IMG/VR virus record: IMGVR_UViG_3300020473_000015
Strand: one strand, 5' to 3'
Source: a virus
Length of the DNA stretch: 64,000 bases
In this document: positions 1-64,000 of the stretch, one piece after another
Layout of the letters: the number at the start of each line of letters is the position of its first letter
How positions within the stretch are numbered: the stretch's first letter is position 1
The notes under the pieces: generated by a model
What the model was told of the DNA's origin: nothing
Seen by the model: only the letters and a program-made list of their open reading frames with translations
Database searches by the model: none
Translations under genes and position numbers: made by a program

Positions 1-7
1 AGTTTCA

Positions 8-847
8 ATGAAGGGTCCCAAACTTGATGTATCTGGGGCGGCCCCTTCGCTGTGTTTTGCTTTTAATACGTCAGGAGCGCTCAATCGTGAAACTCCTGGA
101 GATTGGCTATCAGCTAGCGCCATCGATCTTGACGGTTCTAACGAATATCTTAACATGAGTGATCATGGCGATTTTGATTTTGAATACGATGACACATTTT
201 CATTATCGGCCTGGGTGAAAACTACAAACACTGGGGACGAAACAATAGTAAGTAAAATGGGGTCTGCAAATTCCTATCGAGGCTGGGATTTTAGATCTTC
301 TAGCGGTCGACCAAGATTCCGACTACAAAACACCAATGGATCGAAGGCGATAGATGTTCAGAGTGATGATACAGATGATCAATTAAATGACTCCCTTAGT
401 CATCATGTGGTAGTTACTTATGACGGCTCAACTAACGCATCCGGTGCTAAATTATATATTGATGGTAATGTCAAAAGCAAAACCACACACACGGATAATC
501 TTGGAAATGATACAACAGTGAATGCAATTGATGTAAATGTTGGACGCGCAGATTTTGGAAATTATTTTGATGGTTATATATCACATGTATCAGTTTGGAA
601 TAAAGAATTAACTACTGCAGATATTACAACTATTTATAATAGTGGAAAACCTGGAAATTTGTCATCGAGTATGGCAGCTTCATCATCTAATTTAATTGCA
701 TGGTGGAAGTGCGGCGATGGAATTAGTGGCTCTACCGCAGACAGTTCAGATAGCAGCGATTCAGACGCTCGTATATATGATATGGGAACTGGAAGTCATC
801 ATCTGACACCAGAGAATACAGAGATTTATGATATTCGTAAGATTTAG
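8..847 (+). CDS. LamG/concanavalin-A-like domain virion protein (probably 5'-truncated by the window edge)
   Basis: LamG-type motifs FSLSAWVK, HHVVVTYDG, KLYIDG, FDGYISHVSVWNKELT; frame is open back to position 2. Confidence 0.75.
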   Translation: MKGPKLDVSGAAPSLCFAFNTSGALNRETPGDWLSASAIDLDGSNEYLNMSDHGDFDFEYDDTFSLSAWVKTTNTGDETIVSKMGSANSYRGWDFRSSSGRPRFRLQNTNGSKAIDVQSDDTDDQLNDSLSHHVVVTYDGSTNASGAKLYIDGNVKSKTTHTDNLGNDTTVNAIDVNVGRADFGNYFDGYISHVSVWNKELTTADITTIYNSGKPGNLSSSMAASSSNLIAWWKCGDGISGSTADSSDSSDSDARIYDMGTGSHHLTPENTEIYDIRKI

Positions 848-872
848 AATTTTATAAAAGAGGATATTAAAT

Positions 873-1850
873 ATGGCAGAAAAGCATTCAAGAATAACAG
901 TACCATCTTCTCCAAATTGGCAAAAGTTTTTACAGCAATTGTTTAATTTTGTGCATAGCACACAAAGTGGAATTCTTAGATTTGCTCAATCTACTCACGA
1001 TGGTAGCACTTACGCCGTAAAAACGGGCACTGGATATTGGAACGGCAGCGACGATTTATCATCAAGCGGATTTGGAACAGATGGAAATTACATTGTTATA
1101 GAACCGGTGAATGAATATCCCGGAGGCGGTAGATGGCAAGCGAAATTTGTAGGCGTTGACGTGTCGGATGATGAGGTTAACGAACTAACAGTGGAGGTAT
1201 CATGGTCTGGTGGATATAGTACCGATGGCGATGATTTTGCTGCTGCAAACTTAACTACGGGTGCTTTAACATATGCAGCGGGATATTATAAACCTGTCGC
1301 TGGTGACAGTTGGTACTTTTCTTGCTCCAATAACGATACATACACCAATTCCGCTGGCACACAAACATACACTTATTTTAGAATACTACTCTATAACGCT
1401 GGCAGTAGTGAAAATAGTAAATTTGAAGGGACGTATGTTGGAGGATATATTCCAACAGAGCCGGATGATGACACAAAGCCTGTATGCATATTTACAAGAA
1501 TCATGGCTGGTCAGAACAGCGCTGCATATTGGTCAGACACGGACGGTACTCACTGTCTCGCACCAGCTAACTATACTCACGCTTCAATTAACGGAAACGT
1601 GACAGTTTGCATTCCAGAAGCCAATAACGAAAAATATTTCTGGCATAGTTTATCTAGAAATGGAAGATGGGTAAATGGGCCATGCTCAGTATTAGATACA
1701 AGCAACAGCACAACTTTAGGCGTTTTTGGTGAAAATACATTACTTAGGGGCACCGGCAATAGTTATCAACGCGCAGACGGAGCAGCAGATAGCACTGGAA
1801 AATATAAAGTGGCTGCTGACTTATTATTTAGATGGAACCCATCGGCATAA
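873..1850 (+). CDS. hypothetical protein, likely virion structural
   Basis: 325 aa Gly/Ser/Thr/Tyr-rich ORF; SD AGAGGA upstream. Confidence 0.6.
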   Translation: MAEKHSRITVPSSPNWQKFLQQLFNFVHSTQSGILRFAQSTHDGSTYAVKTGTGYWNGSDDLSSSGFGTDGNYIVIEPVNEYPGGGRWQAKFVGVDVSDDEVNELTVEVSWSGGYSTDGDDFAAANLTTGALTYAAGYYKPVAGDSWYFSCSNNDTYTNSAGTQTYTYFRILLYNAGSSENSKFEGTYVGGYIPTEPDDDTKPVCIFTRIMAGQNSAAYWSDTDGTHCLAPANYTHASINGNVTVCIPEANNEKYFWHSLSRNGRWVNGPCSVLDTSNSTTLGVFGENTLLRGTGNSYQRADGAADSTGKYKVAADLLFRWNPSA

Positions 1851-1852
1851 AT

Positions 1853-2257
1853 ATGAAATTAAAAAATTTAGATAAAATAGCTAAAATTGAAAAAGCCATG
1901 GCCAAGAAATATGGACATGAGGCAATTGCAAATCCTAAGTCTTTTTGGACAGAAGAAAAGGAAAAGGAATATCTTGAAGAAGTCAAGGAATTTTACAAAG
2001 AAGAATATAAAAGAGGCGAGCAAAAAGAGAAAGTCGAGAAAGACGGCTTTTTCATACCAAAGAATCTAATTACTAAAGAAATTAAAAGAAAGTGTTCCTC
2101 TTGCGAAACTCTCTCTTTTAAGCTGAAAGACGATTTGTATATGAATAAGTTTGATTGCTGCTTTACTTGCTATTTAAAGTACGTTCAATTTAACGAAGAA
2201 AAATGGCTAAACGGATGGAGACCAACTAATGAGAATGAGAATAACAAGAAAGAATAG
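1853..2257 (+). CDS. hypothetical protein with CxxC...CCxxC motif
   Basis: ORF track 1832..2257; ATG 1853 directly follows the previous stop; CSSC and DCCFTC motifs. Confidence 0.65.
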   Translation: MKLKNLDKIAKIEKAMAKKYGHEAIANPKSFWTEEKEKEYLEEVKEFYKEEYKRGEQKEKVEKDGFFIPKNLITKEIKRKCSSCETLSFKLKDDLYMNKFDCCFTCYLKYVQFNEEKWLNGWRPTNENENNKKE

Positions 2258-2690
2258 ACGAAAAAGAGATCCACGATATTTTTTACATGAGAATTTAGAT
2301 CTAGAAGGTGGATCCGAAAATGAAGATTTTCCACCGAAAACTCCAGAACTAGAAACTTCAATCGATCCGTCCTCAAGTCCGTCGAAAATTGTCTCCGATC
2401 TTACATTTCGAACAGTCGCTGGAGTAGAATTTGGAACTGATTATGCTGAAGATCCAACATATGCTCCGAAATCACAAGGCGGCGAAGGGTTGGGAGATAA
2501 TGAATATAATATTAGAGGCCAGTACCTCGTATATCGTTTAGATAACAATCTTAGATTTATTGATTTAGATAAGGCTGGAGCAAAAGAGCGACATTACGAT
2601 CAATTGCATAATGATTTACAAGCAGCTGGATGGGAAGAAAAAGAAGATGCCGCTATTCCCACACCAGAAGATTACAGGGGGGTAAAATAA
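2229..2690 (+). CDS. hypothetical protein, possible internal head protein
   Basis: 153 aa; basic N-terminus ending RYFLHE, then an acidic body. Confidence 0.55.
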   Translation: MRMRITRKNRRKRDPRYFLHENLDLEGGSENEDFPPKTPELETSIDPSSSPSKIVSDLTFRTVAGVEFGTDYAEDPTYAPKSQGGEGLGDNEYNIRGQYLVYRLDNNLRFIDLDKAGAKERHYDQLHNDLQAAGWEEKEDAAIPTPEDYRGVK

Positions 2691-3251
2691 ATGGCAACTG
2701 TATATGATATAATAAAAGGAATCAACCAAGCTGCTGCAAATGCTTATGATGGGTCACATGATAAGAGATTTGTTGTTGATGGCGAAGATAAACTAACTGG
2801 CTTAAAAAGAGAAGAGGGTTGCCCACTGCACGACTCTAGAGTTATTGACGGGTTTAAAGTGCGTGTTGCTGGCCCAAAACTTATTGTTACTTACCAATCA
2901 GAATTGCCTCTTAAATCTTTTCACAATGACAAGTTGGATAGTGAAATTGAACAAACTTATGCTGATATTATTAAATTTCTTAAGAAAGAATATAAAAAGA
3001 TCACTGGAGATACACTAACTCTTAGCGCCGATGGCCCTTGTGATGTGCTCTTACAGAATATGTCTCGAATTCGAACATGGTGTCAGGCTAAAAAGGTTTA
3101 CACAATTGGTGGCATGAAAGATGCTGAAGCGGTTGGAACAAATTCTCCTGGTGATGCAGAAGAGAAGCTTCGTTCGGCTGTTGAAAAATGGCTGCAAACT
3201 GGAAAAGCAAAATATTCTGGAGCAAAAAAACCTAGCAATGTCAAGGCGTAA
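2691..3251 (+). CDS. hypothetical protein upstream of terminase
   Basis: 186 aa ORF abutting both neighbours (TAAATG junctions). Confidence 0.65.
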   Translation: MATVYDIIKGINQAAANAYDGSHDKRFVVDGEDKLTGLKREEGCPLHDSRVIDGFKVRVAGPKLIVTYQSELPLKSFHNDKLDSEIEQTYADIIKFLKKEYKKITGDTLTLSADGPCDVLLQNMSRIRTWCQAKKVYTIGGMKDAEAVGTNSPGDAEEKLRSAVEKWLQTGKAKYSGAKKPSNVKA

Positions 3252-4837
3252 TGGGATACAAATTAACAAAGAAGGATATCTTAAAAGAGGTATTGCAGTG
3301 CGGTAAAGATACGCGCTATTTTATACGAAATTACGCTAAAATTCCACATCCAGGCCATGGATTAATCCCTTTTAAAACATACGATTATCAAGATAATTTG
3401 TTGGATGAGTTTAATGATTATCGTTTTACTGTTATCTTGAAAGCTCGACAGTTAGGTATATCTACAATTGTTGCTGCTTATATTGCATGGCTTCTTTTGT
3501 TCCATCGCGATAAGAATGTCCTTGTCGTTGCAACTAAATTAAACACAGCAGCAAACTTAGTGAGAAAAGTTAAGGGAATAATCAAGCACTTACCGGATTG
3601 GCTAAGAATAGCTAGTATCGACATTGATAATAAGAACTCTTTTGAATTAAGTAACGGATCTCAAGTTAAGGCGTCTTCCACTTCTGGAGATGCTGGTCGC
3701 TCTGAGGCATTATCTTTATTAGTTATAGATGAGGCAGCGCACATTGACAACTTAACAGAATTGTGGACAGGCCTTTACCCTACAATTTCTACTGGTGGTC
3801 GCTGTATTTCACTCTCAACTCCAAATGGTGTTGGTGATTGGTTCCATGACACTTACATAAAAGCAGAAGCAGGGCAAAATGAATTCTATCCAATAAAATT
3901 AAATTGGGATGTACACCCAGATAGAGATCAAGAATGGTTTGAAACAGAAACTAAAAATATGAGCAAGAGACAGATTGCCCAAGAATACCAATGTAATTTT
4001 AATACTTCAGGTGAAACTGTTATTGACGGCGATGACATTCAACTCTTAAAGGCTAACATTGCTGACCCAAAATACAGAACTGGAGTTGATAGGAATTATT
4101 GGATTTGGGAAGAGCATCAGCCTGAAAATACCTACCTTTTAGTGGCAGATGTTGCTCGTGGAGATGGCGCAGATTCAAGCACATTCCATGTCTTTAAACT
4201 AGAAACTATGGAAATCATTGCAGAATATCAAGGAAAGGTCACACCAGACTTATTCTCTGATATAATTTTTAATGCTGGTCGAGAGTATGGAAATGCGATG
4301 GTTGTTGTAGAAAATAATAGTGTTGGCTTTGCAGTATTAGATAAATTGAAGGACAAAGCTTATCCTAATCTTTATCATTCTATAAAGTCTTCTCACGATT
4401 ATATTGACCAATATCAGGCTGAAACACACTCTTCTGCAATTGCTGGATTTACTACTTCTTTAAAAACTAGGCCTCTCATTGTCGCCAAGTTTGAAGAATA
4501 TATAAGAAATAAAATGTTAACTATTTATTCTAAAAGGCTAATTAATGAGTTAGACACTTTTATATGGAAAAATGGAAAACCAGAGGCTCAAAGAGGTTAT
4601 AATGACGATTTAATTATGGCTTGCGCAATTGGTTGTTGGGTACGTGACACGGTACTTATTGAAAATAAAAGAGATATGGAGTATAAAAAAGCATTTTTAA
4701 ACTGTATAATGACTAATAAGACTCATATAGACTCTAGAATACCGGGAATGCAAAAGCCTAGACAAACAGAGTTGTTTGAAAAGTCCATTGAAGAGAAAAA
4801 GAAAACGAAAGAATTTCTTTGGTTATTAAAAGGATAA
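3251..4837 (+). CDS. terL: terminase large subunit (T4 gp17-like)
   Basis: Walker A-like LKARQLGIST, Walker B LLVIDEAAHI, motif III STPNG, nuclease motif LVADVARGDGADSS, C-terminal DDLIMA. Confidence 0.95.
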   Translation: MGYKLTKKDILKEVLQCGKDTRYFIRNYAKIPHPGHGLIPFKTYDYQDNLLDEFNDYRFTVILKARQLGISTIVAAYIAWLLLFHRDKNVLVVATKLNTAANLVRKVKGIIKHLPDWLRIASIDIDNKNSFELSNGSQVKASSTSGDAGRSEALSLLVIDEAAHIDNLTELWTGLYPTISTGGRCISLSTPNGVGDWFHDTYIKAEAGQNEFYPIKLNWDVHPDRDQEWFETETKNMSKRQIAQEYQCNFNTSGETVIDGDDIQLLKANIADPKYRTGVDRNYWIWEEHQPENTYLLVADVARGDGADSSTFHVFKLETMEIIAEYQGKVTPDLFSDIIFNAGREYGNAMVVVENNSVGFAVLDKLKDKAYPNLYHSIKSSHDYIDQYQAETHSSAIAGFTTSLKTRPLIVAKFEEYIRNKMLTIYSKRLINELDTFIWKNGKPEAQRGYNDDLIMACAIGCWVRDTVLIENKRDMEYKKAFLNCIMTNKTHIDSRIPGMQKPRQTELFEKSIEEKKKTKEFLWLLKG

Positions 4838-4842
4838 GATAA

Positions 4843-6855
4843 ATGGATCCAAAAAGTATAAAAAGCACCAAAAATCCTAAGAATCCAGATTCAAATTTAT
4901 ATAGAAGATTAACTAAATTATTTTCTGGACCCCTGATCAACTATCGTTCTCAAAATACGAGACAATTAAGACGAAGAAGATTAGATAAGTACGCGAAAAC
5001 ATTTAAAGATGTCGCTGGTCAAAAGTTTGAAAGGATTGGTTATAATCCTTTTGATAACTTCTCTGCCTTTATGATGGGCACTCAGTCTAGATTACAAAGA
5101 TACGCTGATTTTGATCAAATGGAATACACACCAGAAATTGCTTCGGCTCTAGACATCTACGCAGATGAAATGACTACCCACACAGGAATAAAGAAGATAC
5201 TTGATATAGATTGTCATGATGAAGAGATAAAAGGAATCTTAGATACTTTATTTTTTAATGTTTTAAACATTGAATTTAATTTGTTTGGTTGGTGCCGAAC
5301 GATGTGTAAATACGGAGACTTTTATCTCTATCTAGATATTGATGCAGATATGGGTATCAAGCAAGTTATTGGACTTCCAACTGATCAAGTAGAAAGAGTT
5401 GAGGGTGAAGATAAAACAAACCCCAATTATGTACAATACCAGTGGAATTCTGGTGGAGTGACTTTTGAAAATTGGCAAATGGGCCATTTTAGAGTTCTTG
5501 GTAATGATAAGTTTGCCCCATATGGAACTTCTGTTCTAGATTCAGCCAGAAGAATTTGGAGACAACTTATTCTTCTAGAAGATGCAATGATGGCATATAG
5601 AATTGTTAGAGCACCAGAAAGAAGAGTGTTTAAGATTGATGTTGGTAATATTCCACCACAAGATATTGAACAATATATGCAACGTGTTATTACTTCCATG
5701 AAGCGCAATCAAGTTGTTGATGCTGACACTGGAAGAGTCGACTTAAGATATAATCCAATGAGCGTAGAGGAAGATTATTTCATTCCTGTGCGCGGTGGCG
5801 TAGGAACAGAGATTCAATCTTTACCTGGGGGGACTTATACTGGCGATATCGACGATGTTAAATACCTGAGAGACAAGTTGTTTTCCGCATTGAAAGTACC
5901 AGCCTCTTATTTGTCACGTGCTGAAGGTGGAGACGAAGATAAAGCGACGTTAGCTCAAAAAGACATTAGATTCGCTAGAACAATTCAAAGACTTCAAAGA
6001 TCAGTTACAACTGAGTTAGAAAAAATTGGTATTATACATCTTTATACACTGGGCTATAGAGGTGATGATCTTTTATCTTTCAAGATTAAATTAAATAATC
6101 CGTCCAAAATTTCTGAACTTCAAGAGTTGGAGCATTGGAATACTAAATTTAGCGTTGCAGCACAAGCAACAGAAGGGTTCTTTAGCAAGAGGTGGATTGC
6201 AAGAAATCTATTTGACCTATCAGAAGAGGAATTCTTGAGAAACCAACGCGAACTTTATTATGATAAATATTTTGCTCAGTCTATAGAAATGTTAGGCCAA
6301 GATGCCATGGCCGCAGGAGGAGCCGCAGGTGGAGCAATGGGCGCTTTAGGTGGCGAAGAAATGGCTGGTGGCGAAGATATGGGAATGGGCCCAGAAGATC
6401 TTGGCGGTGGTGAAGATATGACTGCACCAATGGAAGAAGCGCCACCAACAACTGAGGCTGGGGATGAAGATACTGCGTTGTTAGCCGCACCAGGAAAGAG
6501 AGATGATGATCATGCGTGGGTAAAAGCCAAAGTTAAGAAAAATGCTTTCGGCGCCGTAGAAAAAACTAAAAGCGCAAAATCGAAAGGATGGTATGAACCA
6601 GTGACCACAGACAAGCGCCAAAGCGGAGCAAGAAAGCGAAACATGAAAGCGAAAGATGCACACGAATTTGCTACGTTACCGAAAAGGCAATTGAAAATGA
6701 ATTTGCCTGACGGTGCAGATGAATTGCTTGGTCTAGGAAAAGGTATTTATGAGTCAAAAGAGACTAATTACAATGATGAAGAGCGAAAGCTGTTTGAAGT
6801 AAGCCAAACAGTGAGAGATCTATTAAACGATTTGGAGCATAAAGATAATGCCTAA
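4843..6855 (+). CDS. portal protein (T4 gp20-like) with Gly/Met/acidic C-terminal extension
   Basis: EDAMMAYRIVRAPERRVFKIDVGN, EDYFIPVRGG, DVKYLRDKLFSALKVP are typical gp20 motifs; follows terL. Confidence 0.95.
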   Translation: MDPKSIKSTKNPKNPDSNLYRRLTKLFSGPLINYRSQNTRQLRRRRLDKYAKTFKDVAGQKFERIGYNPFDNFSAFMMGTQSRLQRYADFDQMEYTPEIASALDIYADEMTTHTGIKKILDIDCHDEEIKGILDTLFFNVLNIEFNLFGWCRTMCKYGDFYLYLDIDADMGIKQVIGLPTDQVERVEGEDKTNPNYVQYQWNSGGVTFENWQMGHFRVLGNDKFAPYGTSVLDSARRIWRQLILLEDAMMAYRIVRAPERRVFKIDVGNIPPQDIEQYMQRVITSMKRNQVVDADTGRVDLRYNPMSVEEDYFIPVRGGVGTEIQSLPGGTYTGDIDDVKYLRDKLFSALKVPASYLSRAEGGDEDKATLAQKDIRFARTIQRLQRSVTTELEKIGIIHLYTLGYRGDDLLSFKIKLNNPSKISELQELEHWNTKFSVAAQATEGFFSKRWIARNLFDLSEEEFLRNQRELYYDKYFAQSIEMLGQDAMAAGGAAGGAMGALGGEEMAGGEDMGMGPEDLGGGEDMTAPMEEAPPTTEAGDEDTALLAAPGKRDDDHAWVKAKVKKNAFGAVEKTKSAKSKGWYEPVTTDKRQSGARKRNMKAKDAHEFATLPKRQLKMNLPDGADELLGLGKGIYESKETNYNDEERKLFEVSQTVRDLLNDLEHKDNA

Positions 6856-7663
6856 ACATAATAAAAAGAGAAATACCGCCTTTCTTTATGAGGCGTTAGT
6901 GCGTGAAGTAGTTAAGCGGACTATGAATAAAGATACAGCCGTCAGAAATAAAACTGTCGCTATTTTAAAAGAAGCTTTTAGTGCTAAAAATGAATTAGGG
7001 AAAGAACTACGACTCTTTAAGACCTTAATGGAAACAACAGGAGTTTCTGCAAGGATTGGCGAAAAATTAATTCAAGAGACTAAAAAGGAATATAAGAATC
7101 TAAATGAAAAGAAAATATTCTCAGAACAAAGCACATTAATTAAGAAAATTAATAAAGAAATTTCTAAATCTGTGTTCTCCAATTTCGTTCCAAACTACAA
7201 AGACATTGCAACTCTTTCGCAGATATTTGGCGAAGATGTAGGAGTTAAACATCGTGTTGTTTTAGAGGAAAAGGTCTTGTCTAAGATAACCCACAAAAAA
7301 CAAAAATATGAAAAAAATGATAAAGTAAACAATCTTGTTGTTAATAAGTTTGTTGAGAGGTTCAATAACCAGTATAAAACAACCCTATCAGAAAATCAAA
7401 AACATTTGCTTAATAAATATATTTTATCATTTTTAGATAACGGTGTTGACTTGAAATTATATATAAACGAGGAAATAAGTCGACTTAAAAGTATTATTAA
7501 AGAATCTTTTAATTTAGAAGAACTAAAAAAAGATAATAAGATGCTCGATAAAATGAAGAAAGTACAAGAGCTTCTAGAGTCTTGCAACAAAAAGCCTTTA
7601 GATAAAGAAATGATTCAAAACATCCTTAAAGTACAACTAGTTGCCAAAGAGGTACAAAGCTAA
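6848..7663 (+). CDS. hypothetical helical protein of the head module
   Basis: 271 aa, starts KHNKKRNTAFLYEAL; overlaps the portal stop. Confidence 0.65.
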   Translation: MPKHNKKRNTAFLYEALVREVVKRTMNKDTAVRNKTVAILKEAFSAKNELGKELRLFKTLMETTGVSARIGEKLIQETKKEYKNLNEKKIFSEQSTLIKKINKEISKSVFSNFVPNYKDIATLSQIFGEDVGVKHRVVLEEKVLSKITHKKQKYEKNDKVNNLVVNKFVERFNNQYKTTLSENQKHLLNKYILSFLDNGVDLKLYINEEISRLKSIIKESFNLEELKKDNKMLDKMKKVQELLESCNKKPLDKEMIQNILKVQLVAKEVQS

Positions 7664-8262
7664 TGGCAGCGTTTAATGTAAAGGTTGAAGGCCCAAGAGG
7701 CACTTTTGAAGATGTGCCACCGCCTCCCAAATTTAAAGTTAAGGTGGAATCACCAATTGCAGCAAAGGTAAATTTAAAGGCCAGAAAAACAATGGATGGA
7801 AATATATTAATAGTTGACCATCCAGAAATAGATATTGTTTTATCGCCTTCGCAGAATAAAGTTTTTGCTCTATCTAAAAATCAATATGGTGATCATGTGT
7901 ACGCAACACAGTCCAGGCTATTTGAACACTTAGCTAAAAATGGAGTTGTCGATGCATCTACAATTCATGGTGGAAATATATTTGGTTCTCTAGAAGGTAC
8001 TATAATGACTCCGTTGGAACCCGCAAAGGTTGATCCAATTCAAATGTCTCTATACACTGTAGTTTCATTCTTGTTAGAAGAGAAGCCACATTATCTCGCA
8101 GTTCAGCAATATAAGATTGATTTTGAAAAAGATCTTCTTGATCCTAGCGAGAAAGATTCGACTGAACTTGGCGAAGTACCACACGAACCATTTAAGGGCA
8201 CTGTTAACCAATTTACTGGATATCCTGCTCAATATGGTTTAACAGGCTTTACTGGGTATTAA
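7663..8262 (+). CDS. hypothetical protein
   Basis: 199 aa ORF, translationally coupled (TAATG). Confidence 0.6.
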   Translation: MAAFNVKVEGPRGTFEDVPPPPKFKVKVESPIAAKVNLKARKTMDGNILIVDHPEIDIVLSPSQNKVFALSKNQYGDHVYATQSRLFEHLAKNGVVDASTIHGGNIFGSLEGTIMTPLEPAKVDPIQMSLYTVVSFLLEEKPHYLAVQQYKIDFEKDLLDPSEKDSTELGEVPHEPFKGTVNQFTGYPAQYGLTGFTGY

Positions 8263-8293
8263 TATTAATTTAAAAAGAGATATAGAGGTTTAA

Positions 8294-8623
8294 ATGGATT
8301 TATTATATTTTGTTCTTGCTGCATACGGCATGACCCAAATAATAATTTTGGGATCAATATTTAATAAAGTACGCCCTTCTAAAAGTTGGCTCAAGGGTTT
8401 TGGAAAGCTTTTTCATTGTCCAATGTGCATGGGCTTTTGGGTTGGTGTGTTTTTGTTTGGAATTAATGGTTATACAGAACTATTTACATTTGAATACAAT
8501 TTAGCGAATGCACTTGTATTGGGGTGCTTAAGCTCTGGTACGAGCTATTTGTTAAGCGTATTGGTTAATGATTTTGGGTTTAAAATAACTCATAAAAACG
8601 AGGGAGATTGTTATGTTGACTAA
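8294..8623 (+). CDS. membrane protein with CxxC-W motif (DUF1360-like)
   Basis: hydrophobic segments flanking FHCPMCMGFWVG; SD GAGG. Confidence 0.6.
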   Translation: MDLLYFVLAAYGMTQIIILGSIFNKVRPSKSWLKGFGKLFHCPMCMGFWVGVFLFGINGYTELFTFEYNLANALVLGCLSSGTSYLLSVLVNDFGFKITHKNEGDCYVD

Positions 8624-8693
8624 AAAATGGAAACTACAGCCCGTTCGACGTTGTTGCAGCGGCTCTAGTATCGGGCGGCTTGAGGCCGCGTAA
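8613..8693 (+). CDS. 26-aa small ORF MLTKKWKLQPVRRCCSGSSIGRLEAA (not in ORF track)
   Basis: SD AGGGAG at 8601-8606, ATG 8613, TAA 8691-8693; fills the gap before the protease gene. Confidence 0.5.
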   Translation: MLTKKWKLQPVRRCCSGSSIGRLEAA

Positions 8694-8706
8694 AGGAAGG
8701 GAAAAG

Positions 8707-9342
8707 ATGTCTAAAGGACTTTTAAGAGAGTATTATGAACTAAAGTGCGATGATCGTGGCTGCAAAGATCTCTTGAATGAGAGCGAAAAAAGGATGATCA
8801 ACGATGGATTTTTGTTGTTTCCTGCAAAGTTGCAGCAATGTGATGTACAAAATGGGAATGGTAGAGTCTACGGTCGACAAGTTTTAGAAAGAGAGATCGA
8901 AAACTATGCGAAAATGGTTGCTGAAGGTCGCGCTATTGGCGAATGTGACCATCCGGACGATAGTGTGATAAATCTTAAAAATGCTTCTCACAAAGTTGTT
9001 AGAATTTGGTGGGATGGAGATGACGTTATAGGGGTAATTCAATGCCTTAAAACCCCTTCCGGTCAAATCCTAGAGGGCCTATATAAAAGTGGCGTTAAAT
9101 TTGGATTCTCTTCCAGAGCCTTGGGCTCTCTAGGTCCATGCCCAAGAGGCACCGGAGCACAGATGGTTCAAGATGATCTTCAATTGATTTGTTTTGATGC
9201 TGTTTCCGAACCTTCAGCACCAGAGGCATATATTCTAGATCAAAAAGTAAAGATGTATGAAAACGTAGAAAAAGATTTGTCTAAAATTTTTACAAAAGGT
9301 GATAGAATTAATAGAGCTTTAAATAATATCTTTATAGGGTGA
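8707..9342 (+). CDS. prohead core protease (T4 gp21-like)
   Basis: NGNGRVY, GECDHPDDSVINLKNASH, GFSSRALGS, CFDAVSEPS motifs; ATG 8707 follows AAGGAAGG. Confidence 0.93.
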   Translation: MSKGLLREYYELKCDDRGCKDLLNESEKRMINDGFLLFPAKLQQCDVQNGNGRVYGRQVLEREIENYAKMVAEGRAIGECDHPDDSVINLKNASHKVVRIWWDGDDVIGVIQCLKTPSGQILEGLYKSGVKFGFSSRALGSLGPCPRGTGAQMVQDDLQLICFDAVSEPSAPEAYILDQKVKMYENVEKDLSKIFTKGDRINRALNNIFIG

Positions 9343-9345
9343 TAC

Positions 9346-9783
9346 ATGAAAAAATCAGAATTAAAAAATGTTTTAAAACCATTGATTAAACAATGTGTTA
9401 AAGAGGTGCTATTAGAAGAGGGCGTTTTATCTAATATTGTTTCTGAGGTTGCAGTTGGGCTTAAACCACTATTAACGGAAAATAGGAATTATAGTGCTGA
9501 AAAAAGCGTTGCGACCTCTAATCAAGATGCACTTCTACAACAACAAAGAGCAGAACTTGAAGAAGAGAAGCAGAGAATGATAAAAGAACAAAAAAGAAAA
9601 ATTTTAAATGCCACCGGATTTGGTAATGAAATTTTTGAAGGCGTAGATCCAATTTCTTCTGTTGGTGTTCCTGATGAAAGTCCATCTCACGGAGCGCTAT
9701 CAGGGATTGACCCTAAAGACCCAGGAGTAGATATATCTGGTATCATGGCTCTTGGTGGCCACAAATGGAATAAGTTAGTTTAA
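9346..9783 (+). CDS. hypothetical head-module protein with LIKQCVKEVLLEE leader
   Basis: 145 aa ORF between the protease and bS21. Confidence 0.6.
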   Translation: MKKSELKNVLKPLIKQCVKEVLLEEGVLSNIVSEVAVGLKPLLTENRNYSAEKSVATSNQDALLQQQRAELEEEKQRMIKEQKRKILNATGFGNEIFEGVDPISSVGVPDESPSHGALSGIDPKDPGVDISGIMALGGHKWNKLV

Positions 9784-9793
9784 AGGAAATAAA

Positions 9794-10021
9794 ATGGCAA
9801 AAACAATTAATGTAGAAGTTAAACCGAGAGACAAAAACGAACATCCAGAAAGAGTGATAAAAAGATTTATGAAAAAAGTAAAAAATAGTAAAGTTTTAGA
9901 ACTCTACAAAGAGCGAATGAGATATGAGAAGCGTTCTGACAAAAAGAGAAAACAAAAGGCAAGAAGAAAAAAACTTTTAGAAAAACTTCACAATCAAAGA
10001 ATTAAGGAATTAGGAAACTAA
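9794..10021 (+). CDS. rpsU: phage-encoded ribosomal protein bS21
   Basis: 75 aa basic protein; VKPRDKNEHPERVIKRFMKKVKNSKVLELYKERMRYEKRSDKKRK matches the bS21 pattern V..r.nE..e..l+RFk+.v...g.l.e.+.R..YEKps..++. Confidence 0.85.
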   Translation: MAKTINVEVKPRDKNEHPERVIKRFMKKVKNSKVLELYKERMRYEKRSDKKRKQKARRKKLLEKLHNQRIKELGN

Positions 10022-10025
10022 TTAG
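10017..10025 (+). promoter_or_regulatory. putative late promoter motif ACTAATTAG
   Basis: variant of the recurrent WCTAHTTA motif, about 20 nt before ATG 10047. Confidence 0.4.
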
Positions 10026-10046
10026 AGTTAAAAGGAGCAGTGAAAT

Positions 10047-10457
10047 ATGTCACATGAAATAGCAAATCCCGGACGTTCACCAGGGTTGAGAAATGTTGGT
10101 TCTTATCAGGCTTCGGGCCACCCGTTTGTTTATGGGGCGACTGTGGCAGACGGTGCAGAAACAAAAGTATCATTTCCCTTTGTTACAAAGTCGATAACGG
10201 TGATTGCATCAGGTACGACTAATGACCCTCTTATTGGAATTACATTTAATTCAACAAGTAGTGCTGGAAATGTAATATCAGGAAAACACTATATTACAAT
10301 GGACAGTAGCGGAGATAGTATGACCTTTGACGTTAAATGTAAAGAAATTTATATTCACGCCAAAAACGCCACTAGCGGTTTCGAAATGTATGCCTCCTTA
10401 ACTAATATTCCCACACATAGCATGTATGACCTCACAGGTTCAGGACTCACTGACTAG
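10047..10457 (+). CDS. hypothetical virion (decoration-like) protein
   Basis: 136 aa beta-rich ORF; SD AAGGAG. Confidence 0.6.
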   Translation: MSHEIANPGRSPGLRNVGSYQASGHPFVYGATVADGAETKVSFPFVTKSITVIASGTTNDPLIGITFNSTSSAGNVISGKHYITMDSSGDSMTFDVKCKEIYIHAKNATSGFEMYASLTNIPTHSMYDLTGSGLTD

Positions 10458-11296
10458 TGGGTTTTCATAAGGCCATCGCTGGTAAAATAAGAGCGGGTGG
10501 CAAAACCGGCAGATCTGGATTTGGCAGTAGCACTGGAGGCAGATCACGCCGTTGGGCCGGAACAATCCCAACCGCTTACTGGAGAGTCCAAGGAATTGCT
10601 GCAGACGCAACCACTCTCCCAGATGTATCAAAAGCAGGTAATGATTTAGATGGCACTTTAGCTGGAACTGTTGATGAAACGGGCGCTGATGCCACGTGGA
10701 ATACAACTACAACTGCTAATGGCAGCAACCAAAGCCTTCGTTTTAACGGCACTGACAATAAGGTGACAATAGCTTATAACGCAAAGCTTAAGCCCGACAA
10801 TTCGATTAAAAAGCTGTCTGTTTCTATGTGGATCAAGACTGATCAAAATAGTGATTATCTGATGGTCACCGAAGAAGACGCTCATTCACCGACTGCCGGT
10901 TGGTTTTATGGCGCAATTGGCGTAGGTACAACTAATAAAGCAAACGTTTATTGGAATACTGCCGGTAGTCCTGGCTGGAAAGCTAGCACAACATCTGTAC
11001 AAGATGACAATTGGCATCACATTGTGCACGTATATAACGGAGATGCAACAAACGAAATAAGCATTTATATCGATGGCGTTTTAGAAACTGAATCTGGCGC
11101 TCAAAGTGGCAATTTTGTTCTTGGCAATGTACCAGTATTGTTAGGATATCGCCGCCATTCAGGCGCAAATTATTATAAATATTATATGGATGAAATAGCG
11201 TACTGGACAGATATAGCTCTCACTGCAGATCAAGTTACAGACCTATATAATAAGGGAAAAGTTCAAAATTGTTTTGCAGGAATTAGAAAGTCATAA
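10457..11296 (+). CDS. LamG/concanavalin-A-like domain virion protein
   Basis: SLRFNG, SVSMWIKT, WHHIVHVYNG, IYIDG, MDEIAYW; GTG start overlapping the previous stop. Confidence 0.75.
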   Translation: MGFHKAIAGKIRAGGKTGRSGFGSSTGGRSRRWAGTIPTAYWRVQGIAADATTLPDVSKAGNDLDGTLAGTVDETGADATWNTTTTANGSNQSLRFNGTDNKVTIAYNAKLKPDNSIKKLSVSMWIKTDQNSDYLMVTEEDAHSPTAGWFYGAIGVGTTNKANVYWNTAGSPGWKASTTSVQDDNWHHIVHVYNGDATNEISIYIDGVLETESGAQSGNFVLGNVPVLLGYRRHSGANYYKYYMDEIAYWTDIALTADQVTDLYNKGKVQNCFAGIRKS

Positions 11297-11359
11297 TATT
11301 AATGTATGACTGAGCCGTTCCCCTCTTTAAAATATAAAAGTCATTTACATGTTTGTCAA

Positions 11360-11368
11360 ACTATTTAT
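11360..11368 (+). promoter_or_regulatory. putative late promoter ACTATTTAT (scaffold-MCP operon)
   Basis: same 9-mer occurs before several virion genes. Confidence 0.6.
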
Positions 11369-11399
11369 TCTTGAAAAACTGTTTTAAAGGAGCAGAAGT

Positions 11400-12557
11400 A
11401 TGTCTAATATGTTGGAACAAGCTATTATCGATGCCGAGTCATTAAAAGAAGCCGCCCGTCAAAGCGCTGAAGAAAAAATTGTAGAGCACTTTTCGAAAGA
11501 TATTAAAGAAGCCGTCAATATGATCTTGGAACAAGAGGAAATGTTTGGACTAGGAGATTTCGGCACAATGGCCGATACGCAAGCCTATGATCCAATGGCA
11601 GCCGCAATGCCAGCAGCCATGACACCAGCCGCCCCTTCAGTTGTTGATGTCGAGGCAGAAGAAAATACGAAAGATAATGGTAAATTTGTTGTAGATCAGT
11701 TGCCATATGCGGCAACCACAGACAGTAAAACATTTGTAAGTATCGACTTGGACCGACTTGAAGAGTCAATAAGACAAGAACTTGACGAAAACTCGATGGG
11801 AGTTGAAAGCTTGGAAGAAGAGTACGATCTGGAAGAAGCGCTTCTTTTTGAAGAGCCCGTACCTGAAGACGAAGATGACGACGATTCCGACGTCGGAGAT
11901 GAAGATGATGATTCTGTTAACGAGAGCATTACACAAATGATTAAAGATGTTTTGGCAGAAGAAATGAGTGATCTTCTGGATGAGGATGAAGAGGAGCATA
12001 TGCCACTCTTAGAAGAAGAAACAGAGGAAGAAGAAACAGAGGAAGACACAGACGACAAAAAAGAACTCACTCCTGCACAAAAGAAACTTCCTCAAGCATT
12101 ACAGGATAAAATCCTTAGTGAATCTAAAACACTTAAAACAAACAACAAATCTCTCTTAAAAGAGCAAAAGACACTTAACAAAAAAGTCCATTTACTAGAA
12201 GAAAAACTAGAGAAATATGGCACAGTCATTAATAAGCTTCAAGAGAAGCTTAATGAAACTAATTTGGCAAACGCTAAATTATTATATCAAAACCGCGTTT
12301 TGGATAGCGACTCCTTGAATGAGCGACAAAAAGATAGAATTGTCGAAACTATCATGAATGCAAAAACAGTTGAAGAAGCAAAAATTATATATGAAACTCT
12401 TCAAAGTGCAGTGGGAGCTAACTCATCTAGACGTAAGCCAAAATCACTGAACGAAGTTGTGACTAAACGCTCTTCAGCCTTTATGCCTCGCAAAGAGGAA
12501 AAAAGGGTAGATCCCTTTACGGCAAGAATGAAAGCTCTTGCTGGAATTAAGGACTAG
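11400..12557 (+). CDS. prohead scaffold/core protein (T4 gp22-like)
   Basis: very acidic centre, coiled-coil C-half, LNETNLANAKLLYQN, ends RMKALAGI; immediately before the MCP. Confidence 0.8.
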   Translation: MSNMLEQAIIDAESLKEAARQSAEEKIVEHFSKDIKEAVNMILEQEEMFGLGDFGTMADTQAYDPMAAAMPAAMTPAAPSVVDVEAEENTKDNGKFVVDQLPYAATTDSKTFVSIDLDRLEESIRQELDENSMGVESLEEEYDLEEALLFEEPVPEDEDDDDSDVGDEDDDSVNESITQMIKDVLAEEMSDLLDEDEEEHMPLLEEETEEEETEEDTDDKKELTPAQKKLPQALQDKILSESKTLKTNNKSLLKEQKTLNKKVHLLEEKLEKYGTVINKLQEKLNETNLANAKLLYQNRVLDSDSLNERQKDRIVETIMNAKTVEEAKIIYETLQSAVGANSSRRKPKSLNEVVTKRSSAFMPRKEEKRVDPFTARMKALAGIKD

Positions 12558-12590
12558 ATTTTTTATTTTATAAAGGAGGAGAAAAAAACA

Positions 12591-14378
12591 ATGTCTATAC
12601 TTCAAAAATTAACAGAAGGTATCGTTAATCGCGATATGAAGAAGGAAGGCGCCGCTCTGCTTAACAAGTGGGGTAAAACCGGACTTCTAGAGGGTCTTGG
12701 AAGTGAGAGTGCTAAAAACAGTATGTCTCGTCTTCTTGAGAACCAAGCAAAAGAGCTTCTTAGAGAGGCTTCCACGATGGCAGGTGGTGATGTCGAGGGC
12801 TTCGCAGCAGTCGCATTCCCAATCGTTCGTCGTGTTTTCGGTGGCTTGATCGCCAATGATCTGGTCAGTGTCCAGCCCATGAGTCTACCTTCGGGTCTGA
12901 TTTTCTTCATGGATTTCACTGCTGGAGGTGACCGCCTGTCAATGAAGGGCCCTGAGGGTGCCGATTCACTATATGGCGGTGGCAAAGTCGGTCAGGAAAT
13001 CACCGAGGGTGTAACTCTTACGGGCCGAAATGCTGAAGGCAGCTTTTATGAGCTTAATAATGGCTATTCTTCGCCAACCGGTTCGACAACGCTTGTTCAC
13101 ACAATTGTTGCCTCTGGTACATTTGGTGCAGATCCAGACACTGGTTCGGATTTATCGAGGGCTCAAGTTGAAGAGATTCTTCAATGGGATCCTGCTGTTG
13201 TTTCTGGTACAACCTCATACGCAATTGCTGCTGTCGAGCTTACTGGTACTAGTAATGATGTAGATCAGTTCAATTATAAAAACTTGATTGCACTTGTAGC
13301 CAGAGATGGCTCCAATGATCCTGGTACGTATGACGCCAACACCCCTCAAGCTCGTCGTTTGACTTGCTTTGCTGCTGGTACCGGCTCAGAGGGTAAATCT
13401 GCCACTCAAACTCAAAGACTTCTTGTCGTTGGTTTGCGCGACAATTCCACTGGTGCTGCCGTTGAGGCATCAATGAACACAACTGAAACTTATGAGTTCC
13501 CGTTGACTGACAACTTTGGTGGTACAGCCGCCGCAGGCGCCGGTCAAGCGATTGGTGCGGTTGTTGGCGACGATACGTGGGGTCTTGAGAATAACGAAGC
13601 CATTCCTGAGATTGATCTTAAGGTAGATTCCGTGTCCGTCACGGCAATCACCAAAAAGCTCAAAGCAAAGTGGACTCCTGAACTCGGTCAGGATCTTAAT
13701 GCTTATCACAACCTTGATGCAGAGGTTGAGCTTACTTCAATCCTTTCTGAGCAGATTGCTCTTGAGATTGACAGAGAGATTCTTGAGGATCTGATTAAAG
13801 GTGCAACTGCCGGTACTTATTACTGGTCGCGTTCACCTGGGCTGTTCGTAAATCGTACAACCGGTTCTGAGATTGGTGCATCTTCGGCTGCTCCTGACTT
13901 CACCGGTACTGTTTCTGAGTGGTATGAGACACTTCTGGAAACGGTTAACGATGTTTCAGCACAAATTCACCGCAAGACGCTTCGTGGTGGCGCAAACTTT
14001 ATTGTTTGTAGTCCAGAGGTTGCTTCGATTCTTGAGTTTACTGCTGGTTTCCGTGCATCGGTTGCTGTCGATGAGAACAAGGGCACTGCAGGCGCTCAAA
14101 AGGTTGGTTCGGTTAGTAAGAAATGGGACGTTTACGTCGATCCTTACTTCCCCCGTAACGTGCTTCTTGTAGGACGTAAGGGCAATAGCTTCCTTGAGAG
14201 TGGCTATGTATACGCACCTTATGTACCGTTGCAAGTTACTCCCACTATCTTTGGTACGGAAGACTTCGTACCACGTAAGGGTGTCATGACTCGTTACGCC
14301 AAGAAGATGGTTCGACCTGATATGTATGGTCTGGTTGTTGTTCGAGGTCTCTTAGGTGAGGCTGGAGCTACTGCCTAA
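12591..14378 (+). CDS. major capsid protein (T4 gp23-like) with large insertion
   Basis: VSVQPMSLPSGLIFFMDF, KKLKAKWTPELGQDLNAYH, EIDREIL, GYVYAPYVPL, KGVMTRYA. Confidence 0.96.
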   Translation: MSILQKLTEGIVNRDMKKEGAALLNKWGKTGLLEGLGSESAKNSMSRLLENQAKELLREASTMAGGDVEGFAAVAFPIVRRVFGGLIANDLVSVQPMSLPSGLIFFMDFTAGGDRLSMKGPEGADSLYGGGKVGQEITEGVTLTGRNAEGSFYELNNGYSSPTGSTTLVHTIVASGTFGADPDTGSDLSRAQVEEILQWDPAVVSGTTSYAIAAVELTGTSNDVDQFNYKNLIALVARDGSNDPGTYDANTPQARRLTCFAAGTGSEGKSATQTQRLLVVGLRDNSTGAAVEASMNTTETYEFPLTDNFGGTAAAGAGQAIGAVVGDDTWGLENNEAIPEIDLKVDSVSVTAITKKLKAKWTPELGQDLNAYHNLDAEVELTSILSEQIALEIDREILEDLIKGATAGTYYWSRSPGLFVNRTTGSEIGASSAAPDFTGTVSEWYETLLETVNDVSAQIHRKTLRGGANFIVCSPEVASILEFTAGFRASVAVDENKGTAGAQKVGSVSKKWDVYVDPYFPRNVLLVGRKGNSFLESGYVYAPYVPLQVTPTIFGTEDFVPRKGVMTRYAKKMVRPDMYGLVVVRGLLGEAGATA

Positions 14379-14406
14379 AAACTAATTTAGTTTAGTTTTA
14401 AACTTG

Positions 14407-14437
14407 ACCCCGGTTTCTTCGGAGACCGGGGTTTTTT
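14407..14437 (+). terminator. intrinsic terminator after the MCP gene
   Basis: CCCCGGTTTC-TTCG-GAGACCGGGG stem with cUUCGg loop followed by T6. Confidence 0.9.
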
Positions 14438-14522
14438 ATTTCCCACAAAGTAAAATACTTTCAAAAACAGCGTTGCTCAAATTTTGACGGCCCCAATTTT
14501 TTGAGATTTTACTTTTTAAGGA

Positions 14523-14531
14523 ACTATTTAT
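14523..14531 (+). promoter_or_regulatory. putative late promoter ACTATTTAT
   Basis: recurrent motif, 20 nt before ATG 14552. Confidence 0.55.
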
Positions 14532-14551
14532 TATAATCAAGGAGATTCCCC

Positions 14552-14833
14552 ATGGGCAAGAAAAGAAAAATGATAGCAAAAACTCAGAAATATGGTAAAA
14601 AGTATGCTCAACATCCAGCTTTGAGCACTCAGGAAGTTGAGGTCGAGGAAGTTAAATTTGAGCCGATTGTCAATCCGACTATAGAGGCGCCTAAAGAGAA
14701 AACTGTCAAGGTAGAACCAAAAGAGGCTCCAAAACCAAAAGAGGCTCCAAAAAAGACAACCAAGACGACCACAAAAAAGAAATCAATGTGGCCCAGCGCT
14801 AAAAAAAGCACAAAGACCACTTCTAAGAAATAA
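14552..14833 (+). CDS. small Lys/Thr/Pro-rich basic protein (possible DNA-condensing protein)
   Basis: 93 aa, PKEAPKPKEAPKKTTKTTTKKK; SD AAGGAG. Confidence 0.6.
   Translation: MGKKRKMIAKTQKYGKKYAQHPALSTQEVEVEEVKFEPIVNPTIEAPKEKTVKVEPKEAPKPKEAPKKTTKTTTKKKSMWPSAKKSTKTTSKK
14717..14752 (+). repeat. exact 2 x 18-bp tandem repeat CCAAAAGAGGCTCCAAAA (codes PKEAPK twice)
   Basis: read directly from the sequence. Confidence 0.9.
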
Positions 14834-14858
14834 CATTTAGTTTTTTGTCTCTCTCTCA

Positions 14859-14867
14859 ACTATTTAC
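14859..14867 (+). promoter_or_regulatory. putative late promoter ACTATTTAC
   Basis: recurrent motif before the neck gene, followed by SD GAGGAG. Confidence 0.5.
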
Positions 14868-14885
14868 TGAGAGGAGATCAAATGA

Positions 14886-16184
14886 ATGGCCACACCCACT
14901 TTAAGTCCAGTTTCACAAACCAGCGCAGTTGTGCTAACTACAGGCAGCGCTCCGTCTGACGTTGAAGATAATACTAGTTTACCTTTTGGGCTGTATTCAA
15001 ATACAGCATCCGGTCTTTTTTCTCAATATTTTTGCTCTGGAGCCGCAGAACAAGTATCCTATACATATAAAAAATTAGGTGGCGATGTTTTAGACATTGA
15101 GTTGACTGATAACAATATTTATGCAGCTTACGAAGAAGCAGTTTTAGAATATTCTTACATTGTTAATATACATCAGGCTAAAAATGCACTTTCTGATCTT
15201 CTTGGGGCTACAACTGGAACATTTGATCATGAGGGTCAACTACAATCTGGAGATTCCCTAGAGGGTACAAATGTTAATTTAAAATTCCCTCGATTCGAGT
15301 TTGCCTATTCTCGTCGAGTTGGATATGGAGTTGCAACTGAGATTGGTTTTGGTGGAGAGGTTCCAATTTATTCTGCTTCTTTTGATACAGTCACTAACCA
15401 GCAAGACTACGATTTGCAACAAATAGTTTCTTCATCTGCAGCAAATAGTTTATCTTTGCCATATTATGGTGAAGTGGGCGATAAAAAAATTAATATAACG
15501 AAAGTTTATTATAAAACCCCGCATGCAATGTGGAGGTTTTATGGGTATTATGGTGGTATAAACACAGTTGGCAACTTGGCTAGTTATGGTCAGTGGGCAG
15601 ATGACTCAACTTTTGAAATCATACCAACGTGGCAAAATAAGTCACAAGCTATGGCTTTTGAAGATGCCATTTACACCAGAAACAGTCACTATTCTTACGA
15701 GATTAAAAATGGAAGACTTCGCCTTTTCCCATCTGCTGTCGAATCGAGCCCAAGCAAAATTTGGATAGAGTTCTTTGTGGATTCAGATCCATGGTCAGAG
15801 CCAGACACAGAAGGGAGAGGTGGTAAATCTGGAATCGATGGTATTAATAATTTAAATACACTGCCTTACGAGAATTTACCTTATGAGAATATCAACTCTA
15901 TAGGAAAGCAGTGGATTAGAAGATTTGCCCTATCTCTCTCTAAAGAAACATTAGGAAATATAAGAAGTAAATTTGCGACTATACCAATTCCTGGTGATAG
16001 CGTTACTTTAGACGGCCCAGCGCTCTTATCACAGGCACAAGCAGAGCAAGAAAAGCTTAGAGAGGAATTAAAAACAACTCTAGATGAACTAACATATCAC
16101 AAGCTGATGGCTGAAGACGCAGCACTTATGGAGTCAGTTAATACAATTAATAAATTAATTCCTTTAAAGGTATTTGTGGGGTAA
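14886..16184 (+). CDS. neck/head-tail connector protein (gp13-like)
   Basis: LGGDVLDIEL...AYEEAVLEY N-terminus; WIRRFALSLSKETLGNIRSKF...IPGDSVTLDG C-terminus; position after the MCP. Confidence 0.7.
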   Translation: MATPTLSPVSQTSAVVLTTGSAPSDVEDNTSLPFGLYSNTASGLFSQYFCSGAAEQVSYTYKKLGGDVLDIELTDNNIYAAYEEAVLEYSYIVNIHQAKNALSDLLGATTGTFDHEGQLQSGDSLEGTNVNLKFPRFEFAYSRRVGYGVATEIGFGGEVPIYSASFDTVTNQQDYDLQQIVSSSAANSLSLPYYGEVGDKKINITKVYYKTPHAMWRFYGYYGGINTVGNLASYGQWADDSTFEIIPTWQNKSQAMAFEDAIYTRNSHYSYEIKNGRLRLFPSAVESSPSKIWIEFFVDSDPWSEPDTEGRGGKSGIDGINNLNTLPYENLPYENINSIGKQWIRRFALSLSKETLGNIRSKFATIPIPGDSVTLDGPALLSQAQAEQEKLREELKTTLDELTYHKLMAEDAALMESVNTINKLIPLKVFVG

Positions 16185-16189
16185 TTTAA

Positions 16190-16702
16190 ATGGCAGACGC
16201 AACAGACAAAAATAAGTGGTCACAACCTGCTTCACCTCCACCTCCATTATTTTTAGGAGAGAAAGAAAGAGATTTAGTAAAGCAGGTTAATGATGAACTA
16301 ATTGAAAGAGTTGTTGGCCAAGAGATAATTTATTATCCCATAAGCCTGGAACATACCAATTTTCACCCGCTATATGGAGAGGCTGTAGAAAAAAGCTTCC
16401 TATCTCCAATAAGAGTCCATGTTTTGGTTGTGTGGGAAGGCTATGCCACCACAGTCAGCAATTTGGGTATTGATAAGAGATTATCTTTGACAGTTAATTT
16501 TCACAGAAGAAGGCTTACAGAAGACCAAGACTTATATATTCGAGAGGGTGACTTTATATTGTATGGTGATGACTTTTTTGAAATTGCAACAATTGACTAC
16601 CCAAAGCAGATATTTGGCCAAGGCCATGATGGTTGGGAACGAATATTCGAAGCTCAGGCCAAGTGTATAAAAGCAAGAGAAGGCACGTTTGATGCTAGTT
16701 AA
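16190..16702 (+). CDS. neck/head-closure protein (gp14-like)
   Basis: YYPISLEHTNFHPLYGEA, IREGDFILYGDDFFEI; follows gp13-like gene. Confidence 0.6.
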   Translation: MADATDKNKWSQPASPPPPLFLGEKERDLVKQVNDELIERVVGQEIIYYPISLEHTNFHPLYGEAVEKSFLSPIRVHVLVVWEGYATTVSNLGIDKRLSLTVNFHRRRLTEDQDLYIREGDFILYGDDFFEIATIDYPKQIFGQGHDGWERIFEAQAKCIKAREGTFDAS

Positions 16703-16719
16703 TTATAAAAGGGATTAAT

Positions 16720-16983
16720 ATGGAAGAGTACACAATATCAAGAAGTGACGGATGCACCGCAACTGGAACAAAAGTTGATGGTAAGGTAAACGGCACCGTG
16801 ACAGTAACTTTCCCTAATGGCGTAATTAAATTATTGGGTGATTATGTGTATAACGTACCCGTTGGTTTGCACCAAGAATGGGATGAAGATGGTGATTTAG
16901 TTACCACATCTTTGTACAGTAATGACGGCAGACTGCTTGAAGTGGATGGCAAACCCATTCCAAATGACGAGGAGCAACCCTAA
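16720..16983 (+). CDS. small MORN/YwqK-like repeat protein
   Basis: GKVNGTVTVTFPNG and GLHQEWDEDGDL repeats. Confidence 0.5.
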   Translation: MEEYTISRSDGCTATGTKVDGKVNGTVTVTFPNGVIKLLGDYVYNVPVGLHQEWDEDGDLVTTSLYSNDGRLLEVDGKPIPNDEEQP

Positions 16984-18971
16984 TGGCAACTATTACTGTT
17001 GGTAGCGGAGGAGACCACGCATCTATACAAGCTGCTCTCTCAGCAGGAGCAGTCAGTAATGGCGATACAATACAACTTGTCTCTGGGTATAGTGTGGATG
17101 AGAGGATACAACCCAGCGGACTTGATAGCATTACTGTAATAGGAGACGTTGAAAATCCTGGCAACTATGATGTCTATTACAGTAATCCCGGCACTTCTTA
17201 CGGTTATAAAACCATAGATATGAACAACTGTACTAACTGGACTTTTAAAGGATTTAAAGGGCGATATACGGGAGATTTCTCCACCTCTAGTGGTTTTTTA
17301 CACGGTGGATATGGTGACAACGGTGGACATCTTCTCGAAGATATGATAATTGAGACATCGGGATATTATGGGGTGTCGGGCATGGGCGACAACACAACTT
17401 ATCGCCGCTGCAAGTTTGACGGATCATTTCACACTGCCGCCGACAACGCATACTTATTAGGTCCAGATTCTACTAACGCTTCAGGGTCTCTTGTTGAATC
17501 GTGCTTTGTTTTAAACGCATCTTACATATGTATCTACTTAGGCACTAATGGCAACCCTGGCCCTACGATAAAAAACACTACCGTATACAATAACCGCACA
17601 GCGGGTAATGCTTCGTCTATAGGTATATATGTATTAGGCGATAATGCTAAAGTCTATAATACAACGGTGGGTATGGATTGTCTAACTTCCGATGGATTTA
17701 CAGGTGACAAAGCGCTGCTCTATGGCAGTCCGACAACATCAACAGCTTCCCATTGTGTCCTTTGGGGGGCGCGTTGGTCTTCTGATAACATTAACACTAA
17801 CGTTGGATCGACATCCAATATAACAAAAGGTTCTGGCGTTTCTTCAAATGCTGTAGTATTCAACAGTGTTGCTAGCGCTGACTACACTCCGTTCAGCGGT
17901 TCGGGCGCTTTGTTGTTTGAAAAGGGAAGTTCAACATTCGCGCCAACATTAGGTCTTGCTCGTAATTCTTTTAGAACACCACCCTCAATCGGTGCATATG
18001 CGTACTATGTGGCACCTGCTAGCGACCCTAAGCGCAAAACCAATGGAAGTAAAATAAAGAGAACCACTGGTGTTAAAGATGTCGCTAAGGAGCTAGAAAG
18101 TAGTAATAAATTTCTAGATGAGTTTTTTGTAAACCCCTCCAATTTCGAAACAATTGATTACGCATTTTATGATTTTATTAATGATAAGATGCAAATTAGA
18201 GCAAATACTAATAAGGGGTGGAAAAAAGTAACTTTAGTCTGGTCTTCCCCAGAGAGGGTTTATTTTTCTAAAAAAGATAAAGATATATATGATATTGATG
18301 GCACCCTTATTTACCCTATTATAAGTATTCAGAGGACTTCCATGACAAAAGATCTAGCCAAGAAGGGTAAATATTTTGGTGCACCAACCCAATTTACAGA
18401 TCCGATAAGAGGTGGTAGAATTGCTATTTCTCAAAAAATAGTTAGCGATAAGACAAATAATTTTGCCATAGCTCAAAATATAAGAAAGTTTAATAATGTA
18501 AATCGAACACCGGGAAGACAACCGTATTATCCTCTAGTTGAAAAGAAAAATAAGAAAGTTGTAATAGAAACCCTTTCAGTACCACAACCAGTGTATGTGA
18601 GTATGGGTTATCAAGTTACCCTACAATCAAACTATCAACAACATATGAATCAAATGTTACAGCCATTTGTGACGTTAGGCGGCCACATAAATTCCTTTTT
18701 GATAGAAAAAGATGGCCACAAATATGAAACGTTTTTACAGTCAGATTTGTCGCAAAACAATAATATTTCATCATTCGATCAGGAGGAGAGAGTTTTTCAA
18801 ACTACTGTTAATTTTGAAGTACTTGGTTATGTCATAGGCGAAGGAAAAAACCAGGAGAGACCAAAAGTTACTAGAAGAGAGAACGTAGTAGATGTAAAAT
18901 TGCCACGCGAGCGAGTTATTTTGAGCGATGAGCAAGATTTTGACCCAAAAAGTGGATTTTATAGAGATTAA
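16983..18971 (+). CDS. fusion of a right-handed beta-helix (pectin-lyase-like) domain and a tail terminator/sheath stabiliser (gp15-like) domain
   Basis: N-terminal SIQAALS..GDTIQLVSGY plus Asn/Gly/Thr-rich repeats; C-terminal FETIDYAF..WSSPER..LIYPIISIQRT..PVYVSMGYQVTL; directly before the sheath gene. Confidence 0.6.
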   Translation: MATITVGSGGDHASIQAALSAGAVSNGDTIQLVSGYSVDERIQPSGLDSITVIGDVENPGNYDVYYSNPGTSYGYKTIDMNNCTNWTFKGFKGRYTGDFSTSSGFLHGGYGDNGGHLLEDMIIETSGYYGVSGMGDNTTYRRCKFDGSFHTAADNAYLLGPDSTNASGSLVESCFVLNASYICIYLGTNGNPGPTIKNTTVYNNRTAGNASSIGIYVLGDNAKVYNTTVGMDCLTSDGFTGDKALLYGSPTTSTASHCVLWGARWSSDNINTNVGSTSNITKGSGVSSNAVVFNSVASADYTPFSGSGALLFEKGSSTFAPTLGLARNSFRTPPSIGAYAYYVAPASDPKRKTNGSKIKRTTGVKDVAKELESSNKFLDEFFVNPSNFETIDYAFYDFINDKMQIRANTNKGWKKVTLVWSSPERVYFSKKDKDIYDIDGTLIYPIISIQRTSMTKDLAKKGKYFGAPTQFTDPIRGGRIAISQKIVSDKTNNFAIAQNIRKFNNVNRTPGRQPYYPLVEKKNKKVVIETLSVPQPVYVSMGYQVTLQSNYQQHMNQMLQPFVTLGGHINSFLIEKDGHKYETFLQSDLSQNNNISSFDQEERVFQTTVNFEVLGYVIGEGKNQERPKVTRRENVVDVKLPRERVILSDEQDFDPKSGFYRD

Positions 18972-19002
18972 AATTATAAAAAGGTTTTTGCTTTATTGGA
19001 CT

Positions 19003-19011
19003 ACTATTTAT
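19003..19011 (+). promoter_or_regulatory. putative late promoter ACTATTTAT (sheath)
   Basis: recurrent motif. Confidence 0.6.
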
Positions 19012-19050
19012 TAAAGAAATAACGCCCTCTGTTTAAAGGAGAAACAGTAT

Positions 19051-22000
19051 ATGTCTTATAAGAAATTTAAGTTTATATCGCCGGGAATTTTTATCAATGA
19101 AATTGATAATTCTCAATTACCCGGATTGCCGACCGCTATTGGACCCGCGGTTGTTGGTAGATTAGAGCGAGGCCCCGCACTTAAGCCCGTTCAAGTTAAT
19201 TCATTTTCGGATTTTATAGAAGTTTTTGGTAAGCCCATTGCTGGTGGCAAAGGTGGTGATGTTTTCCGCTATGGAAACTATACTTCTCCCACGTATGCAG
19301 CATATGCGGCACAAGCATGGTTGCGCAATAATTCTCCTATAACAATGGTTAGACTTTTGGGGCAAACACACAAAGATGCAACTAGCGAAGGCTATGCTGG
19401 GTGGAAAACTGCAGACAGCGTTGGGGATAGCGCAACGGGCGCCAACAACAACGGCGCATATGGGTTGTTTATTTGCGAAAGTGGATCAAGCACAATGTTT
19501 AATTTGACTAGCGCTGCCGAGAATACATATGCTACCCGCGGCGCTGAGGGTACCTTAGCAGCAGTTTGGTATCTCACAGCAGGAAGCATCCAACTTTCTG
19601 GAAATGTTGCTAGCTCTGGGACTACTACTTCAGCTAGCTCTTCCGCTTTTACCTTTTATGAAGCCGCAGACACAGGGCCGACATTTAAGGCGATAATTAA
19701 AGATGGCAGTGGTAACAAAGTTATCGACTCTTCTTTCAACTTTGACCCCGATTCTCCACGGTTTATTAGAAAGGTTTTTAACACAAACCCAATTAAAACG
19801 AATAGTACAATTGTCGGCAGCGACAACGACACAAATTATTGGCTTGGAGAATCATTTGAGGGCCACGTTCGAACTTATAATCATTCGGGATCCCAAATTG
19901 GATTTAACAATCAAACTGCAGCCAAAACATATGGCGCTATTATGCGCTTAGGTACACCAGATGGTAGTACCGATGCTGGAGACAACACAATGTCTCCAAC
20001 CAAAAGTCCTAAACAACAAATGGCAAAAACTGGATGGTTTATTGCTCAAGACTTATCTACTACATTCGATGAATATGACGCATCACAGATGCAAAAGTTG
20101 TTTAGGTTTGTTAGTCGTGAATTGGGTGAAGAGACTCAACGTAAAATCAAAATAAGCATTAAAGACCTTAGAGCATCAGACCCTCTAGACTCAAATCAAT
20201 ATGGCACTTTCACTGTTTTGATTCGAGACATTGCAGATACTGACGCTAGTCCAACAATCTTAGAACAATACAATAATTGCAACTTAGATCCCGGTTCTAG
20301 CAACTATATAGGTCGCAAAATTGGTAATAAGTTTACTGAATGGGATGATACGGATCGAAGATATAGGTCTTTTGGCGACTTCGCTAATGTCTCTAACTAC
20401 ATTTATGTTGAAGTACATAGCGATGTAGAGCGAGGCGTAGCAAATGAAAAGTATTTGCCCTTTGGTGTAATTGGACCACCTCGCTACGTTGGCTGGGGTA
20501 CGACTGCAAGCGGCAATATTTCTCAATATGGCGCCACATCTTCTATCTCCGGCGCCGCAGGCGCTTTTGTACAAGTCGCCGTCAGTGACCCACATGCAGG
20601 CACGAGTGGAACAGCATCGTCCGGAACACTTCCGGGAGGCACCTTAGACAACCTTATTCTTAATGCTCAATTTAAGTTCCCAGAATTAAGACTGAGAGTT
20701 AGCTCTTCGGAGGGCGCCTCCTTAACAGATCCTAAAGACGCCTATTTCGGCGTTGATGTGTCCTATAATGGTTCTCGCGGCCTAGACCACAGTACTTTTG
20801 ACGTACTTCGAACCAAATGTGTGGACTTAACTTGGGACGCAACTTCGGGCAAAACAGAAGATATGTGGTATTTCTCGCTCGATGATGTTCGAAATGTTAA
20901 TGTGACCGATGCAAATTATAGTGGGAGTTATAGCACACAAGCTGTGTGGGCTTCCGGCTCTAGACATGATGGTCTTTCCTACACCGCACACACAGGCTCA
21001 AAGGATGCAACAACTGCTGGCCCATCTGCCGCTAGTTACCTCAATGTTATTGATGACGATAATGGTGGTGACACTGCAGGGTGGAAACAGTTTACTACTT
21101 GTTTGGCCGGTGGCTCTGACGGTCTAAATATCAAGGAAAGTGATCCATTTAGAAATACCGGGTTAAGTGGTAAAACTGAAACAGACAGTTCAGCCTATAA
21201 TTCAGTTTCAGTAGCTATCGATTCTTTGAGAGATTCGGAAGTTGTGGAATACAACTTGTTGGCAATGCCAGGACTTACAGACAATACGCTTAATAATAAG
21301 TTGATTGATATGTGTGAACTGAGAGGTGATGCATTGGCAGTTGTTGACTTGCATGGTGGCTACACACCACCACACGAGAGTAGTGGAACGAGAACTGATC
21401 GCAAGGGCAATGTAAAAACCGTTGTGAGCAATAAGAAAAATACGCTTCAAGTTAATAGCAGCTATGGATGCGCCTATTACCCATGGGTACAAATTAGAGA
21501 CACCATTAACGGTGTTACTCTTTGGGCGCCCCCTTCAGTTGTCGCCTTGGGTGCGATGTCTTATGGTGAGGCAAATTCTCAGCTTTGGTTTGCACCTGCA
21601 GGCTTTACAAGAGGTGGCTTAAGTGCTAATCGTGCTGGTGGTGTACCTGTTGTTGGAGTTGAAGAAAAGCTCACAGTTAAGCAACGCGATAGGCTCTATG
21701 AGAACCAAATTAATCCGATTGCTTCTTTCCCAGCAGAAGGTATCGTAATCTTTGGGCAGAAAACACTTCAAGTGAGTGCATCTGCCTTAGATAGAATCAA
21801 CGTTAGAAGACTGCTAATCTTCTTGAAAAAGCAGGTTTCTAGATTCGCCTCAACGATTCTTTTTGATCAGAATGTTGATGTTACTTGGGCTAGGTTTAAG
21901 TCTAAAGTGGTACCATTCCTATCAGATGTTAAAGCTGGTCTGGGCTTAACCGATTATAAAGTCGTGTTGGATGAAACAACCACAACACCAGATCTTATGG

Positions 22001-22107
22001 ATAGGAACATTATGTATGCGAAAATCTATATTAAACCTGCGCGTTCAATTGAATATATTGCAATTGATTTCATTATTACCAACACAGGAGCATCTTTTGA
22101 GGATTAA
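19051..22107 (+). CDS. contractile tail sheath protein (gp18-like) with insertions
   Basis: FISPGIFINEIDNS N-terminus; YYPWVQIRD, WFAPAGFTRGGL, RDRLYENQINPIA, FGQKTLQ..SALDRINVRRLL C-terminus. Confidence 0.95.
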   Translation: MSYKKFKFISPGIFINEIDNSQLPGLPTAIGPAVVGRLERGPALKPVQVNSFSDFIEVFGKPIAGGKGGDVFRYGNYTSPTYAAYAAQAWLRNNSPITMVRLLGQTHKDATSEGYAGWKTADSVGDSATGANNNGAYGLFICESGSSTMFNLTSAAENTYATRGAEGTLAAVWYLTAGSIQLSGNVASSGTTTSASSSAFTFYEAADTGPTFKAIIKDGSGNKVIDSSFNFDPDSPRFIRKVFNTNPIKTNSTIVGSDNDTNYWLGESFEGHVRTYNHSGSQIGFNNQTAAKTYGAIMRLGTPDGSTDAGDNTMSPTKSPKQQMAKTGWFIAQDLSTTFDEYDASQMQKLFRFVSRELGEETQRKIKISIKDLRASDPLDSNQYGTFTVLIRDIADTDASPTILEQYNNCNLDPGSSNYIGRKIGNKFTEWDDTDRRYRSFGDFANVSNYIYVEVHSDVERGVANEKYLPFGVIGPPRYVGWGTTASGNISQYGATSSISGAAGAFVQVAVSDPHAGTSGTASSGTLPGGTLDNLILNAQFKFPELRLRVSSSEGASLTDPKDAYFGVDVSYNGSRGLDHSTFDVLRTKCVDLTWDATSGKTEDMWYFSLDDVRNVNVTDANYSGSYSTQAVWASGSRHDGLSYTAHTGSKDATTAGPSAASYLNVIDDDNGGDTAGWKQFTTCLAGGSDGLNIKESDPFRNTGLSGKTETDSSAYNSVSVAIDSLRDSEVVEYNLLAMPGLTDNTLNNKLIDMCELRGDALAVVDLHGGYTPPHESSGTRTDRKGNVKTVVSNKKNTLQVNSSYGCAYYPWVQIRDTINGVTLWAPPSVVALGAMSYGEANSQLWFAPAGFTRGGLSANRAGGVPVVGVEEKLTVKQRDRLYENQINPIASFPAEGIVIFGQKTLQVSASALDRINVRRLLIFLKKQVSRFASTILFDQNVDVTWARFKSKVVPFLSDVKAGLGLTDYKVVLDETTTTPDLMDRNIMYAKIYIKPARSIEYIAIDFIITNTGASFED

Positions 22108-22121
22108 AAATTCAACTTAGT

Positions 22122-22130
22122 TCTATTTAA
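22122..22130 (+). promoter_or_regulatory. putative late promoter TCTATTTAA (tube)
   Basis: variant of the recurrent motif. Confidence 0.45.
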
Positions 22131-22153
22131 TTATAGAAGGAGACTTTAAGCTA

Positions 22154-22798
22154 ATGACAATTCAACAAGATCAATTCTGGAGCGCCTCTACGGTCGACCC
22201 AAAAAGAAGTTATCGGTGGATTTTGCTTTTAAACAAAATTCCTACATATGTTATTAAAACAGCTGGAAAACCGAGCTTTACCATTGAGGGGATTCAACAT
22301 CAATTTGTTTCTCACACTTTTCACTATCCTGGGAGAATCCAGTGGAATGAACTTAATATAACATTGGTTGATCCTGTTTTTCCGGACGCGTCTGCTATTG
22401 TGGTTAAAACTCTCCAAGCCTCTGGTTATGCCATTCCTGGTAAATATACCGATGCAAAAAGATCTTTTAGTAAAAAAGATGGTGTCAAAGCTCTTGGAGT
22501 GCCTCAGATGGAGCAAATTGATGCAACGGGTAACGTCATTGAAAGGTGGACGCTCCAAAATTGTTGGTTGTCGGCTGTGAATTTTGGGGAACTTACATAT
22601 GAAAGCGACTCAATGATCAATGTCCAATTAACACTTAGATATGACTGGGCTGAATATGAAGGACAGCCAGATCCGAAAGCGGCACTTCCGATTCCTGAGA
22701 GCGTTATGACTAACGGCATGGATCAGCCTTCGACGATTACAAACTATCAAACTGAATTGGGACTCACACGAAGCCCATCAGCAGGTCTCGCAACTTAA
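22154..22798 (+). CDS. tail tube protein (gp19-like)
   Basis: DPKRSYRWIL, YPGRIQWNELNITLVDP, WTLQNCWLSAVNFGELTY, LTLRYDWA; follows the sheath. Confidence 0.9.
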   Translation: MTIQQDQFWSASTVDPKRSYRWILLLNKIPTYVIKTAGKPSFTIEGIQHQFVSHTFHYPGRIQWNELNITLVDPVFPDASAIVVKTLQASGYAIPGKYTDAKRSFSKKDGVKALGVPQMEQIDATGNVIERWTLQNCWLSAVNFGELTYESDSMINVQLTLRYDWAEYEGQPDPKAALPIPESVMTNGMDQPSTITNYQTELGLTRSPSAGLAT

Positions 22799-22819
22799 AA
22801 AGTGGAGCACCCTTAAATT

Positions 22820-23578
22820 ATGCCTGAGTTCCCAATGTTTAGTCCAAAAGCTTTTCAATTCTGGTCTAATAGCGAAGCGCGACCAAAAAGAGTTTTTGAG
22901 GCTATTTTGATCTTTCCAGATCTTATTTTTGGCGGCGATGGCTTACAAAATATTGAACCCTATTTAATAACATCTTTTAGTCGCCCCGGTTATTCTTCAA
23001 TTGAGGCAACGACCGCAGAATATCAGTTAAAATCTGGTGATTTTGCGAAAATTAGCTATCCGACACAGGGTTTTAAAACAAACCCTCTGAAAATTACGCT
23101 TTTGGATGTTGTAAATCACAACAAAGGTGCGAACACTGCAGCTGCCGTGCATACATCTTTAGTGCTTCAAGGGAAAACTAGTACATTTGCTGATAGAACA
23201 ATGCTGGTACGGGAAGATCAGCCACCGGAAGTGCTCCAAACATCATGGATGGAATACCCAAGAGTGTTTCATATTATTGAATTTGATAATGCTGGTCGCA
23301 CCGTTGGAGAATGGATAATAGAAGATCCAGTACAGACATCAGTTAGTTTTTCCCCTATAAATTATAAAGGGTCAGGCTTTGGCACTATTGATATGACTTT
23401 TGAATATAAGAATTTTGAATATTTAAGTTCATGGGGAGATCGCCTTTTGTCCGAGAGATCAAAGGATATGGGTCGAGCGTGGAATCCCTACTCAACAGCG
23501 TTGGATAAGGCAGCAGACTGGTGGACAGATAAGATGAACTGGACTAGTATGTTTGGCGAATCAAAAGAAAAAGCTTAA
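22820..23578 (+). CDS. divergent tail-tube-fold protein (tube paralog)
   Basis: FW..EARPKRVF, SFSRPG, LKITLLD, GEWII, VSFSPINY, IDMTFEY parallel the tube gene motifs. Confidence 0.55.
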   Translation: MPEFPMFSPKAFQFWSNSEARPKRVFEAILIFPDLIFGGDGLQNIEPYLITSFSRPGYSSIEATTAEYQLKSGDFAKISYPTQGFKTNPLKITLLDVVNHNKGANTAAAVHTSLVLQGKTSTFADRTMLVREDQPPEVLQTSWMEYPRVFHIIEFDNAGRTVGEWIIEDPVQTSVSFSPINYKGSGFGTIDMTFEYKNFEYLSSWGDRLLSERSKDMGRAWNPYSTALDKAADWWTDKMNWTSMFGESKEKA

Positions 23579-23629
23579 AATAAGCAAATATATATAATAT
23601 AATTTAATTTAGTATAAAGAGAGGTTAAT

Positions 23630-24502
23630 ATGGCTAATAGAAATGAAGGTCGCTTAAGCGCAGCGCCACCGGTAGATCTACCACCTTCACAGGAGCACAC
23701 TCCAAGCGCCCCTAATGTACCACAAACATTGAACTTTATTACACCAACAGAATTTGTTGAACTTCCTAGTGGTGGAAGTTATTATCCACCAAATCACCCG
23801 CTTCACAATCAAGAGGTTATTGAAATCAAACACATGACAACCAAAGAAGAGGACATATTAACCTCTCAAGCCCTATTAAAAAAAGGGCTAGCTTTGGATA
23901 GAATGCTTGAAAGTATTATTGTTGATAATCGAGTTAGAGTCGATGATTTACTTCTTGGGGACAAAAACGCCCTTATTGTTGCAGCGCGTTCCCATGGATA
24001 TGGCATGTTGTACGAAACGACCGTCAAATGCCCTTCATGTGGTGAGAGTCAACAATATAATTTTAATTTGGGCGCCCTGCAGTCTTCTAAAGTTTCTGAA
24101 GAGCTATTGGAAGAAAAGGGAATCAGTCTTACTGAGAGAAATACTTTTTTAATTCCAATTCCAGAAACTGATTTTACTGTCGAGGTAAGGCTTTTAACCG
24201 GATACGACGAAAAGAAGATCAATGAGACCATTCAACACAAAAGAAAACGCAACTTTCCAGAAAGCCCAGTTACTGATTTCTTGAGAAGCTTAATAATTTC
24301 AGTAAATGGTGTCACGGAGCCTAATTCTCTAAATGGGTTCATTAATACACTTCCAGCAATTTATGCTCGCTATATTAGGAAAACTTATGATAAGCTAGTT
24401 CCAAGCTTAGATTTAAGTCATGATTTTAAGTGTTCACATTGCGGTCACAGTGATTTACTGGAGGTTCCGCTTAATGCGGACTTTTTTTGGTCTAACTCAT
24501 GA
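23630..24502 (+). CDS. baseplate hub/tail assembly chaperone (T4 gp26-like)
   Basis: VELPSGG, KHMTTKEEDILTS, DKNALIVAARSHGYG, CPSC and CSHC Zn motifs, ends FFWSNS. Confidence 0.75.
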   Translation: MANRNEGRLSAAPPVDLPPSQEHTPSAPNVPQTLNFITPTEFVELPSGGSYYPPNHPLHNQEVIEIKHMTTKEEDILTSQALLKKGLALDRMLESIIVDNRVRVDDLLLGDKNALIVAARSHGYGMLYETTVKCPSCGESQQYNFNLGALQSSKVSEELLEEKGISLTERNTFLIPIPETDFTVEVRLLTGYDEKKINETIQHKRKRNFPESPVTDFLRSLIISVNGVTEPNSLNGFINTLPAIYARYIRKTYDKLVPSLDLSHDFKCSHCGHSDLLEVPLNADFFWSNS

Positions 24503-24671
24503 GTATATTCAAAGCATTTATGAACAATTTTTCTATATGAAATATTATAGTAATTGGTCGTTAATGGAATTGTATAATCTTCCTGTTGGGCTACGCGGTT
24601 GGTATTTTGAAAAGCTTTTGAAACAGAAAGAAAAGGAAGCTGAAGCCAAAAAACAACCACAAAGACGCTAG
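24474..24671 (+). CDS. small tail-assembly ORF overlapping the gp26-like 3' end (separate gene or frameshift extension)
   Basis: FGLTHEYIQSIYEQFF...WSLMELYNLPVGLRGWY; lies in the +1 frame across a T7 run; also has GGAGGT 8 nt before ATG 24474. Confidence 0.7.
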   Translation: MRTFFGLTHEYIQSIYEQFFYMKYYSNWSLMELYNLPVGLRGWYFEKLLKQKEKEAEAKKQPQRR

Positions 24672-24702
24672 CCTATATAATAATAAAAAATTACACTGCT
24701 TA

Positions 24703-24711
24703 ACTATTTAT
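24703..24711 (+). promoter_or_regulatory. putative late promoter ACTATTTAT (tape measure)
   Basis: recurrent motif. Confidence 0.55.
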
Positions 24712-24744
24712 ACATGTACAGGTTTGTAGGGAGTATTTTATAGT

Positions 24745-26919
24745 ATGTCAGACAAAACTCTTCAAGAGACGATTGCGGCCCTGGAAGAAGCCAATTTAGA
24801 AAATTTGGTGGATTCTCTGAACAGCGCTGCGGATGAGGTGGCTCAAATTAAAAACGCCACTGCTGACTTTGTGACCCAGATGCGCGAGGGAAAACAAACA
24901 GCCGAGGCAATGAAGCAAGTCATCAAAGACATGGGCACCGACTTTGTAGATCAAAACGACAGCGCCCAAGTACAAGTTCAAATCTATAAGCTCTTAGGAA
25001 ACCAACTAAAAGCAAACAATACAATAAGCGCAGAAAAAAAGAAGCTCTTATTAGAACAAATAGAAGCAAATGAGAATATAATCGCTCAGACCAATACACA
25101 AGTTAGTGGCCAACAGCAGCTGCGAACCGCACTCACCAAAAATGTTCAACAGACTAAACTTTTTGACACCGCCATTAGGTCAACAGGCAAAAGTTTTAGT
25201 AATGCGATAAATCAAGGCGATTTGCTCACCAGCACTCTTGCTAGGGGAGTCGATGTCCTCACAGACAAAACTGCCAATTTTGCTGGTCAATATGAAAAAG
25301 ATGTAATGGATAAGTTTCCACAGCTAGCTGGTTTTCTTGGCGCTGGAGTAGCCCAAAACGATAAGTTAGCTGGTGCTATGATGAGTTTAGCAAATACTGT
25401 AAAATCCCTATATATGGAATTTAGCAATTTAACTACAGGGTTTGTTGAATTTACTGGCCAAGTAATAAAGGGTGACGCAGCAGTTTCTAATTTTACTGGT
25501 CGCGTTATAAAACTTCAAAGAAGAAATAGAATGCTTGGCGTGACAGTAAAAGATGTCACCGAAGCATATACAGGGCTGACAAAGGCCTCCAGAACTTATG
25601 GAATGTTGTTGGGCACTAACGCAAAAAGAAATATAGCTGCAGCAGATCAGTTAACAGAAATGGCCCTAACATTTAAAAAAGTGGGCTTAGGAACAGAAGG
25701 CTTCGGTAAAGCAGTCGATGTTTTAGGAAAAACTTATCGTCGCAGCGATATTCTTAAACAAAGTAAGCTATTGGGAGCCGAATTTGTCAACATTGCTCGT
25801 GTAACTGGCCAAAGCGCCGACATGGTAAGTAAAAACTTTGACTCGGCAATGAAAAATTTAGCAGCATATTCACTACCCAAGGCCAAAGATGAGTTTAAAA
25901 AGCTCTCTATCATCGCTGCTACGACTGGAGTGGAAATGAGCAAGGTTATGGATGTTGCATCAAGATTCGATGACATCGAAAAAGCAGCAAATGCTGTTGG
26001 TGAATTGAATGCAATGATGGGCGGTCCTTATCTCAATACTCTAGATATGGTCAATGCCTCTGAATCAGAGCGTATTGAAATGTTGAAGGACATGATGACC
26101 CAAAGCGGCGAAAGCTTTGCTGAAATGGATAGGTTCAAGAAAAAAGCAATTGCCCAGTCGGTGGGTATGGATGTTCAAGCCGCAGCTAGAATGTTTGGGG
26201 CCCAACAAGGTGAAATTGATAGTGCAACTCAGGCTGTTGATAAAAATGGTGCCTCTTATGAGAGATTGGGTATGGCAGCATCAGCATCAGCAGTATCAAT
26301 CCAAGATCAAATGGAGGCGACGAAACAAAGTACATTTTTACTCAACAAAGCATATACAGAATCTCGCAAATTGATTAACTTAGTCAACAGACAAGTAACT
26401 AAGTTGGGTGACACATTTAGGAGAGATATTGGTGGAATAGCTGTAGGCTCATTACAAGCGATGCATAAAGAGATAAACAAAGTATTTACAGCGCTGGAAT
26501 CGGGAGACAAAAAAGGCGCCTTGGAACAATTTGCGAAAATTGCTGGCGCCTTCGCCATCGCGGGAAAAGAAGGTGTCGTATCTGGAGTCATAGCTAAAAC
26601 GGCAGCCGAACAGTCGACAGGTCAGGCGCCAAATCCGCTAGATCCCACTCCAACACCAGTAGAAGCCACCACTGAAACACCCGCTGCCGGTCCTCAGATC
26701 ACGCCAGCGCAACCGCAAATGACCCAAGCAAACCAAAATATGACGGATATATTTATGGGCATGGACACTATTCCCAGCCCATATGCTCAGGGCCCCCAAT
26801 TACAGGAAGTAGCTAACGCAGTATCTGTAGCTGTTGCAGATGCGATCAAGAACCAGCCAGCGCCTAATGTTTATTTAAATAATGATTTAGTAAGTATGCA
26901 TGTTACGTCGCTAGCTTAG
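24745..26919 (+). CDS. tape measure protein
   Basis: 724 aa Ala/Gln-rich helical protein; FDDIEKAANAVGELNAMMGG; follows the chaperone genes. Confidence 0.8.
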   Translation: MSDKTLQETIAALEEANLENLVDSLNSAADEVAQIKNATADFVTQMREGKQTAEAMKQVIKDMGTDFVDQNDSAQVQVQIYKLLGNQLKANNTISAEKKKLLLEQIEANENIIAQTNTQVSGQQQLRTALTKNVQQTKLFDTAIRSTGKSFSNAINQGDLLTSTLARGVDVLTDKTANFAGQYEKDVMDKFPQLAGFLGAGVAQNDKLAGAMMSLANTVKSLYMEFSNLTTGFVEFTGQVIKGDAAVSNFTGRVIKLQRRNRMLGVTVKDVTEAYTGLTKASRTYGMLLGTNAKRNIAAADQLTEMALTFKKVGLGTEGFGKAVDVLGKTYRRSDILKQSKLLGAEFVNIARVTGQSADMVSKNFDSAMKNLAAYSLPKAKDEFKKLSIIAATTGVEMSKVMDVASRFDDIEKAANAVGELNAMMGGPYLNTLDMVNASESERIEMLKDMMTQSGESFAEMDRFKKKAIAQSVGMDVQAAARMFGAQQGEIDSATQAVDKNGASYERLGMAASASAVSIQDQMEATKQSTFLLNKAYTESRKLINLVNRQVTKLGDTFRRDIGGIAVGSLQAMHKEINKVFTALESGDKKGALEQFAKIAGAFAIAGKEGVVSGVIAKTAAEQSTGQAPNPLDPTPTPVEATTETPAAGPQITPAQPQMTQANQNMTDIFMGMDTIPSPYAQGPQLQEVANAVSVAVADAIKNQPAPNVYLNNDLVSMHVTSLA

Positions 26920-26948
26920 TTAACTTAAAAAGGAGAATTGATAAAGAA

Positions 26949-27875
26949 ATGGATTTGAAACCCCTAGAGAGCAAAAATATCAGAAAAAGCGGCTATAAAA
27001 CGTTAGATATAGTCCCCTTGCACATAAATCATCCTGGTATTTCGTTACCTGTGGAAAATTTAGATATTAGTCAACAATTTAGCCCCTCTTATAATAAAGA
27101 GGAGGTTTATGGTCGTATGGACCCAATCGTTACTTACAAAAACACAGGTCGTTCAATGAGGTTCTCTTTTAGCTGTCAAGCTCATCACTATTTTGATGGA
27201 AATCTAGGAGTTTCAGATAATGTTTATCAGATAAATTTATTAACGCAATTTCTTTATCCAGCGTATCAGTCGACCGACTCAACTAAAAGCCTTTTGAGAT
27301 CACCTCCCTTTTTTAGAATTAGGTATGGTAGTTATGTTGGAAGTTATAGTGGTACTGGCGTTTCCACGGGCTTAACTGGCTATATAACTGGCTTTAGCCA
27401 CCAATTGGGTAAGATTGCAAGAAATATGGCATATGCCTCAACTGCAGAGGGCAATCATTTAGCAGTTCCTCGCGAAATAAAAGTTAGCTTTTCCTTTGAA
27501 GTAATACACGATAAAGATGTTGGTTGGCGCCGCGCAGGAGAAAAGGACAAATTTAGTATAAATGGCTATGATGGGGAATTTCCATATCGAAGCGGCTTTA
27601 ACAGTACTTCCGCACCAATTGAGACACCATCCGAAGATGACCCACCAACTCAGAAAGAAAATGTTGACGAGGCTAGCGGAGACGGAAAACCTGCAATTAA
27701 AGCCTCTGCGGAAAACAGTCCCGAAGAAGAAAGTAGCACTGCCAAAAAGGGCGCGAAATCGGTTGGAAAACGAGTGGAAAGCAAAAATACAGAGCGTATA
27801 CTCAGTCCCAGCCATGACTATGAGGGCGCTGCGGGATTGAAGGGCCGTAGCACTTATAGATTGGATAAGATATAA
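26949..27875 (+). CDS. baseplate/tube-initiator-like protein
   Basis: SPSYNKEEVYGRMDPIVTYKNTGRS, LYPAY..PPFFRIRYG, GYITGFS; follows the TMP. Confidence 0.55.
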   Translation: MDLKPLESKNIRKSGYKTLDIVPLHINHPGISLPVENLDISQQFSPSYNKEEVYGRMDPIVTYKNTGRSMRFSFSCQAHHYFDGNLGVSDNVYQINLLTQFLYPAYQSTDSTKSLLRSPPFFRIRYGSYVGSYSGTGVSTGLTGYITGFSHQLGKIARNMAYASTAEGNHLAVPREIKVSFSFEVIHDKDVGWRRAGEKDKFSINGYDGEFPYRSGFNSTSAPIETPSEDDPPTQKENVDEASGDGKPAIKASAENSPEEESSTAKKGAKSVGKRVESKNTERILSPSHDYEGAAGLKGRSTYRLDKI

Positions 27876-27894
27876 GGTGAGAGGATAAGAAATT

Positions 27895-28224
27895 ATGGCA
27901 TACAATTATTCAAGATATCAAAACATTCCGACATTTAAAAATGTTGATCCAAGCTATATAAATCAGTTTACTGCTAGGAAAGTCAACAATGTTGTTCAAC
28001 ACACAACAGTTGAGTTTGGTTGGTCTCCTGATTTTGATGTTGAAAAAGAATATTGGGGCGTTGGCTTTCGCTTCTATAAACTAGCAGATAAATATTATGG
28101 TGACACATCTTTGTGGTGGATTATACCTTGGTTCAACCAAAAGCCCTTGGAGAGTGATTTTGAAGCTGGAGATCCAGTGTTAATTCCTCTTCCATTGGAA
28201 AGGGTTTTAAGTTTTTTTAGATAA
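27895..28224 (+). CDS. baseplate wedge LysM/gp53-like protein
   Basis: RFYKLADKYYGDTSLWWIIPWFN..GDPVLIP. Confidence 0.7.
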   Translation: MAYNYSRYQNIPTFKNVDPSYINQFTARKVNNVVQHTTVEFGWSPDFDVEKEYWGVGFRFYKLADKYYGDTSLWWIIPWFNQKPLESDFEAGDPVLIPLPLERVLSFFR

Positions 28225-28250
28225 AGAATAGATGGAGAAAAGAGTTAATA

Positions 28251-31196
28251 ATGGCTAGAGATTGTGGAAAAGGAAAATCAGCAAAAAAGGCAGTAAAGCA
28301 AACTTCTAAAAGGCCCTGGCTTAGACAGGGCTATTTAATGGTCCGTGCGCCCTCTCTTGTAAAACCGTTGGAAGAGAATCATAAACAAAGCCCCTATATA
28401 AAACAAATTTTTGTACCAAAGACGGACGGATCCTCTACGATTAATATGCTAACAACAAACCCTTCTGTGCTTTCGTTCTTCAATGGTCGGCCCGTTGATT
28501 ATAGTCAATTGGTACCACACATTGAATTATATAAAGTATACATACACAATAAAGAAGAAATTGAAGAGTATGAATTTCCCTTTAAGAGCTTTTCAGATTT
28601 TACAAAAGATTGGCCTTCTCCTATGAAAAATATTCTTTTTAGGGGTCGAGATGCAGGTATTCAATCAATAGATGTTAAAATGGAAGGTCGAGGAAGAAAC
28701 CCAGTATCTGCAAATGTGATGGACATAAAAATTAAATTTTTCTTTAATGACACTTTGACCTTGTTCAAACGCCTTCCAAAAGAAATAAAGGGACATTCAG
28801 TTAGTTATTCAGATTTAATTAGATATCCTCCCTCAATGCAGGGTTCTGCAACTGGCTTAAATAGCAAAGCATTTAGAATAAGGCTAAGATTGGGATGGTC
28901 CATGTTAACTGGAGAGGGCTCACATATTGCTTCACAACCGAATTCCAAAGACTTTGTTAGCGCAGTTCAGGACAGTAAAATTTCAATTACTGCCGACTTA
29001 TACACTCACCAAATGGAATTTAATAGTGACGGCTCTCTAACCATCACCGCACACTATAAGGGCGCCCTAGAATCTGCTTTTTCCTCACAGGTTTCTAATA
29101 TACTTAGAAATCAAGGGGGAAACAATGAACTGAACAAAATGAATGCAGCTATTAAGCGAGCGGAAGATTCTCTTCTCCGAATAAAACTTGGAGAACGTTA
29201 CAATTATATTGAGTCTACTGAAAAATTAGCAGAAGAAACAGAAAAACTTTATAAATACAGAGATATGTTAGATAAAGCAGCTGAACAATCAAAAGATCAG
29301 TTTCCCAAAGATTTGCTTGAGCAATTCAAAAAAGTAGAACAGGCTACAAACGCTCTTCGTAAAAAATATCCAGGTAGCAAATCACCAATCCAGGCGCTAA
29401 CAGCCGCAACTAAAGACACTACTGCCGCTCAAATTAGAGATGAGTTAAGGAAGATGGATAATAACCTTAAGGCCGCTGAGAAAAGGTCAAAAGCCTTAAA
29501 GAGTGCAAAAGCGAAAGGTCGCTCCACAAGAAAAAAAGTAGCTGCTCAGAAAAAAGCGATCAAAGCACTGAAAACGTCAAAGAGCCGATATGAACGGGCG
29601 ATGAAAGGTAAACATCTTTTTTCTTATGTAGAGTTTTTGCGAACTCAAAACAAAATAGCATATGTTACAACAGGTAGAAAAAGCGAGTTTAATACATACG
29701 TCGACATGATAAACACAGCAATCGAAAAGGGAGGATCGGAAAGTTCAGCTGAAAAAATTAATAGATTGCAGGGGGAGCTAGAAGGAGATGAGCCTAGATC
29801 AGAACATAGATATCAACTTGAGCTTGGACCCATGTGGGACGAAAAAGAATACCTAATGGAAAAGTATGGCGACTTAGGAGTTGACACTGTTTTAAGTCTG
29901 CAAGCCGGTATGTCACTCTTAAGAGATGATTTGATATCAGATGCGCCTGAGCCCGACACCATTCCAGAAAAAGCAGCTACGAAGATAAAAAAGAAGCCAA
30001 AGCGTAGACGAAAAGGCAAGCGAAAGGTGTCACGCGGAACAGCAAAAGACGCGGTGGTTTGGGATTTTGAATCCCCTCGATGGGTGAAGGGTGATAAACT
30101 TTATTATTTCAGATTGGGAGATTTATTAACTTCAATATTAGAAAAGGGGGATTTTGGAAAAACCATTGAAGAGGAATCTCCTAATTTTAAAGTTTTTTTG
30201 GGAGAATATGATATTCCTGAGAGTGGAAATACAACCAAACGTTTTAATTTATATAATCTTCCAATATCTTTAGAGATATTTCATCTTTTTGTGGCACAAA
30301 AGATTGTAGGAACGGGCAGAAAAAATTATCCACTTTTGAATTTTACTTTTGACTTAATTAAGTTTGTGATGGACAAAACTCAATCTGTTTTTTCCCATTC
30401 TTCTGATTTTGTTTCTGTGTCACTTATACCGCCCAACTTTAAGATGGATTTAACCTCAATCGACTTGCCCTCAAAAGAGCTTGAAAATGCCCTAGAGGGA
30501 GAAAGAAAAGAATTTTTACAGCTAAAAAATAATAGTACTATTAACACGCTAAAGGTGACAAGCATCAAAAACACTTCGAATTGTTTTGTTTTACACTCTA
30601 AAAGAAAATTAGAGGCCGGTGAGATGTCCCCCTATAGAGGAGATATCAAAGAGGATGAGCAGCGCGGCATATTCCACTTTTTTGTCGGCGGTCCAGATCG
30701 CGGCATACTTAAAAAAATCGACTTTAAACAAGCCGGTAACAGCCTATTTTCGACTGCCCTCATGAGAAATGGACAAAGCGGCGGCGCCGAGACTAGAAAT
30801 GGCGTGATTAAGCCATCAAAATTTTCATGCGAACTGACGCTAGTTGGAAATCCTTTCTTTTTTATTGGGCAAATGATTTATATTAATACCTCTCTTATAA
30901 GTGGGGGTAACTTTGAGCAAAATGTTATATTGAATGGAGGCTATTATGTCGTTACAGCCGTTGAAAATATCTTTACAAATGATCGCTGGGAAACAAAAAT
31001 AAAGGGTGTTTTGAATATCCCAGATCATGCAATTCCGGGCCGAAAAGAAAGACTTATGTCTGCCTGGACGTCCGTTGGCGAGTTAGATAGCGTGACGAGA
31101 GGCCGTGTGCAGGAGAATCTAGACAAGGACGGCAAGGCGCTAAATGAAGCAACTAATAGAAGCACTAAGACGCCCAAAATCCCGAGGACCAAATAA
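28251..31196 (+). CDS. large baseplate hub-like protein
   Basis: 981 aa; C-terminal CELTLVGNPFFFIGQMIYI..GGYYVVTAVEN resembles hub proteins. Confidence 0.5.
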   Translation: MARDCGKGKSAKKAVKQTSKRPWLRQGYLMVRAPSLVKPLEENHKQSPYIKQIFVPKTDGSSTINMLTTNPSVLSFFNGRPVDYSQLVPHIELYKVYIHNKEEIEEYEFPFKSFSDFTKDWPSPMKNILFRGRDAGIQSIDVKMEGRGRNPVSANVMDIKIKFFFNDTLTLFKRLPKEIKGHSVSYSDLIRYPPSMQGSATGLNSKAFRIRLRLGWSMLTGEGSHIASQPNSKDFVSAVQDSKISITADLYTHQMEFNSDGSLTITAHYKGALESAFSSQVSNILRNQGGNNELNKMNAAIKRAEDSLLRIKLGERYNYIESTEKLAEETEKLYKYRDMLDKAAEQSKDQFPKDLLEQFKKVEQATNALRKKYPGSKSPIQALTAATKDTTAAQIRDELRKMDNNLKAAEKRSKALKSAKAKGRSTRKKVAAQKKAIKALKTSKSRYERAMKGKHLFSYVEFLRTQNKIAYVTTGRKSEFNTYVDMINTAIEKGGSESSAEKINRLQGELEGDEPRSEHRYQLELGPMWDEKEYLMEKYGDLGVDTVLSLQAGMSLLRDDLISDAPEPDTIPEKAATKIKKKPKRRRKGKRKVSRGTAKDAVVWDFESPRWVKGDKLYYFRLGDLLTSILEKGDFGKTIEEESPNFKVFLGEYDIPESGNTTKRFNLYNLPISLEIFHLFVAQKIVGTGRKNYPLLNFTFDLIKFVMDKTQSVFSHSSDFVSVSLIPPNFKMDLTSIDLPSKELENALEGERKEFLQLKNNSTINTLKVTSIKNTSNCFVLHSKRKLEAGEMSPYRGDIKEDEQRGIFHFFVGGPDRGILKKIDFKQAGNSLFSTALMRNGQSGGAETRNGVIKPSKFSCELTLVGNPFFFIGQMIYINTSLISGGNFEQNVILNGGYYVVTAVENIFTNDRWETKIKGVLNIPDHAIPGRKERLMSAWTSVGELDSVTRGRVQENLDKDGKALNEATNRSTKTPKIPRTK

Positions 31197-31207
31197 TGCA
31201 TTTAAAT

Positions 31208-31216
31208 TCTATTTAT
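31208..31216 (+). promoter_or_regulatory. putative late promoter TCTATTTAT
   Basis: recurrent motif before ATG 31235. Confidence 0.5.
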
Positions 31217-31234
31217 ACCGGGAGAAAAGAGTAA

Positions 31235-32593
31235 ATGGGTGTAATATTTCCAAAGCCATGGGGGAAAAATGATTTAGCAAACCCTCACATGTTTTCGGAA
31301 AGATTAAAGTATAAACAAAAATCTTTCAATGGCGCCGACCCAATTCCAATTGACATGCTATATGAGAAACCTTTCTATGGGAAGGTTGATAAAAAGGGTC
31401 GTACAATTTATCCGTCTGAAGTCAACATGGAACAAATTCCGGGATCTGGATTGTTAATGGTTCATGATTTTGTTGCGCATGCTTTTTCGAGGCTCAAGTC
31501 AGAGGTAGAATTAATCGCGTCTTTTAAAAATCACAATTTTGCTAGTATGTTTCCTTCTGGCTATGTTCCAGTTTCGGCAATGCATAATTTCCATAAGCTA
31601 TATCAAAACCATTTTGTTGATAATGTATATAATGTTTTTATAAACAATTGGATAATTGGCACTTCCAGAAAAAGACATATAAGAACTTTTCCTAATTTTG
31701 TAAAACAATTTGTTGATTTTTCTGAATTTATGAACGATCAGTTCCCAGTAACTAAAACAGGGTTTATAATGTCTCCGATGTGCCCTCACGCAATAAGTGG
31801 TTTCATAATTGAGCTTGAAGGGCTTGACAAAGATGATGATAGTAAAAAATATGATGGCTGGATATCCAACCCATCTTTTCGAAAATATGCAAGATTAGTT
31901 GCTGCATTTGGCTTTTATGTAGATAAAAATTGCCCATGGAGAATAGCTGCTAACTTAGACCATCCATACATGACCCAAAACGCAATGCCAGCATATGGAA
32001 CTTCATATGAGGACGGGAGAATGTTTAAAGATTATTTCTATCAAGCAGAATATTACTCATACGAAGACTTTAAAGTTAGAATGTGGTATGGCTATAGATC
32101 CTTATTGGTTGATAATGATACAAATACGTTTGGTTTAATAACACAGGTTCGCAATTGTACAAGAGAGACGCATGCAGATCTTCTTTCACAGTCTTTTAAT
32201 ACAAAGTGGAAAAAAGGATTTCTAAAAGAAATTTCTGAAGATTTTGATAAATTTTTATTAGAATACCCAGATTCTTTTTTTCTGCCACATTATTTTAAAA
32301 TCCGCGTGTCAGAGAGCGGTAAAAAAATGAAGGATAATCAATACAACGCCAAGTTAAGAAATATTTTAAAAATTAATGAATTGCATGGCATCAGTAGAGC
32401 ATTATTAGCTATAGGTGACATTACAAAACAATCCAACATATATCTCAAGAACGAAAATGCAGAATATCCTCGTAAAATAAAATATTTTGGAAAAAGTATA
32501 AGTTCGGGCTTGCATTCTTATAAAGAACGTGATAAAGTAGCCAGTGAAGATATTAAAACATCCAATATCATGACGGATTCAGAATATCTATAA
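31235..32593 (+). CDS. hypothetical protein (end of virion module)
   Basis: 452 aa aromatic-rich ORF. Confidence 0.6.
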   Translation: MGVIFPKPWGKNDLANPHMFSERLKYKQKSFNGADPIPIDMLYEKPFYGKVDKKGRTIYPSEVNMEQIPGSGLLMVHDFVAHAFSRLKSEVELIASFKNHNFASMFPSGYVPVSAMHNFHKLYQNHFVDNVYNVFINNWIIGTSRKRHIRTFPNFVKQFVDFSEFMNDQFPVTKTGFIMSPMCPHAISGFIIELEGLDKDDDSKKYDGWISNPSFRKYARLVAAFGFYVDKNCPWRIAANLDHPYMTQNAMPAYGTSYEDGRMFKDYFYQAEYYSYEDFKVRMWYGYRSLLVDNDTNTFGLITQVRNCTRETHADLLSQSFNTKWKKGFLKEISEDFDKFLLEYPDSFFLPHYFKIRVSESGKKMKDNQYNAKLRNILKINELHGISRALLAIGDITKQSNIYLKNENAEYPRKIKYFGKSISSGLHSYKERDKVASEDIKTSNIMTDSEYL

Positions 32594-32612
32594 AGAGGAT
32601 ATCACGTAAAAA

Positions 32613-33803
32613 ATGATCTTTCAAACGTTTGATGATAAAAAAGATTGTATTGCTGTTTATGTAGATAATCAGCTTTTTTTGGAAAAACTGCCAAAGAGAA
32701 AATCCCTAACTCACACGTGGGATTATTCCGAAAGCTTACAAAAACCAGACATTAGATATGCTAAGTATTATTGTGGGGGCAAATCCTTATCAGAAATGTG
32801 TCCCGACTATCTTACAAAAGAGTGGGAAGTAGTCAAACAAAAATTAAATGCATTTCATCGATCCGCGAAAGAAGTTAAATTAAATTTAAATGAATATTGT
32901 TATTTTGATCTATTGCCACCCCACGTGTTGATGGAATATGGCAAAATTAAAAATCAAATATGTGCAAATGTATTTAAGAATTATGAGAAGCCAAAAGATT
33001 ACGATTTTAGAGTGAGTCTTGCAAAAGTCCTCACAGAAATTAAAAATCAAAAATTAAATATTGATATGGAACCTCTTAAAAAGAGGCGTCACGAATTTAA
33101 GGTAAGGCAATTTTTTCGCAAGTTTAAAGAAATTGAACCGTATATATGCTATAATATGTATGGAGCTAAAACTGGAAGACTAACAGCTTCTCAGTTTCCC
33201 ATTCTTACAATGCACAAGAGTTATAGAAAAATATTAAAGCCAAACAATCATTGGTTTTTAGAGATGGATTACAATGCTGCTGAACTTCGCGTCATGATGG
33301 GACTATTGGGAAAAGAGCAGCCGCTAGAAGATGTACATGAGTGGAACATGAAGAACATTTTCAACAACAAGGGCACGAGAGAGGAAGCAAAAAAGAGAAT
33401 TTTTGCATGGCTTTACAATCCCAAATCTCAGGACAATCTTTTAAATAAAGAATATAATAGAGATTTTGTTACCAACAAGTATTATGATGGAAAACAAGTA
33501 ACGACGTTTTTTGATAGAACAATTGATTCTGATGATCATCATGCATTGAATTATATTATTCAATCAACTGCTGCAGATTTGTTTCTAAGGCAAATGATAA
33601 AGGTTTGGGAATTGTTAAAAGATAAGAAATCAAGTATTGCTTTTTGTCTACATGATTCTCTTGTCATTGATTTACATGTGGATGATGAAATGTATGTAAA
33701 TGATATAAAAAACATGTTTGCGAAAACCGAACTGGGAGAGTTTAAAGTAAATTCTTTTGGTGGAAGAAATTTTGGCGATATGAAAAGGTTAAATATTAAA
33801 TGA
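32613..33803 (+). CDS. polA: compact family A DNA polymerase (polymerase domain only)
   Basis: KTGRLT, motif A DYNAAELR, motif B REEAKKRIFAWLY, ALNYIIQSTAAD, motif C LHDSLV; only 396 aa. Confidence 0.8.
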   Translation: MIFQTFDDKKDCIAVYVDNQLFLEKLPKRKSLTHTWDYSESLQKPDIRYAKYYCGGKSLSEMCPDYLTKEWEVVKQKLNAFHRSAKEVKLNLNEYCYFDLLPPHVLMEYGKIKNQICANVFKNYEKPKDYDFRVSLAKVLTEIKNQKLNIDMEPLKKRRHEFKVRQFFRKFKEIEPYICYNMYGAKTGRLTASQFPILTMHKSYRKILKPNNHWFLEMDYNAAELRVMMGLLGKEQPLEDVHEWNMKNIFNNKGTREEAKKRIFAWLYNPKSQDNLLNKEYNRDFVTNKYYDGKQVTTFFDRTIDSDDHHALNYIIQSTAADLFLRQMIKVWELLKDKKSSIAFCLHDSLVIDLHVDDEMYVNDIKNMFAKTELGEFKVNSFGGRNFGDMKRLNIK

Positions 33804-34666
33804 AAACAATCATTGGCTTAGGTAAAGCAGGGTGCAATATTGCAGATAGCTTCTCTCAATATCCCCAATATAAAATATATAAAATCGATACAGACTTAAA
33901 AGAGGACAAAAATTGCTTTAATTATCCCTCTTTTAAAACTCTGGAAGAATATGAAAGTAACTGTCCTAGTCTTAAGAAGTTCTTCAGATATGTAAAGGGC
34001 GAAGTATTATTTATTACGAGTTGCGGTAAAATCTCTGCTGCTTCTTTGAGAATATTGGAGCAGCTAAAAAACAAATGCGATATCAGTGTTTTATATGTGC
34101 GCCCAGATCGATCTTTACTTTCAGAACTGAAAGCATTAAATGACAATTTAATTTTTGGTGTATTGCAACAATATGCACGCTCAGGCTTATTCAAGAGAGC
34201 ATATTTGGTGGACAACATAAAGCTTTCCGAGATAGTTGGAGATGTGCCTTTAAGAGAACATTACAACAGCTTAAATCAATTAATAACATCGACAATTCAT
34301 ATGGTTAATGTGTTTAATCACTCTAAATCAGAAATAGACACTTTCGATGAAATCTTGGATGTTGCAAGAATTTCAACCTTCAGTATGGTCTCTTATGAAA
34401 ATAATGAAGAAAAAGTGTTTTTTGATCTTGACATCCCCAGACAGAAGTGTTATTATTATGGCATGCCTGAAGAGCTATTAAAGTCGGACGGAAGTTTAAT
34501 GAAAAACATCTCAGAACAACTTAAAATTTTGAAACAATATGATAAAATAAAGGTCAGTTACGGAATATATTCTACGAATTATGACGTGCCTTACGTTTAT
34601 GGTCTGTTGAATAGTTCTGTGGTACAAAATAATAATTTTAGACTTGACAAAGAAATAAATTTATAG
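33800..34666 (+). CDS. divergent tubulin/FtsZ-family protein (PhuZ/TubZ-like)
   Basis: N-terminal IIGLGKAGCNIAD and IDTD; signature loop degenerate (ITSCGKISAAS); LVDN. Confidence 0.6.
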   Translation: MKTIIGLGKAGCNIADSFSQYPQYKIYKIDTDLKEDKNCFNYPSFKTLEEYESNCPSLKKFFRYVKGEVLFITSCGKISAASLRILEQLKNKCDISVLYVRPDRSLLSELKALNDNLIFGVLQQYARSGLFKRAYLVDNIKLSEIVGDVPLREHYNSLNQLITSTIHMVNVFNHSKSEIDTFDEILDVARISTFSMVSYENNEEKVFFDLDIPRQKCYYYGMPEELLKSDGSLMKNISEQLKILKQYDKIKVSYGIYSTNYDVPYVYGLLNSSVVQNNNFRLDKEINL

Positions 34667-34672
34667 TATTAT
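34644..34672 (+). promoter_or_regulatory. sigma70-type promoter TTGACA-N17-TATTAT
   Basis: read directly; upstream of the SSB gene. Confidence 0.75.
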
Positions 34673-34728
34673 ACAAACCAGCGATGTGAGAGAGTTATCA
34701 CATTGACTTAAAAAGGAGAAAATAAATT

Positions 34729-35490
34729 ATGGCTATTGATATGAAAAAAATGCGAGAGCGAAAAAATGCTCTTGAGAATAAAGGCGGCAACAACAATCGT
34801 TTTTGGCGACCTCAAGACGGTGAACAAACAATTCGTATTGTTCCCACTGCTGATGGAGATCCCTTCAAGGATTACTGGTTCCACTATAATGTTGGAGACA
34901 ATCCAGGATTTTTAAGTCCAAAGCGAAACTTTGGAGAAGATTGTCCATTGGATTCTTTTGTGCGTCAACTTTGGCAAGAAGGCACGGAAGATAGCAAACG
35001 AATGGCCAAAAAGCTTTCTGCACGTCAACGTTTCTTCGCACCCGTTGTTGTACGAGGCGAAGAGGATAAAGGTGTTAGAGTTTGGGGCTTCGGTAAGACC
35101 GTATATGAAACCCTCTTAAATCTAGTACTAAATCCTGAATATGGAGATATCACTGACGCCGAGAGCGGTACAGATCTTGTGCTGACTTACGGTAAACCTG
35201 CTGGAGCACAATTTCCAGTTACACAACTTACACCCCGCCGACGAAGTTCCTCGCTTTGTAAAGAACCGGAAAGATGCCGTGAATTTTTGGACGATGTGCC
35301 AGATTTTGATGAGCTATTTTCAGCTAGCCGAAAATCTTTTGCAGAGGTTCAGGCTATGCTAGATGAGTTCCTTTTGGGCGATTCTGACCCAGAAGAGAAC
35401 TCCACAGAAACTACCAAATATGATGGCGGCGAGAAGGAAAAATCTAGTACTTCCGTTGACCAAGCTTTTGCTGATCTTCTTGGTAGTTAG
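34729..35490 (+). CDS. single-stranded DNA-binding protein (T4 gp32-like)
   Basis: FWRPQDGEQTIRIVP, GVRVWGFGKTVYETL, YGDITDAESGTDL, acidic tail ending FADLLGS. Confidence 0.8.
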   Translation: MAIDMKKMRERKNALENKGGNNNRFWRPQDGEQTIRIVPTADGDPFKDYWFHYNVGDNPGFLSPKRNFGEDCPLDSFVRQLWQEGTEDSKRMAKKLSARQRFFAPVVVRGEEDKGVRVWGFGKTVYETLLNLVLNPEYGDITDAESGTDLVLTYGKPAGAQFPVTQLTPRRRSSSLCKEPERCREFLDDVPDFDELFSASRKSFAEVQAMLDEFLLGDSDPEENSTETTKYDGGEKEKSSTSVDQAFADLLGS

Positions 35491-35505
35491 GCTGTAAACC
35501 GCAGG

Positions 35506-35535
35506 GAGGCATGGGTAACAGATGCCTCATTTTTT
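35506..35535 (+). terminator. stem-loop with U tract between SSB and recA
   Basis: GAGGCAT-GGGTAACAG-ATGCCTC followed by ATTTTTT. Confidence 0.6.
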
Positions 35536-35555
35536 AACATAGAATAGGAGTTAGA

Positions 35556-36659
35556 ATGGCTAAGAATAAAAAAGCTGGCAAGCTTTCTATTGCCGACATG
35601 CGCAAACTTATCAATAAGAAGGCTGGAATTAATGTAGCACACAATTTAAATGAAGATAGTCCTACAATTGTTAAGGAATGGATTCCCACAGGTTCTAGAT
35701 GGCTTGATAGTATTATTTGTAGAGGACAGTTGGCAGGAATTCCAGTAGGAAAGATTGTTGAAGTCGCAGGACTTGAAGCAACAGGTAAATCATATATGGC
35801 AGCACAAATTGCTGCAAACGCCCAGAAAATGGGTATTGATGTTGTATATTTCGATTCAGAGTCTGCAATTGATCCTGGGTTTTTAGAAAAAGCTGGTTGT
35901 AATGTGGATAATCTATTATATGTACAAGCAACATCTGTAGAGTTCGTTCTAGAAACAATTGAAGAACTTTTAGGTTCTAATGAAAATAAAATGTTATTTA
36001 TCTGGGATTCTCTAGCTTTAACACCTGCCGTTTCAGATATTGAGGGAGATTTTAATCCTCTGTCGTCGATGGCAGTAAAGGCTAGAATTCTTGCAAAGGG
36101 TATGTCAAAACTTACAGTGCCAATTGCAAATAGTCAATCGACATTTCTGGTATTAAACCAACTTAAAACAAATATCACTAGAAGCCCTTCAGAGGCTCTT
36201 ACAACGCCCTATATGACTCCGGGCGGCAAAGCTATGATTTATGCTTATTCGTTGCGTGTGTGGCTCACTGGGCGCAAAGCAAAGGCATCTTTTATCACTG
36301 ATGATAAAGGATATCGAATTGGTTCTGAGGTAAAAGTAAAACTTGAGAAATCTCGCTTTGGAACTGCTGGAAGACAGTGTAATTTTAAAATTTTATGGGG
36401 AGAGGAAATTGGAGTACAAGACGAAGAAAGTTGGCTGGATGCGATTAAAGGCTCGCCGCACCTATCGAACGCTGGCGCATGGTTTACACTTGATTATGGT
36501 GATGGCACGTCCGACAAATTTCAGAGCGCAGGTTGGAAAAAGAAACTTGAAGAACCTAAATTTAAACAGCGAGTTTTAGAGATAATGGATGAAGAAATTA
36601 TCATGAAATTTGATAAACGCACAGGTTCCGCAGAATCTTTCTACGAAGATGGGGAATAA
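35556..36659 (+). CDS. recA: RecA/UvsX recombinase
   Basis: Walker A GLEATGKS, FIWDSLA, LNQLKTN, TPGGKAMIYAYSLR. Confidence 0.93.
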   Translation: MAKNKKAGKLSIADMRKLINKKAGINVAHNLNEDSPTIVKEWIPTGSRWLDSIICRGQLAGIPVGKIVEVAGLEATGKSYMAAQIAANAQKMGIDVVYFDSESAIDPGFLEKAGCNVDNLLYVQATSVEFVLETIEELLGSNENKMLFIWDSLALTPAVSDIEGDFNPLSSMAVKARILAKGMSKLTVPIANSQSTFLVLNQLKTNITRSPSEALTTPYMTPGGKAMIYAYSLRVWLTGRKAKASFITDDKGYRIGSEVKVKLEKSRFGTAGRQCNFKILWGEEIGVQDEESWLDAIKGSPHLSNAGAWFTLDYGDGTSDKFQSAGWKKKLEEPKFKQRVLEIMDEEIIMKFDKRTGSAESFYEDGE

Positions 36660-36672
36660 ACCATTTTTTGTT

Positions 36673-36681
36673 ACTAATTAA
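36673..36681 (+). promoter_or_regulatory. putative late promoter ACTAATTAA
   Basis: motif variant before the two MKL..RLKQxIxEE genes. Confidence 0.45.
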
Positions 36682-36710
36682 TAGTAGCTAAAACAAGGAG
36701 GCTTTCTAGC

Positions 36711-37079
36711 ATGAAACTAACGAAATCAAGACTTAAACAGTTAATCAGGGAAGAATGGCAAGCTGCATCTGCCGAGGGAATGGAGGTCGGTGAAGAACTA
36801 CCACTGGCAAAGAAAGATAGTAGTTATATTAAACGCATGCGTGACGAAGTTAAAAAAGCTTATATTGATGAACTAGGCCAACTTCTAAGCAGAGAAACCG
36901 ACGAACCACTAAAAGGTCATCAATTTGACAAATGGGTGCAAGCATTGACGATCACCCAAGGCAAAGATGCACGAATCGGTGGGCCCTCTATTTCGCAAGA
37001 TGCGTCTGATGCACAAACCAAACTCCACCACACAACGGATACGGACCCCTCATACGCACAAATTGCTTATGAAGAGTAG
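36711..37079 (+). CDS. hypothetical protein with MKLTKSRLKQLIREE leader (candidate internal head protein)
   Basis: leader nearly identical to that of the next gene; SD AAGGAGG. Confidence 0.6.
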   Translation: MKLTKSRLKQLIREEWQAASAEGMEVGEELPLAKKDSSYIKRMRDEVKKAYIDELGQLLSRETDEPLKGHQFDKWVQALTITQGKDARIGGPSISQDASDAQTKLHHTTDTDPSYAQIAYEE

Positions 37080-37090
37080 AGAGCCTCAAT

Positions 37091-37627
37091 ATGAAACTCT
37101 CACAAACTAGACTCAAGCAAATTATTAAAGAAGAGCTATATGTAATAATGGCCGCACTGGACCATGAGGAAAACTTTGTTAAAAAGCTTGAAGAAGGTCA
37201 TGGCGGTGAAGGTTCAATGGCGAGAAAGCAACTTGCACGCACTGCTGAGTTGGCAACAATGATACAAGATTCTATTACAGATGAAACTAATCTTGAGGAA
37301 TGGGTTGAGTCAAAGATAACAAAAGCTCAAGATTATTTAACTTCAGTTTTAAATTATATGCGTGGTGACGAGTTGGTTGATAAGCCCACCCTTCAAGAGC
37401 GCGGATTTGGTGAGGGAACTCCACCTTCTGGAGAATTTTATAAAAAGCAAGTTATAGAGGAAGATGAGCTAGAGGAGCGGAAACTTTCAAAAGCAGAAGA
37501 CAAAGAAAAAGAGAAAGTCGTTAAAGGCATGAAAAAGAACAAATCAGATTTTGAAAAGCGATACGGCAAAGATGCTAAAAGCGTAATGTATGCGACTGCA
37601 ACCAAAATAGCTAAAGAAACAGCATAA
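37091..37627 (+). CDS. hypothetical protein with MKLSQTRLKQIIKEE leader (candidate internal head protein)
   Basis: acidic, many LEE/LQE sites; WVESKITKAQDYL and KRYGKDAKSVMYATATK modules. Confidence 0.6.
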   Translation: MKLSQTRLKQIIKEELYVIMAALDHEENFVKKLEEGHGGEGSMARKQLARTAELATMIQDSITDETNLEEWVESKITKAQDYLTSVLNYMRGDELVDKPTLQERGFGEGTPPSGEFYKKQVIEEDELEERKLSKAEDKEKEKVVKGMKKNKSDFEKRYGKDAKSVMYATATKIAKETA

Positions 37628-37632
37628 AAACC

Positions 37633-37661
37633 TTGACAAACTTTTCCTAGTTTGTTATTAT
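37633..37661 (+). promoter_or_regulatory. sigma70-type promoter TTGACA-N17-TATTAT with extended TG
   Basis: read directly; 7 nt before the exonuclease ATG, so the transcript would be nearly leaderless. Confidence 0.75.
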
Positions 37662-37668
37662 AGTCTAC

Positions 37669-38637
37669 ATGAAAAGAATAATGATTATTGATGCGCTCAA
37701 TCAATTCTTGAGAGCGTATATTGTTAATCCAGCCTTGTCTACAAATGGAGATCCCATTGGTGGAACTGCTGGATTTCTTAAAATTTTACAGAAACTTTGT
37801 AGAGAAATTAAACCTGATAGAGTTGTTATTTGTTGGGACGGTAAAGGCGGCAGCGCAAGACGCAAAATTGTTAATAAAAATTATAAAGAAGGGAGAAAGC
37901 CGCTAAGACTTAATCGTGACGTCAAAAACCTTACAGAAGAAGAGGAACTTCAGAATAAGGTTTGGCAACAAATACGTTTAGTGGAATATTTAAATAATTT
38001 TCCAGTAACACAATTGGTTTCAGATGGCTCAGAAGCAGATGATGTAATTTCTTTTGTAGCTCAACTTCCTGATTTTGAAGATTGGCAGAAAGTAATTGTT
38101 TCAAGCGATAAGGATTTCTTTCAACTACTTGACGACAAAACGGTTGCATATAGGCCCACACAAAAAGAGGTTCTAAACAAAAATGACATTGTTGAAAAGT
38201 TTGGTATCCATCCAACTAATTTTGCACTAGCAAGAGCGATTGTCGGAGACAAGAGTGATAATCTAGACGGAATTAAGGGGATCGGTTTACCAACCATTGC
38301 AAAGCGTTTGCCATTCCTGTCGGAAGAAAAGACATACACCATTAATGAAGTTGCAGAATTTTGTGAAAACGCCAATTCTACTTTAAAGGCTTATCAAAAT
38401 ATTGTTGAGGGCCAAGATGTAATAAAAGAAAACTACCAGTTAATGCAGTTGTATGCTCCAAGCATTTCTGTGCAGAATAAAACTAAGATCAAGCATATCA
38501 TTAGAGATACTGATTTGACCTTTAATAAAACTGCAACAAATGGTATGATGCTTGAAGATGGAATTGGCAAAACAAATTGGAATGACCTTTATACATCTTT
38601 TAGAAAAATTGTGGTAGGCGGCAAAAAAGAAACTTAA
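37669..38637 (+). CDS. 5'-3' exonuclease/flap endonuclease (T4 RNase H, Pol I N-terminal-like)
   Basis: IIDALNQFLRAY, CWDGKGG, YKEGR, SEADDVI, SSDKDFFQL, GDKSDNLDGIKGIG. Confidence 0.92.
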   Translation: MKRIMIIDALNQFLRAYIVNPALSTNGDPIGGTAGFLKILQKLCREIKPDRVVICWDGKGGSARRKIVNKNYKEGRKPLRLNRDVKNLTEEEELQNKVWQQIRLVEYLNNFPVTQLVSDGSEADDVISFVAQLPDFEDWQKVIVSSDKDFFQLLDDKTVAYRPTQKEVLNKNDIVEKFGIHPTNFALARAIVGDKSDNLDGIKGIGLPTIAKRLPFLSEEKTYTINEVAEFCENANSTLKAYQNIVEGQDVIKENYQLMQLYAPSISVQNKTKIKHIIRDTDLTFNKTATNGMMLEDGIGKTNWNDLYTSFRKIVVGGKKET

Positions 38638-38642
38638 CATAT

Positions 38643-38716
38643 GCCCTCGTAGCTCAGTTGGATAGAGCATCGGACTTCTAATCCGAGGGTCGCAGGTTCG
38701 AATCCTGCCGAGGGTA
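38643..38716 (+). tRNA. tRNA-Arg(UCU), no encoded CCA
   Basis: acceptor GCCCTCG/CGAGGGT, anticodon arm TCGGA-CT TCT AA-TCCGA, T loop TTCGAAT. Confidence 0.95.
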
Positions 38717-38734
38717 CTGTTCAAGGAGATAAAA

Positions 38735-38986
38735 GTGATTTTTAAAATAAAAGTTTTTTTGATTTTGTTGGCTCTTGCTGGATGTACAGTTCACTTCGAA
38801 GAAGAGTACATTCCATGTGGATATGACGAAACGCCTTATTATAACGATCCTGATGAATGTGTTGGCCCATGTTGTATCTGGCATGCAGAGGATATTTATT
38901 ATTACAGTGAGTGTGCAGAAGTTTGGTGTTATGAAGAAAATGCATGCGCATGGCAACTGTACGAATATTCTTGCTATGCAATTTAA
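38735..38986 (+). CDS. small Cys/Tyr-rich lipoprotein
   Basis: signal peptide with lipobox LAGC; 8 further Cys; SD AAGGAG, GTG start. Confidence 0.65.
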   Translation: MIFKIKVFLILLALAGCTVHFEEEYIPCGYDETPYYNDPDECVGPCCIWHAEDIYYYSECAEVWCYEENACAWQLYEYSCYAI

Positions 38987-38988
38987 AC

Positions 38989-39017
38989 TTGACAATTAAC
39001 GAATGCTTTGGTAATAT
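38989..39017 (+). promoter_or_regulatory. sigma70-type promoter TTGACA-N17-TAATAT
   Basis: read directly; 6 nt before ATG 39024. Confidence 0.65.
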
Positions 39018-39023
39018 AAATTT

Positions 39024-39539
39024 ATGAATATATTTGCTATTGAAGGAACTGGTAATAATATTGATTGGGTTAAATCCGCTCAGTCACAAGATAATTATCG
39101 TGTAGTTAAGATGATTTTGGAATCTTGCCAGATGTTGTGCACAGTGCTCAATGAACAGGCAGGAGAACAAATTACACCTTATCGCTCTACACACAAACAT
39201 CATCCATCTACCAAGTGGGTTTGTAACTCATCAGCTAACTTTGAGGCTCTTGTTGAGCACACAATGGCGATGCTAGAAGAGTACACAGAGCGCTTTGGTA
39301 AAATACATAAATGTTTGTATGTGTTGGAAAAGTGTATGGATTTGTATGATCCGTCTCTTTTTCCCTCTAGCGAGCCAACACGATTGCCGTTAGCGATGCC
39401 TTATGAATTTCATTCTGACAATATTGTCGAATCTTATCGCAAATTTTATGCTTCAAAGCCGAGAATGCGCTATCCGAAAAATAAAATTCCGCAATGGTTT
39501 GTAAATTATCGCGGCGATAAAAAATACGATATTGTTTAA
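39024..39539 (+). CDS. pyrimidine dimer DNA glycosylase/endonuclease V-like protein
   Basis: MNIF..KMILESCQML..THKHHPSTKW..FGKIHK..PLAMP..VESYRKFY. Confidence 0.75.
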   Translation: MNIFAIEGTGNNIDWVKSAQSQDNYRVVKMILESCQMLCTVLNEQAGEQITPYRSTHKHHPSTKWVCNSSANFEALVEHTMAMLEEYTERFGKIHKCLYVLEKCMDLYDPSLFPSSEPTRLPLAMPYEFHSDNIVESYRKFYASKPRMRYPKNKIPQWFVNYRGDKKYDIV

Positions 39540-39545
39540 AAAGTC

Positions 39546-39574
39546 TTGACAATTATAAAAATTTAAGATAGAAT
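39546..39574 (+). promoter_or_regulatory. sigma70-type promoter TTGACA-N17-TAGAAT for the tRNA cluster
   Basis: read directly; 14 nt before tRNA-Leu. Confidence 0.75.
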
Positions 39575-39588
39575 GATTAAAATAAATT

Positions 39589-39672
39589 GGCCGAGTGGTG
39601 GAATGGTAGACACAACGGACTTAAAATCCGTTATCCGCAACGGGTGTGAGGGTTCGAATCCCTCTTCGGCTA
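39589..39672 (+). tRNA. tRNA-Leu(UAA), long variable arm, no encoded CCA
   Basis: acceptor GGCCGAG/TTCGGCT, anticodon arm ACGGA-CT TAA AA-TCCGT, T arm GAGGG-TTCGAAT-CCCTC. Confidence 0.93.
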
Positions 39673-39677
39673 CATAT

Positions 39678-39867
39678 ACCAGGGTAGCTCAGGTGGTCAG
39701 AGCGCCGTTAGTAGGAAGCCAAAGGTCCACACACGGAATCGCGTTGCAAGCGCACGGGGAATCGCCCCCACCGTAATTAGTGGCGATTGGGTCTGAGGTG
39801 GAAACACCCATGCAAGGTGGATCTATGTACGAAGCGGAGGTCGTTGGTTCAAATCCAACCCCTGGTA
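39678..39867 (+). ncRNA. tRNA-like RNA with a 123-nt structured domain in place of the 7-nt anticodon loop
   Basis: acceptor ACCAGGG/CCCTGGT+A, D arm GCTC-AGGTGGTCA-GAGC, stem CCGTT/AGCGG, variable AGGTC, T arm GTTGG-TTCAAAT-CCAAC; 39710-39832 sits where the loop should be. Confidence 0.8.
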
Positions 39868-39889
39868 CTTTTTAATTAAGGAGGATTAA

Positions 39890-40027
39890 ATGGAATTTTA
39901 TATTATTGCTTTGTTTGGTTGCGTCGGCGTTATTGGGTATGCATATCATATGATAAAGATGCAAAAAGAAATTGAAGTCTTAAATGATAGAATGGACGCT
40001 GAAATGCGAAGGTTCGAAGAAGAGTAA
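39890..40027 (+). CDS. 45-aa single-pass membrane protein (not in ORF track)
   Basis: perfect SD AAGGAGG; MEFYIIALFGCVGVIGYAYHMIKMQKEIEVLNDRMDAEMRRFEEE. Confidence 0.7.
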   Translation: MEFYIIALFGCVGVIGYAYHMIKMQKEIEVLNDRMDAEMRRFEEE

Positions 40028-40033
40028 ACAACT

Positions 40034-40106
40034 ACTCCCGTAGCTCAGTTGGTAGAGCAGGCGGCTCATAACCGCTCGGTCGTAGGTTCGAGTCCTACCG
40101 GGAGTA
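40034..40106 (+). tRNA. tRNA with CAU anticodon (Ile2 more likely than Met), no encoded CCA
   Basis: ACTCCCG/CGGGAGT, GGCGG-CT CAT AA-CCGCT; lacks initiator features (no 1:72 mismatch, no three G:C pairs in the anticodon stem); arm resembles bacterial Ile2. Confidence 0.9.
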
Positions 40107-40126
40107 CTTTAACTAGGGGGCAACAA

Positions 40127-40567
40127 ATGAAAGTTGGCGATTGTTGGGAGTGCAATGCGACGTCAGTCGAAATTCACCATCATCATCCAGTGCCTCGTTC
40201 TCGCGGCGGCACCAAAACCGTTCCGCTGTGTTTAGAATGTCACGCAAAGGCACATCATCGCAAAAAACGGATGGCTTCGTCTATATTGACGAAAGAGGGC
40301 CTTGCACGCGCCAAGAAACGCGGTGTTGCACTTGGCAACCCTAAAATTACTGAGGTTGGAGAAAAAGGACGAAACACGCAAAAGAAACAGGCCGTAGCTT
40401 ATGCAAACAAAATTGAACCAATGCTAAGAAATCTTCGTAAACAAGGAATGTCTTTCGCCAGCATTGCAAAAACATTCAATGAAACCGGCATTAGCACTCG
40501 TCGTGGTGGTAAATGGCACGCAAGTACTGTCAGAAACTACTTCAATAAATTAGAGAGAAGTGCATGA
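40127..40567 (+). CDS. HNH-like nuclease fused to a serine-recombinase C-terminal DNA-binding region
   Basis: CWEC..IHHHHPVPRSRGG..LCLECHAKAH, then ILTKEGLARAKKRGVALGNP..GMSFASIAKTFNETGISTRRGGKWHASTVRN. Confidence 0.7.
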   Translation: MKVGDCWECNATSVEIHHHHPVPRSRGGTKTVPLCLECHAKAHHRKKRMASSILTKEGLARAKKRGVALGNPKITEVGEKGRNTQKKQAVAYANKIEPMLRNLRKQGMSFASIAKTFNETGISTRRGGKWHASTVRNYFNKLERSA

Positions 40568-40791
40568 AAAAAAGAATTCACGTCAATCAACATATAATTC
40601 GTCGCAACCACAAGACAGGAGAAAGAGAACCAGTGTTGACAGTTAAGACGTACAAATCAAATGATTATTGCCACGAGGTGGTAATTAACGGTCCTTGTAA
40701 GGTTATATACTCTCCAGACAAACCATTATCTTGTGGGGCAAGAGTTTGGATAGAAACAGAAGCAGATTTGGTTTTAAAGGAAAACACATGA
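40564..40791 (+). CDS. conserved phage hypothetical protein
   Basis: RIHVNQHIIR..VLTVKT..GPCKVIYSPDKPLSCGARVWIET. Confidence 0.65.
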   Translation: MKKRIHVNQHIIRRNHKTGEREPVLTVKTYKSNDYCHEVVINGPCKVIYSPDKPLSCGARVWIETEADLVLKENT

Positions 40792-41129
40792 AAACATTAA
40801 TAGGAATTCTATTTTTCACTCTAGGTAATATAATAGCGTGGTTTCAGTTTAATTCACAGTTTGTTTGGGATTGGTGGAAAGATAAGCCAATGTTGTCAAA
40901 TTTCATTTTTGCCATTCCAATGGGTTTGTGTTTCTGGTATGCCATTAAATATATAGTGGAAGATACAGGTCTTTTATGGACTTCAAAGCTGATTGGTTTT
41001 GGGGTTTCTAATGTTATTTTCGCGGTGCTAACGTATTTTCTTTTGAAAGAGAGCATATTGGTCCCAAAGACTTTAGTTTGTCTTTTTTTGTCTGTCCTCA
41101 TCATTGGAATACAAGTAGTATGGAAATAA
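40788..41129 (+). CDS. four-TM small membrane protein (SMR/DMT-like)
   Basis: 113 aa with four hydrophobic segments; ATGA overlap with the previous gene. Confidence 0.6.
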   Translation: MKTLIGILFFTLGNIIAWFQFNSQFVWDWWKDKPMLSNFIFAIPMGLCFWYAIKYIVEDTGLLWTSKLIGFGVSNVIFAVLTYFLLKESILVPKTLVCLFLSVLIIGIQVVWK

Positions 41130-41144
41130 ATAATAACTTTACTC

Positions 41145-41174
41145 TTGACAAACGTGCAATAAACGTGATAGAGT
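41145..41174 (+). promoter_or_regulatory. probable sigma70-type promoter TTGACA-N18-TAGAGT
   Basis: read directly; upstream of the helicase; weaker -10. Confidence 0.5.
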
Positions 41175-41195
41175 TATCACTCGGAGGTCGCAACA

Positions 41196-42563
41196 TTGAA
41201 TTATAGCGAACAAGAAGATTTCTCTCAATTTGGAAAGTCTTTCCAAGAAAATATGTGCCAAATGATTTTTGAAAGCAGAGGCTTTGCAGATCAAATGAAG
41301 GAGGTGCTAAACATTAATTTCCTAGAGTTTAAATACTTGCAAGTGTTTGTGCGATTGATTTTCAATTATAAAGAAAAATACTCAAGACAGCCATCTGAAT
41401 CTATAATGACAACGATTCTGAGAACAGAAATAGCAAATGAGAATGAGCTAATAACGAAGCAAATTCGTGACTTCTTTGCGCGCATGTCAAAGACCGAGGT
41501 GCAGGACGAAGAATATATTAAAGACACGGCTGTGGACTTTTGTAAAAAACAAGTTTTAAAAGAGGCAATATTAAAGTCAGTACCACTACTTAAGAAATCT
41601 TCTTTTAATGATATTCAGACGCTCATTAACAATGCTATGAAGCTTGGGAATGATAACGACGATGGATATTATTATATTGAAGATTTTGAAAAAAGGTTTG
41701 AAATTAAGGCTAGAGATCCTATCACCACAGGATGGAAAGTTGTTGATGGCTTGACTAAGGGAGGCATTGGAAATGGAGAACTTGGCGTGGTTATTGCGCC
41801 GACAGGCGCAGGAAAATCAATGGCCTTGGTGCATTTGGGCGCCCAAGCCGTTAAAGAAGGAAAAACAGTAGTTCATTACACTTTAGAGTTGGCAGATACA
41901 ATTGTTGCCTCTCGCTATGATAGTTGTATTACTGGGATTCCACTACAAGAACTTTTCAATAAAAAAGAGGAAATTTATGATGAAATTAAAGATATTCCAG
42001 GAAAATTAATTGTTAAAGAATATCCAACTAAATCTGCTAGAGTGGAAACACTTCGTAATCATTTAGAGAAGTTACAACAACAGGAAATTTCGGTTGATAT
42101 GATTATTGTAGATTATGGAGATTTATTACGCTCAAATTCTAAAAATGATGAGAAAAGACACCAGTTAGAATCTATTTATGAAGAGTTAAGAGGTTTGGCT
42201 CAAGAGAATTCATGTCCGATATGGACAGCATCGCAGACGAATCGATCTGGTTTAAATGCTGAAGTTATAACAATGGAGGCCATATCAGAAGCTTTTAACA
42301 AGTGTTTTGTAGCAGATTTCATTTTCTCTATCTCTAGGACTATTCAACATAAAAATAGCAATGGAGGAAGAATTTTTATTGCTAAAAATAGGAATGGACC
42401 GGATGGCTTGGTGTATCCTATATTTATGGATACCGCTAATGTTAAGATTGATGTACTTCCGCAGATTGAGACATTTGATGAAATCAAAAAAAGCGAAGTT
42501 AAAAAACAAGAGCAGAGTTTGCAAGAGAAATATAAAAATTATAGAAAAAAGAGGGGAAATTAA
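41196..42563 (+). CDS. dnaB: replicative DNA helicase (DnaB/T4 gp41-like)
   Basis: Walker A APTGAGKS, YTLEL, IIVDYGDLL, WTASQTNR, IAKNRNGPDG; TTG start after GGAGG. Confidence 0.9.
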   Translation: MNYSEQEDFSQFGKSFQENMCQMIFESRGFADQMKEVLNINFLEFKYLQVFVRLIFNYKEKYSRQPSESIMTTILRTEIANENELITKQIRDFFARMSKTEVQDEEYIKDTAVDFCKKQVLKEAILKSVPLLKKSSFNDIQTLINNAMKLGNDNDDGYYYIEDFEKRFEIKARDPITTGWKVVDGLTKGGIGNGELGVVIAPTGAGKSMALVHLGAQAVKEGKTVVHYTLELADTIVASRYDSCITGIPLQELFNKKEEIYDEIKDIPGKLIVKEYPTKSARVETLRNHLEKLQQQEISVDMIIVDYGDLLRSNSKNDEKRHQLESIYEELRGLAQENSCPIWTASQTNRSGLNAEVITMEAISEAFNKCFVADFIFSISRTIQHKNSNGGRIFIAKNRNGPDGLVYPIFMDTANVKIDVLPQIETFDEIKKSEVKKQEQSLQEKYKNYRKKRGN

Positions 42564-44423
42564 ATGACAGATATAGCAAGACAGATTCTTTCAGACATCA
42601 CAGTACACATGAAATATGCACGGTATCTTCCTGAAGAACAACGAAGAGAAACTTGGGAAGAATTAGTAGATAGAAATAAAAAAATGCATGTAAAGAAATT
42701 CCCTCATATTAAGGAAGAGATTAATGAGGCTTATAAATATGTGTATGCCAAGAAAGTTCTGCCTTCTATGAGGTCCATGCAATTTGGAGGTAAACCAATT
42801 GAGGTCGCCCCAAATCGAGTTTTTAATTGCGCTTTTTTGCCAATTGATGACTGGCGCTCCTTTAGTGAAGTTATGTTTTTGCTTTTGGGTGGAACTGGCG
42901 TGGGATATAGTATTCAGGCGCATCATGTGGAAAGTCTACCGGAAATTCAAACCCCCTCTACTAAGCGCTCTCGGAGACATTTAATTGGCGATTCTATTGA
43001 AGGGTGGGCAGATGCAGTTAAAGTACTGATGAAAAGTTATTTCTACGGTGGTTCAAAAATTCGCTTTGACTACAGCGATATACGACCGAAAGGTGCGAGG
43101 CTTTTAACTTCTGGCGGGAAAGCTCCAGGTCCACAACCTTTGCGAGAGTGCTTAGTTAAATTAGAGGGCCTTTTATGTCAGAAAGAGACTGGTGATAAAT
43201 TAACTCCTATCGAAGTACATGATATTATTTGCCATATTGCTGATGCCGTCTTGGCTGGTGGAATTCGAAGAGCGGCACTAATTGCTCTCTTTAGTGCAGA
43301 TGATGATGAAATGATTGCTGCTAAAAGTGGCTATTGGTGGGAGAAAAACCCACAGAGAGGGCGAGCCAATAATTCGGTGGTCCTAATGCGCCATAGAATT
43401 ACAGAAGAATATTTTCAGGATTTGTGGGAGAGAGTTAAAGCTAGTGGCGCAGGAGAACCAGGGTTTTATTTCACAAATGATAAAGATTGGGGCACAAACC
43501 CTTGTTGTGAAATTGCATTGAGACCATATCAATTTTGTAACCTAACTGAAATAAATGCATCTGATGTGGAGACTCAAGAGGAATATGAGGCAAGAGCAAG
43601 AGCAGCAACATTAATCGGTACGCTACAAGCTAGTTACACTGACTTTCACTATCTCAGAGATGTGTGGAGAAGAAATACAGAAAAAGATGCACTCATTGGT
43701 GTATCTATGACAGGGATTGGTTCTGGAAAAGTACTTAAACTTGATATGAAGGCGGCAGCAAAGGCAGTAAAAGAAGAAAACAAAAGAGTTGCAGCGTTAA
43801 TTGACATTAAGCCAGCAGCGAGAACAACTTGTGTAAAGCCAGCCGGTACAACAAGTTTAACCTTGGGTACATCTAGCGGCATTCATGCGTGGCATAACGA
43901 TTATTATATCCGTCGTTTGCGCGTTGGTAAAAATGAGGCAATTTACACTCACTTATCGATATATCACCCAGAATTAATTGAAGATGAATATTTTAGACCA
44001 CATGATACAGCAGTAATTAGTGTGCCTCAAAATGCTCCAGAAGATTCAATTCTTCGTCATGAAACTCCTTTAAAACTCTTACGTCGAGTTAAGAAGGTTA
44101 GCAAAGAATGGATTAGGCCCGGACACAGTAGAGGACAAAACACACATAACGTTTCTGCCACAATAAGTATTAAGGAAAAAGACTGGGAAACTGTTGGAAA
44201 GTGGATGTGGGATAATCGTGACTATTATAATGGTCTAAGCGTGCTTCCTTATGATGGTGGCACATACAAGCAAGCCCCCTTTGAAGATTGCACAGAGGAA
44301 GAATATAATAGTTTAATTAAAACTCTAAAAGGGGTTGACTTAAAGAACGTTATCGAGTATGATGATAATACTGATCTCACTGGCGAACTAGCGTGCGCCG
44401 GTGGAGCATGTGAAATTAAATAG
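42564..44423 (+). CDS. nrdJ: class II (adenosylcobalamin-dependent) ribonucleotide reductase
   Basis: FNCAF, TNPCCEIAL, FCNLTE, TCVKPAGT, C-terminal CAGGACEI; no intein-size insertion. Confidence 0.92.
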   Translation: MTDIARQILSDITVHMKYARYLPEEQRRETWEELVDRNKKMHVKKFPHIKEEINEAYKYVYAKKVLPSMRSMQFGGKPIEVAPNRVFNCAFLPIDDWRSFSEVMFLLLGGTGVGYSIQAHHVESLPEIQTPSTKRSRRHLIGDSIEGWADAVKVLMKSYFYGGSKIRFDYSDIRPKGARLLTSGGKAPGPQPLRECLVKLEGLLCQKETGDKLTPIEVHDIICHIADAVLAGGIRRAALIALFSADDDEMIAAKSGYWWEKNPQRGRANNSVVLMRHRITEEYFQDLWERVKASGAGEPGFYFTNDKDWGTNPCCEIALRPYQFCNLTEINASDVETQEEYEARARAATLIGTLQASYTDFHYLRDVWRRNTEKDALIGVSMTGIGSGKVLKLDMKAAAKAVKEENKRVAALIDIKPAARTTCVKPAGTTSLTLGTSSGIHAWHNDYYIRRLRVGKNEAIYTHLSIYHPELIEDEYFRPHDTAVISVPQNAPEDSILRHETPLKLLRRVKKVSKEWIRPGHSRGQNTHNVSATISIKEKDWETVGKWMWDNRDYYNGLSVLPYDGGTYKQAPFEDCTEEEYNSLIKTLKGVDLKNVIEYDDNTDLTGELACAGGACEIK

Positions 44424-44432
44424 GAGGAAAAC

Positions 44433-44723
44433 ATGAGCAGTAGTTTAAAGCTAGTTGATGAAAACTTGAATGAGGAAGAGGCCAAAGAACAATACGTTGT
44501 TAATTACCTTAAATCAATGTTGGCTATTGAAGAGGCAATGGAACCATATAAGGAACAAAAGAAGGAATTGAGAAAAGAGTTCATTGAAAATGGCTGGCTC
44601 TCTAAGGATGATATTTGGGCAGCGGTCAAAGCATTTCGACTTTATGAAAAGGGTGCCGATATGGATGACTTAAATGATATGTTTGACGCCATTGAGCGCA
44701 AGTTTGGAGCTAAGGATGCTTAA
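44433..44723 (+). CDS. small protein resembling the DsbA/GapR (DUF2312) dsDNA-binding family
   Basis: YLKSMLAIEEAMEPYKEQKKELRKEF..G.LSK..I.AAVKAFRL pattern. Confidence 0.4.
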   Translation: MSSSLKLVDENLNEEEAKEQYVVNYLKSMLAIEEAMEPYKEQKKELRKEFIENGWLSKDDIWAAVKAFRLYEKGADMDDLNDMFDAIERKFGAKDA

Positions 44724-44997
44724 GCCAGTTAATCGATATATTTTGATAGAAAAGGTGGAAGCTAAAGAGGAAAAAGAAGACTCTTTAGTTTTGGTGCCTG
44801 ATGAGTATAAATTAGCTAAAAAATCTTTGCATGGGGTGTATAATGTTATAGACGCAGCGGAGGATTGCGAAAAAGTTTTAGACTGCAAGAATAAAGAAAT
44901 TGTTGTGGATGAAACTATGGTACAAGAAATAGTATTAAGCAATAAAACTTACTATTTAGTACTAGAAAACTATGTCTATGGAGTTCATATGACGTAG
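44716..44997 (+). CDS. groES: GroES/Cpn10-like co-chaperonin
   Basis: LKPVNRYILIEKVE..SLVLVPD..G..VI..EIV..KTYYLVLENYVYGV aligns with the GroES fold. Confidence 0.65.
   Translation: MLKPVNRYILIEKVEAKEEKEDSLVLVPDEYKLAKKSLHGVYNVIDAAEDCEKVLDCKNKEIVVDETMVQEIVLSNKTYYLVLENYVYGVHMT
44951..44959 (+). promoter_or_regulatory. putative late promoter ACTATTTAG inside groES
   Basis: motif variant 61 nt before ATG 45021. Confidence 0.35.
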
Positions 44998-45020
44998 TAC
45001 AACAAGCGAGGTACATATGA

Positions 45021-45716
45021 ATGGAAAACTTATCAAAGGCTGAAGTATATCAATTAGTAAGAGAAGCTATGGCTGAAAAAAATCTCATCAAAGAGATGAG
45101 TTCTTACAATAGGGTAAGAGGCCACATTGAAGGAGGACATCCATTTGTGATTATGTCTTCTGATAGGCACGAACGGAGCCAATCAGAGAATCAACAGATG
45201 TACCAACAAATGAAGCAGGATTTTGCTGCTGCGGGTTTTCCTTTTACCGAATTAAAAGGCGGCTTTAAGGAAACCACTAAAACAGAAGTAGATCCAGAAA
45301 CAGGCGAAGAAGTAGAAGTAGAATTGGATGAGCCAATTCATGTGACTGAAAACAGTGTTTTAGTCACGACTCATGGACGAGGAGAAGATGTAGAAGAAAG
45401 TAGTGCAGAATCTTTATTTGATACTGCCGTTGAGATCTCTCGGAAATACAATCAAGAGGCATTTATCTTTGGAGAGGTGGCCACAACATCAAGAGGTAAA
45501 GATGTTAAGGTTATCAATGCATATGATAAAGACGGCAATCAAATACAAGATTCATGGGCTGGCCCTTGGACAAGTGTAGAGACTGTTTCTAAAGATGCTG
45601 ATTTTTGGTCTAGGGCTAGCGGAAAACACTTTCAACTTAAAGAGTCTAAAAAGACTTCTCAGCCAAAATCTTGGTTTGAGGCTATGAAAAAAAGTAAGAA
45701 AGGATTGAAGTGGTAG
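45021..45716 (+). CDS. possible SAM lyase-like (T3 SAMase/Svi3-3 family) protein with an N-terminal leader
   Basis: FVIMSSDR..SQSENQ..MKQDF...GGFKE..ENSVLV..RKYNQEAF resembles my recollection of the family pattern; not verified by search. Confidence 0.45.
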   Translation: MENLSKAEVYQLVREAMAEKNLIKEMSSYNRVRGHIEGGHPFVIMSSDRHERSQSENQQMYQQMKQDFAAAGFPFTELKGGFKETTKTEVDPETGEEVEVELDEPIHVTENSVLVTTHGRGEDVEESSAESLFDTAVEISRKYNQEAFIFGEVATTSRGKDVKVINAYDKDGNQIQDSWAGPWTSVETVSKDADFWSRASGKHFQLKESKKTSQPKSWFEAMKKSKKGLKW

Positions 45717-46420
45717 AAAATTATAGGCGTAAAATTGAAATATTTAAAGATAATATTGGTTCTGTTGAGTACGTTTCCCATATGGGTAGTGATGTTACAA
45801 TTGTTAATTCCGCTAGGGTTAGTTTCGGTAAACACGTTGATGAAGTTAGCGACCGTGATCGCAAATTAATAAAGTATTTAATAAAGCATAGGCACACTTC
45901 AACACTAGAACATTGTGTTGTAACACTTAGATTTAAGGTGCCGTTGTTTATACGCTCTCAGCATCATAGGCATCGCACATGGTCTTACAACGAAATCAGT
46001 AGACGATATACTGATTTTAATTTGGAATTCTATGAGCCTAGAGATTTTAGAAAACAGAGCAAATCAAATCGTCAGGCGTCAGTGGACGAGAGTTTTGACC
46101 CAGTAATGCCAAGTGACATTTTAAACACTTTGGCATCGCACGTTGTTAAGGAACACCATAAAAACTCTTTGGCGCTTTATGAAAAATTAACTGAGGCTGG
46201 TGTTTGCCGTGAACAAGCTCGCGGTGTCTTACCTCAGAATTTATATACAGAATATTATGGCACTTGCAACTTGAATAACCTATTTAAATTTATTGACTTA
46301 CGCATTCACGAAGGTGCGCAATGGGAAATTCAGCAAGTGGCGAAAGCGGTCTTAGAGATAACCTCAGACCTCTTTCCAATTGCTTATGAGTCTTATCAAT
46401 CAGTAAGGAAAGGAGAATAG
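45710..46420 (+). CDS. thyX: flavin-dependent thymidylate synthase
   Basis: VNSARVSF, HTSTLEH, signature RHRTWSYNEISRRY, EQARGVLPQ, HEGAQWEIQ. Confidence 0.95.
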   Translation: MVENYRRKIEIFKDNIGSVEYVSHMGSDVTIVNSARVSFGKHVDEVSDRDRKLIKYLIKHRHTSTLEHCVVTLRFKVPLFIRSQHHRHRTWSYNEISRRYTDFNLEFYEPRDFRKQSKSNRQASVDESFDPVMPSDILNTLASHVVKEHHKNSLALYEKLTEAGVCREQARGVLPQNLYTEYYGTCNLNNLFKFIDLRIHEGAQWEIQQVAKAVLEITSDLFPIAYESYQSVRKGE

Positions 46421-46421
46421 A

Positions 46422-47012
46422 ATGATTATTGGAATTCTAGCAACGTTGGCAATTTCGGTTTCACCGCCGCCAACTTATGATGAGATTAGAGAGGCTGCTA
46501 TTTATGAGTGCCACACCAAGAAGTGGCAAGATGTTGATCAAAAAATTGTTGATGATTTAATTGAAGTTGAAAAACACTTTTTTAAAGAGTATAATATACC
46601 TGTGGAGTTGAGAGGAATGCTGCTTGCAGCCGCATGTAATGAAAGTGGATACAATCCACGAGCTAAAGGAGATTGGACTACGCGCAAAGGTCGAAGAATC
46701 CCATTGGCAAAAGGTATCGTACAATTGCACTCATGGTGGACAACTAAATATATTGTGGATCGCTATGACCACATACAGTCTTCACGTGCATGGATGCAAC
46801 ACATTGTCCACCAGAGGGGCAAAATTGACAAGAGAGGCTGGTGCAAAAGGCACAATAACATTAAAAAATGGGTTGTAGCGTGGGTACAAACGACACGTGG
46901 GCGATCTAATAAAGGAAACAACTTTCGTTGTTATCAGTCTCCATCACATTATAAACATCTTAAAAGATGGTATAGAATAATTGAAGATTTAAGAGAAGAG
47001 CCTGGATGTTAA
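46422..47012 (+). CDS. lytic transglycosylase (SLT-like) with N-terminal signal/anchor
   Basis: LLAAACNESGYNPRAKGD..AKGIVQL. Confidence 0.6.
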   Translation: MIIGILATLAISVSPPPTYDEIREAAIYECHTKKWQDVDQKIVDDLIEVEKHFFKEYNIPVELRGMLLAAACNESGYNPRAKGDWTTRKGRRIPLAKGIVQLHSWWTTKYIVDRYDHIQSSRAWMQHIVHQRGKIDKRGWCKRHNNIKKWVVAWVQTTRGRSNKGNNFRCYQSPSHYKHLKRWYRIIEDLREEPGC

Positions 47013-47034
47013 TTTGGGCAACGGGGAGAAAAAA

Positions 47035-47277
47035 ATGATTAAATACGTGATGATAATTATAGTTTTATGTTGGGCAACAGTCGCCCCAGCAAAAGAAGCA
47101 AATTATGAAAAGATATTGGCTGAGTGGTCTAGCCAAATCACCAAGCAGCGACACCATATCAATAATGAAAATACTGAAAAACACTCTAAGAAAAATCATT
47201 TCAAGATTCTAGAGCAGTGGAAACATGGTGTTGTAAAAATTCATCAAAAGGCACACACTTGCAAAAAAGAGGGATGA
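47035..47277 (+). CDS. small secreted hypothetical protein
   Basis: signal-peptide-like N-terminus; SD GGGGAG. Confidence 0.5.
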   Translation: MIKYVMIIIVLCWATVAPAKEANYEKILAEWSSQITKQRHHINNENTEKHSKKNHFKILEQWKHGVVKIHQKAHTCKKEG

Positions 47278-48006
47278 TTGCTTTTAACGCTCCCAAAACG
47301 TCATTTAGGCAGCGTTGTTGTAGGAGGCAATCTTTCTGCACTTCTCTATTCGCACACCAATAACTTACCATTAATAATAAACAAAATTAAAAAACCTCAT
47401 CGTTTTGAGAAAATTAATAATAAAAACGCCTTGGTTCAATGGCACAAATTATATTATTTGCTTTCAAACTCTGGCTTAAATCTACTGGGCGTAAAGGCAC
47501 AAAGCACTCGAATTAAAGAGGAAGAGATCAGCATTACAACTAGAGATGCACGCGTGATTAAATACACTTATGATAAGGCCATAATATTTGATGATGAAGA
47601 AGTATTTGGGCTACCAACCCCTCAAAAAGAAAATGAAGATTTTATAGTCTTAGACTGGATTGTTACAAAATCTTGCCAAATGCATGATCATGAATTTTTT
47701 AAGACCGATGATAATCTCGTGAAAGAGGTATATTTCTACCCATCCGAAAGAATTGATGGCAATCACACAAAAAAGAAAGACTTAGTTTCAATATCTTATC
47801 TAAATTCTTCTCAACTACAAGACTTTGAATATTCCGACACTTATGTAAAATTTAAAGTTACGGATATGATGAAAAAGGCTGGCATTGGAGGCAGAAAATG
47901 TGGTGGCAATAACCAGTACGCTTTAAAGCTAGAAGTTGATCGACGAGAAGTAATAAAAGCTAAGATGCACACATATAAGAATACTGAAAAATTGGAGTTC
48001 AAATGA
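47278..48006 (+). CDS. hypothetical protein with a degenerate Rossmann/FAD-binding-like start
   Basis: SVVVGGNLSALLY near the N-terminus; TTG start. Confidence 0.5.
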   Translation: MLLTLPKRHLGSVVVGGNLSALLYSHTNNLPLIINKIKKPHRFEKINNKNALVQWHKLYYLLSNSGLNLLGVKAQSTRIKEEEISITTRDARVIKYTYDKAIIFDDEEVFGLPTPQKENEDFIVLDWIVTKSCQMHDHEFFKTDDNLVKEVYFYPSERIDGNHTKKKDLVSISYLNSSQLQDFEYSDTYVKFKVTDMMKKAGIGGRKCGGNNQYALKLEVDRREVIKAKMHTYKNTEKLEFK

Positions 48007-48890
48007 TCGAAAAGGGAATACAACTCACAACCAGCTTTCATCTAGCGGGTATTGTACCGGTTGCTGGTCAAAAGCTAGATTTTAATTTTCCTTGGCACGA
48101 CTGCTTGCAGCCAATTTCTAGTAATTACTTGGCCATAGAGCGCGCCGTATGGGAATGTGCTTGTGCTGGCTGTGAAACTATTTGGATTGTGTGTCATGAC
48201 GACATGCAGCCTCTTATAAGACATCGCCTTGGAGATTTTGTTCAAGATCCTTTAAAATATAATTTACCAAGAAAAAGGGCACCAAAACAATTTGAGAGAA
48301 CAATTCCAATTTATTACGTTCCGATCCATCCAAAAGATAGAGATAAAAGAGATTGTTTGGGATGGAGTGTTTTATACGGCGCACTAACTTCTTATTGGTT
48401 AAGTAAAACAATAAGTAAGTGGGTTATTCCTGATAAATATTATGCTGCATTTCCGTATGGTGTTTATGACCCAGAATTATTGTTACCATATAGAAGTAAA
48501 ATATCTAGTAAAAAAGATTTTCACGTATCTTTTAACAACCAGACAGTAAAAGATAATGAATATTTGGGATTTACTTTCGATGCAGAAGACTTTAAAGAGG
48601 CTCGTAGAATTATTAGAAAAGAGGGCACTGGAGAGTTTTCACACTACAATGCATCGAAAAGAATCCCAGTAGAAGAAAGATGGTCAGCGAGATTTTTTGA
48701 ACTTGACAAAGTGTTTAGAAATGTTATAATGGAAGACGTTAATTTGGAGCTACCGTGGTATCACAATATAGGAAGCTGGGAAGGATTAAAAACTTATTTA
48801 GGAAGTGAAAATTCTCTTGACAAACCGGAGGGTGATGTGTTAGGATATCATGAGTGGAATTTGATTGGAGTCGATAATAATGAAGAGTAA
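48003..48890 (+). CDS. degenerate sugar-phosphate nucleotidyltransferase-like (GT-A) protein
   Basis: LAGIVPVAG..CLQPI..AIERAVWECACAGCETIWIV; C-terminal YHNIGSWEG. Confidence 0.6.
   Translation: MIEKGIQLTTSFHLAGIVPVAGQKLDFNFPWHDCLQPISSNYLAIERAVWECACAGCETIWIVCHDDMQPLIRHRLGDFVQDPLKYNLPRKRAPKQFERTIPIYYVPIHPKDRDKRDCLGWSVLYGALTSYWLSKTISKWVIPDKYYAAFPYGVYDPELLLPYRSKISSKKDFHVSFNNQTVKDNEYLGFTFDAEDFKEARRIIRKEGTGEFSHYNASKRIPVEERWSARFFELDKVFRNVIMEDVNLELPWYHNIGSWEGLKTYLGSENSLDKPEGDVLGYHEWNLIGVDNNEE
48703..48730 (+). promoter_or_regulatory. intragenic sigma70-type promoter TTGACA-N16-TATAAT (extended TG) upstream of dnaE
   Basis: read directly. Confidence 0.6.
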
Positions 48891-51800
48891 AATACCTTTT
48901 GTTGGGTTACATGCACATAGTGGTGTTGGCAGTCCTTTTGATGGCTTGGGATATCCTCAAGAGCATATGGACTATGCGTATGAAAATGGCTGTGACGCAC
49001 TAGCGTTGACAGATCACGGAAATATGAATGGCATGGCATATCAAGTGTTACATGCAAAAAAGATGCAATCTGAGGGGAAAAACTTTAAGCCCATTTTTGG
49101 AGTTGAGGCTTACTTCTTGCCGAGCCTTTCTGAGTGGAAAGAGGAGTATGAGAAAGCTAAAGAAGACAAGAAGGCTAAACGCGGCTTAGATGCGTCAAGA
49201 TCGGCCACGACAATTGAAGATGAGGGCTCATCAAAGACCGCAGTTAAAAACATACTAAATCGACGACGGCACTTAATCTTGTTGGCTCAGAATCAGACTG
49301 GCCTTAACAATATTTTCAAGATGGTTTCTAAATCTTTCTCAAAAGAAAGCTTTTATCGCTTTCCTCGTGTTGACTATAAAATGTTGAAAAAGCACAATGA
49401 AGGTGTTATCGCAGCCAGTGCTTGTCTCGGCGGCGTATATGCTGGAGATTACTGGGAAAACCGAGATAATGGGCGCGATGCAGTATTGAGTGCAATGAAC
49501 AAAACCACAGAAAAGATGATAGATATTTTCGGTGATAGATGGTATGGCGAAATTCAGTGGAACAACATTCCTGAGCAACATGAGCTAAATAAATATATTA
49601 TTCAAACTTCTGGCAAGTACGGGTTTCAGCTTATTTCAACTGCCGACAGTCACTATCCCTCTGCACAGGCATGGAAAGATAGAGAGCTATATAAACGCTT
49701 AGGGTGGCTTGGTAAAGGCGGTATGCCTTCCTGGATGACTTCTGAGTTGCCAGACGGCGTTGAGGAAATTGGATACGAGCTTTATCCTAAAAACGGCGAT
49801 CAGATGTGGGAGTCTTATAAGAGGTATTCAAAAGAGTGCGGATTCGAATATGACGACGATTTGGTAATGGCCTCAATCAAAGAGACATACAACATCGCTC
49901 ACAACCGCATAGAAGCGTTTCTACCGGACAATACGGTAAGACTCCCAGACTTTGTAGTCCCAGCGGGTTTTACGGCCTCACAGGCGCTCTCACAGCTTTG
50001 TTTCGAGGGTCTAAGATCTCTGAACCTACAAACAAATGAAACATATACGGATAGACTTAAAGAAGAGTTAGAAGTTGTTGAAGATCGAGGGTTTAGTAAA
50101 TACTTCCTCACTATGAATGCAGTTGTTGATAAAGCTAACTCTGTGCAAATAACTGGCCCTGGTCGCGGTTCAGCAGCCGGTTCGCTAATTGCCTATGTCT
50201 TAGGGATAACACAAATTGATCCCATTAAATATAATCTTCTATTCTCTCGTTTTATGCGAAGGGATGCACAAGATTATCCTGATATTGATTATGATGTATC
50301 AGACCCAATGGAACTTAAAGAAATGTTGATTGAAGAGTGGGGTGGAGATAAAGTTGTTCCAATCTCAAACTTTAACACTTTGCAATTGCGCTCCTTAGTT
50401 AAAGACATATCTAAGTTTTATCAGATACCTTTTACAGAAGTGAATGGCGTTACGTCGAAGATGCTTAAAGAAGCAACTCCGTTGGCCAAAAAGAAACATG
50501 GAATTAAATCAGGTGTCTACACTCCAACTTTTGAGGAAGTGATGGAATTTTCAGAGTCTTTGAAACAGTTTCTCAATAAATACCCACATGTAGCGAACCA
50601 TATTAATGTGTTGTATGGTCAGATGCGCTCTGTTTCTCGTCATGCTGGCGGTGTTGTGATAGGCGAGGACTTGAATAAGTACATGCCATTGATTAATAGT
50701 GGCGGTGTCACTCAAACACCTTGGTCAGAAGGTCAGAACGTTAGACACCTTGAGCCAATGGGCTTTATTAAGTTCGACATTCTTGGACTCTCGACACTTA
50801 AAATGATCGAGGGTGCAATTGGCCACATCTTGAAGCGCCATCACGGAGTTGATAGTCCGACATTCAAGGATGTTAAGAGATATTATGATGAGTATCTACA
50901 TCCAGAAAAGATTGACTTGAATGATCAGAAGGTTTACGAAAACATTTTCCATAAAGGAAAGTGGGCTGGAATATTTCAGTTTACAGAAAACGGCGCCCAG
51001 AAATTTTGCAGAAAGGCAAAGCCTAGAAACATCATTGATGTGGCTGCAATTACATCTATCTATCGTCCCGGACCTTTGGGTGCAGACGTTGACAAACTCT
51101 ATGTGAAAGCAAAGAAGAATCCTGAAGATATTGTATATGAGCATGATCATGTAAAGGATCTAACAGAGGAAACTTATGGATTCTTGATTTTTCAGGAGCA
51201 GATTGCTTTGTTGGCACATAGGCTTGGCAAAGACTTGAGCTTGGATGAGGGCAATAAACTTCGCAAACTTCTTACCAAAAAAGGAACGGGAGCAGTTGCA
51301 AAACAAAAGAACAAAATAAAACTTAAGTTCGTTGCAGGTTGTGTGGAGAAGGGACTGTCTAAAAGTTGGGCAGAGAAGATGTGGAAAAAGTTTGAATACT
51401 TTTCAGGGTATGGTTTTAATAAGTCACATGCTGTTTCGTACTCTATTATCTCTTATCAGTGTGCGTGGTTGTTTAATTACTATCCAGCAGAATGGATGGC
51501 AGCGTTTCTTGACAAAGAGCCTGAAACAAGAAAAGAGAAGGCAATTAATCTTGCACAAAAGTTTAAATTTAAAATCGATCCCATTGATGTAAATAGGTCA
51601 GGGACAGTTTGGGAAATTGCAGAAGATAACAAAACCTTAATTCAGCCTTTGACTTCATTGAAGGGCTTGGGAGAAAAGGCAATTGAGCAGATCATCGATA
51701 ATAGACCTTTCAGCGCTATTGAAGAGTTCTTGTTTAACGAGAATATTGTCTATAGCAAGTTGAATAAAAAGGCTTTGGATGTTTTATCTCGCAGCGGAGC

Positions 51801-52305
51801 GTTGAACAGTTTGGTGGATGATAGATTCACAGGGCTTAAACACTTTTGGTCTGCTGCTGTCGTGGATCGCCCAAAGAATCTTAAGAAGTTTGAAGAGAAC
51901 ATAGAGTTATATTCTCCAGAGGGCGACTTCAATGATGAAGAAAAGATTAATAATCTAGTCTCTCTTACTGGGGTGTTTCCTATGGATTTAGTCTTAGACA
52001 ATTCTGTGATGCAAAGATTGGATCATTACAAAGTTCCTCCAATTGGAGAGTGGGATAATGATTTGGGAGTTGCATGGTTTATTCCGAGAGAAGTAATTTC
52101 GAAAAAGACAAAGAATGGTAAAACATATTGGATTCTGAAAGTAATTGATAATACTTCTACAGTTACTTCAATTAAATGCTGGGGCGTAGACCCACAACGA
52201 GATGAAATATATATTAACCATCCATATATGAGCAAGCTGGATTACGACGAACAATGGGGGTTCAGCACGCGATCAATTAAATACAATTTTAGAATGTTAG
52301 CATAA
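48880..52305 (+). CDS. dnaE: DNA polymerase III alpha subunit
   Basis: PHP LHAHS..ALTDHG, GPGRGSAAGSLIAY, YPDIDYD, SRHAGG, KFDILGL, GYGFNKSHA; no intein-size insertion. Confidence 0.97.
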   Translation: MKSKIPFVGLHAHSGVGSPFDGLGYPQEHMDYAYENGCDALALTDHGNMNGMAYQVLHAKKMQSEGKNFKPIFGVEAYFLPSLSEWKEEYEKAKEDKKAKRGLDASRSATTIEDEGSSKTAVKNILNRRRHLILLAQNQTGLNNIFKMVSKSFSKESFYRFPRVDYKMLKKHNEGVIAASACLGGVYAGDYWENRDNGRDAVLSAMNKTTEKMIDIFGDRWYGEIQWNNIPEQHELNKYIIQTSGKYGFQLISTADSHYPSAQAWKDRELYKRLGWLGKGGMPSWMTSELPDGVEEIGYELYPKNGDQMWESYKRYSKECGFEYDDDLVMASIKETYNIAHNRIEAFLPDNTVRLPDFVVPAGFTASQALSQLCFEGLRSLNLQTNETYTDRLKEELEVVEDRGFSKYFLTMNAVVDKANSVQITGPGRGSAAGSLIAYVLGITQIDPIKYNLLFSRFMRRDAQDYPDIDYDVSDPMELKEMLIEEWGGDKVVPISNFNTLQLRSLVKDISKFYQIPFTEVNGVTSKMLKEATPLAKKKHGIKSGVYTPTFEEVMEFSESLKQFLNKYPHVANHINVLYGQMRSVSRHAGGVVIGEDLNKYMPLINSGGVTQTPWSEGQNVRHLEPMGFIKFDILGLSTLKMIEGAIGHILKRHHGVDSPTFKDVKRYYDEYLHPEKIDLNDQKVYENIFHKGKWAGIFQFTENGAQKFCRKAKPRNIIDVAAITSIYRPGPLGADVDKLYVKAKKNPEDIVYEHDHVKDLTEETYGFLIFQEQIALLAHRLGKDLSLDEGNKLRKLLTKKGTGAVAKQKNKIKLKFVAGCVEKGLSKSWAEKMWKKFEYFSGYGFNKSHAVSYSIISYQCAWLFNYYPAEWMAAFLDKEPETRKEKAINLAQKFKFKIDPIDVNRSGTVWEIAEDNKTLIQPLTSLKGLGEKAIEQIIDNRPFSAIEEFLFNENIVYSKLNKKALDVLSRSGALNSLVDDRFTGLKHFWSAAVVDRPKNLKKFEENIELYSPEGDFNDEEKINNLVSLTGVFPMDLVLDNSVMQRLDHYKVPPIGEWDNDLGVAWFIPREVISKKTKNGKTYWILKVIDNTSTVTSIKCWGVDPQRDEIYINHPYMSKLDYDEQWGFSTRSIKYNFRMLA

Positions 52306-52314
52306 GGAGAAGCT

Positions 52315-52782
52315 ATGAATTTAAAAGTATATAAAATTAGACCAGAGGCACGATTGCCACTTAGAGCACACAAAACAGACGCAGGGATGGACTTATTTTA
52401 TTGTCCGAATGGAGAAAGAAGCGATATTGTTGAGAGGGATGGATTAGCTATATGCCCTCGTGAATCAAAGCTTGTGCCAACGGGCCTAAAAATTGAGGTT
52501 CCCTACGGTAACATGTTAGAAATTAAGAACAAGTCGGGCATTGCCTCAAAGAGAAAACTAATTACTGGAGCATGTGTTGTAGATCCCGGCTATGATGGAG
52601 AAGTTTATGTTAACCTTCACAACATTGGTTTACATACTCAATATATCAAACCAGGGGATAAAATAGCACAGGCAGTATTAATTCCTATCATACACTGTGG
52701 CATAGAAGAAGTTATGCTTGATGCTCTAAACGAAGGTTCAACACGTGGAAGCGGTGGGTTTGGTAGTACAGGAGACAGATAA
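52315..52782 (+). CDS. dut: dUTPase
   Basis: DAGMDL, KSGIA, VVDPGYDGE, GDKIAQ, RGSGGFGSTG. Confidence 0.96.
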   Translation: MNLKVYKIRPEARLPLRAHKTDAGMDLFYCPNGERSDIVERDGLAICPRESKLVPTGLKIEVPYGNMLEIKNKSGIASKRKLITGACVVDPGYDGEVYVNLHNIGLHTQYIKPGDKIAQAVLIPIIHCGIEEVMLDALNEGSTRGSGGFGSTGDR

Positions 52783-52783
52783 A

Positions 52784-53647
52784 ATGAGTTTGAGATATAT
52801 TTTGAGAAAAGGCGATAAAGGCCAAGAGGTTAAAAGATTACAGGGGTGCCTATTAACAGGTAAAGATGGGGATTTTGGCCCAAAAACTGAAAAGGCACTA
52901 AAGGACTACCAAAAAGAAAATGGATTAACTGTGGATGGCATTGCTGGACCACAGACTTTTGGTCATATGGGCATTGAAGTGCTTGCAGGTATTGATGTTA
53001 GCGCATGGAATGGGAAAATCAACTGGAAGGAAGTTGCTGATGCTGGCGTTAAGTATGTTTGGATAAAGGCCACAGAAGGACAGACACACACTAATCGAGG
53101 CCACAAAGAAAAGTTTGCTGGCGCTAGAGACGCTGGGTTAATTGTAGGTGGGTATCACTTTGGACGTCCAGACTATAATAATCATTCCGATCCAATGGTA
53201 GATGCTGAACGCGAAGCGCATCATTTTCTAAAAGTGATGGAAAAGGTTGGTTTAAATAAAGGTGATTTATTGCCGACCTTAGATGTAGAGAAGGGCATGA
53301 AAACAGATGATCAATATAATGTTGATTGGTCTCTTCGCTGGCTAGAAGTTGTTGAAAAAGAAGTTGGCGCTGGCAATAAGCCAGTAATCTATACTGCGAA
53401 ATGGGCGTGGGATCTGTTTTTAGCTAAGGCAGACAAAGAAAGCCTTAATACACTTATTGACTATCCAGTTTGGTGGGCACGCTATATTCGTAAAGACCAT
53501 CTTGTAGGACCAGGAAATAAATTGAGAGGCTGGAAAGAGTGGGATGTGTGGCAATATACGGGTCACGGTAGCTGCCCCGGCGTTAAAGGGCGTTGCGACT
53601 TAAATTGGATGGCTGGTGGCCAGTTAGAAGAAATGAGGGTATCTTGA
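52784..53647 (+). CDS. endolysin: peptidoglycan-binding domain plus GH25 muramidase
   Basis: DGDFGPKT..LTVDGIAGPQT; GIDVSAWNG, IKATEG, YHF, LDVE, VWQYTG, CDLN. Confidence 0.9.
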   Translation: MSLRYILRKGDKGQEVKRLQGCLLTGKDGDFGPKTEKALKDYQKENGLTVDGIAGPQTFGHMGIEVLAGIDVSAWNGKINWKEVADAGVKYVWIKATEGQTHTNRGHKEKFAGARDAGLIVGGYHFGRPDYNNHSDPMVDAEREAHHFLKVMEKVGLNKGDLLPTLDVEKGMKTDDQYNVDWSLRWLEVVEKEVGAGNKPVIYTAKWAWDLFLAKADKESLNTLIDYPVWWARYIRKDHLVGPGNKLRGWKEWDVWQYTGHGSCPGVKGRCDLNWMAGGQLEEMRVS

Positions 53648-53952
53648 GTATAGAAAGAAAACTTAGAAGAGCGCAAGCTAAAAAATCTAAAAAAAATGCT
53701 GAGAAAGAAATGGCAACAAAAGTTGCTTTATTTGGAAAACTTCCTTCAAATTGCTTGACATGTGAAAAACCTTTTGATAAGATGGATAAACAACAGGTAA
53801 TGTCTTGGAGCGTAGTTGTGCGACAAGAAGAAGAAAAAGTTAATCTTTATTGTCCCGAATGCTGGGAGAGAGCTAGAAATCTTGTTGAGGATTTACAAAA
53901 GAGAATAGAGAGGAAGAATGACGGACCAAATAAACAAACCGAAACATTATAA
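53644..53952 (+). CDS. hypothetical Zn-finger protein
   Basis: CLTC..CPEC; TTG start overlapping the previous stop. Confidence 0.6.
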   Translation: MSIERKLRRAQAKKSKKNAEKEMATKVALFGKLPSNCLTCEKPFDKMDKQQVMSWSVVVRQEEEKVNLYCPECWERARNLVEDLQKRIERKNDGPNKQTETL

Positions 53953-54163
53953 TTTTAATTGGAAGGGTGAACAAGCCATTGAAACATACGACTACATTCG
54001 TTCTTGGAAGATGGACTATCCAGAAAGTAATATTATAAAATACGTGACTAGGCACCCTTATAAGGGGAAATCTCTTGAAGATTTAAAAAAGGCGCGCTGG
54101 TATCTCAATCGCCTGATTGAAGAAGTTGAAAAAACAAAAGGAGGATCATGCGAGAAGCACTAA
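53918..54163 (+). CDS. DUF3310 family protein
   Basis: INKPKHY..IETYDYI..NIIKYVTRHPYKGKSLEDLKKARWYL. Confidence 0.85.
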   Translation: MTDQINKPKHYNFNWKGEQAIETYDYIRSWKMDYPESNIIKYVTRHPYKGKSLEDLKKARWYLNRLIEEVEKTKGGSCEKH

Positions 54164-55191
54164 CATACGATGATGTTTTATTAGTACCTAAATATTCAGA
54201 TATTGAAAGCAGAAAAGAAGTTGACATTGGAAATAATATGGATGAACACATACGTTTGAGTTTACCAATTATTTCATCTCCGATGGATACTGTTACCGAG
54301 AGTGAAATGGCACATGAAATGGCAAATCACGGCGGTTTGGGAGTTATACATCGCTATAACAGTATATCAGAGCAATCTGGCTTGGTTCGGGAGTTGTACG
54401 ATTCCATTTCTTCAAGCTGTGGAGGTACACCAAATATTGCCTTTGCAGTAGGAATAACTGGTGATTATCTTGAGAGAACTTATGGTGGTTGGGAAAATGG
54501 CGCAAACATTGTTTGTATAGATGTTGCTCACGGCCACCACTTAATGATGAAGAAGGCGATTGAAAAAATAAAAGTGGAGTTTGGTCCAAAATTACATATT
54601 ATGGCAGGAAACGTTGCAACTTTAGAGGGCTTTAATGATTTAGCTGATTGGGGTGCAGACAGCATTAGATGTAACATTGGTGGTGGGTCGATCTGTTCAA
54701 CGAGAATTCAAACAGGGCATGGCATGCCCGGATTACAAACAATATTTGATTGTGCATTGTCCGACCGAGATGTAAAGATTATTGCAGACGGTGGAATTCG
54801 CTCTGGCGGCGATATAGTTAAGGCTTTTGCTGCTGGCGCTGATTTTGTGATGGTTGGCTCCTTGCTGGCTGGAACTGATGAAACACCAGGAGAAGTTGTA
54901 TATACTGGACCCGCACATTTAGGTGGAAAACAAAAAGTTTATCGAGGCATGGCATCAAAGGATGCACAAATGCAGTGGCGTGGAAGATATTCTTCCAACG
55001 AAGGGGTTGCAACATATGTGGATTATAAAGGGCCAGTTGGGAAAATTTTAGATGGTCTTAAAAATTCAATCGCATCAGGGCTTTCCTATTCTGGCGCTAG
55101 AAGTTTAGAAGAATTAAGAACTAGAGCGGATTTTGTCCGTCAAACAAACGCTGGCTTAGGTGAAAGTCACACACATATTTTGAGGCGATAA
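54148..55191 (+). CDS. guaB: IMP dehydrogenase/GMP reductase family enzyme lacking CBS domains
   Basis: LTYDDVLLVP, SSPMDTVT, DVAHGH, IGGGSICSTR, ADGGIRSGGD, YRGMAS, EGV. Confidence 0.85.
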   Translation: MREALTYDDVLLVPKYSDIESRKEVDIGNNMDEHIRLSLPIISSPMDTVTESEMAHEMANHGGLGVIHRYNSISEQSGLVRELYDSISSSCGGTPNIAFAVGITGDYLERTYGGWENGANIVCIDVAHGHHLMMKKAIEKIKVEFGPKLHIMAGNVATLEGFNDLADWGADSIRCNIGGGSICSTRIQTGHGMPGLQTIFDCALSDRDVKIIADGGIRSGGDIVKAFAAGADFVMVGSLLAGTDETPGEVVYTGPAHLGGKQKVYRGMASKDAQMQWRGRYSSNEGVATYVDYKGPVGKILDGLKNSIASGLSYSGARSLEELRTRADFVRQTNAGLGESHTHILRR

Positions 55192-55517
55192 TGTCAGAAT
55201 ACGGCAGTGATAGAAAACAGATTTGCTTTGATAGTGTTACAAAGTTGCATGCCGACCTTAAGATAAGACTGCATCATGATAATATAAAGATAAGAGAATT
55301 TTTTAATGAAATCATAAAAGCATATATCGAAAGAAACGAGCATGTAATAAGCTTTGTAGAAGAGTTGAAAGAAAAAAAGAAAATATCTAAAAATATTAGA
55401 AACAAGAACACTAAAATGTCACAAAAGCAAACACAAACAATTAAGCAATTTGGCTTAGATGAGAAAGATATTGAGGACATATTTGATATAATGGAAAAGG
55501 AGCATCCAGATTTATGA
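55191..55517 (+). CDS. hypothetical protein
   Basis: 108 aa, coupled to the previous gene. Confidence 0.6.
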   Translation: MSEYGSDRKQICFDSVTKLHADLKIRLHHDNIKIREFFNEIIKAYIERNEHVISFVEELKEKKKISKNIRNKNTKMSQKQTQTIKQFGLDEKDIEDIFDIMEKEHPDL

Positions 55518-55753
55518 AGAAATGTTTAGAAAATTGTATAAAAAAGGATAAAAAATGCGGTCAGACTGATTGTCGAGTTTGGATTGATTATGAGAAAGAT
55601 TTGAACTGTTCTCTGCTCTCAGTTAAGAAACACGGCGCAATGACTTTAGAAGAGACGGCAAAGCGATTAAACTTGAGTATTGTGAGGGTGAAACAACTTC
55701 AAGACCGCGCCTTACAAAAATTACAAAAAAACAGACGTTTAAAGGGTCTGTAA
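55514..55753 (+). CDS. stand-alone sigma70 region-4-like HTH protein with a Cys-rich N-terminus
   Basis: MTLEETAKRLNLSIVRVKQLQDRALQKL matches the sigma R4.2 pattern; five Cys upstream. Confidence 0.75.
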   Translation: MKKCLENCIKKDKKCGQTDCRVWIDYEKDLNCSLLSVKKHGAMTLEETAKRLNLSIVRVKQLQDRALQKLQKNRRLKGL

Positions 55754-55761
55754 CTATTTAT
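55753..55761 (+). promoter_or_regulatory. putative late promoter ACTATTTAT
   Basis: ACTATTTATTAAAGAATACGCC is nearly identical to the sheath promoter context ACTATTTATTAAAGAAATAACGCC. Confidence 0.6.
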
Positions 55762-55813
55762 TAAAGAATACGCCAGAAGTACTGGCATTATATCATAAAC
55801 AAGGAGATTTTCC

Positions 55814-56440
55814 ATGAGTGAGAACAAGAACTTATTGAAAGAAGGTACAGTTCGCCGCTTTATGAAATTGGCCGGTACACAGGCAATTGCGAGCGACTTT
55901 TTACAAGAGACATATTACAACCGAGACGAAGAAGGGGTTTTAGAGGAAGCACCAGAAGACGAAGTTGAAGGCGAAGAGGAATTAGATGTGGAAGCTGAAG
56001 CTCCCGCTGAAGATCTCCCTGAAGAGCCACTCGGAGCAGAACTAGAGGACGCTGAAGCAGATGAAGGTGCTGATGAACTAGAGGGTTCTGTCGAAGCATT
56101 TGCACGCGATGTTTTAGAGGTATTTAAAGATGTCGCTGACAAACATGGCGTTGACGTAGAAGTCGAAGAGATGGAAGAACCAGAAGAGATTGAGGTTGGC
56201 GAAATGGAAGTTGCCCCAGAAGAGGCTGGTGAAGAAGGTGAACTAGGCCCAGAAGAAGACGTTGAAGATGAAGAGGAGGCTTTGGAACTCGCTGAAATTA
56301 ACTATGTTGATGAAGAAGCACTTATGGAAACTGTCTATAAGCGAGTTGCTAGTCGCCTTATCAAAGAAAAGCGTTCTGATAAGATGGCTGATCTTTTGGC
56401 AGAGAAAATTAGCAAGCGATTAGCTAAAAAGTCGCGATAA
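55814..56440 (+). CDS. extremely acidic protein, candidate internal head/scaffold-like protein
   Basis: LLKE..RRFMKLAG..FLQE leader and Glu-rich body. Confidence 0.6.
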   Translation: MSENKNLLKEGTVRRFMKLAGTQAIASDFLQETYYNRDEEGVLEEAPEDEVEGEEELDVEAEAPAEDLPEEPLGAELEDAEADEGADELEGSVEAFARDVLEVFKDVADKHGVDVEVEEMEEPEEIEVGEMEVAPEEAGEEGELGPEEDVEDEEEALELAEINYVDEEALMETVYKRVASRLIKEKRSDKMADLLAEKISKRLAKKSR

Positions 56441-56468
56441 TAATATTATTAACATTTTGAGGTTATAA

Positions 56469-56846
56469 ATGTATGAGTTGGTATGGTTTATAGGTGGAGC
56501 TTTCACCTACAGGTTGCTTTCAAGACTTCTTGCTTTAACTCAGGCAGCTATGGTTTTTAAAAATATTGAAGCAAATATTTTAGTTATTCTTGCTGCACTA
56601 GCTGAAGACATGTCATACATCAAAAATCTTAGATACAAATCAATGCAAGAGGCAAACGTTGATATCGAGCACATAAAGAAAAACCGCGCATCAGACGAGG
56701 AATTTTTTGAAGCGTGGAAAGCATCTTGTATTCGCAATATTCATACTTCAGTCCCTAATTATATTAAGCCCTCATTTTCTAGTTGGAGTGAGGGGATGGA
56801 TATAATAAGTGATTTTTACAGGGACCGAAAAAATGAAAGAAAATAA
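56469..56846 (+). CDS. hypothetical protein with hydrophobic N-terminus
   Basis: 125 aa; SD GAGG. Confidence 0.55.
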   Translation: MYELVWFIGGAFTYRLLSRLLALTQAAMVFKNIEANILVILAALAEDMSYIKNLRYKSMQEANVDIEHIKKNRASDEEFFEAWKASCIRNIHTSVPNYIKPSFSSWSEGMDIISDFYRDRKNERK

Positions 56847-57135
56847 AAAAAGCAATATTTTAAAATGGTTCATAAAAGAGGGTGCTTTACGTCAAGAGGG
56901 TAATGTTTATTACGCACCTCGCGCATTTACAGCAAACTCTATAATAAGTTGGGCCAAACAAAAAGCACCCACCCTAAAGCAAGATGAGATAGAATATATT
57001 ATGAAAACAATCAGGCTTTTTTTACAAAAAAAGCTTGACTTAAAGTGGGAAGGTGATAGTATAGAGATATTGTCAAAAATTGTTGACAATCCGCATATGG
57101 AAGAATCACAGATTCAAACAAAAGGTGTCAAATGA
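56833..57135 (+). CDS. hypothetical protein
   Basis: 100 aa from ATG 56833. Confidence 0.5.
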   Translation: MKENKKSNILKWFIKEGALRQEGNVYYAPRAFTANSIISWAKQKAPTLKQDEIEYIMKTIRLFLQKKLDLKWEGDSIEILSKIVDNPHMEESQIQTKGVK

Positions 57136-57809
57136 ATTACTCAAAAACAAAAACAAAAACAAAAGCCAAAGAAGAAAAACCACAGGAGGATTCTCTTGCA
57201 TCTTCACCAATAATTTTACTGAATACATCAAAAGATGAAAATCCTAAATTGAGAATGGTTGGTCTCTTTGGTGATTTGGTAGAGGAAAAAGTAAGTGATT
57301 TAGTTCAAGGGCTCATGGCTCTTAAAGAATATGATATAGAAGAAGAGCGCGAAGATCCAGAAGATCCAGAATCTCCTGTGAGAGCCTTGATCTATAAGCC
57401 AATTAATTTTAATATTTCAACATGGGGTGGTTGCGCTCGTGGCATGTTTGCTGTTTATGATACCATGCGCCATGTTAGGGAATATTGTGACATAGTGACA
57501 TATGGATTAGGAAAAGTCATGTCTGCTGGCGTATTGCTTTTAGCTGCTGGCACCAAAGGTCAAAGAAAAATTGGTAAGAATTGTCGAGTCATGATACACA
57601 GCGTGAGAGCCGATCAGTGGGGCGCAATTCATAATCTTGAAAACGAATTTGAGGAAACAAAATGGCTCCAAGAGCAACACATCAACGCTCTTGTTGCAGA
57701 GTCAGATATGTCAAAGAAACATTTGAAAAAACTTTTAGACAGAAAAGTAAATGTTTATCTCACCGCCAAAGAAGCGGTTGAATATGGCATCGCAGATATA
57801 ATCGTTTAA
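57132..57809 (+). CDS. clpP: ClpP-like protease subunit
   Basis: ISTWGG, FAVYDTM, GKVMSAG (Ser), RVMIH (His), YLTAKEAVEYGIAD; the third triad Asp appears replaced by Asn (KVNVYL). Confidence 0.88.
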   Translation: MNYSKTKTKTKAKEEKPQEDSLASSPIILLNTSKDENPKLRMVGLFGDLVEEKVSDLVQGLMALKEYDIEEEREDPEDPESPVRALIYKPINFNISTWGGCARGMFAVYDTMRHVREYCDIVTYGLGKVMSAGVLLLAAGTKGQRKIGKNCRVMIHSVRADQWGAIHNLENEFEETKWLQEQHINALVAESDMSKKHLKKLLDRKVNVYLTAKEAVEYGIADIIV

Positions 57810-57825
57810 AAAAAGGGAGAAAATC

Positions 57826-58719
57826 ATGGGCTGGAGACACAATCTTTATAATAAAAGATCGGCTAAGAAATATAATTGGGATCCCAGTTGGTTTGAGTCG
57901 GATGATTTTGATGACAATCTTGTAGAAAAGATAAAAGACTTTCAGATGCGCCACGATTTAGACCAAGATGGATTTTGTGGCCCAATGACGTATCGAAGAA
58001 TCCTTTCAGAAAGAGAAGCCCTGGGTGAAGACCTACAGGATGATGGTAAAAAATATATTATTTGTGACGGCGATAAGATTCCCATAGAATGGGATAAGGT
58101 CAGTAATATATATGATGTTAAAAACTACGCACTGCCAAAGGGCTGTTATCGTCGGTGGAAACCTAATAAAAGAAATATTAAAATGATTATTACACACTTT
58201 GATGTGTGTCTTTCCGCAGCGTCTTGTAAAAGGGTGTTGCAGAAAAAGGGCATATCCAGTCACTTTGTTATTGACAATGATGGCACTATATGTCAAATGG
58301 TAGATCCTCAACATGAAGGATGGCATGCTGGTAAAAGGGCAGTCAATAGAGCTTCGATTGGGGTTGATATATCTAACGGCTATTATACAAAATACCAATC
58401 ATGGTATAGGAAAAGGGGATTTGGAAGCCGACCAGTATTAAATGATGTTGTGGTACATGGGAAGAAGTTAAAAGAATGCTTGGGCTTTTATCCAATTCAA
58501 ATAGAGGCTTATAAAACTTTAGTCAAGACCCTTTGTAAATATTATGGAATTCCGCTAGATATGCCGACAGATGTTGACGGAAAAGTATTGCGCGCCGTTA
58601 GCACACCAGTGCTGAAAGGCAAATTTGAAGGTATTGCCAACCACTTTCATGTAACAAAAGGAAAAATTGATACGGCGAATTTGGATTGGGACAAGGTATT
58701 GAAAGAACTTAAGGACTAA
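57826..58719 (+). CDS. N-acetylmuramoyl-L-alanine amidase (Amidase_2) with a PG-binding domain
   Basis: LDQDGFCGPMT; IITHFD, SSHFVIDNDG, GWHAG..NRASIGVDI, NHFHVTKGKID. Confidence 0.85.
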   Translation: MGWRHNLYNKRSAKKYNWDPSWFESDDFDDNLVEKIKDFQMRHDLDQDGFCGPMTYRRILSEREALGEDLQDDGKKYIICDGDKIPIEWDKVSNIYDVKNYALPKGCYRRWKPNKRNIKMIITHFDVCLSAASCKRVLQKKGISSHFVIDNDGTICQMVDPQHEGWHAGKRAVNRASIGVDISNGYYTKYQSWYRKRGFGSRPVLNDVVVHGKKLKECLGFYPIQIEAYKTLVKTLCKYYGIPLDMPTDVDGKVLRAVSTPVLKGKFEGIANHFHVTKGKIDTANLDWDKVLKELKD

Positions 58720-58723
58720 TTAT
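58715..58723 (+). promoter_or_regulatory. putative late promoter ACTAATTAT
   Basis: motif variant 4 nt before ATG 58728. Confidence 0.35.
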
Positions 58724-58727
58724 AATT

Positions 58728-60341
58728 ATGGTTGATATAAATAAATTGGTAGACGCATATTATACCCCACAAGAATTAGATTTAAATACTCTTGTGAGGC
58801 TTATTCAAGAACAGATGACGGGCTTGCAGCCACTAAACGAGAGAGCAACAAAGCCTCAAGTTTTAAGTTGGTCTTCAATTCCCGAGATTCCAGTTTCTGA
58901 GATTGGGTGGTCGCAATTAGACACGACAGAAGGGGGTGAAGAAATTCCATCGGAGCAGCGATCCCAATTGCAGAACTTTTTAAATAATATTGGCGGCGAT
59001 GATTTACAATCTAAATTGCGATCACTCAATGAATTTTATGAAGGTGATGATGAGACGTTCGCACGAATGATTGATGGTGATGCAGGGGCTACAATTTCAC
59101 GAGTAATGTCTTACTTGGTGTTTTATAAGACCCTTACTACAATTATTACAAACTTTAATGCTTCATCTGCTGGATTTTCTTTTGAATCTTTCTTGGGCGT
59201 TCTTTTGGGAGGCCAACAAGTCCCTACAGGCGAAGGCACAATTGCAGACTTGAGAACGGGTGATGGCACTCCAATTAGTTTGAAATTATATTCTGAGACA
59301 AGCGTTGAGGTTGGAGGAAGTTACACCGACTTGGTTAACGACCTTACAGCAGAAGATTCTCGTGGTATGCAATATGTTGTTGTCACAAAAAGTCTAGAAG
59401 GCAAAGACCTTCAAAAGAAAGGAAGGTTAGATTTTTATAGATTTAATTTTAATTTAAGTAATGTTGTCGATATTCTTGCGTTATCAAATGTTAAGCAAAA
59501 CATTCGCCTGATAGAACTCCCAGTCGAGTTTATTAAAGATCCAACAATTGATTATAATGAAGGATTACCGGCAGTTGCGTCGGGAGTTTCTGTTGAAGAG
59601 TTGGAATCCATGTTTGCTGATGGGGTCAGAAAGATAATCGGAGATGATGCAAAGGCTGAAAAACTTTTGCAAGCTCTGGATTGGGCCAATAGCGACGTTA
59701 TTTTTACATCCATAAGCGGCAAGAGAATTCCTGGTCAATCTTCATTAATGCAGAGACCATTAAGGAACCTCGTGATGGATTTGGCTACATCTGCGGAGGG
59801 AGAAGAAGGTTTATATCCCGTCGAAAACGTACCAAAGATTGTCGCTGGCCTTAATATGATTAATAATCAAGTTAAGCAATACCGATCTCAGGCTGGTGAA
59901 AGAAGAAAAGAGTCTCTTGGCAAACTTCAATTTGCAAGCGCAAAGGAGTCTTTTAATTTTTACAGAAACGCTAATGAAGAAACGCGCCGACGCGCTTTAA
60001 AAAATAGTAGAGGGTATTTATTTAGAGATGATTTTAAATTAAATAAAACAAATGTCAAACAAGTAGGTTCGCTCTCTGCTAGTGCTATACCAGAAGGCCA
60101 AGATGGTGTTTATATTGGTTCTATCCGTATTGGTGTAGCCAATGTGCAGCAAATGCTAACTAAAGTTACGGCAGCGGTTAACGAAAAAGTATTTGAAATC
60201 TTCAACAACGTAAAAGTTCTCACCACTAATATTCAAGCATATTTTGCTGGCGGTCTAAAAGAAGATACTCAAGCAGACACTGCAATTGGCGCAGCACAAA
60301 ACATTGAAACAAAGACCGAAGAAATAAAATCTGAAAAATAG
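58728..60341 (+). CDS. large hypothetical protein with a PD-(D/E)XK-like segment
   Basis: GFSFESFLGVLLGG..IADL..PISLKLY resembles a restriction-endonuclease-like core; LVRLIQE..LNE leader. Confidence 0.5.
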   Translation: MVDINKLVDAYYTPQELDLNTLVRLIQEQMTGLQPLNERATKPQVLSWSSIPEIPVSEIGWSQLDTTEGGEEIPSEQRSQLQNFLNNIGGDDLQSKLRSLNEFYEGDDETFARMIDGDAGATISRVMSYLVFYKTLTTIITNFNASSAGFSFESFLGVLLGGQQVPTGEGTIADLRTGDGTPISLKLYSETSVEVGGSYTDLVNDLTAEDSRGMQYVVVTKSLEGKDLQKKGRLDFYRFNFNLSNVVDILALSNVKQNIRLIELPVEFIKDPTIDYNEGLPAVASGVSVEELESMFADGVRKIIGDDAKAEKLLQALDWANSDVIFTSISGKRIPGQSSLMQRPLRNLVMDLATSAEGEEGLYPVENVPKIVAGLNMINNQVKQYRSQAGERRKESLGKLQFASAKESFNFYRNANEETRRRALKNSRGYLFRDDFKLNKTNVKQVGSLSASAIPEGQDGVYIGSIRIGVANVQQMLTKVTAAVNEKVFEIFNNVKVLTTNIQAYFAGGLKEDTQADTAIGAAQNIETKTEEIKSEK

Positions 60342-60342
60342 C

Positions 60343-60371
60343 TTGACAATTCCTGTATAATACATTATAGT
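60343..60371 (+). promoter_or_regulatory. sigma70-type promoter TTGACA-N17-TATAGT for groEL
   Basis: read directly. Confidence 0.75.
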
Positions 60372-60396
60372 TTAAGAAGTCGATATCGGAGGATAA

Positions 60397-61965
60397 ATGT
60401 CACGAAAATATGAGTTTGGCACAAGCCTACATCAAAAAATATTAAATGGAGCAAACATATTAGCAGACAACGTTGCTTCAACTCTCGGCCCGAGAGGCAG
60501 AAATGTTATTTTACATCACCCTGATGAAAGTCCCGTAGTTACAAAAGACGGTGTGACGGTTGCAAAGTTTGTACAACTGGAAGATCCATTTGAAAATGTG
60601 GGCGCACAGATTATCAAACAAGCAGCAGCTAAAACTAATTCTGAGGCTGGAGATGGAACAACAACATCTACTGTTCTTGCTAGAGCTATTCTAGCGCAAG
60701 CGCAAAGATATTTAATGGCTGGCTCCGCTCCAGTGGAACTTAAGCGAGGTATGGATAAAGCAGTAAAAGTTATTGTAGAAAATTTGGAAGATATGGCAAT
60801 GCCAATCAAATCAATGGACGAGGTTGCACACATTGCTACCATTTCTGCTAACAACGATAAGGTTATCGGTAAATTAATTGCAAAAGGTGTTGACTTGGCA
60901 GGTAAAGATGGTGCCATTACAATTGAAGAGGCACGCTCTGTTGACACGACCTTAGATTTGGTAGAAGGCTTTCGTTTTGATTCTGGTTATTTAGCCAGTG
61001 CTTTCGTAACAGATGAAAAAAGAGGTGTCGTTAAATATGATGAGCCAATTATTTTAGTGACGGATGAGAAGATTGATTCTGTTGATGATTTGATGCCAGC
61101 ATTAGAGATCGCAGCCAGAGAAGGAAGACCATTTATTATTGTTGCAGAAAACATTGAAGGACAAGCATTGGCAGCACTTATAATGAATGCGATGCGTGGA
61201 ACAATGCGCGTTGCAGGTATTAAAGCACCGAGATATGGAGAAGAAAGACGCAATATTCTCAAAGACTTAGCCCTTTCAATTGGCGCAACATTTATAACTC
61301 GTCAAAACAATTTAAGATTAAGAGATGTTAAATTAACACATTTTGGTCGAGCCAAAACAATTGAAAGTTCAAAGTCTTTCACTACAATTGTGGGAGGCAA
61401 AGGCGCTATAGATGATGTAGAAAAGAGAATTGATCTTCTAAAAGCGGAGATAAAAGAAACTGACAGCTTGCATGAATGTGAAAAGATTCAAGAAAGAGTT
61501 ACTAGACTTGCAAGCGGCATTGCAGTAATTCGCGTCGGAGCAGCCACTGAAGTAGAAATGATAGAAAAGAGACATAGAATTGAAGATGCTCTGGAGGCAG
61601 TAAACGCGGCACAATTAGAAGGTATAGTTCCTGGTGGTGGTGTTGCATTAATCAGGGCGTCAAGTAAATTAAAAATAGAGTCTGATAATGACGACCAAAA
61701 ACTTGGAGCAAAAATTATTTGTGAAGCAGTTAAAGAGCCACTGAGACAAATGGCTTTAAATGCTGGGTATTCTCCTGATATTCTTATCTCTCTTGTAGAG
61801 AGGGCAAAAGGGAATAAAGGGATTAATTTTAATACTGGTAAATTAGCTGATTTGGTAGAATTAGGAATAATTGATCCAGTTCGGGTAACTAGATGTGCTG
61901 TTCAAAACGCTGCATCTGTGGCCTCGACTTTAATTACAACTAATCATGCCATTATAGAAGGCTGA
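60397..61965 (+). CDS. groEL: chaperonin GroEL (no GGM tail)
   Basis: TLGPRGRNV, TKDGVTVAK, AGDGTTT, EGFRFDSGY, KAPRYG, GIVPGGG, IIDPVRVTRCAVQNAAS. Confidence 0.97.
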   Translation: MSRKYEFGTSLHQKILNGANILADNVASTLGPRGRNVILHHPDESPVVTKDGVTVAKFVQLEDPFENVGAQIIKQAAAKTNSEAGDGTTTSTVLARAILAQAQRYLMAGSAPVELKRGMDKAVKVIVENLEDMAMPIKSMDEVAHIATISANNDKVIGKLIAKGVDLAGKDGAITIEEARSVDTTLDLVEGFRFDSGYLASAFVTDEKRGVVKYDEPIILVTDEKIDSVDDLMPALEIAAREGRPFIIVAENIEGQALAALIMNAMRGTMRVAGIKAPRYGEERRNILKDLALSIGATFITRQNNLRLRDVKLTHFGRAKTIESSKSFTTIVGGKGAIDDVEKRIDLLKAEIKETDSLHECEKIQERVTRLASGIAVIRVGAATEVEMIEKRHRIEDALEAVNAAQLEGIVPGGGVALIRASSKLKIESDNDDQKLGAKIICEAVKEPLRQMALNAGYSPDILISLVERAKGNKGINFNTGKLADLVELGIIDPVRVTRCAVQNAASVASTLITTNHAIIEG

Positions 61966-61966
61966 G

Positions 61967-61975
61967 ACTACTTAT
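61967..61975 (+). promoter_or_regulatory. putative late promoter ACTACTTAT
   Basis: motif variant before ATG 62000. Confidence 0.4.
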
Positions 61976-61999
61976 AAGTGTAGACCGGAGGACAAACCA

Positions 62000-62266
62000 A
62001 TGCCTGATGATGCCGTCGCTTTTGCCGAAATGAATGGGAAATTTGATCAACTTATGCAAAAATTAGATACCGTAAAAGATAAGCAGGAAGAGATGGCCGA
62101 AGATATTGGTAAGATTAAAGAAGCGGTCTACAATCCTGATTCTGGACTTTATGCTCGCCTCAGAGAGCTTGAAAGCTGGAAAGAAACATCCTCTCGCCTC
62201 ATTTGGATTATAATCACAAGTGTTTCTGGCCTCACAATAGCTACAATTTATAAAACTTTATTTTAA
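62000..62266 (+). CDS. coiled-coil protein with a C-terminal TM helix (XhlA/holin-like)
   Basis: coiled coil followed by LIWIIITSVSGLTIATIY; SD GGAGG. Confidence 0.5.
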   Translation: MPDDAVAFAEMNGKFDQLMQKLDTVKDKQEEMAEDIGKIKEAVYNPDSGLYARLRELESWKETSSRLIWIIITSVSGLTIATIYKTLF

Positions 62267-62272
62267 TTTTCC

Positions 62273-62301
62273 TTGACAAATATTTTTCTGTGTTATATAA
62301 T
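62273..62301 (+). promoter_or_regulatory. consensus sigma70 promoter TTGACA-N17-TATAAT
   Basis: perfect consensus read directly. Confidence 0.85.
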
Positions 62302-62325
62302 TATTCGTAAGTAAAGGAGTAGTTT

Positions 62326-62655
62326 ATGCGTGTAAATGTAACTTACTCAGTAGAATTAGATGAAATCAAACAGATACTTCAAGAAATTCTACTGAAGGTA
62401 GAGGATGACGTTGAAAATGTCAGTAAGAATTTTTTAACAGCACAAAGCAATGTAAACAGTGAGAATCAGAATGCGGCAATTGCATCTATTGAGAAATGCC
62501 GTGAAAACCTCTCTTCAATTGACCATTCTTTATTTGATTGTTGGAATATTTTGAATGGGTATCAAAAAACATTGGTGCAAATGAAACAGCTTAAAGCTAT
62601 GGAGCAGTCCGTAGCACAAGCGGAAGGTGTTGACAATAATGTTGAAGGTGGGTGA
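62326..62655 (+). CDS. hypothetical coiled-coil protein
   Basis: 109 aa; SD AAGGAG. Confidence 0.65.
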   Translation: MRVNVTYSVELDEIKQILQEILLKVEDDVENVSKNFLTAQSNVNSENQNAAIASIEKCRENLSSIDHSLFDCWNILNGYQKTLVQMKQLKAMEQSVAQAEGVDNNVEGG

Positions 62656-62881
62656 TTTAGTTTACGCACCTTCAGAAGTTAGCTTATTGAAGTTTAATGA
62701 CAACATAAAGCATGATGACCTTACAAAAACATATGTGGGGCCTTCTCCAATAAAGATACTTAAACTGAAGGTGCCAACAAATCTTTTATTGACAGAGACT
62801 AATTTATTAGATAAAAAATATTTAAAAGTTCTGTATAAGGGAGATGAGTGGTATGTTAATGAAAATGATATTAAAGCATAG
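62639..62881 (+). CDS. small SH3-like hypothetical protein
   Basis: LKVGDLVY..KVLYKGDEWYV. Confidence 0.5.
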   Translation: MLKVGDLVYAPSEVSLLKFNDNIKHDDLTKTYVGPSPIKILKLKVPTNLLLTETNLLDKKYLKVLYKGDEWYVNENDIKA

Positions 62882-62890
62882 GAGGATATT

Positions 62891-63166
62891 TTGGTAAAGT
62901 TAGTAGAAGTATATGAAAGTTCCAAGGGGCATATACTAAGAGAGGTTTTTGTAAACCCGAAACACGTAGTTTCTTTAAGGGAGGACGCTAGATTCTCAAA
63001 AAAACTTCAGGAGGGGCAATTGCCGCCTGAATTAAGAGATGAGCATACTTTTACAAAAGTTACAATGGACAAGGGCTCAACTGGCCTTGAGATAATTGTA
63101 GTTGGCGCACCACACATTGTGGAAAAGAAACTCAGAGGAGATCAAAGGAGCTTGTTAAATGGTTGA
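62891..63166 (+). CDS. small hypothetical protein (FlbD-like xVNPxxV motif)
   Basis: EVFVNPKHVVSLRE; TTG start after AGGAGG. Confidence 0.5.
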   Translation: MVKLVEVYESSKGHILREVFVNPKHVVSLREDARFSKKLQEGQLPPELRDEHTFTKVTMDKGSTGLEIIVVGAPHIVEKKLRGDQRSLLNG

Positions 63167-63425
63167 GAAAACTAAGAAACATTTTACAGTGTATGTGAAG
63201 TCTAAATGTCCTTTCTGCGTCAAGGCGCGAGAAGCACTTTGGGAAAAAGGAGTTGACCATACAATTCACATTATGGACAACAATTCGGAAGGTTTAGATA
63301 ACTTGAAGGAGTTTTATGAGCATCCAACCGTTCCCATTATTTTTTTGGAGAAGAGTGGTAGGGAAAAACTAATTGGAGGCTATACCGACTTAAAGGCTTA
63401 TTTTGAGCAGGAAAGCGATGATTGA
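63159..63425 (+). CDS. grx: glutaredoxin
   Basis: CPFC, TVPIIF, LIGGYTDL. Confidence 0.92.
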   Translation: MVEKTKKHFTVYVKSKCPFCVKAREALWEKGVDHTIHIMDNNSEGLDNLKEFYEHPTVPIIFLEKSGREKLIGGYTDLKAYFEQESDD

Positions 63426-63849
63426 GTGCAAGCTACTTCCAGTAGTTAAAAATAGATATTTTAAAACTAACCCACCTTATAAAAAGTATGGTCATTATGC
63501 ACGGCCATATTATTCGATAAAGGGGTTACATCAAACATGCTGGATTATAATTACACACATTCTTGTGGACTACGAGCATTACGTTGAACAAGGTATGACT
63601 TTGGAAGAGATTGTGATAGAGTGTATTAAGTTTTTAAACCATAGACCCAAGAGTAGATATGGTAAAAAAAGAAAGCGCAAGTCTCTTTACGGCACGTTTC
63701 GACCAAAGCCACACTTAGTTAAAGTGCTGGATAAGGAAGACAAAAAATGCCTTCAGGTTCTATTAATAACCGAAGACAAAAAGAATCCAAATTTTTGGGG
63801 AGAAGGAGAGGTAATAAATTATTCATGTCGAAGAAAAAGAAGGACATAG
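63418..63849 (+). CDS. hypothetical protein
   Basis: 143 aa from ATG 63418. Confidence 0.55.
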   Translation: MIECKLLPVVKNRYFKTNPPYKKYGHYARPYYSIKGLHQTCWIIITHILVDYEHYVEQGMTLEEIVIECIKFLNHRPKSRYGKKRKRKSLYGTFRPKPHLVKVLDKEDKKCLQVLLITEDKKNPNFWGEGEVINYSCRRKRRT

Positions 63850-64000
63850 TATATACTTTTGAAGAAGGAACGTGGTTGACATATCTTTATAAAATTGAGA
63901 GTGATAGAAATATTTTGGAAAACCTTCTGTTCGACCCAGAAGAAGCTCTTCCAATGTATATTAGAAGCATGCTTTGTGAATATTTTAGTTTTCTTCACAA
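63825..64000 (+). CDS. hypothetical protein, 3'-truncated by the window edge
   Basis: ATG 63825 after AGGAGAGG; open to the end (MSKKKKDIVYTFEEGTWLTYLY...). Confidence 0.55.
   Translation, partial: MSKKKKDIVYTFEEGTWLTYLYKIESDRNILENLLFDPEEALPMYIRSMLCEYFSFLH

Follow-up and report, generated by a model that had tools for sequence, protein, structure and literature searches.

A structured, conserved RNA domain in place of the anticodon loop of a tRNA-like gene in large uncultured phages

Among the tRNA genes of an uncultured phage lies one that reads as a tRNA at both ends and carries a folded domain where the anticodon loop should be. Does this gene make a decoding tRNA once the domain has been removed, or does it make an RNA that keeps the domain and works through it? 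We followed up the question computationally in the window (the whole 64,000-nt stretch of IMG/VR record IMGVR_UViG_3300020473_000015 that was analyzed) and in relatives of the element. A first-pass annotation had left the choice between a new noncoding RNA and an unknown tRNA intron; its structured payload on a tRNA frame stands, and between its two options the evidence leans to an unspliced scaffold. The locus and the parts of the frame are as follows.

39546-39574, plus strand: sigma-70-type promoter-like site before tRNA-Leu and the element, a consensus match only
39589-39673, plus strand: tRNA-Leu(taa), called by ARAGORN, 59.7 bits with the Rfam tRNA model, 4 nt upstream of the element
39678-39867, plus strand: the element, a tRNA frame with its insert
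39678-39709, plus strand: 5' half of the frame, with acceptor strand 39678-84, D arm 39687-39703, nucleotide 26 and anticodon-stem strand 39705-09
39710-39827, plus strand: conserved insert of 118 nt (range in relatives, 109-120 nt), with 14 distinct homologues
39828-39832, plus strand: anticodon-like strand, UACGA here, between the last G of the insert and the 3' strand of the stem
39833-39867, plus strand: 3' half of the frame, with stem strand 39833-37, variable region 39838-42, T arm 39843-59, acceptor strand 39860-66 and discriminator 39867

The window comes from a large, myovirus-like phage that encodes a tail sheath, PolIII alpha, DnaB, a class II RNR and a UvsX-like recombinase; no cultured phage is closely related to it (PolIII alpha identity is 31% at most). 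The position first described for the element, between two normal tRNAs behind a sigma-70 promoter, is borne out: tRNA-Leu(taa) precedes it, ARAGORN places tRNA-Met(cat) ~170 nt downstream, and the promoter-like site has TTGACA and TAGAAT across a 17-nt spacer, agreeing with the consensus at 11 of 12 positions. The element lies within tRNA clusters in the window and in the related genomes G002 and G012, and in contig L099 it has its own promoter-like site, which ends 3 nt upstream of it. Immediately before the promoter of the window is a gene for a 171-aa protein resembling DenV-type pyrimidine-dimer glycosylases (39024-39539, plus strand). Between the element and tRNA-Met is a 45-aa open reading frame (ORF) with a Shine-Dalgarno-like site (39890-40027, plus strand) and no Pfam match, and G002 has a small ORF at the equivalent position. 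Directly after tRNA-Met, a 146-aa ORF (40127-40567, plus strand) gives weak matches to HNH endonuclease and recombinase domains; the 99% identical record G001 does not have it, and its sequence diverges right after the tRNA. It probably represents a free-standing homing-endonuclease gene that inserted into the tRNA cluster, resembling SegB in that of phage T4. As for the tRNAs themselves, the canonical phage tRNAs of G002 and G012 all have U34 apart from Met(cat) (Leu taa, Arg tct, Ser tga, Thr tgt, Lys ttt and Gly tcc), a set that reads A-ending codons.

Diverged copies of the element were found by searching with the DenV-like neighbor protein, a handle that retrieved 69 related loci, by going through whole related records, and with DNA patterns run on IMG/VR and the JGI metagenomes. 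Altogether, 14 distinct versions occur in viral and metagenome contigs that stem from independent assemblies and from several samples and projects; they make up alignment A5. The carriers are large uncultured aquatic phages. Record G001 of IMG/VR holds a copy 99% identical to that of the window, and two complete relatives, G002 (190 kb) and G012 (284 kb), each have a single copy of the element. Other routes gave nothing more: blastn of the insert against 50,697 phage records produced no match, the flanks matching generic tRNAs only; a pattern scan of genome contigs returned 63 matches, all due to chance; and further patterns run on IMG/VR recovered only the same 7 contigs.

The tRNA frame can be read just as it was first annotated, with a 7-bp acceptor (39678-84/39860-66) followed by A at 39867, a D stem (39687-90/39700-03), a stem at 39705-09/39833-37, a 5-nt variable region, a T arm (39843-59) whose loop is standard, and no encoded CCA. 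All four stems of the cloverleaf are present and 91-100% paired in the 14 sequences, and eight of their pairs show changes on both sides: three in the acceptor, three in the T stem and two in the anticodon stem, across the insert. ARAGORN in intron mode, a check proposed with the first annotation, calls a tRNA at the element, though with poor geometry. With the Rfam tRNA model (RF00005; cut-off 29 bits), the L172 homologue reaches 36.1 bits with a 116-nt insertion, and the frame of the window is not reported at E ≤ 10. A continuous 7-nt anticodon loop with U33 and a purine at position 37 is missing from the gene, its loop being interrupted by 109-120 nt. What follows the insert is an anticodon-like strand that is 3-5 nt long and occurs in seven versions across the family, within which an A and a C are invariant. 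A valine-accepting tRNA mimic such as the TYMV TLS would present A35, C36 and A73 to ValRS; in this family, the A and C by the stem and G45 are invariant, but the discriminator is A in only 9 of 14 members and U in the other 5. The elbow varies too: GG is missing from the D loop of four members, three of which also lack C56 in the T loop. A variable elbow and an A/U discriminator speak against one fixed role in aminoacylation and decoding.

The insert was rightly described at the outset as GC-rich relative to the genome (0.56-0.59, compared to 0.39 for the window), whereas the pairings then drawn within it have not survived alignment. Its fold was derived by parsing the 14 sequences on invariant anchors and tallying pairs, and the tool count on A5 agrees; the minimum free energy fold of the single sequence is uninformative (z = -0.68). 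The elements of the predicted fold are listed here.

39711-39714 with 39823-26, plus strand: helix Px, adjoining the tRNA stem, 100% paired, with a G.U pair that becomes G-C in L172
39718-39720 with 39797-99, plus strand: helix Pw
39724-39728 with 39789-93, plus strand: helix P2, 100% paired, with an outer pair that changes from G-C to A-U
39733-39736 with 39771-74, plus strand: helix Pa, paired in 14/14, with a pair that is A-U in 5 and C-G in 9
39741-39753, plus strand: optional hairpin Hb, present in 5/14 and replaced by 6 nt in 9/14
39755-39770 (39755-59 with 39766-70), plus strand: hairpin Hc, with covariation
39762-65 (loop of Hc) with 39783-86, plus strand: putative pseudoknot PK, four pairs, invariant in 14/14
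39805-39819 (39805-08 with 39816-19), plus strand: hairpin Py, with a 7-nt loop, 100% paired

The overall fold is a three-way junction of Px, a Pw-P2 arm and Py, linked by short purine-rich strands, and the Pw-P2 arm ends in Pa, Hc and the pseudoknot; covariation supports P2, Pa, Hc and Py. Py has double-sided changes in three of its four pairs. In Hc, the first pair occurs as C-G, U-A or C.A and the second as G-C, G.U or A-U. Pair 39718/39799 of Pw is G.U in seven sequences, A.C in five and A-U in two; G.U and A.C have the same wobble shape, and the split between them cuts across both clades. Pa and Hc rest on the anchored parse because re-alignment with a covariance model misregisters clade 1 there. 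PK, a pseudoknot of the hairpin type, is predicted rather than proven because its pairs are invariant and variation is absent. As judged by reading, a GCA retained in the variable region might offer the Py loop a further pairing partner. Set against this fold, the closing helix first proposed (39723-30/39817-24) shows no double-sided change in the 14-sequence alignment and has four pairs broken by mismatches; it is incompatible with Py, and where Py clashes with the earlier pairings, the variable bases follow Py. The proposed GNRA hairpin at 39797-808 fares no better, its U-A pair being broken in 5 of 14 sequences, and the AATCGC/GCGATT pairing is only 53.6% paired in the same alignment.

Across the whole structure in A5, 97.9% of cells are paired and 12 pairs carry double-sided compensatory changes, values that no shuffle reaches; slid controls are at most 50% paired. 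About half of the insert columns are invariant, including long unpaired stretches. In L009 the insert is 95% identical compared to 87.5% overall, so that it is more conserved than the tRNA body and flanks, as expected of a functional moiety. Frame and insert are inherited together in all 14 versions. Exchange between lineages has occurred: the element of L108 (1029-1220) has the D loop and T arm of L092 (7074-7254) and the insert of L074 (1474-1663), including its 11 extra nucleotides, and is a recombinant between exon and insert lineages that arose by recombination or mobility.

The element is a real, selected gene. Compensatory pairing, 14 versions and its single occurrence in each of two complete relatives rule out an assembly chimera or a decaying pseudogene, the two artifacts against which the first-pass annotation had warned. 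Rather than one chimeric contig, the same design is found in 14 distinct sequences from independent assemblies. Rather than intact relatives beside a decaying copy, there is covariation, and no uninterrupted version has been found: such an orthologue was sought in IMG/VR, in more than 60 related loci and elsewhere in the two complete genomes, and a pattern written for it returned 16 unrelated tRNAs. The Val(tac) tRNA of L035, considered as a candidate, has a different tRNA body. A dead tRNA gene without function at the RNA level, broken either by inserted selfish DNA or by a group I intron that has degenerated, would suit the sporadic distribution (three other complete relatives lack the element) and the homing-endonuclease-like gene nearby in the window. 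This explanation is nevertheless extremely improbable, being largely refuted by the covariation; conservation is also higher in the insert than in the flanks, phages of 190 and 284 kb have both retained the design, and there is no match to group I introns.

What kind of RNA, then, has been selected? The element fits no described RNA family or intron class. The Rfam search recommended at first annotation (release 15) gave no family for the insert at E ≤ 10 in any of the three members submitted, namely, the window, L172 and L099. The claimed misfit to tmRNA, group I introns and bulge-helix-bulge introns was upheld for each when tested. Group I introns of bacterial tRNA anticodon loops, known from tRNA-Leu UAA, fMet, Ile and Arg (e.g., the Azoarcus intron; PMC13168695), are, like the domain studied here, structured RNAs in the anticodon loop of a bacterial-type tRNA gene, with G as the last base and usually U before the insert. 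All 14 members have the terminal G, and the insert is preceded by U in 11 of them and by C in 3. Such introns are ~200 nt or more, whereas the insert is 109-120 nt, about half the size. Unlike them, the insert has no Intron_gpI match (E ≤ 10, three members) and lacks P3/P7 and P4-P6: its supported helices are nested, the sole pseudoknot being that between the Hc loop and the strand that follows. P1, P7 and a guide were sought by eye and with column-pair scans, and nothing held across all members. A candidate guide at 39797-801 pairs with the 5' exon in most members but fails in L172, and there is no common junction that restores the loop.

A bulge-helix-bulge intron, as known from archaea and eukaryotes, calls for two 3-nt bulges on opposite strands with a 4-bp helix between them; this geometry does not fit, as the 5' strand of the junction measures 1 (or 12) nt and the 3' strand 4-6 nt. 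The RtcB-type ligase it would need is missing from G002 and G012, and the tmRNA genes of relatives speak for bacterial hosts. In tmRNA, as in the element, a large, structured, pseudoknotted domain is attached to an acceptor and T arm of tRNA-like form. The element differs from tmRNA in having a full D stem and normal 7-bp acceptor ends, in lacking a tag reading frame, and in having C:G at position 3:70 in place of G3:U70; ARAGORN calls no tmRNA here, and the only trace in Rfam is a 5.8-bit fragment in L099. A match to YrlA, a bacterial Y RNA-like RNA, is noise: at 22.5 bits against a cut-off of 69, it runs from the T arm of tRNA-Leu into the D arm of the element.

Small ribozymes were considered as well. 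The insert might act as a ribozyme that cleaves itself, or be targeted by a host RNase, so that the RNA is cut without rejoining and the tRNA halves or a freed small RNA would be active. Its highly conserved unpaired core would suit this, and 39771-93 locally resembles the J4/2-P2 strand of the HDV ribozyme, which serves as a lead only. Possible resemblances to HDV-like, hairpin, hammerhead and ZTP-like RNAs are backed by neither Rfam nor topology. No HDV-family match appears in Rfam at E ≤ 10 in the window, L172 and L099, nor in the same three members any match to hammerhead, twister, pistol or hatchet ribozymes; the best score, for the hairpin ribozyme (RF00173), is noise at 11.8 bits against a cut-off of 65 (E = 8.4, L172 only). 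The helices supported by covariation are nested and lack the P1/P3/P1.1 arrangement of HDV-like ribozymes, and the 4-5 nt between P2 and Pa leave no room for P3 or the 3' strand of P1. Small ribozymes are known beside phage tRNAs: theta ribozymes, minimal HDV-like RNAs, are tied to phage tRNA maturation (PMC10879173). They are placed at the tRNA's 3' end and form a nested double pseudoknot, whereas the domain studied here lies inside the loop and has another topology. An RNA-library contig, described below, also crosses both junctions. We rate cutting without rejoining as quite improbable.

A more serious contender is a new kind of small tRNA intron, in which the 109-120-nt domain would either catalyze its own removal or come out through a ribozyme cut and the later action of a host ligase, and the exons would be joined to give a Val or Arg decoding tRNA. 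Covariation has kept the tRNA frame including the anticodon stem, and Px places the junctions opposite each other. A pyrimidine ahead of the insert and an invariant G at its end are as in a group I-like intron, many unpaired bases are invariant, which is typical of ribozyme cores, and the exchange seen in L108 could reflect mobility. The complete genomes G002 and G012 have no Val tRNA elsewhere, and a Val(UAC) product would fit their U34 set. Removal of the conserved block from the L172 element leaves a textbook loop with U33 and the anticodon UAC, in the very member that passes the Rfam tRNA cut-off. The same rule gives six further members a canonical 7-nt loop of the Arg(ACG) type, with the stem shortened to 3-4 bp, and gives L074 an ACG with G at position 33.

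The junction itself argues against removal. Five excision rules were tried across the 14 members and the products run through ARAGORN, and none yields a 7-nt loop with U33 in all of them; a uniform splice junction is lacking. The 116-nt excision between GTA repeats put forward by the first-pass annotation makes a Val(UAC) loop in just 4 of 14. Members of the 9-length class and those of the 10-length class, to which the window belongs, need different rules, yet both classes are functional, since compensatory exon changes are kept in both. L074 and L108 have 11 extra nucleotides on the 5' side of the junction; together with the 3-5-nt strand on the 3' side, these additions indicate that the junction tolerates length change on both strands. 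Such changes suit a linker and not a decoding anticodon loop. Several further points count against an intron: no intron-less allele was found in IMG/VR, Rfam gives no match to a self-splicing or self-cleaving class, the guide pairing fails in L172, and elbow and discriminator are variable. With regard to ligation, RtcB is absent from both G002 and G012; T4-type RNA ligase 1 is absent from the complete 190-kb G002, while G012 encodes a homologue.

In an aquatic metatranscriptome, a 163-nt contig of depth 2 spans 39701-39862 and includes the insert. Coverage is lacking over the genes on either side, and the contig could be a precursor or DNA carry-over, so that we take it as a weak hint that the insert is retained. 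A joint skipping the insert was seen in none of four RNA runs, two of which (X2 and X4) cover generic tRNA parts only, and missing coverage in itself carries no weight. We regard the intron as a tentative alternative, possible but doubtful. A narrower version, in which the domain is a new class of small catalytic, self-splicing intron, is improbable; here Px would align the junctions, and the joining of the exons would be performed or prepared by the terminal G, which is invariant, together with conserved bases at the junctions.

The reading we prefer, at about an even chance of being right, is that the gene makes a stable, tRNA-scaffolded RNA of which the insert is the working part. From the frame, fold and conservation observed in the alignment, we infer how such an RNA would be processed, that it would be stable and that it would stay unspliced. 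The product would be one RNA of ~190 nt plus an added CCA, with the insert kept. The tRNA-shaped part (acceptor, D and T arms and an "anticodon" stem of 4-5 bp) would serve as a handle, by which host tRNA-end enzymes could cut the RNA out of the phage tRNA transcript and which would confer CCA addition, stability and the protection enjoyed by tRNAs. The insert folds into a compact domain in which a three-way junction bears a second hairpin and a long arm with the hairpin-type pseudoknot at its end; this domain would act as the working part, probably as a binding site for a protein or small molecule. The short strand of A, C and purine beside it may pass for the 3' side of an anticodon loop of the Val or Arg type, and such mimicry would address some tRNA-binding enzyme.

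Engineered tRNA scaffolds for recombinant RNA, in which the anticodon arm is swapped for a cargo RNA, share this architecture and presumably its logic, with the tRNA body giving processing and stability and the cargo taking the place of the anticodon loop. Those scaffolds are man-made; the element, with its conserved cargo, would be their counterpart in nature. Should the RNA remain whole, it is a natural version of the device that engineers use to stabilize RNA in bacteria and would be a new class of phage noncoding RNA, whose cargo can be sought as a binder, decoy or sponge. It may also explain old puzzles such as the RNAs of the T4 tRNA cluster. There, RNAC and RNAD (species 1 and 2) are stable small RNAs whose role is unknown (PMC3014915), which gives the scaffold reading a precedent. 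By analogy, they would be the closest functional counterparts of the element. Encoded at NC_000866 70908-71171, they are small RNAs within a phage tRNA cluster, as the element would be, and RNAC has a T-arm-like hairpin near its 3' end; neither has sequence similarity to the element, and RNAC, unlike it, lacks a complete cloverleaf bearing an insert in the anticodon loop.

The closest published observation is that of "enigmatic," highly conserved introns in tRNA genes of Lak megaphages, which belong to no Rfam class (Devoto et al. 2019, PMC6784885). Both they and the insert studied here are unclassified, highly conserved inserts in phage tRNA genes. Lak phages are gut megaphages of Prevotella, and the tRNAs concerned are others (Tyr and Thr are named). 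Some Lak introns also have intron-less alleles that define the excision point, unlike the element. As the Lak introns are likewise unexplained, the phenomenon may be general in large phages. Were the element to be spliced, it would be a new, very small class of intron or ribozyme in bacterial viruses; if it spliced itself, no smaller self-splicing RNA would be known, and it would be the first class of that kind to be added in decades. Covariation now defines the fold of this compact family.

The surroundings of the element differ among relatives: a neighboring protein was sought across eight contexts, and none is common to all. In the 284-kb phage (L172), the element is flanked by genes for a PP-loop ATPase (3416-4033, minus strand; PF01171, a family that includes the tRNA-modifying enzyme TilS) and a NUDIX protein (4963-5361, minus strand). 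In L072 the element is followed by a 4HBT thioesterase gene (91-540, minus strand), of which L172 has a homologue at a distance of 2.6-3 kb from its element. Each of the two complete genomes has a small cupin gene (Cupin_2, 42-43 bits) in this region, 1 kb away from the element in G002 (G002:C1:134758-135276, minus strand) and 3.6 kb away in G012 (G012:C1:244111-244449, minus strand); tblastn found no homologue in the window or in other element-bearing loci, and we do not regard the gene as belonging to the system. A tmRNA is also called in G002, but its tag is odd, and this may be a false call. Relatives L011 (861-1196), L013 (1250-1569) and G012 (G012:C1:231895-232258) carry tmRNA genes with tags that end in ALAA or LAA, which points to bacteria as the hosts.
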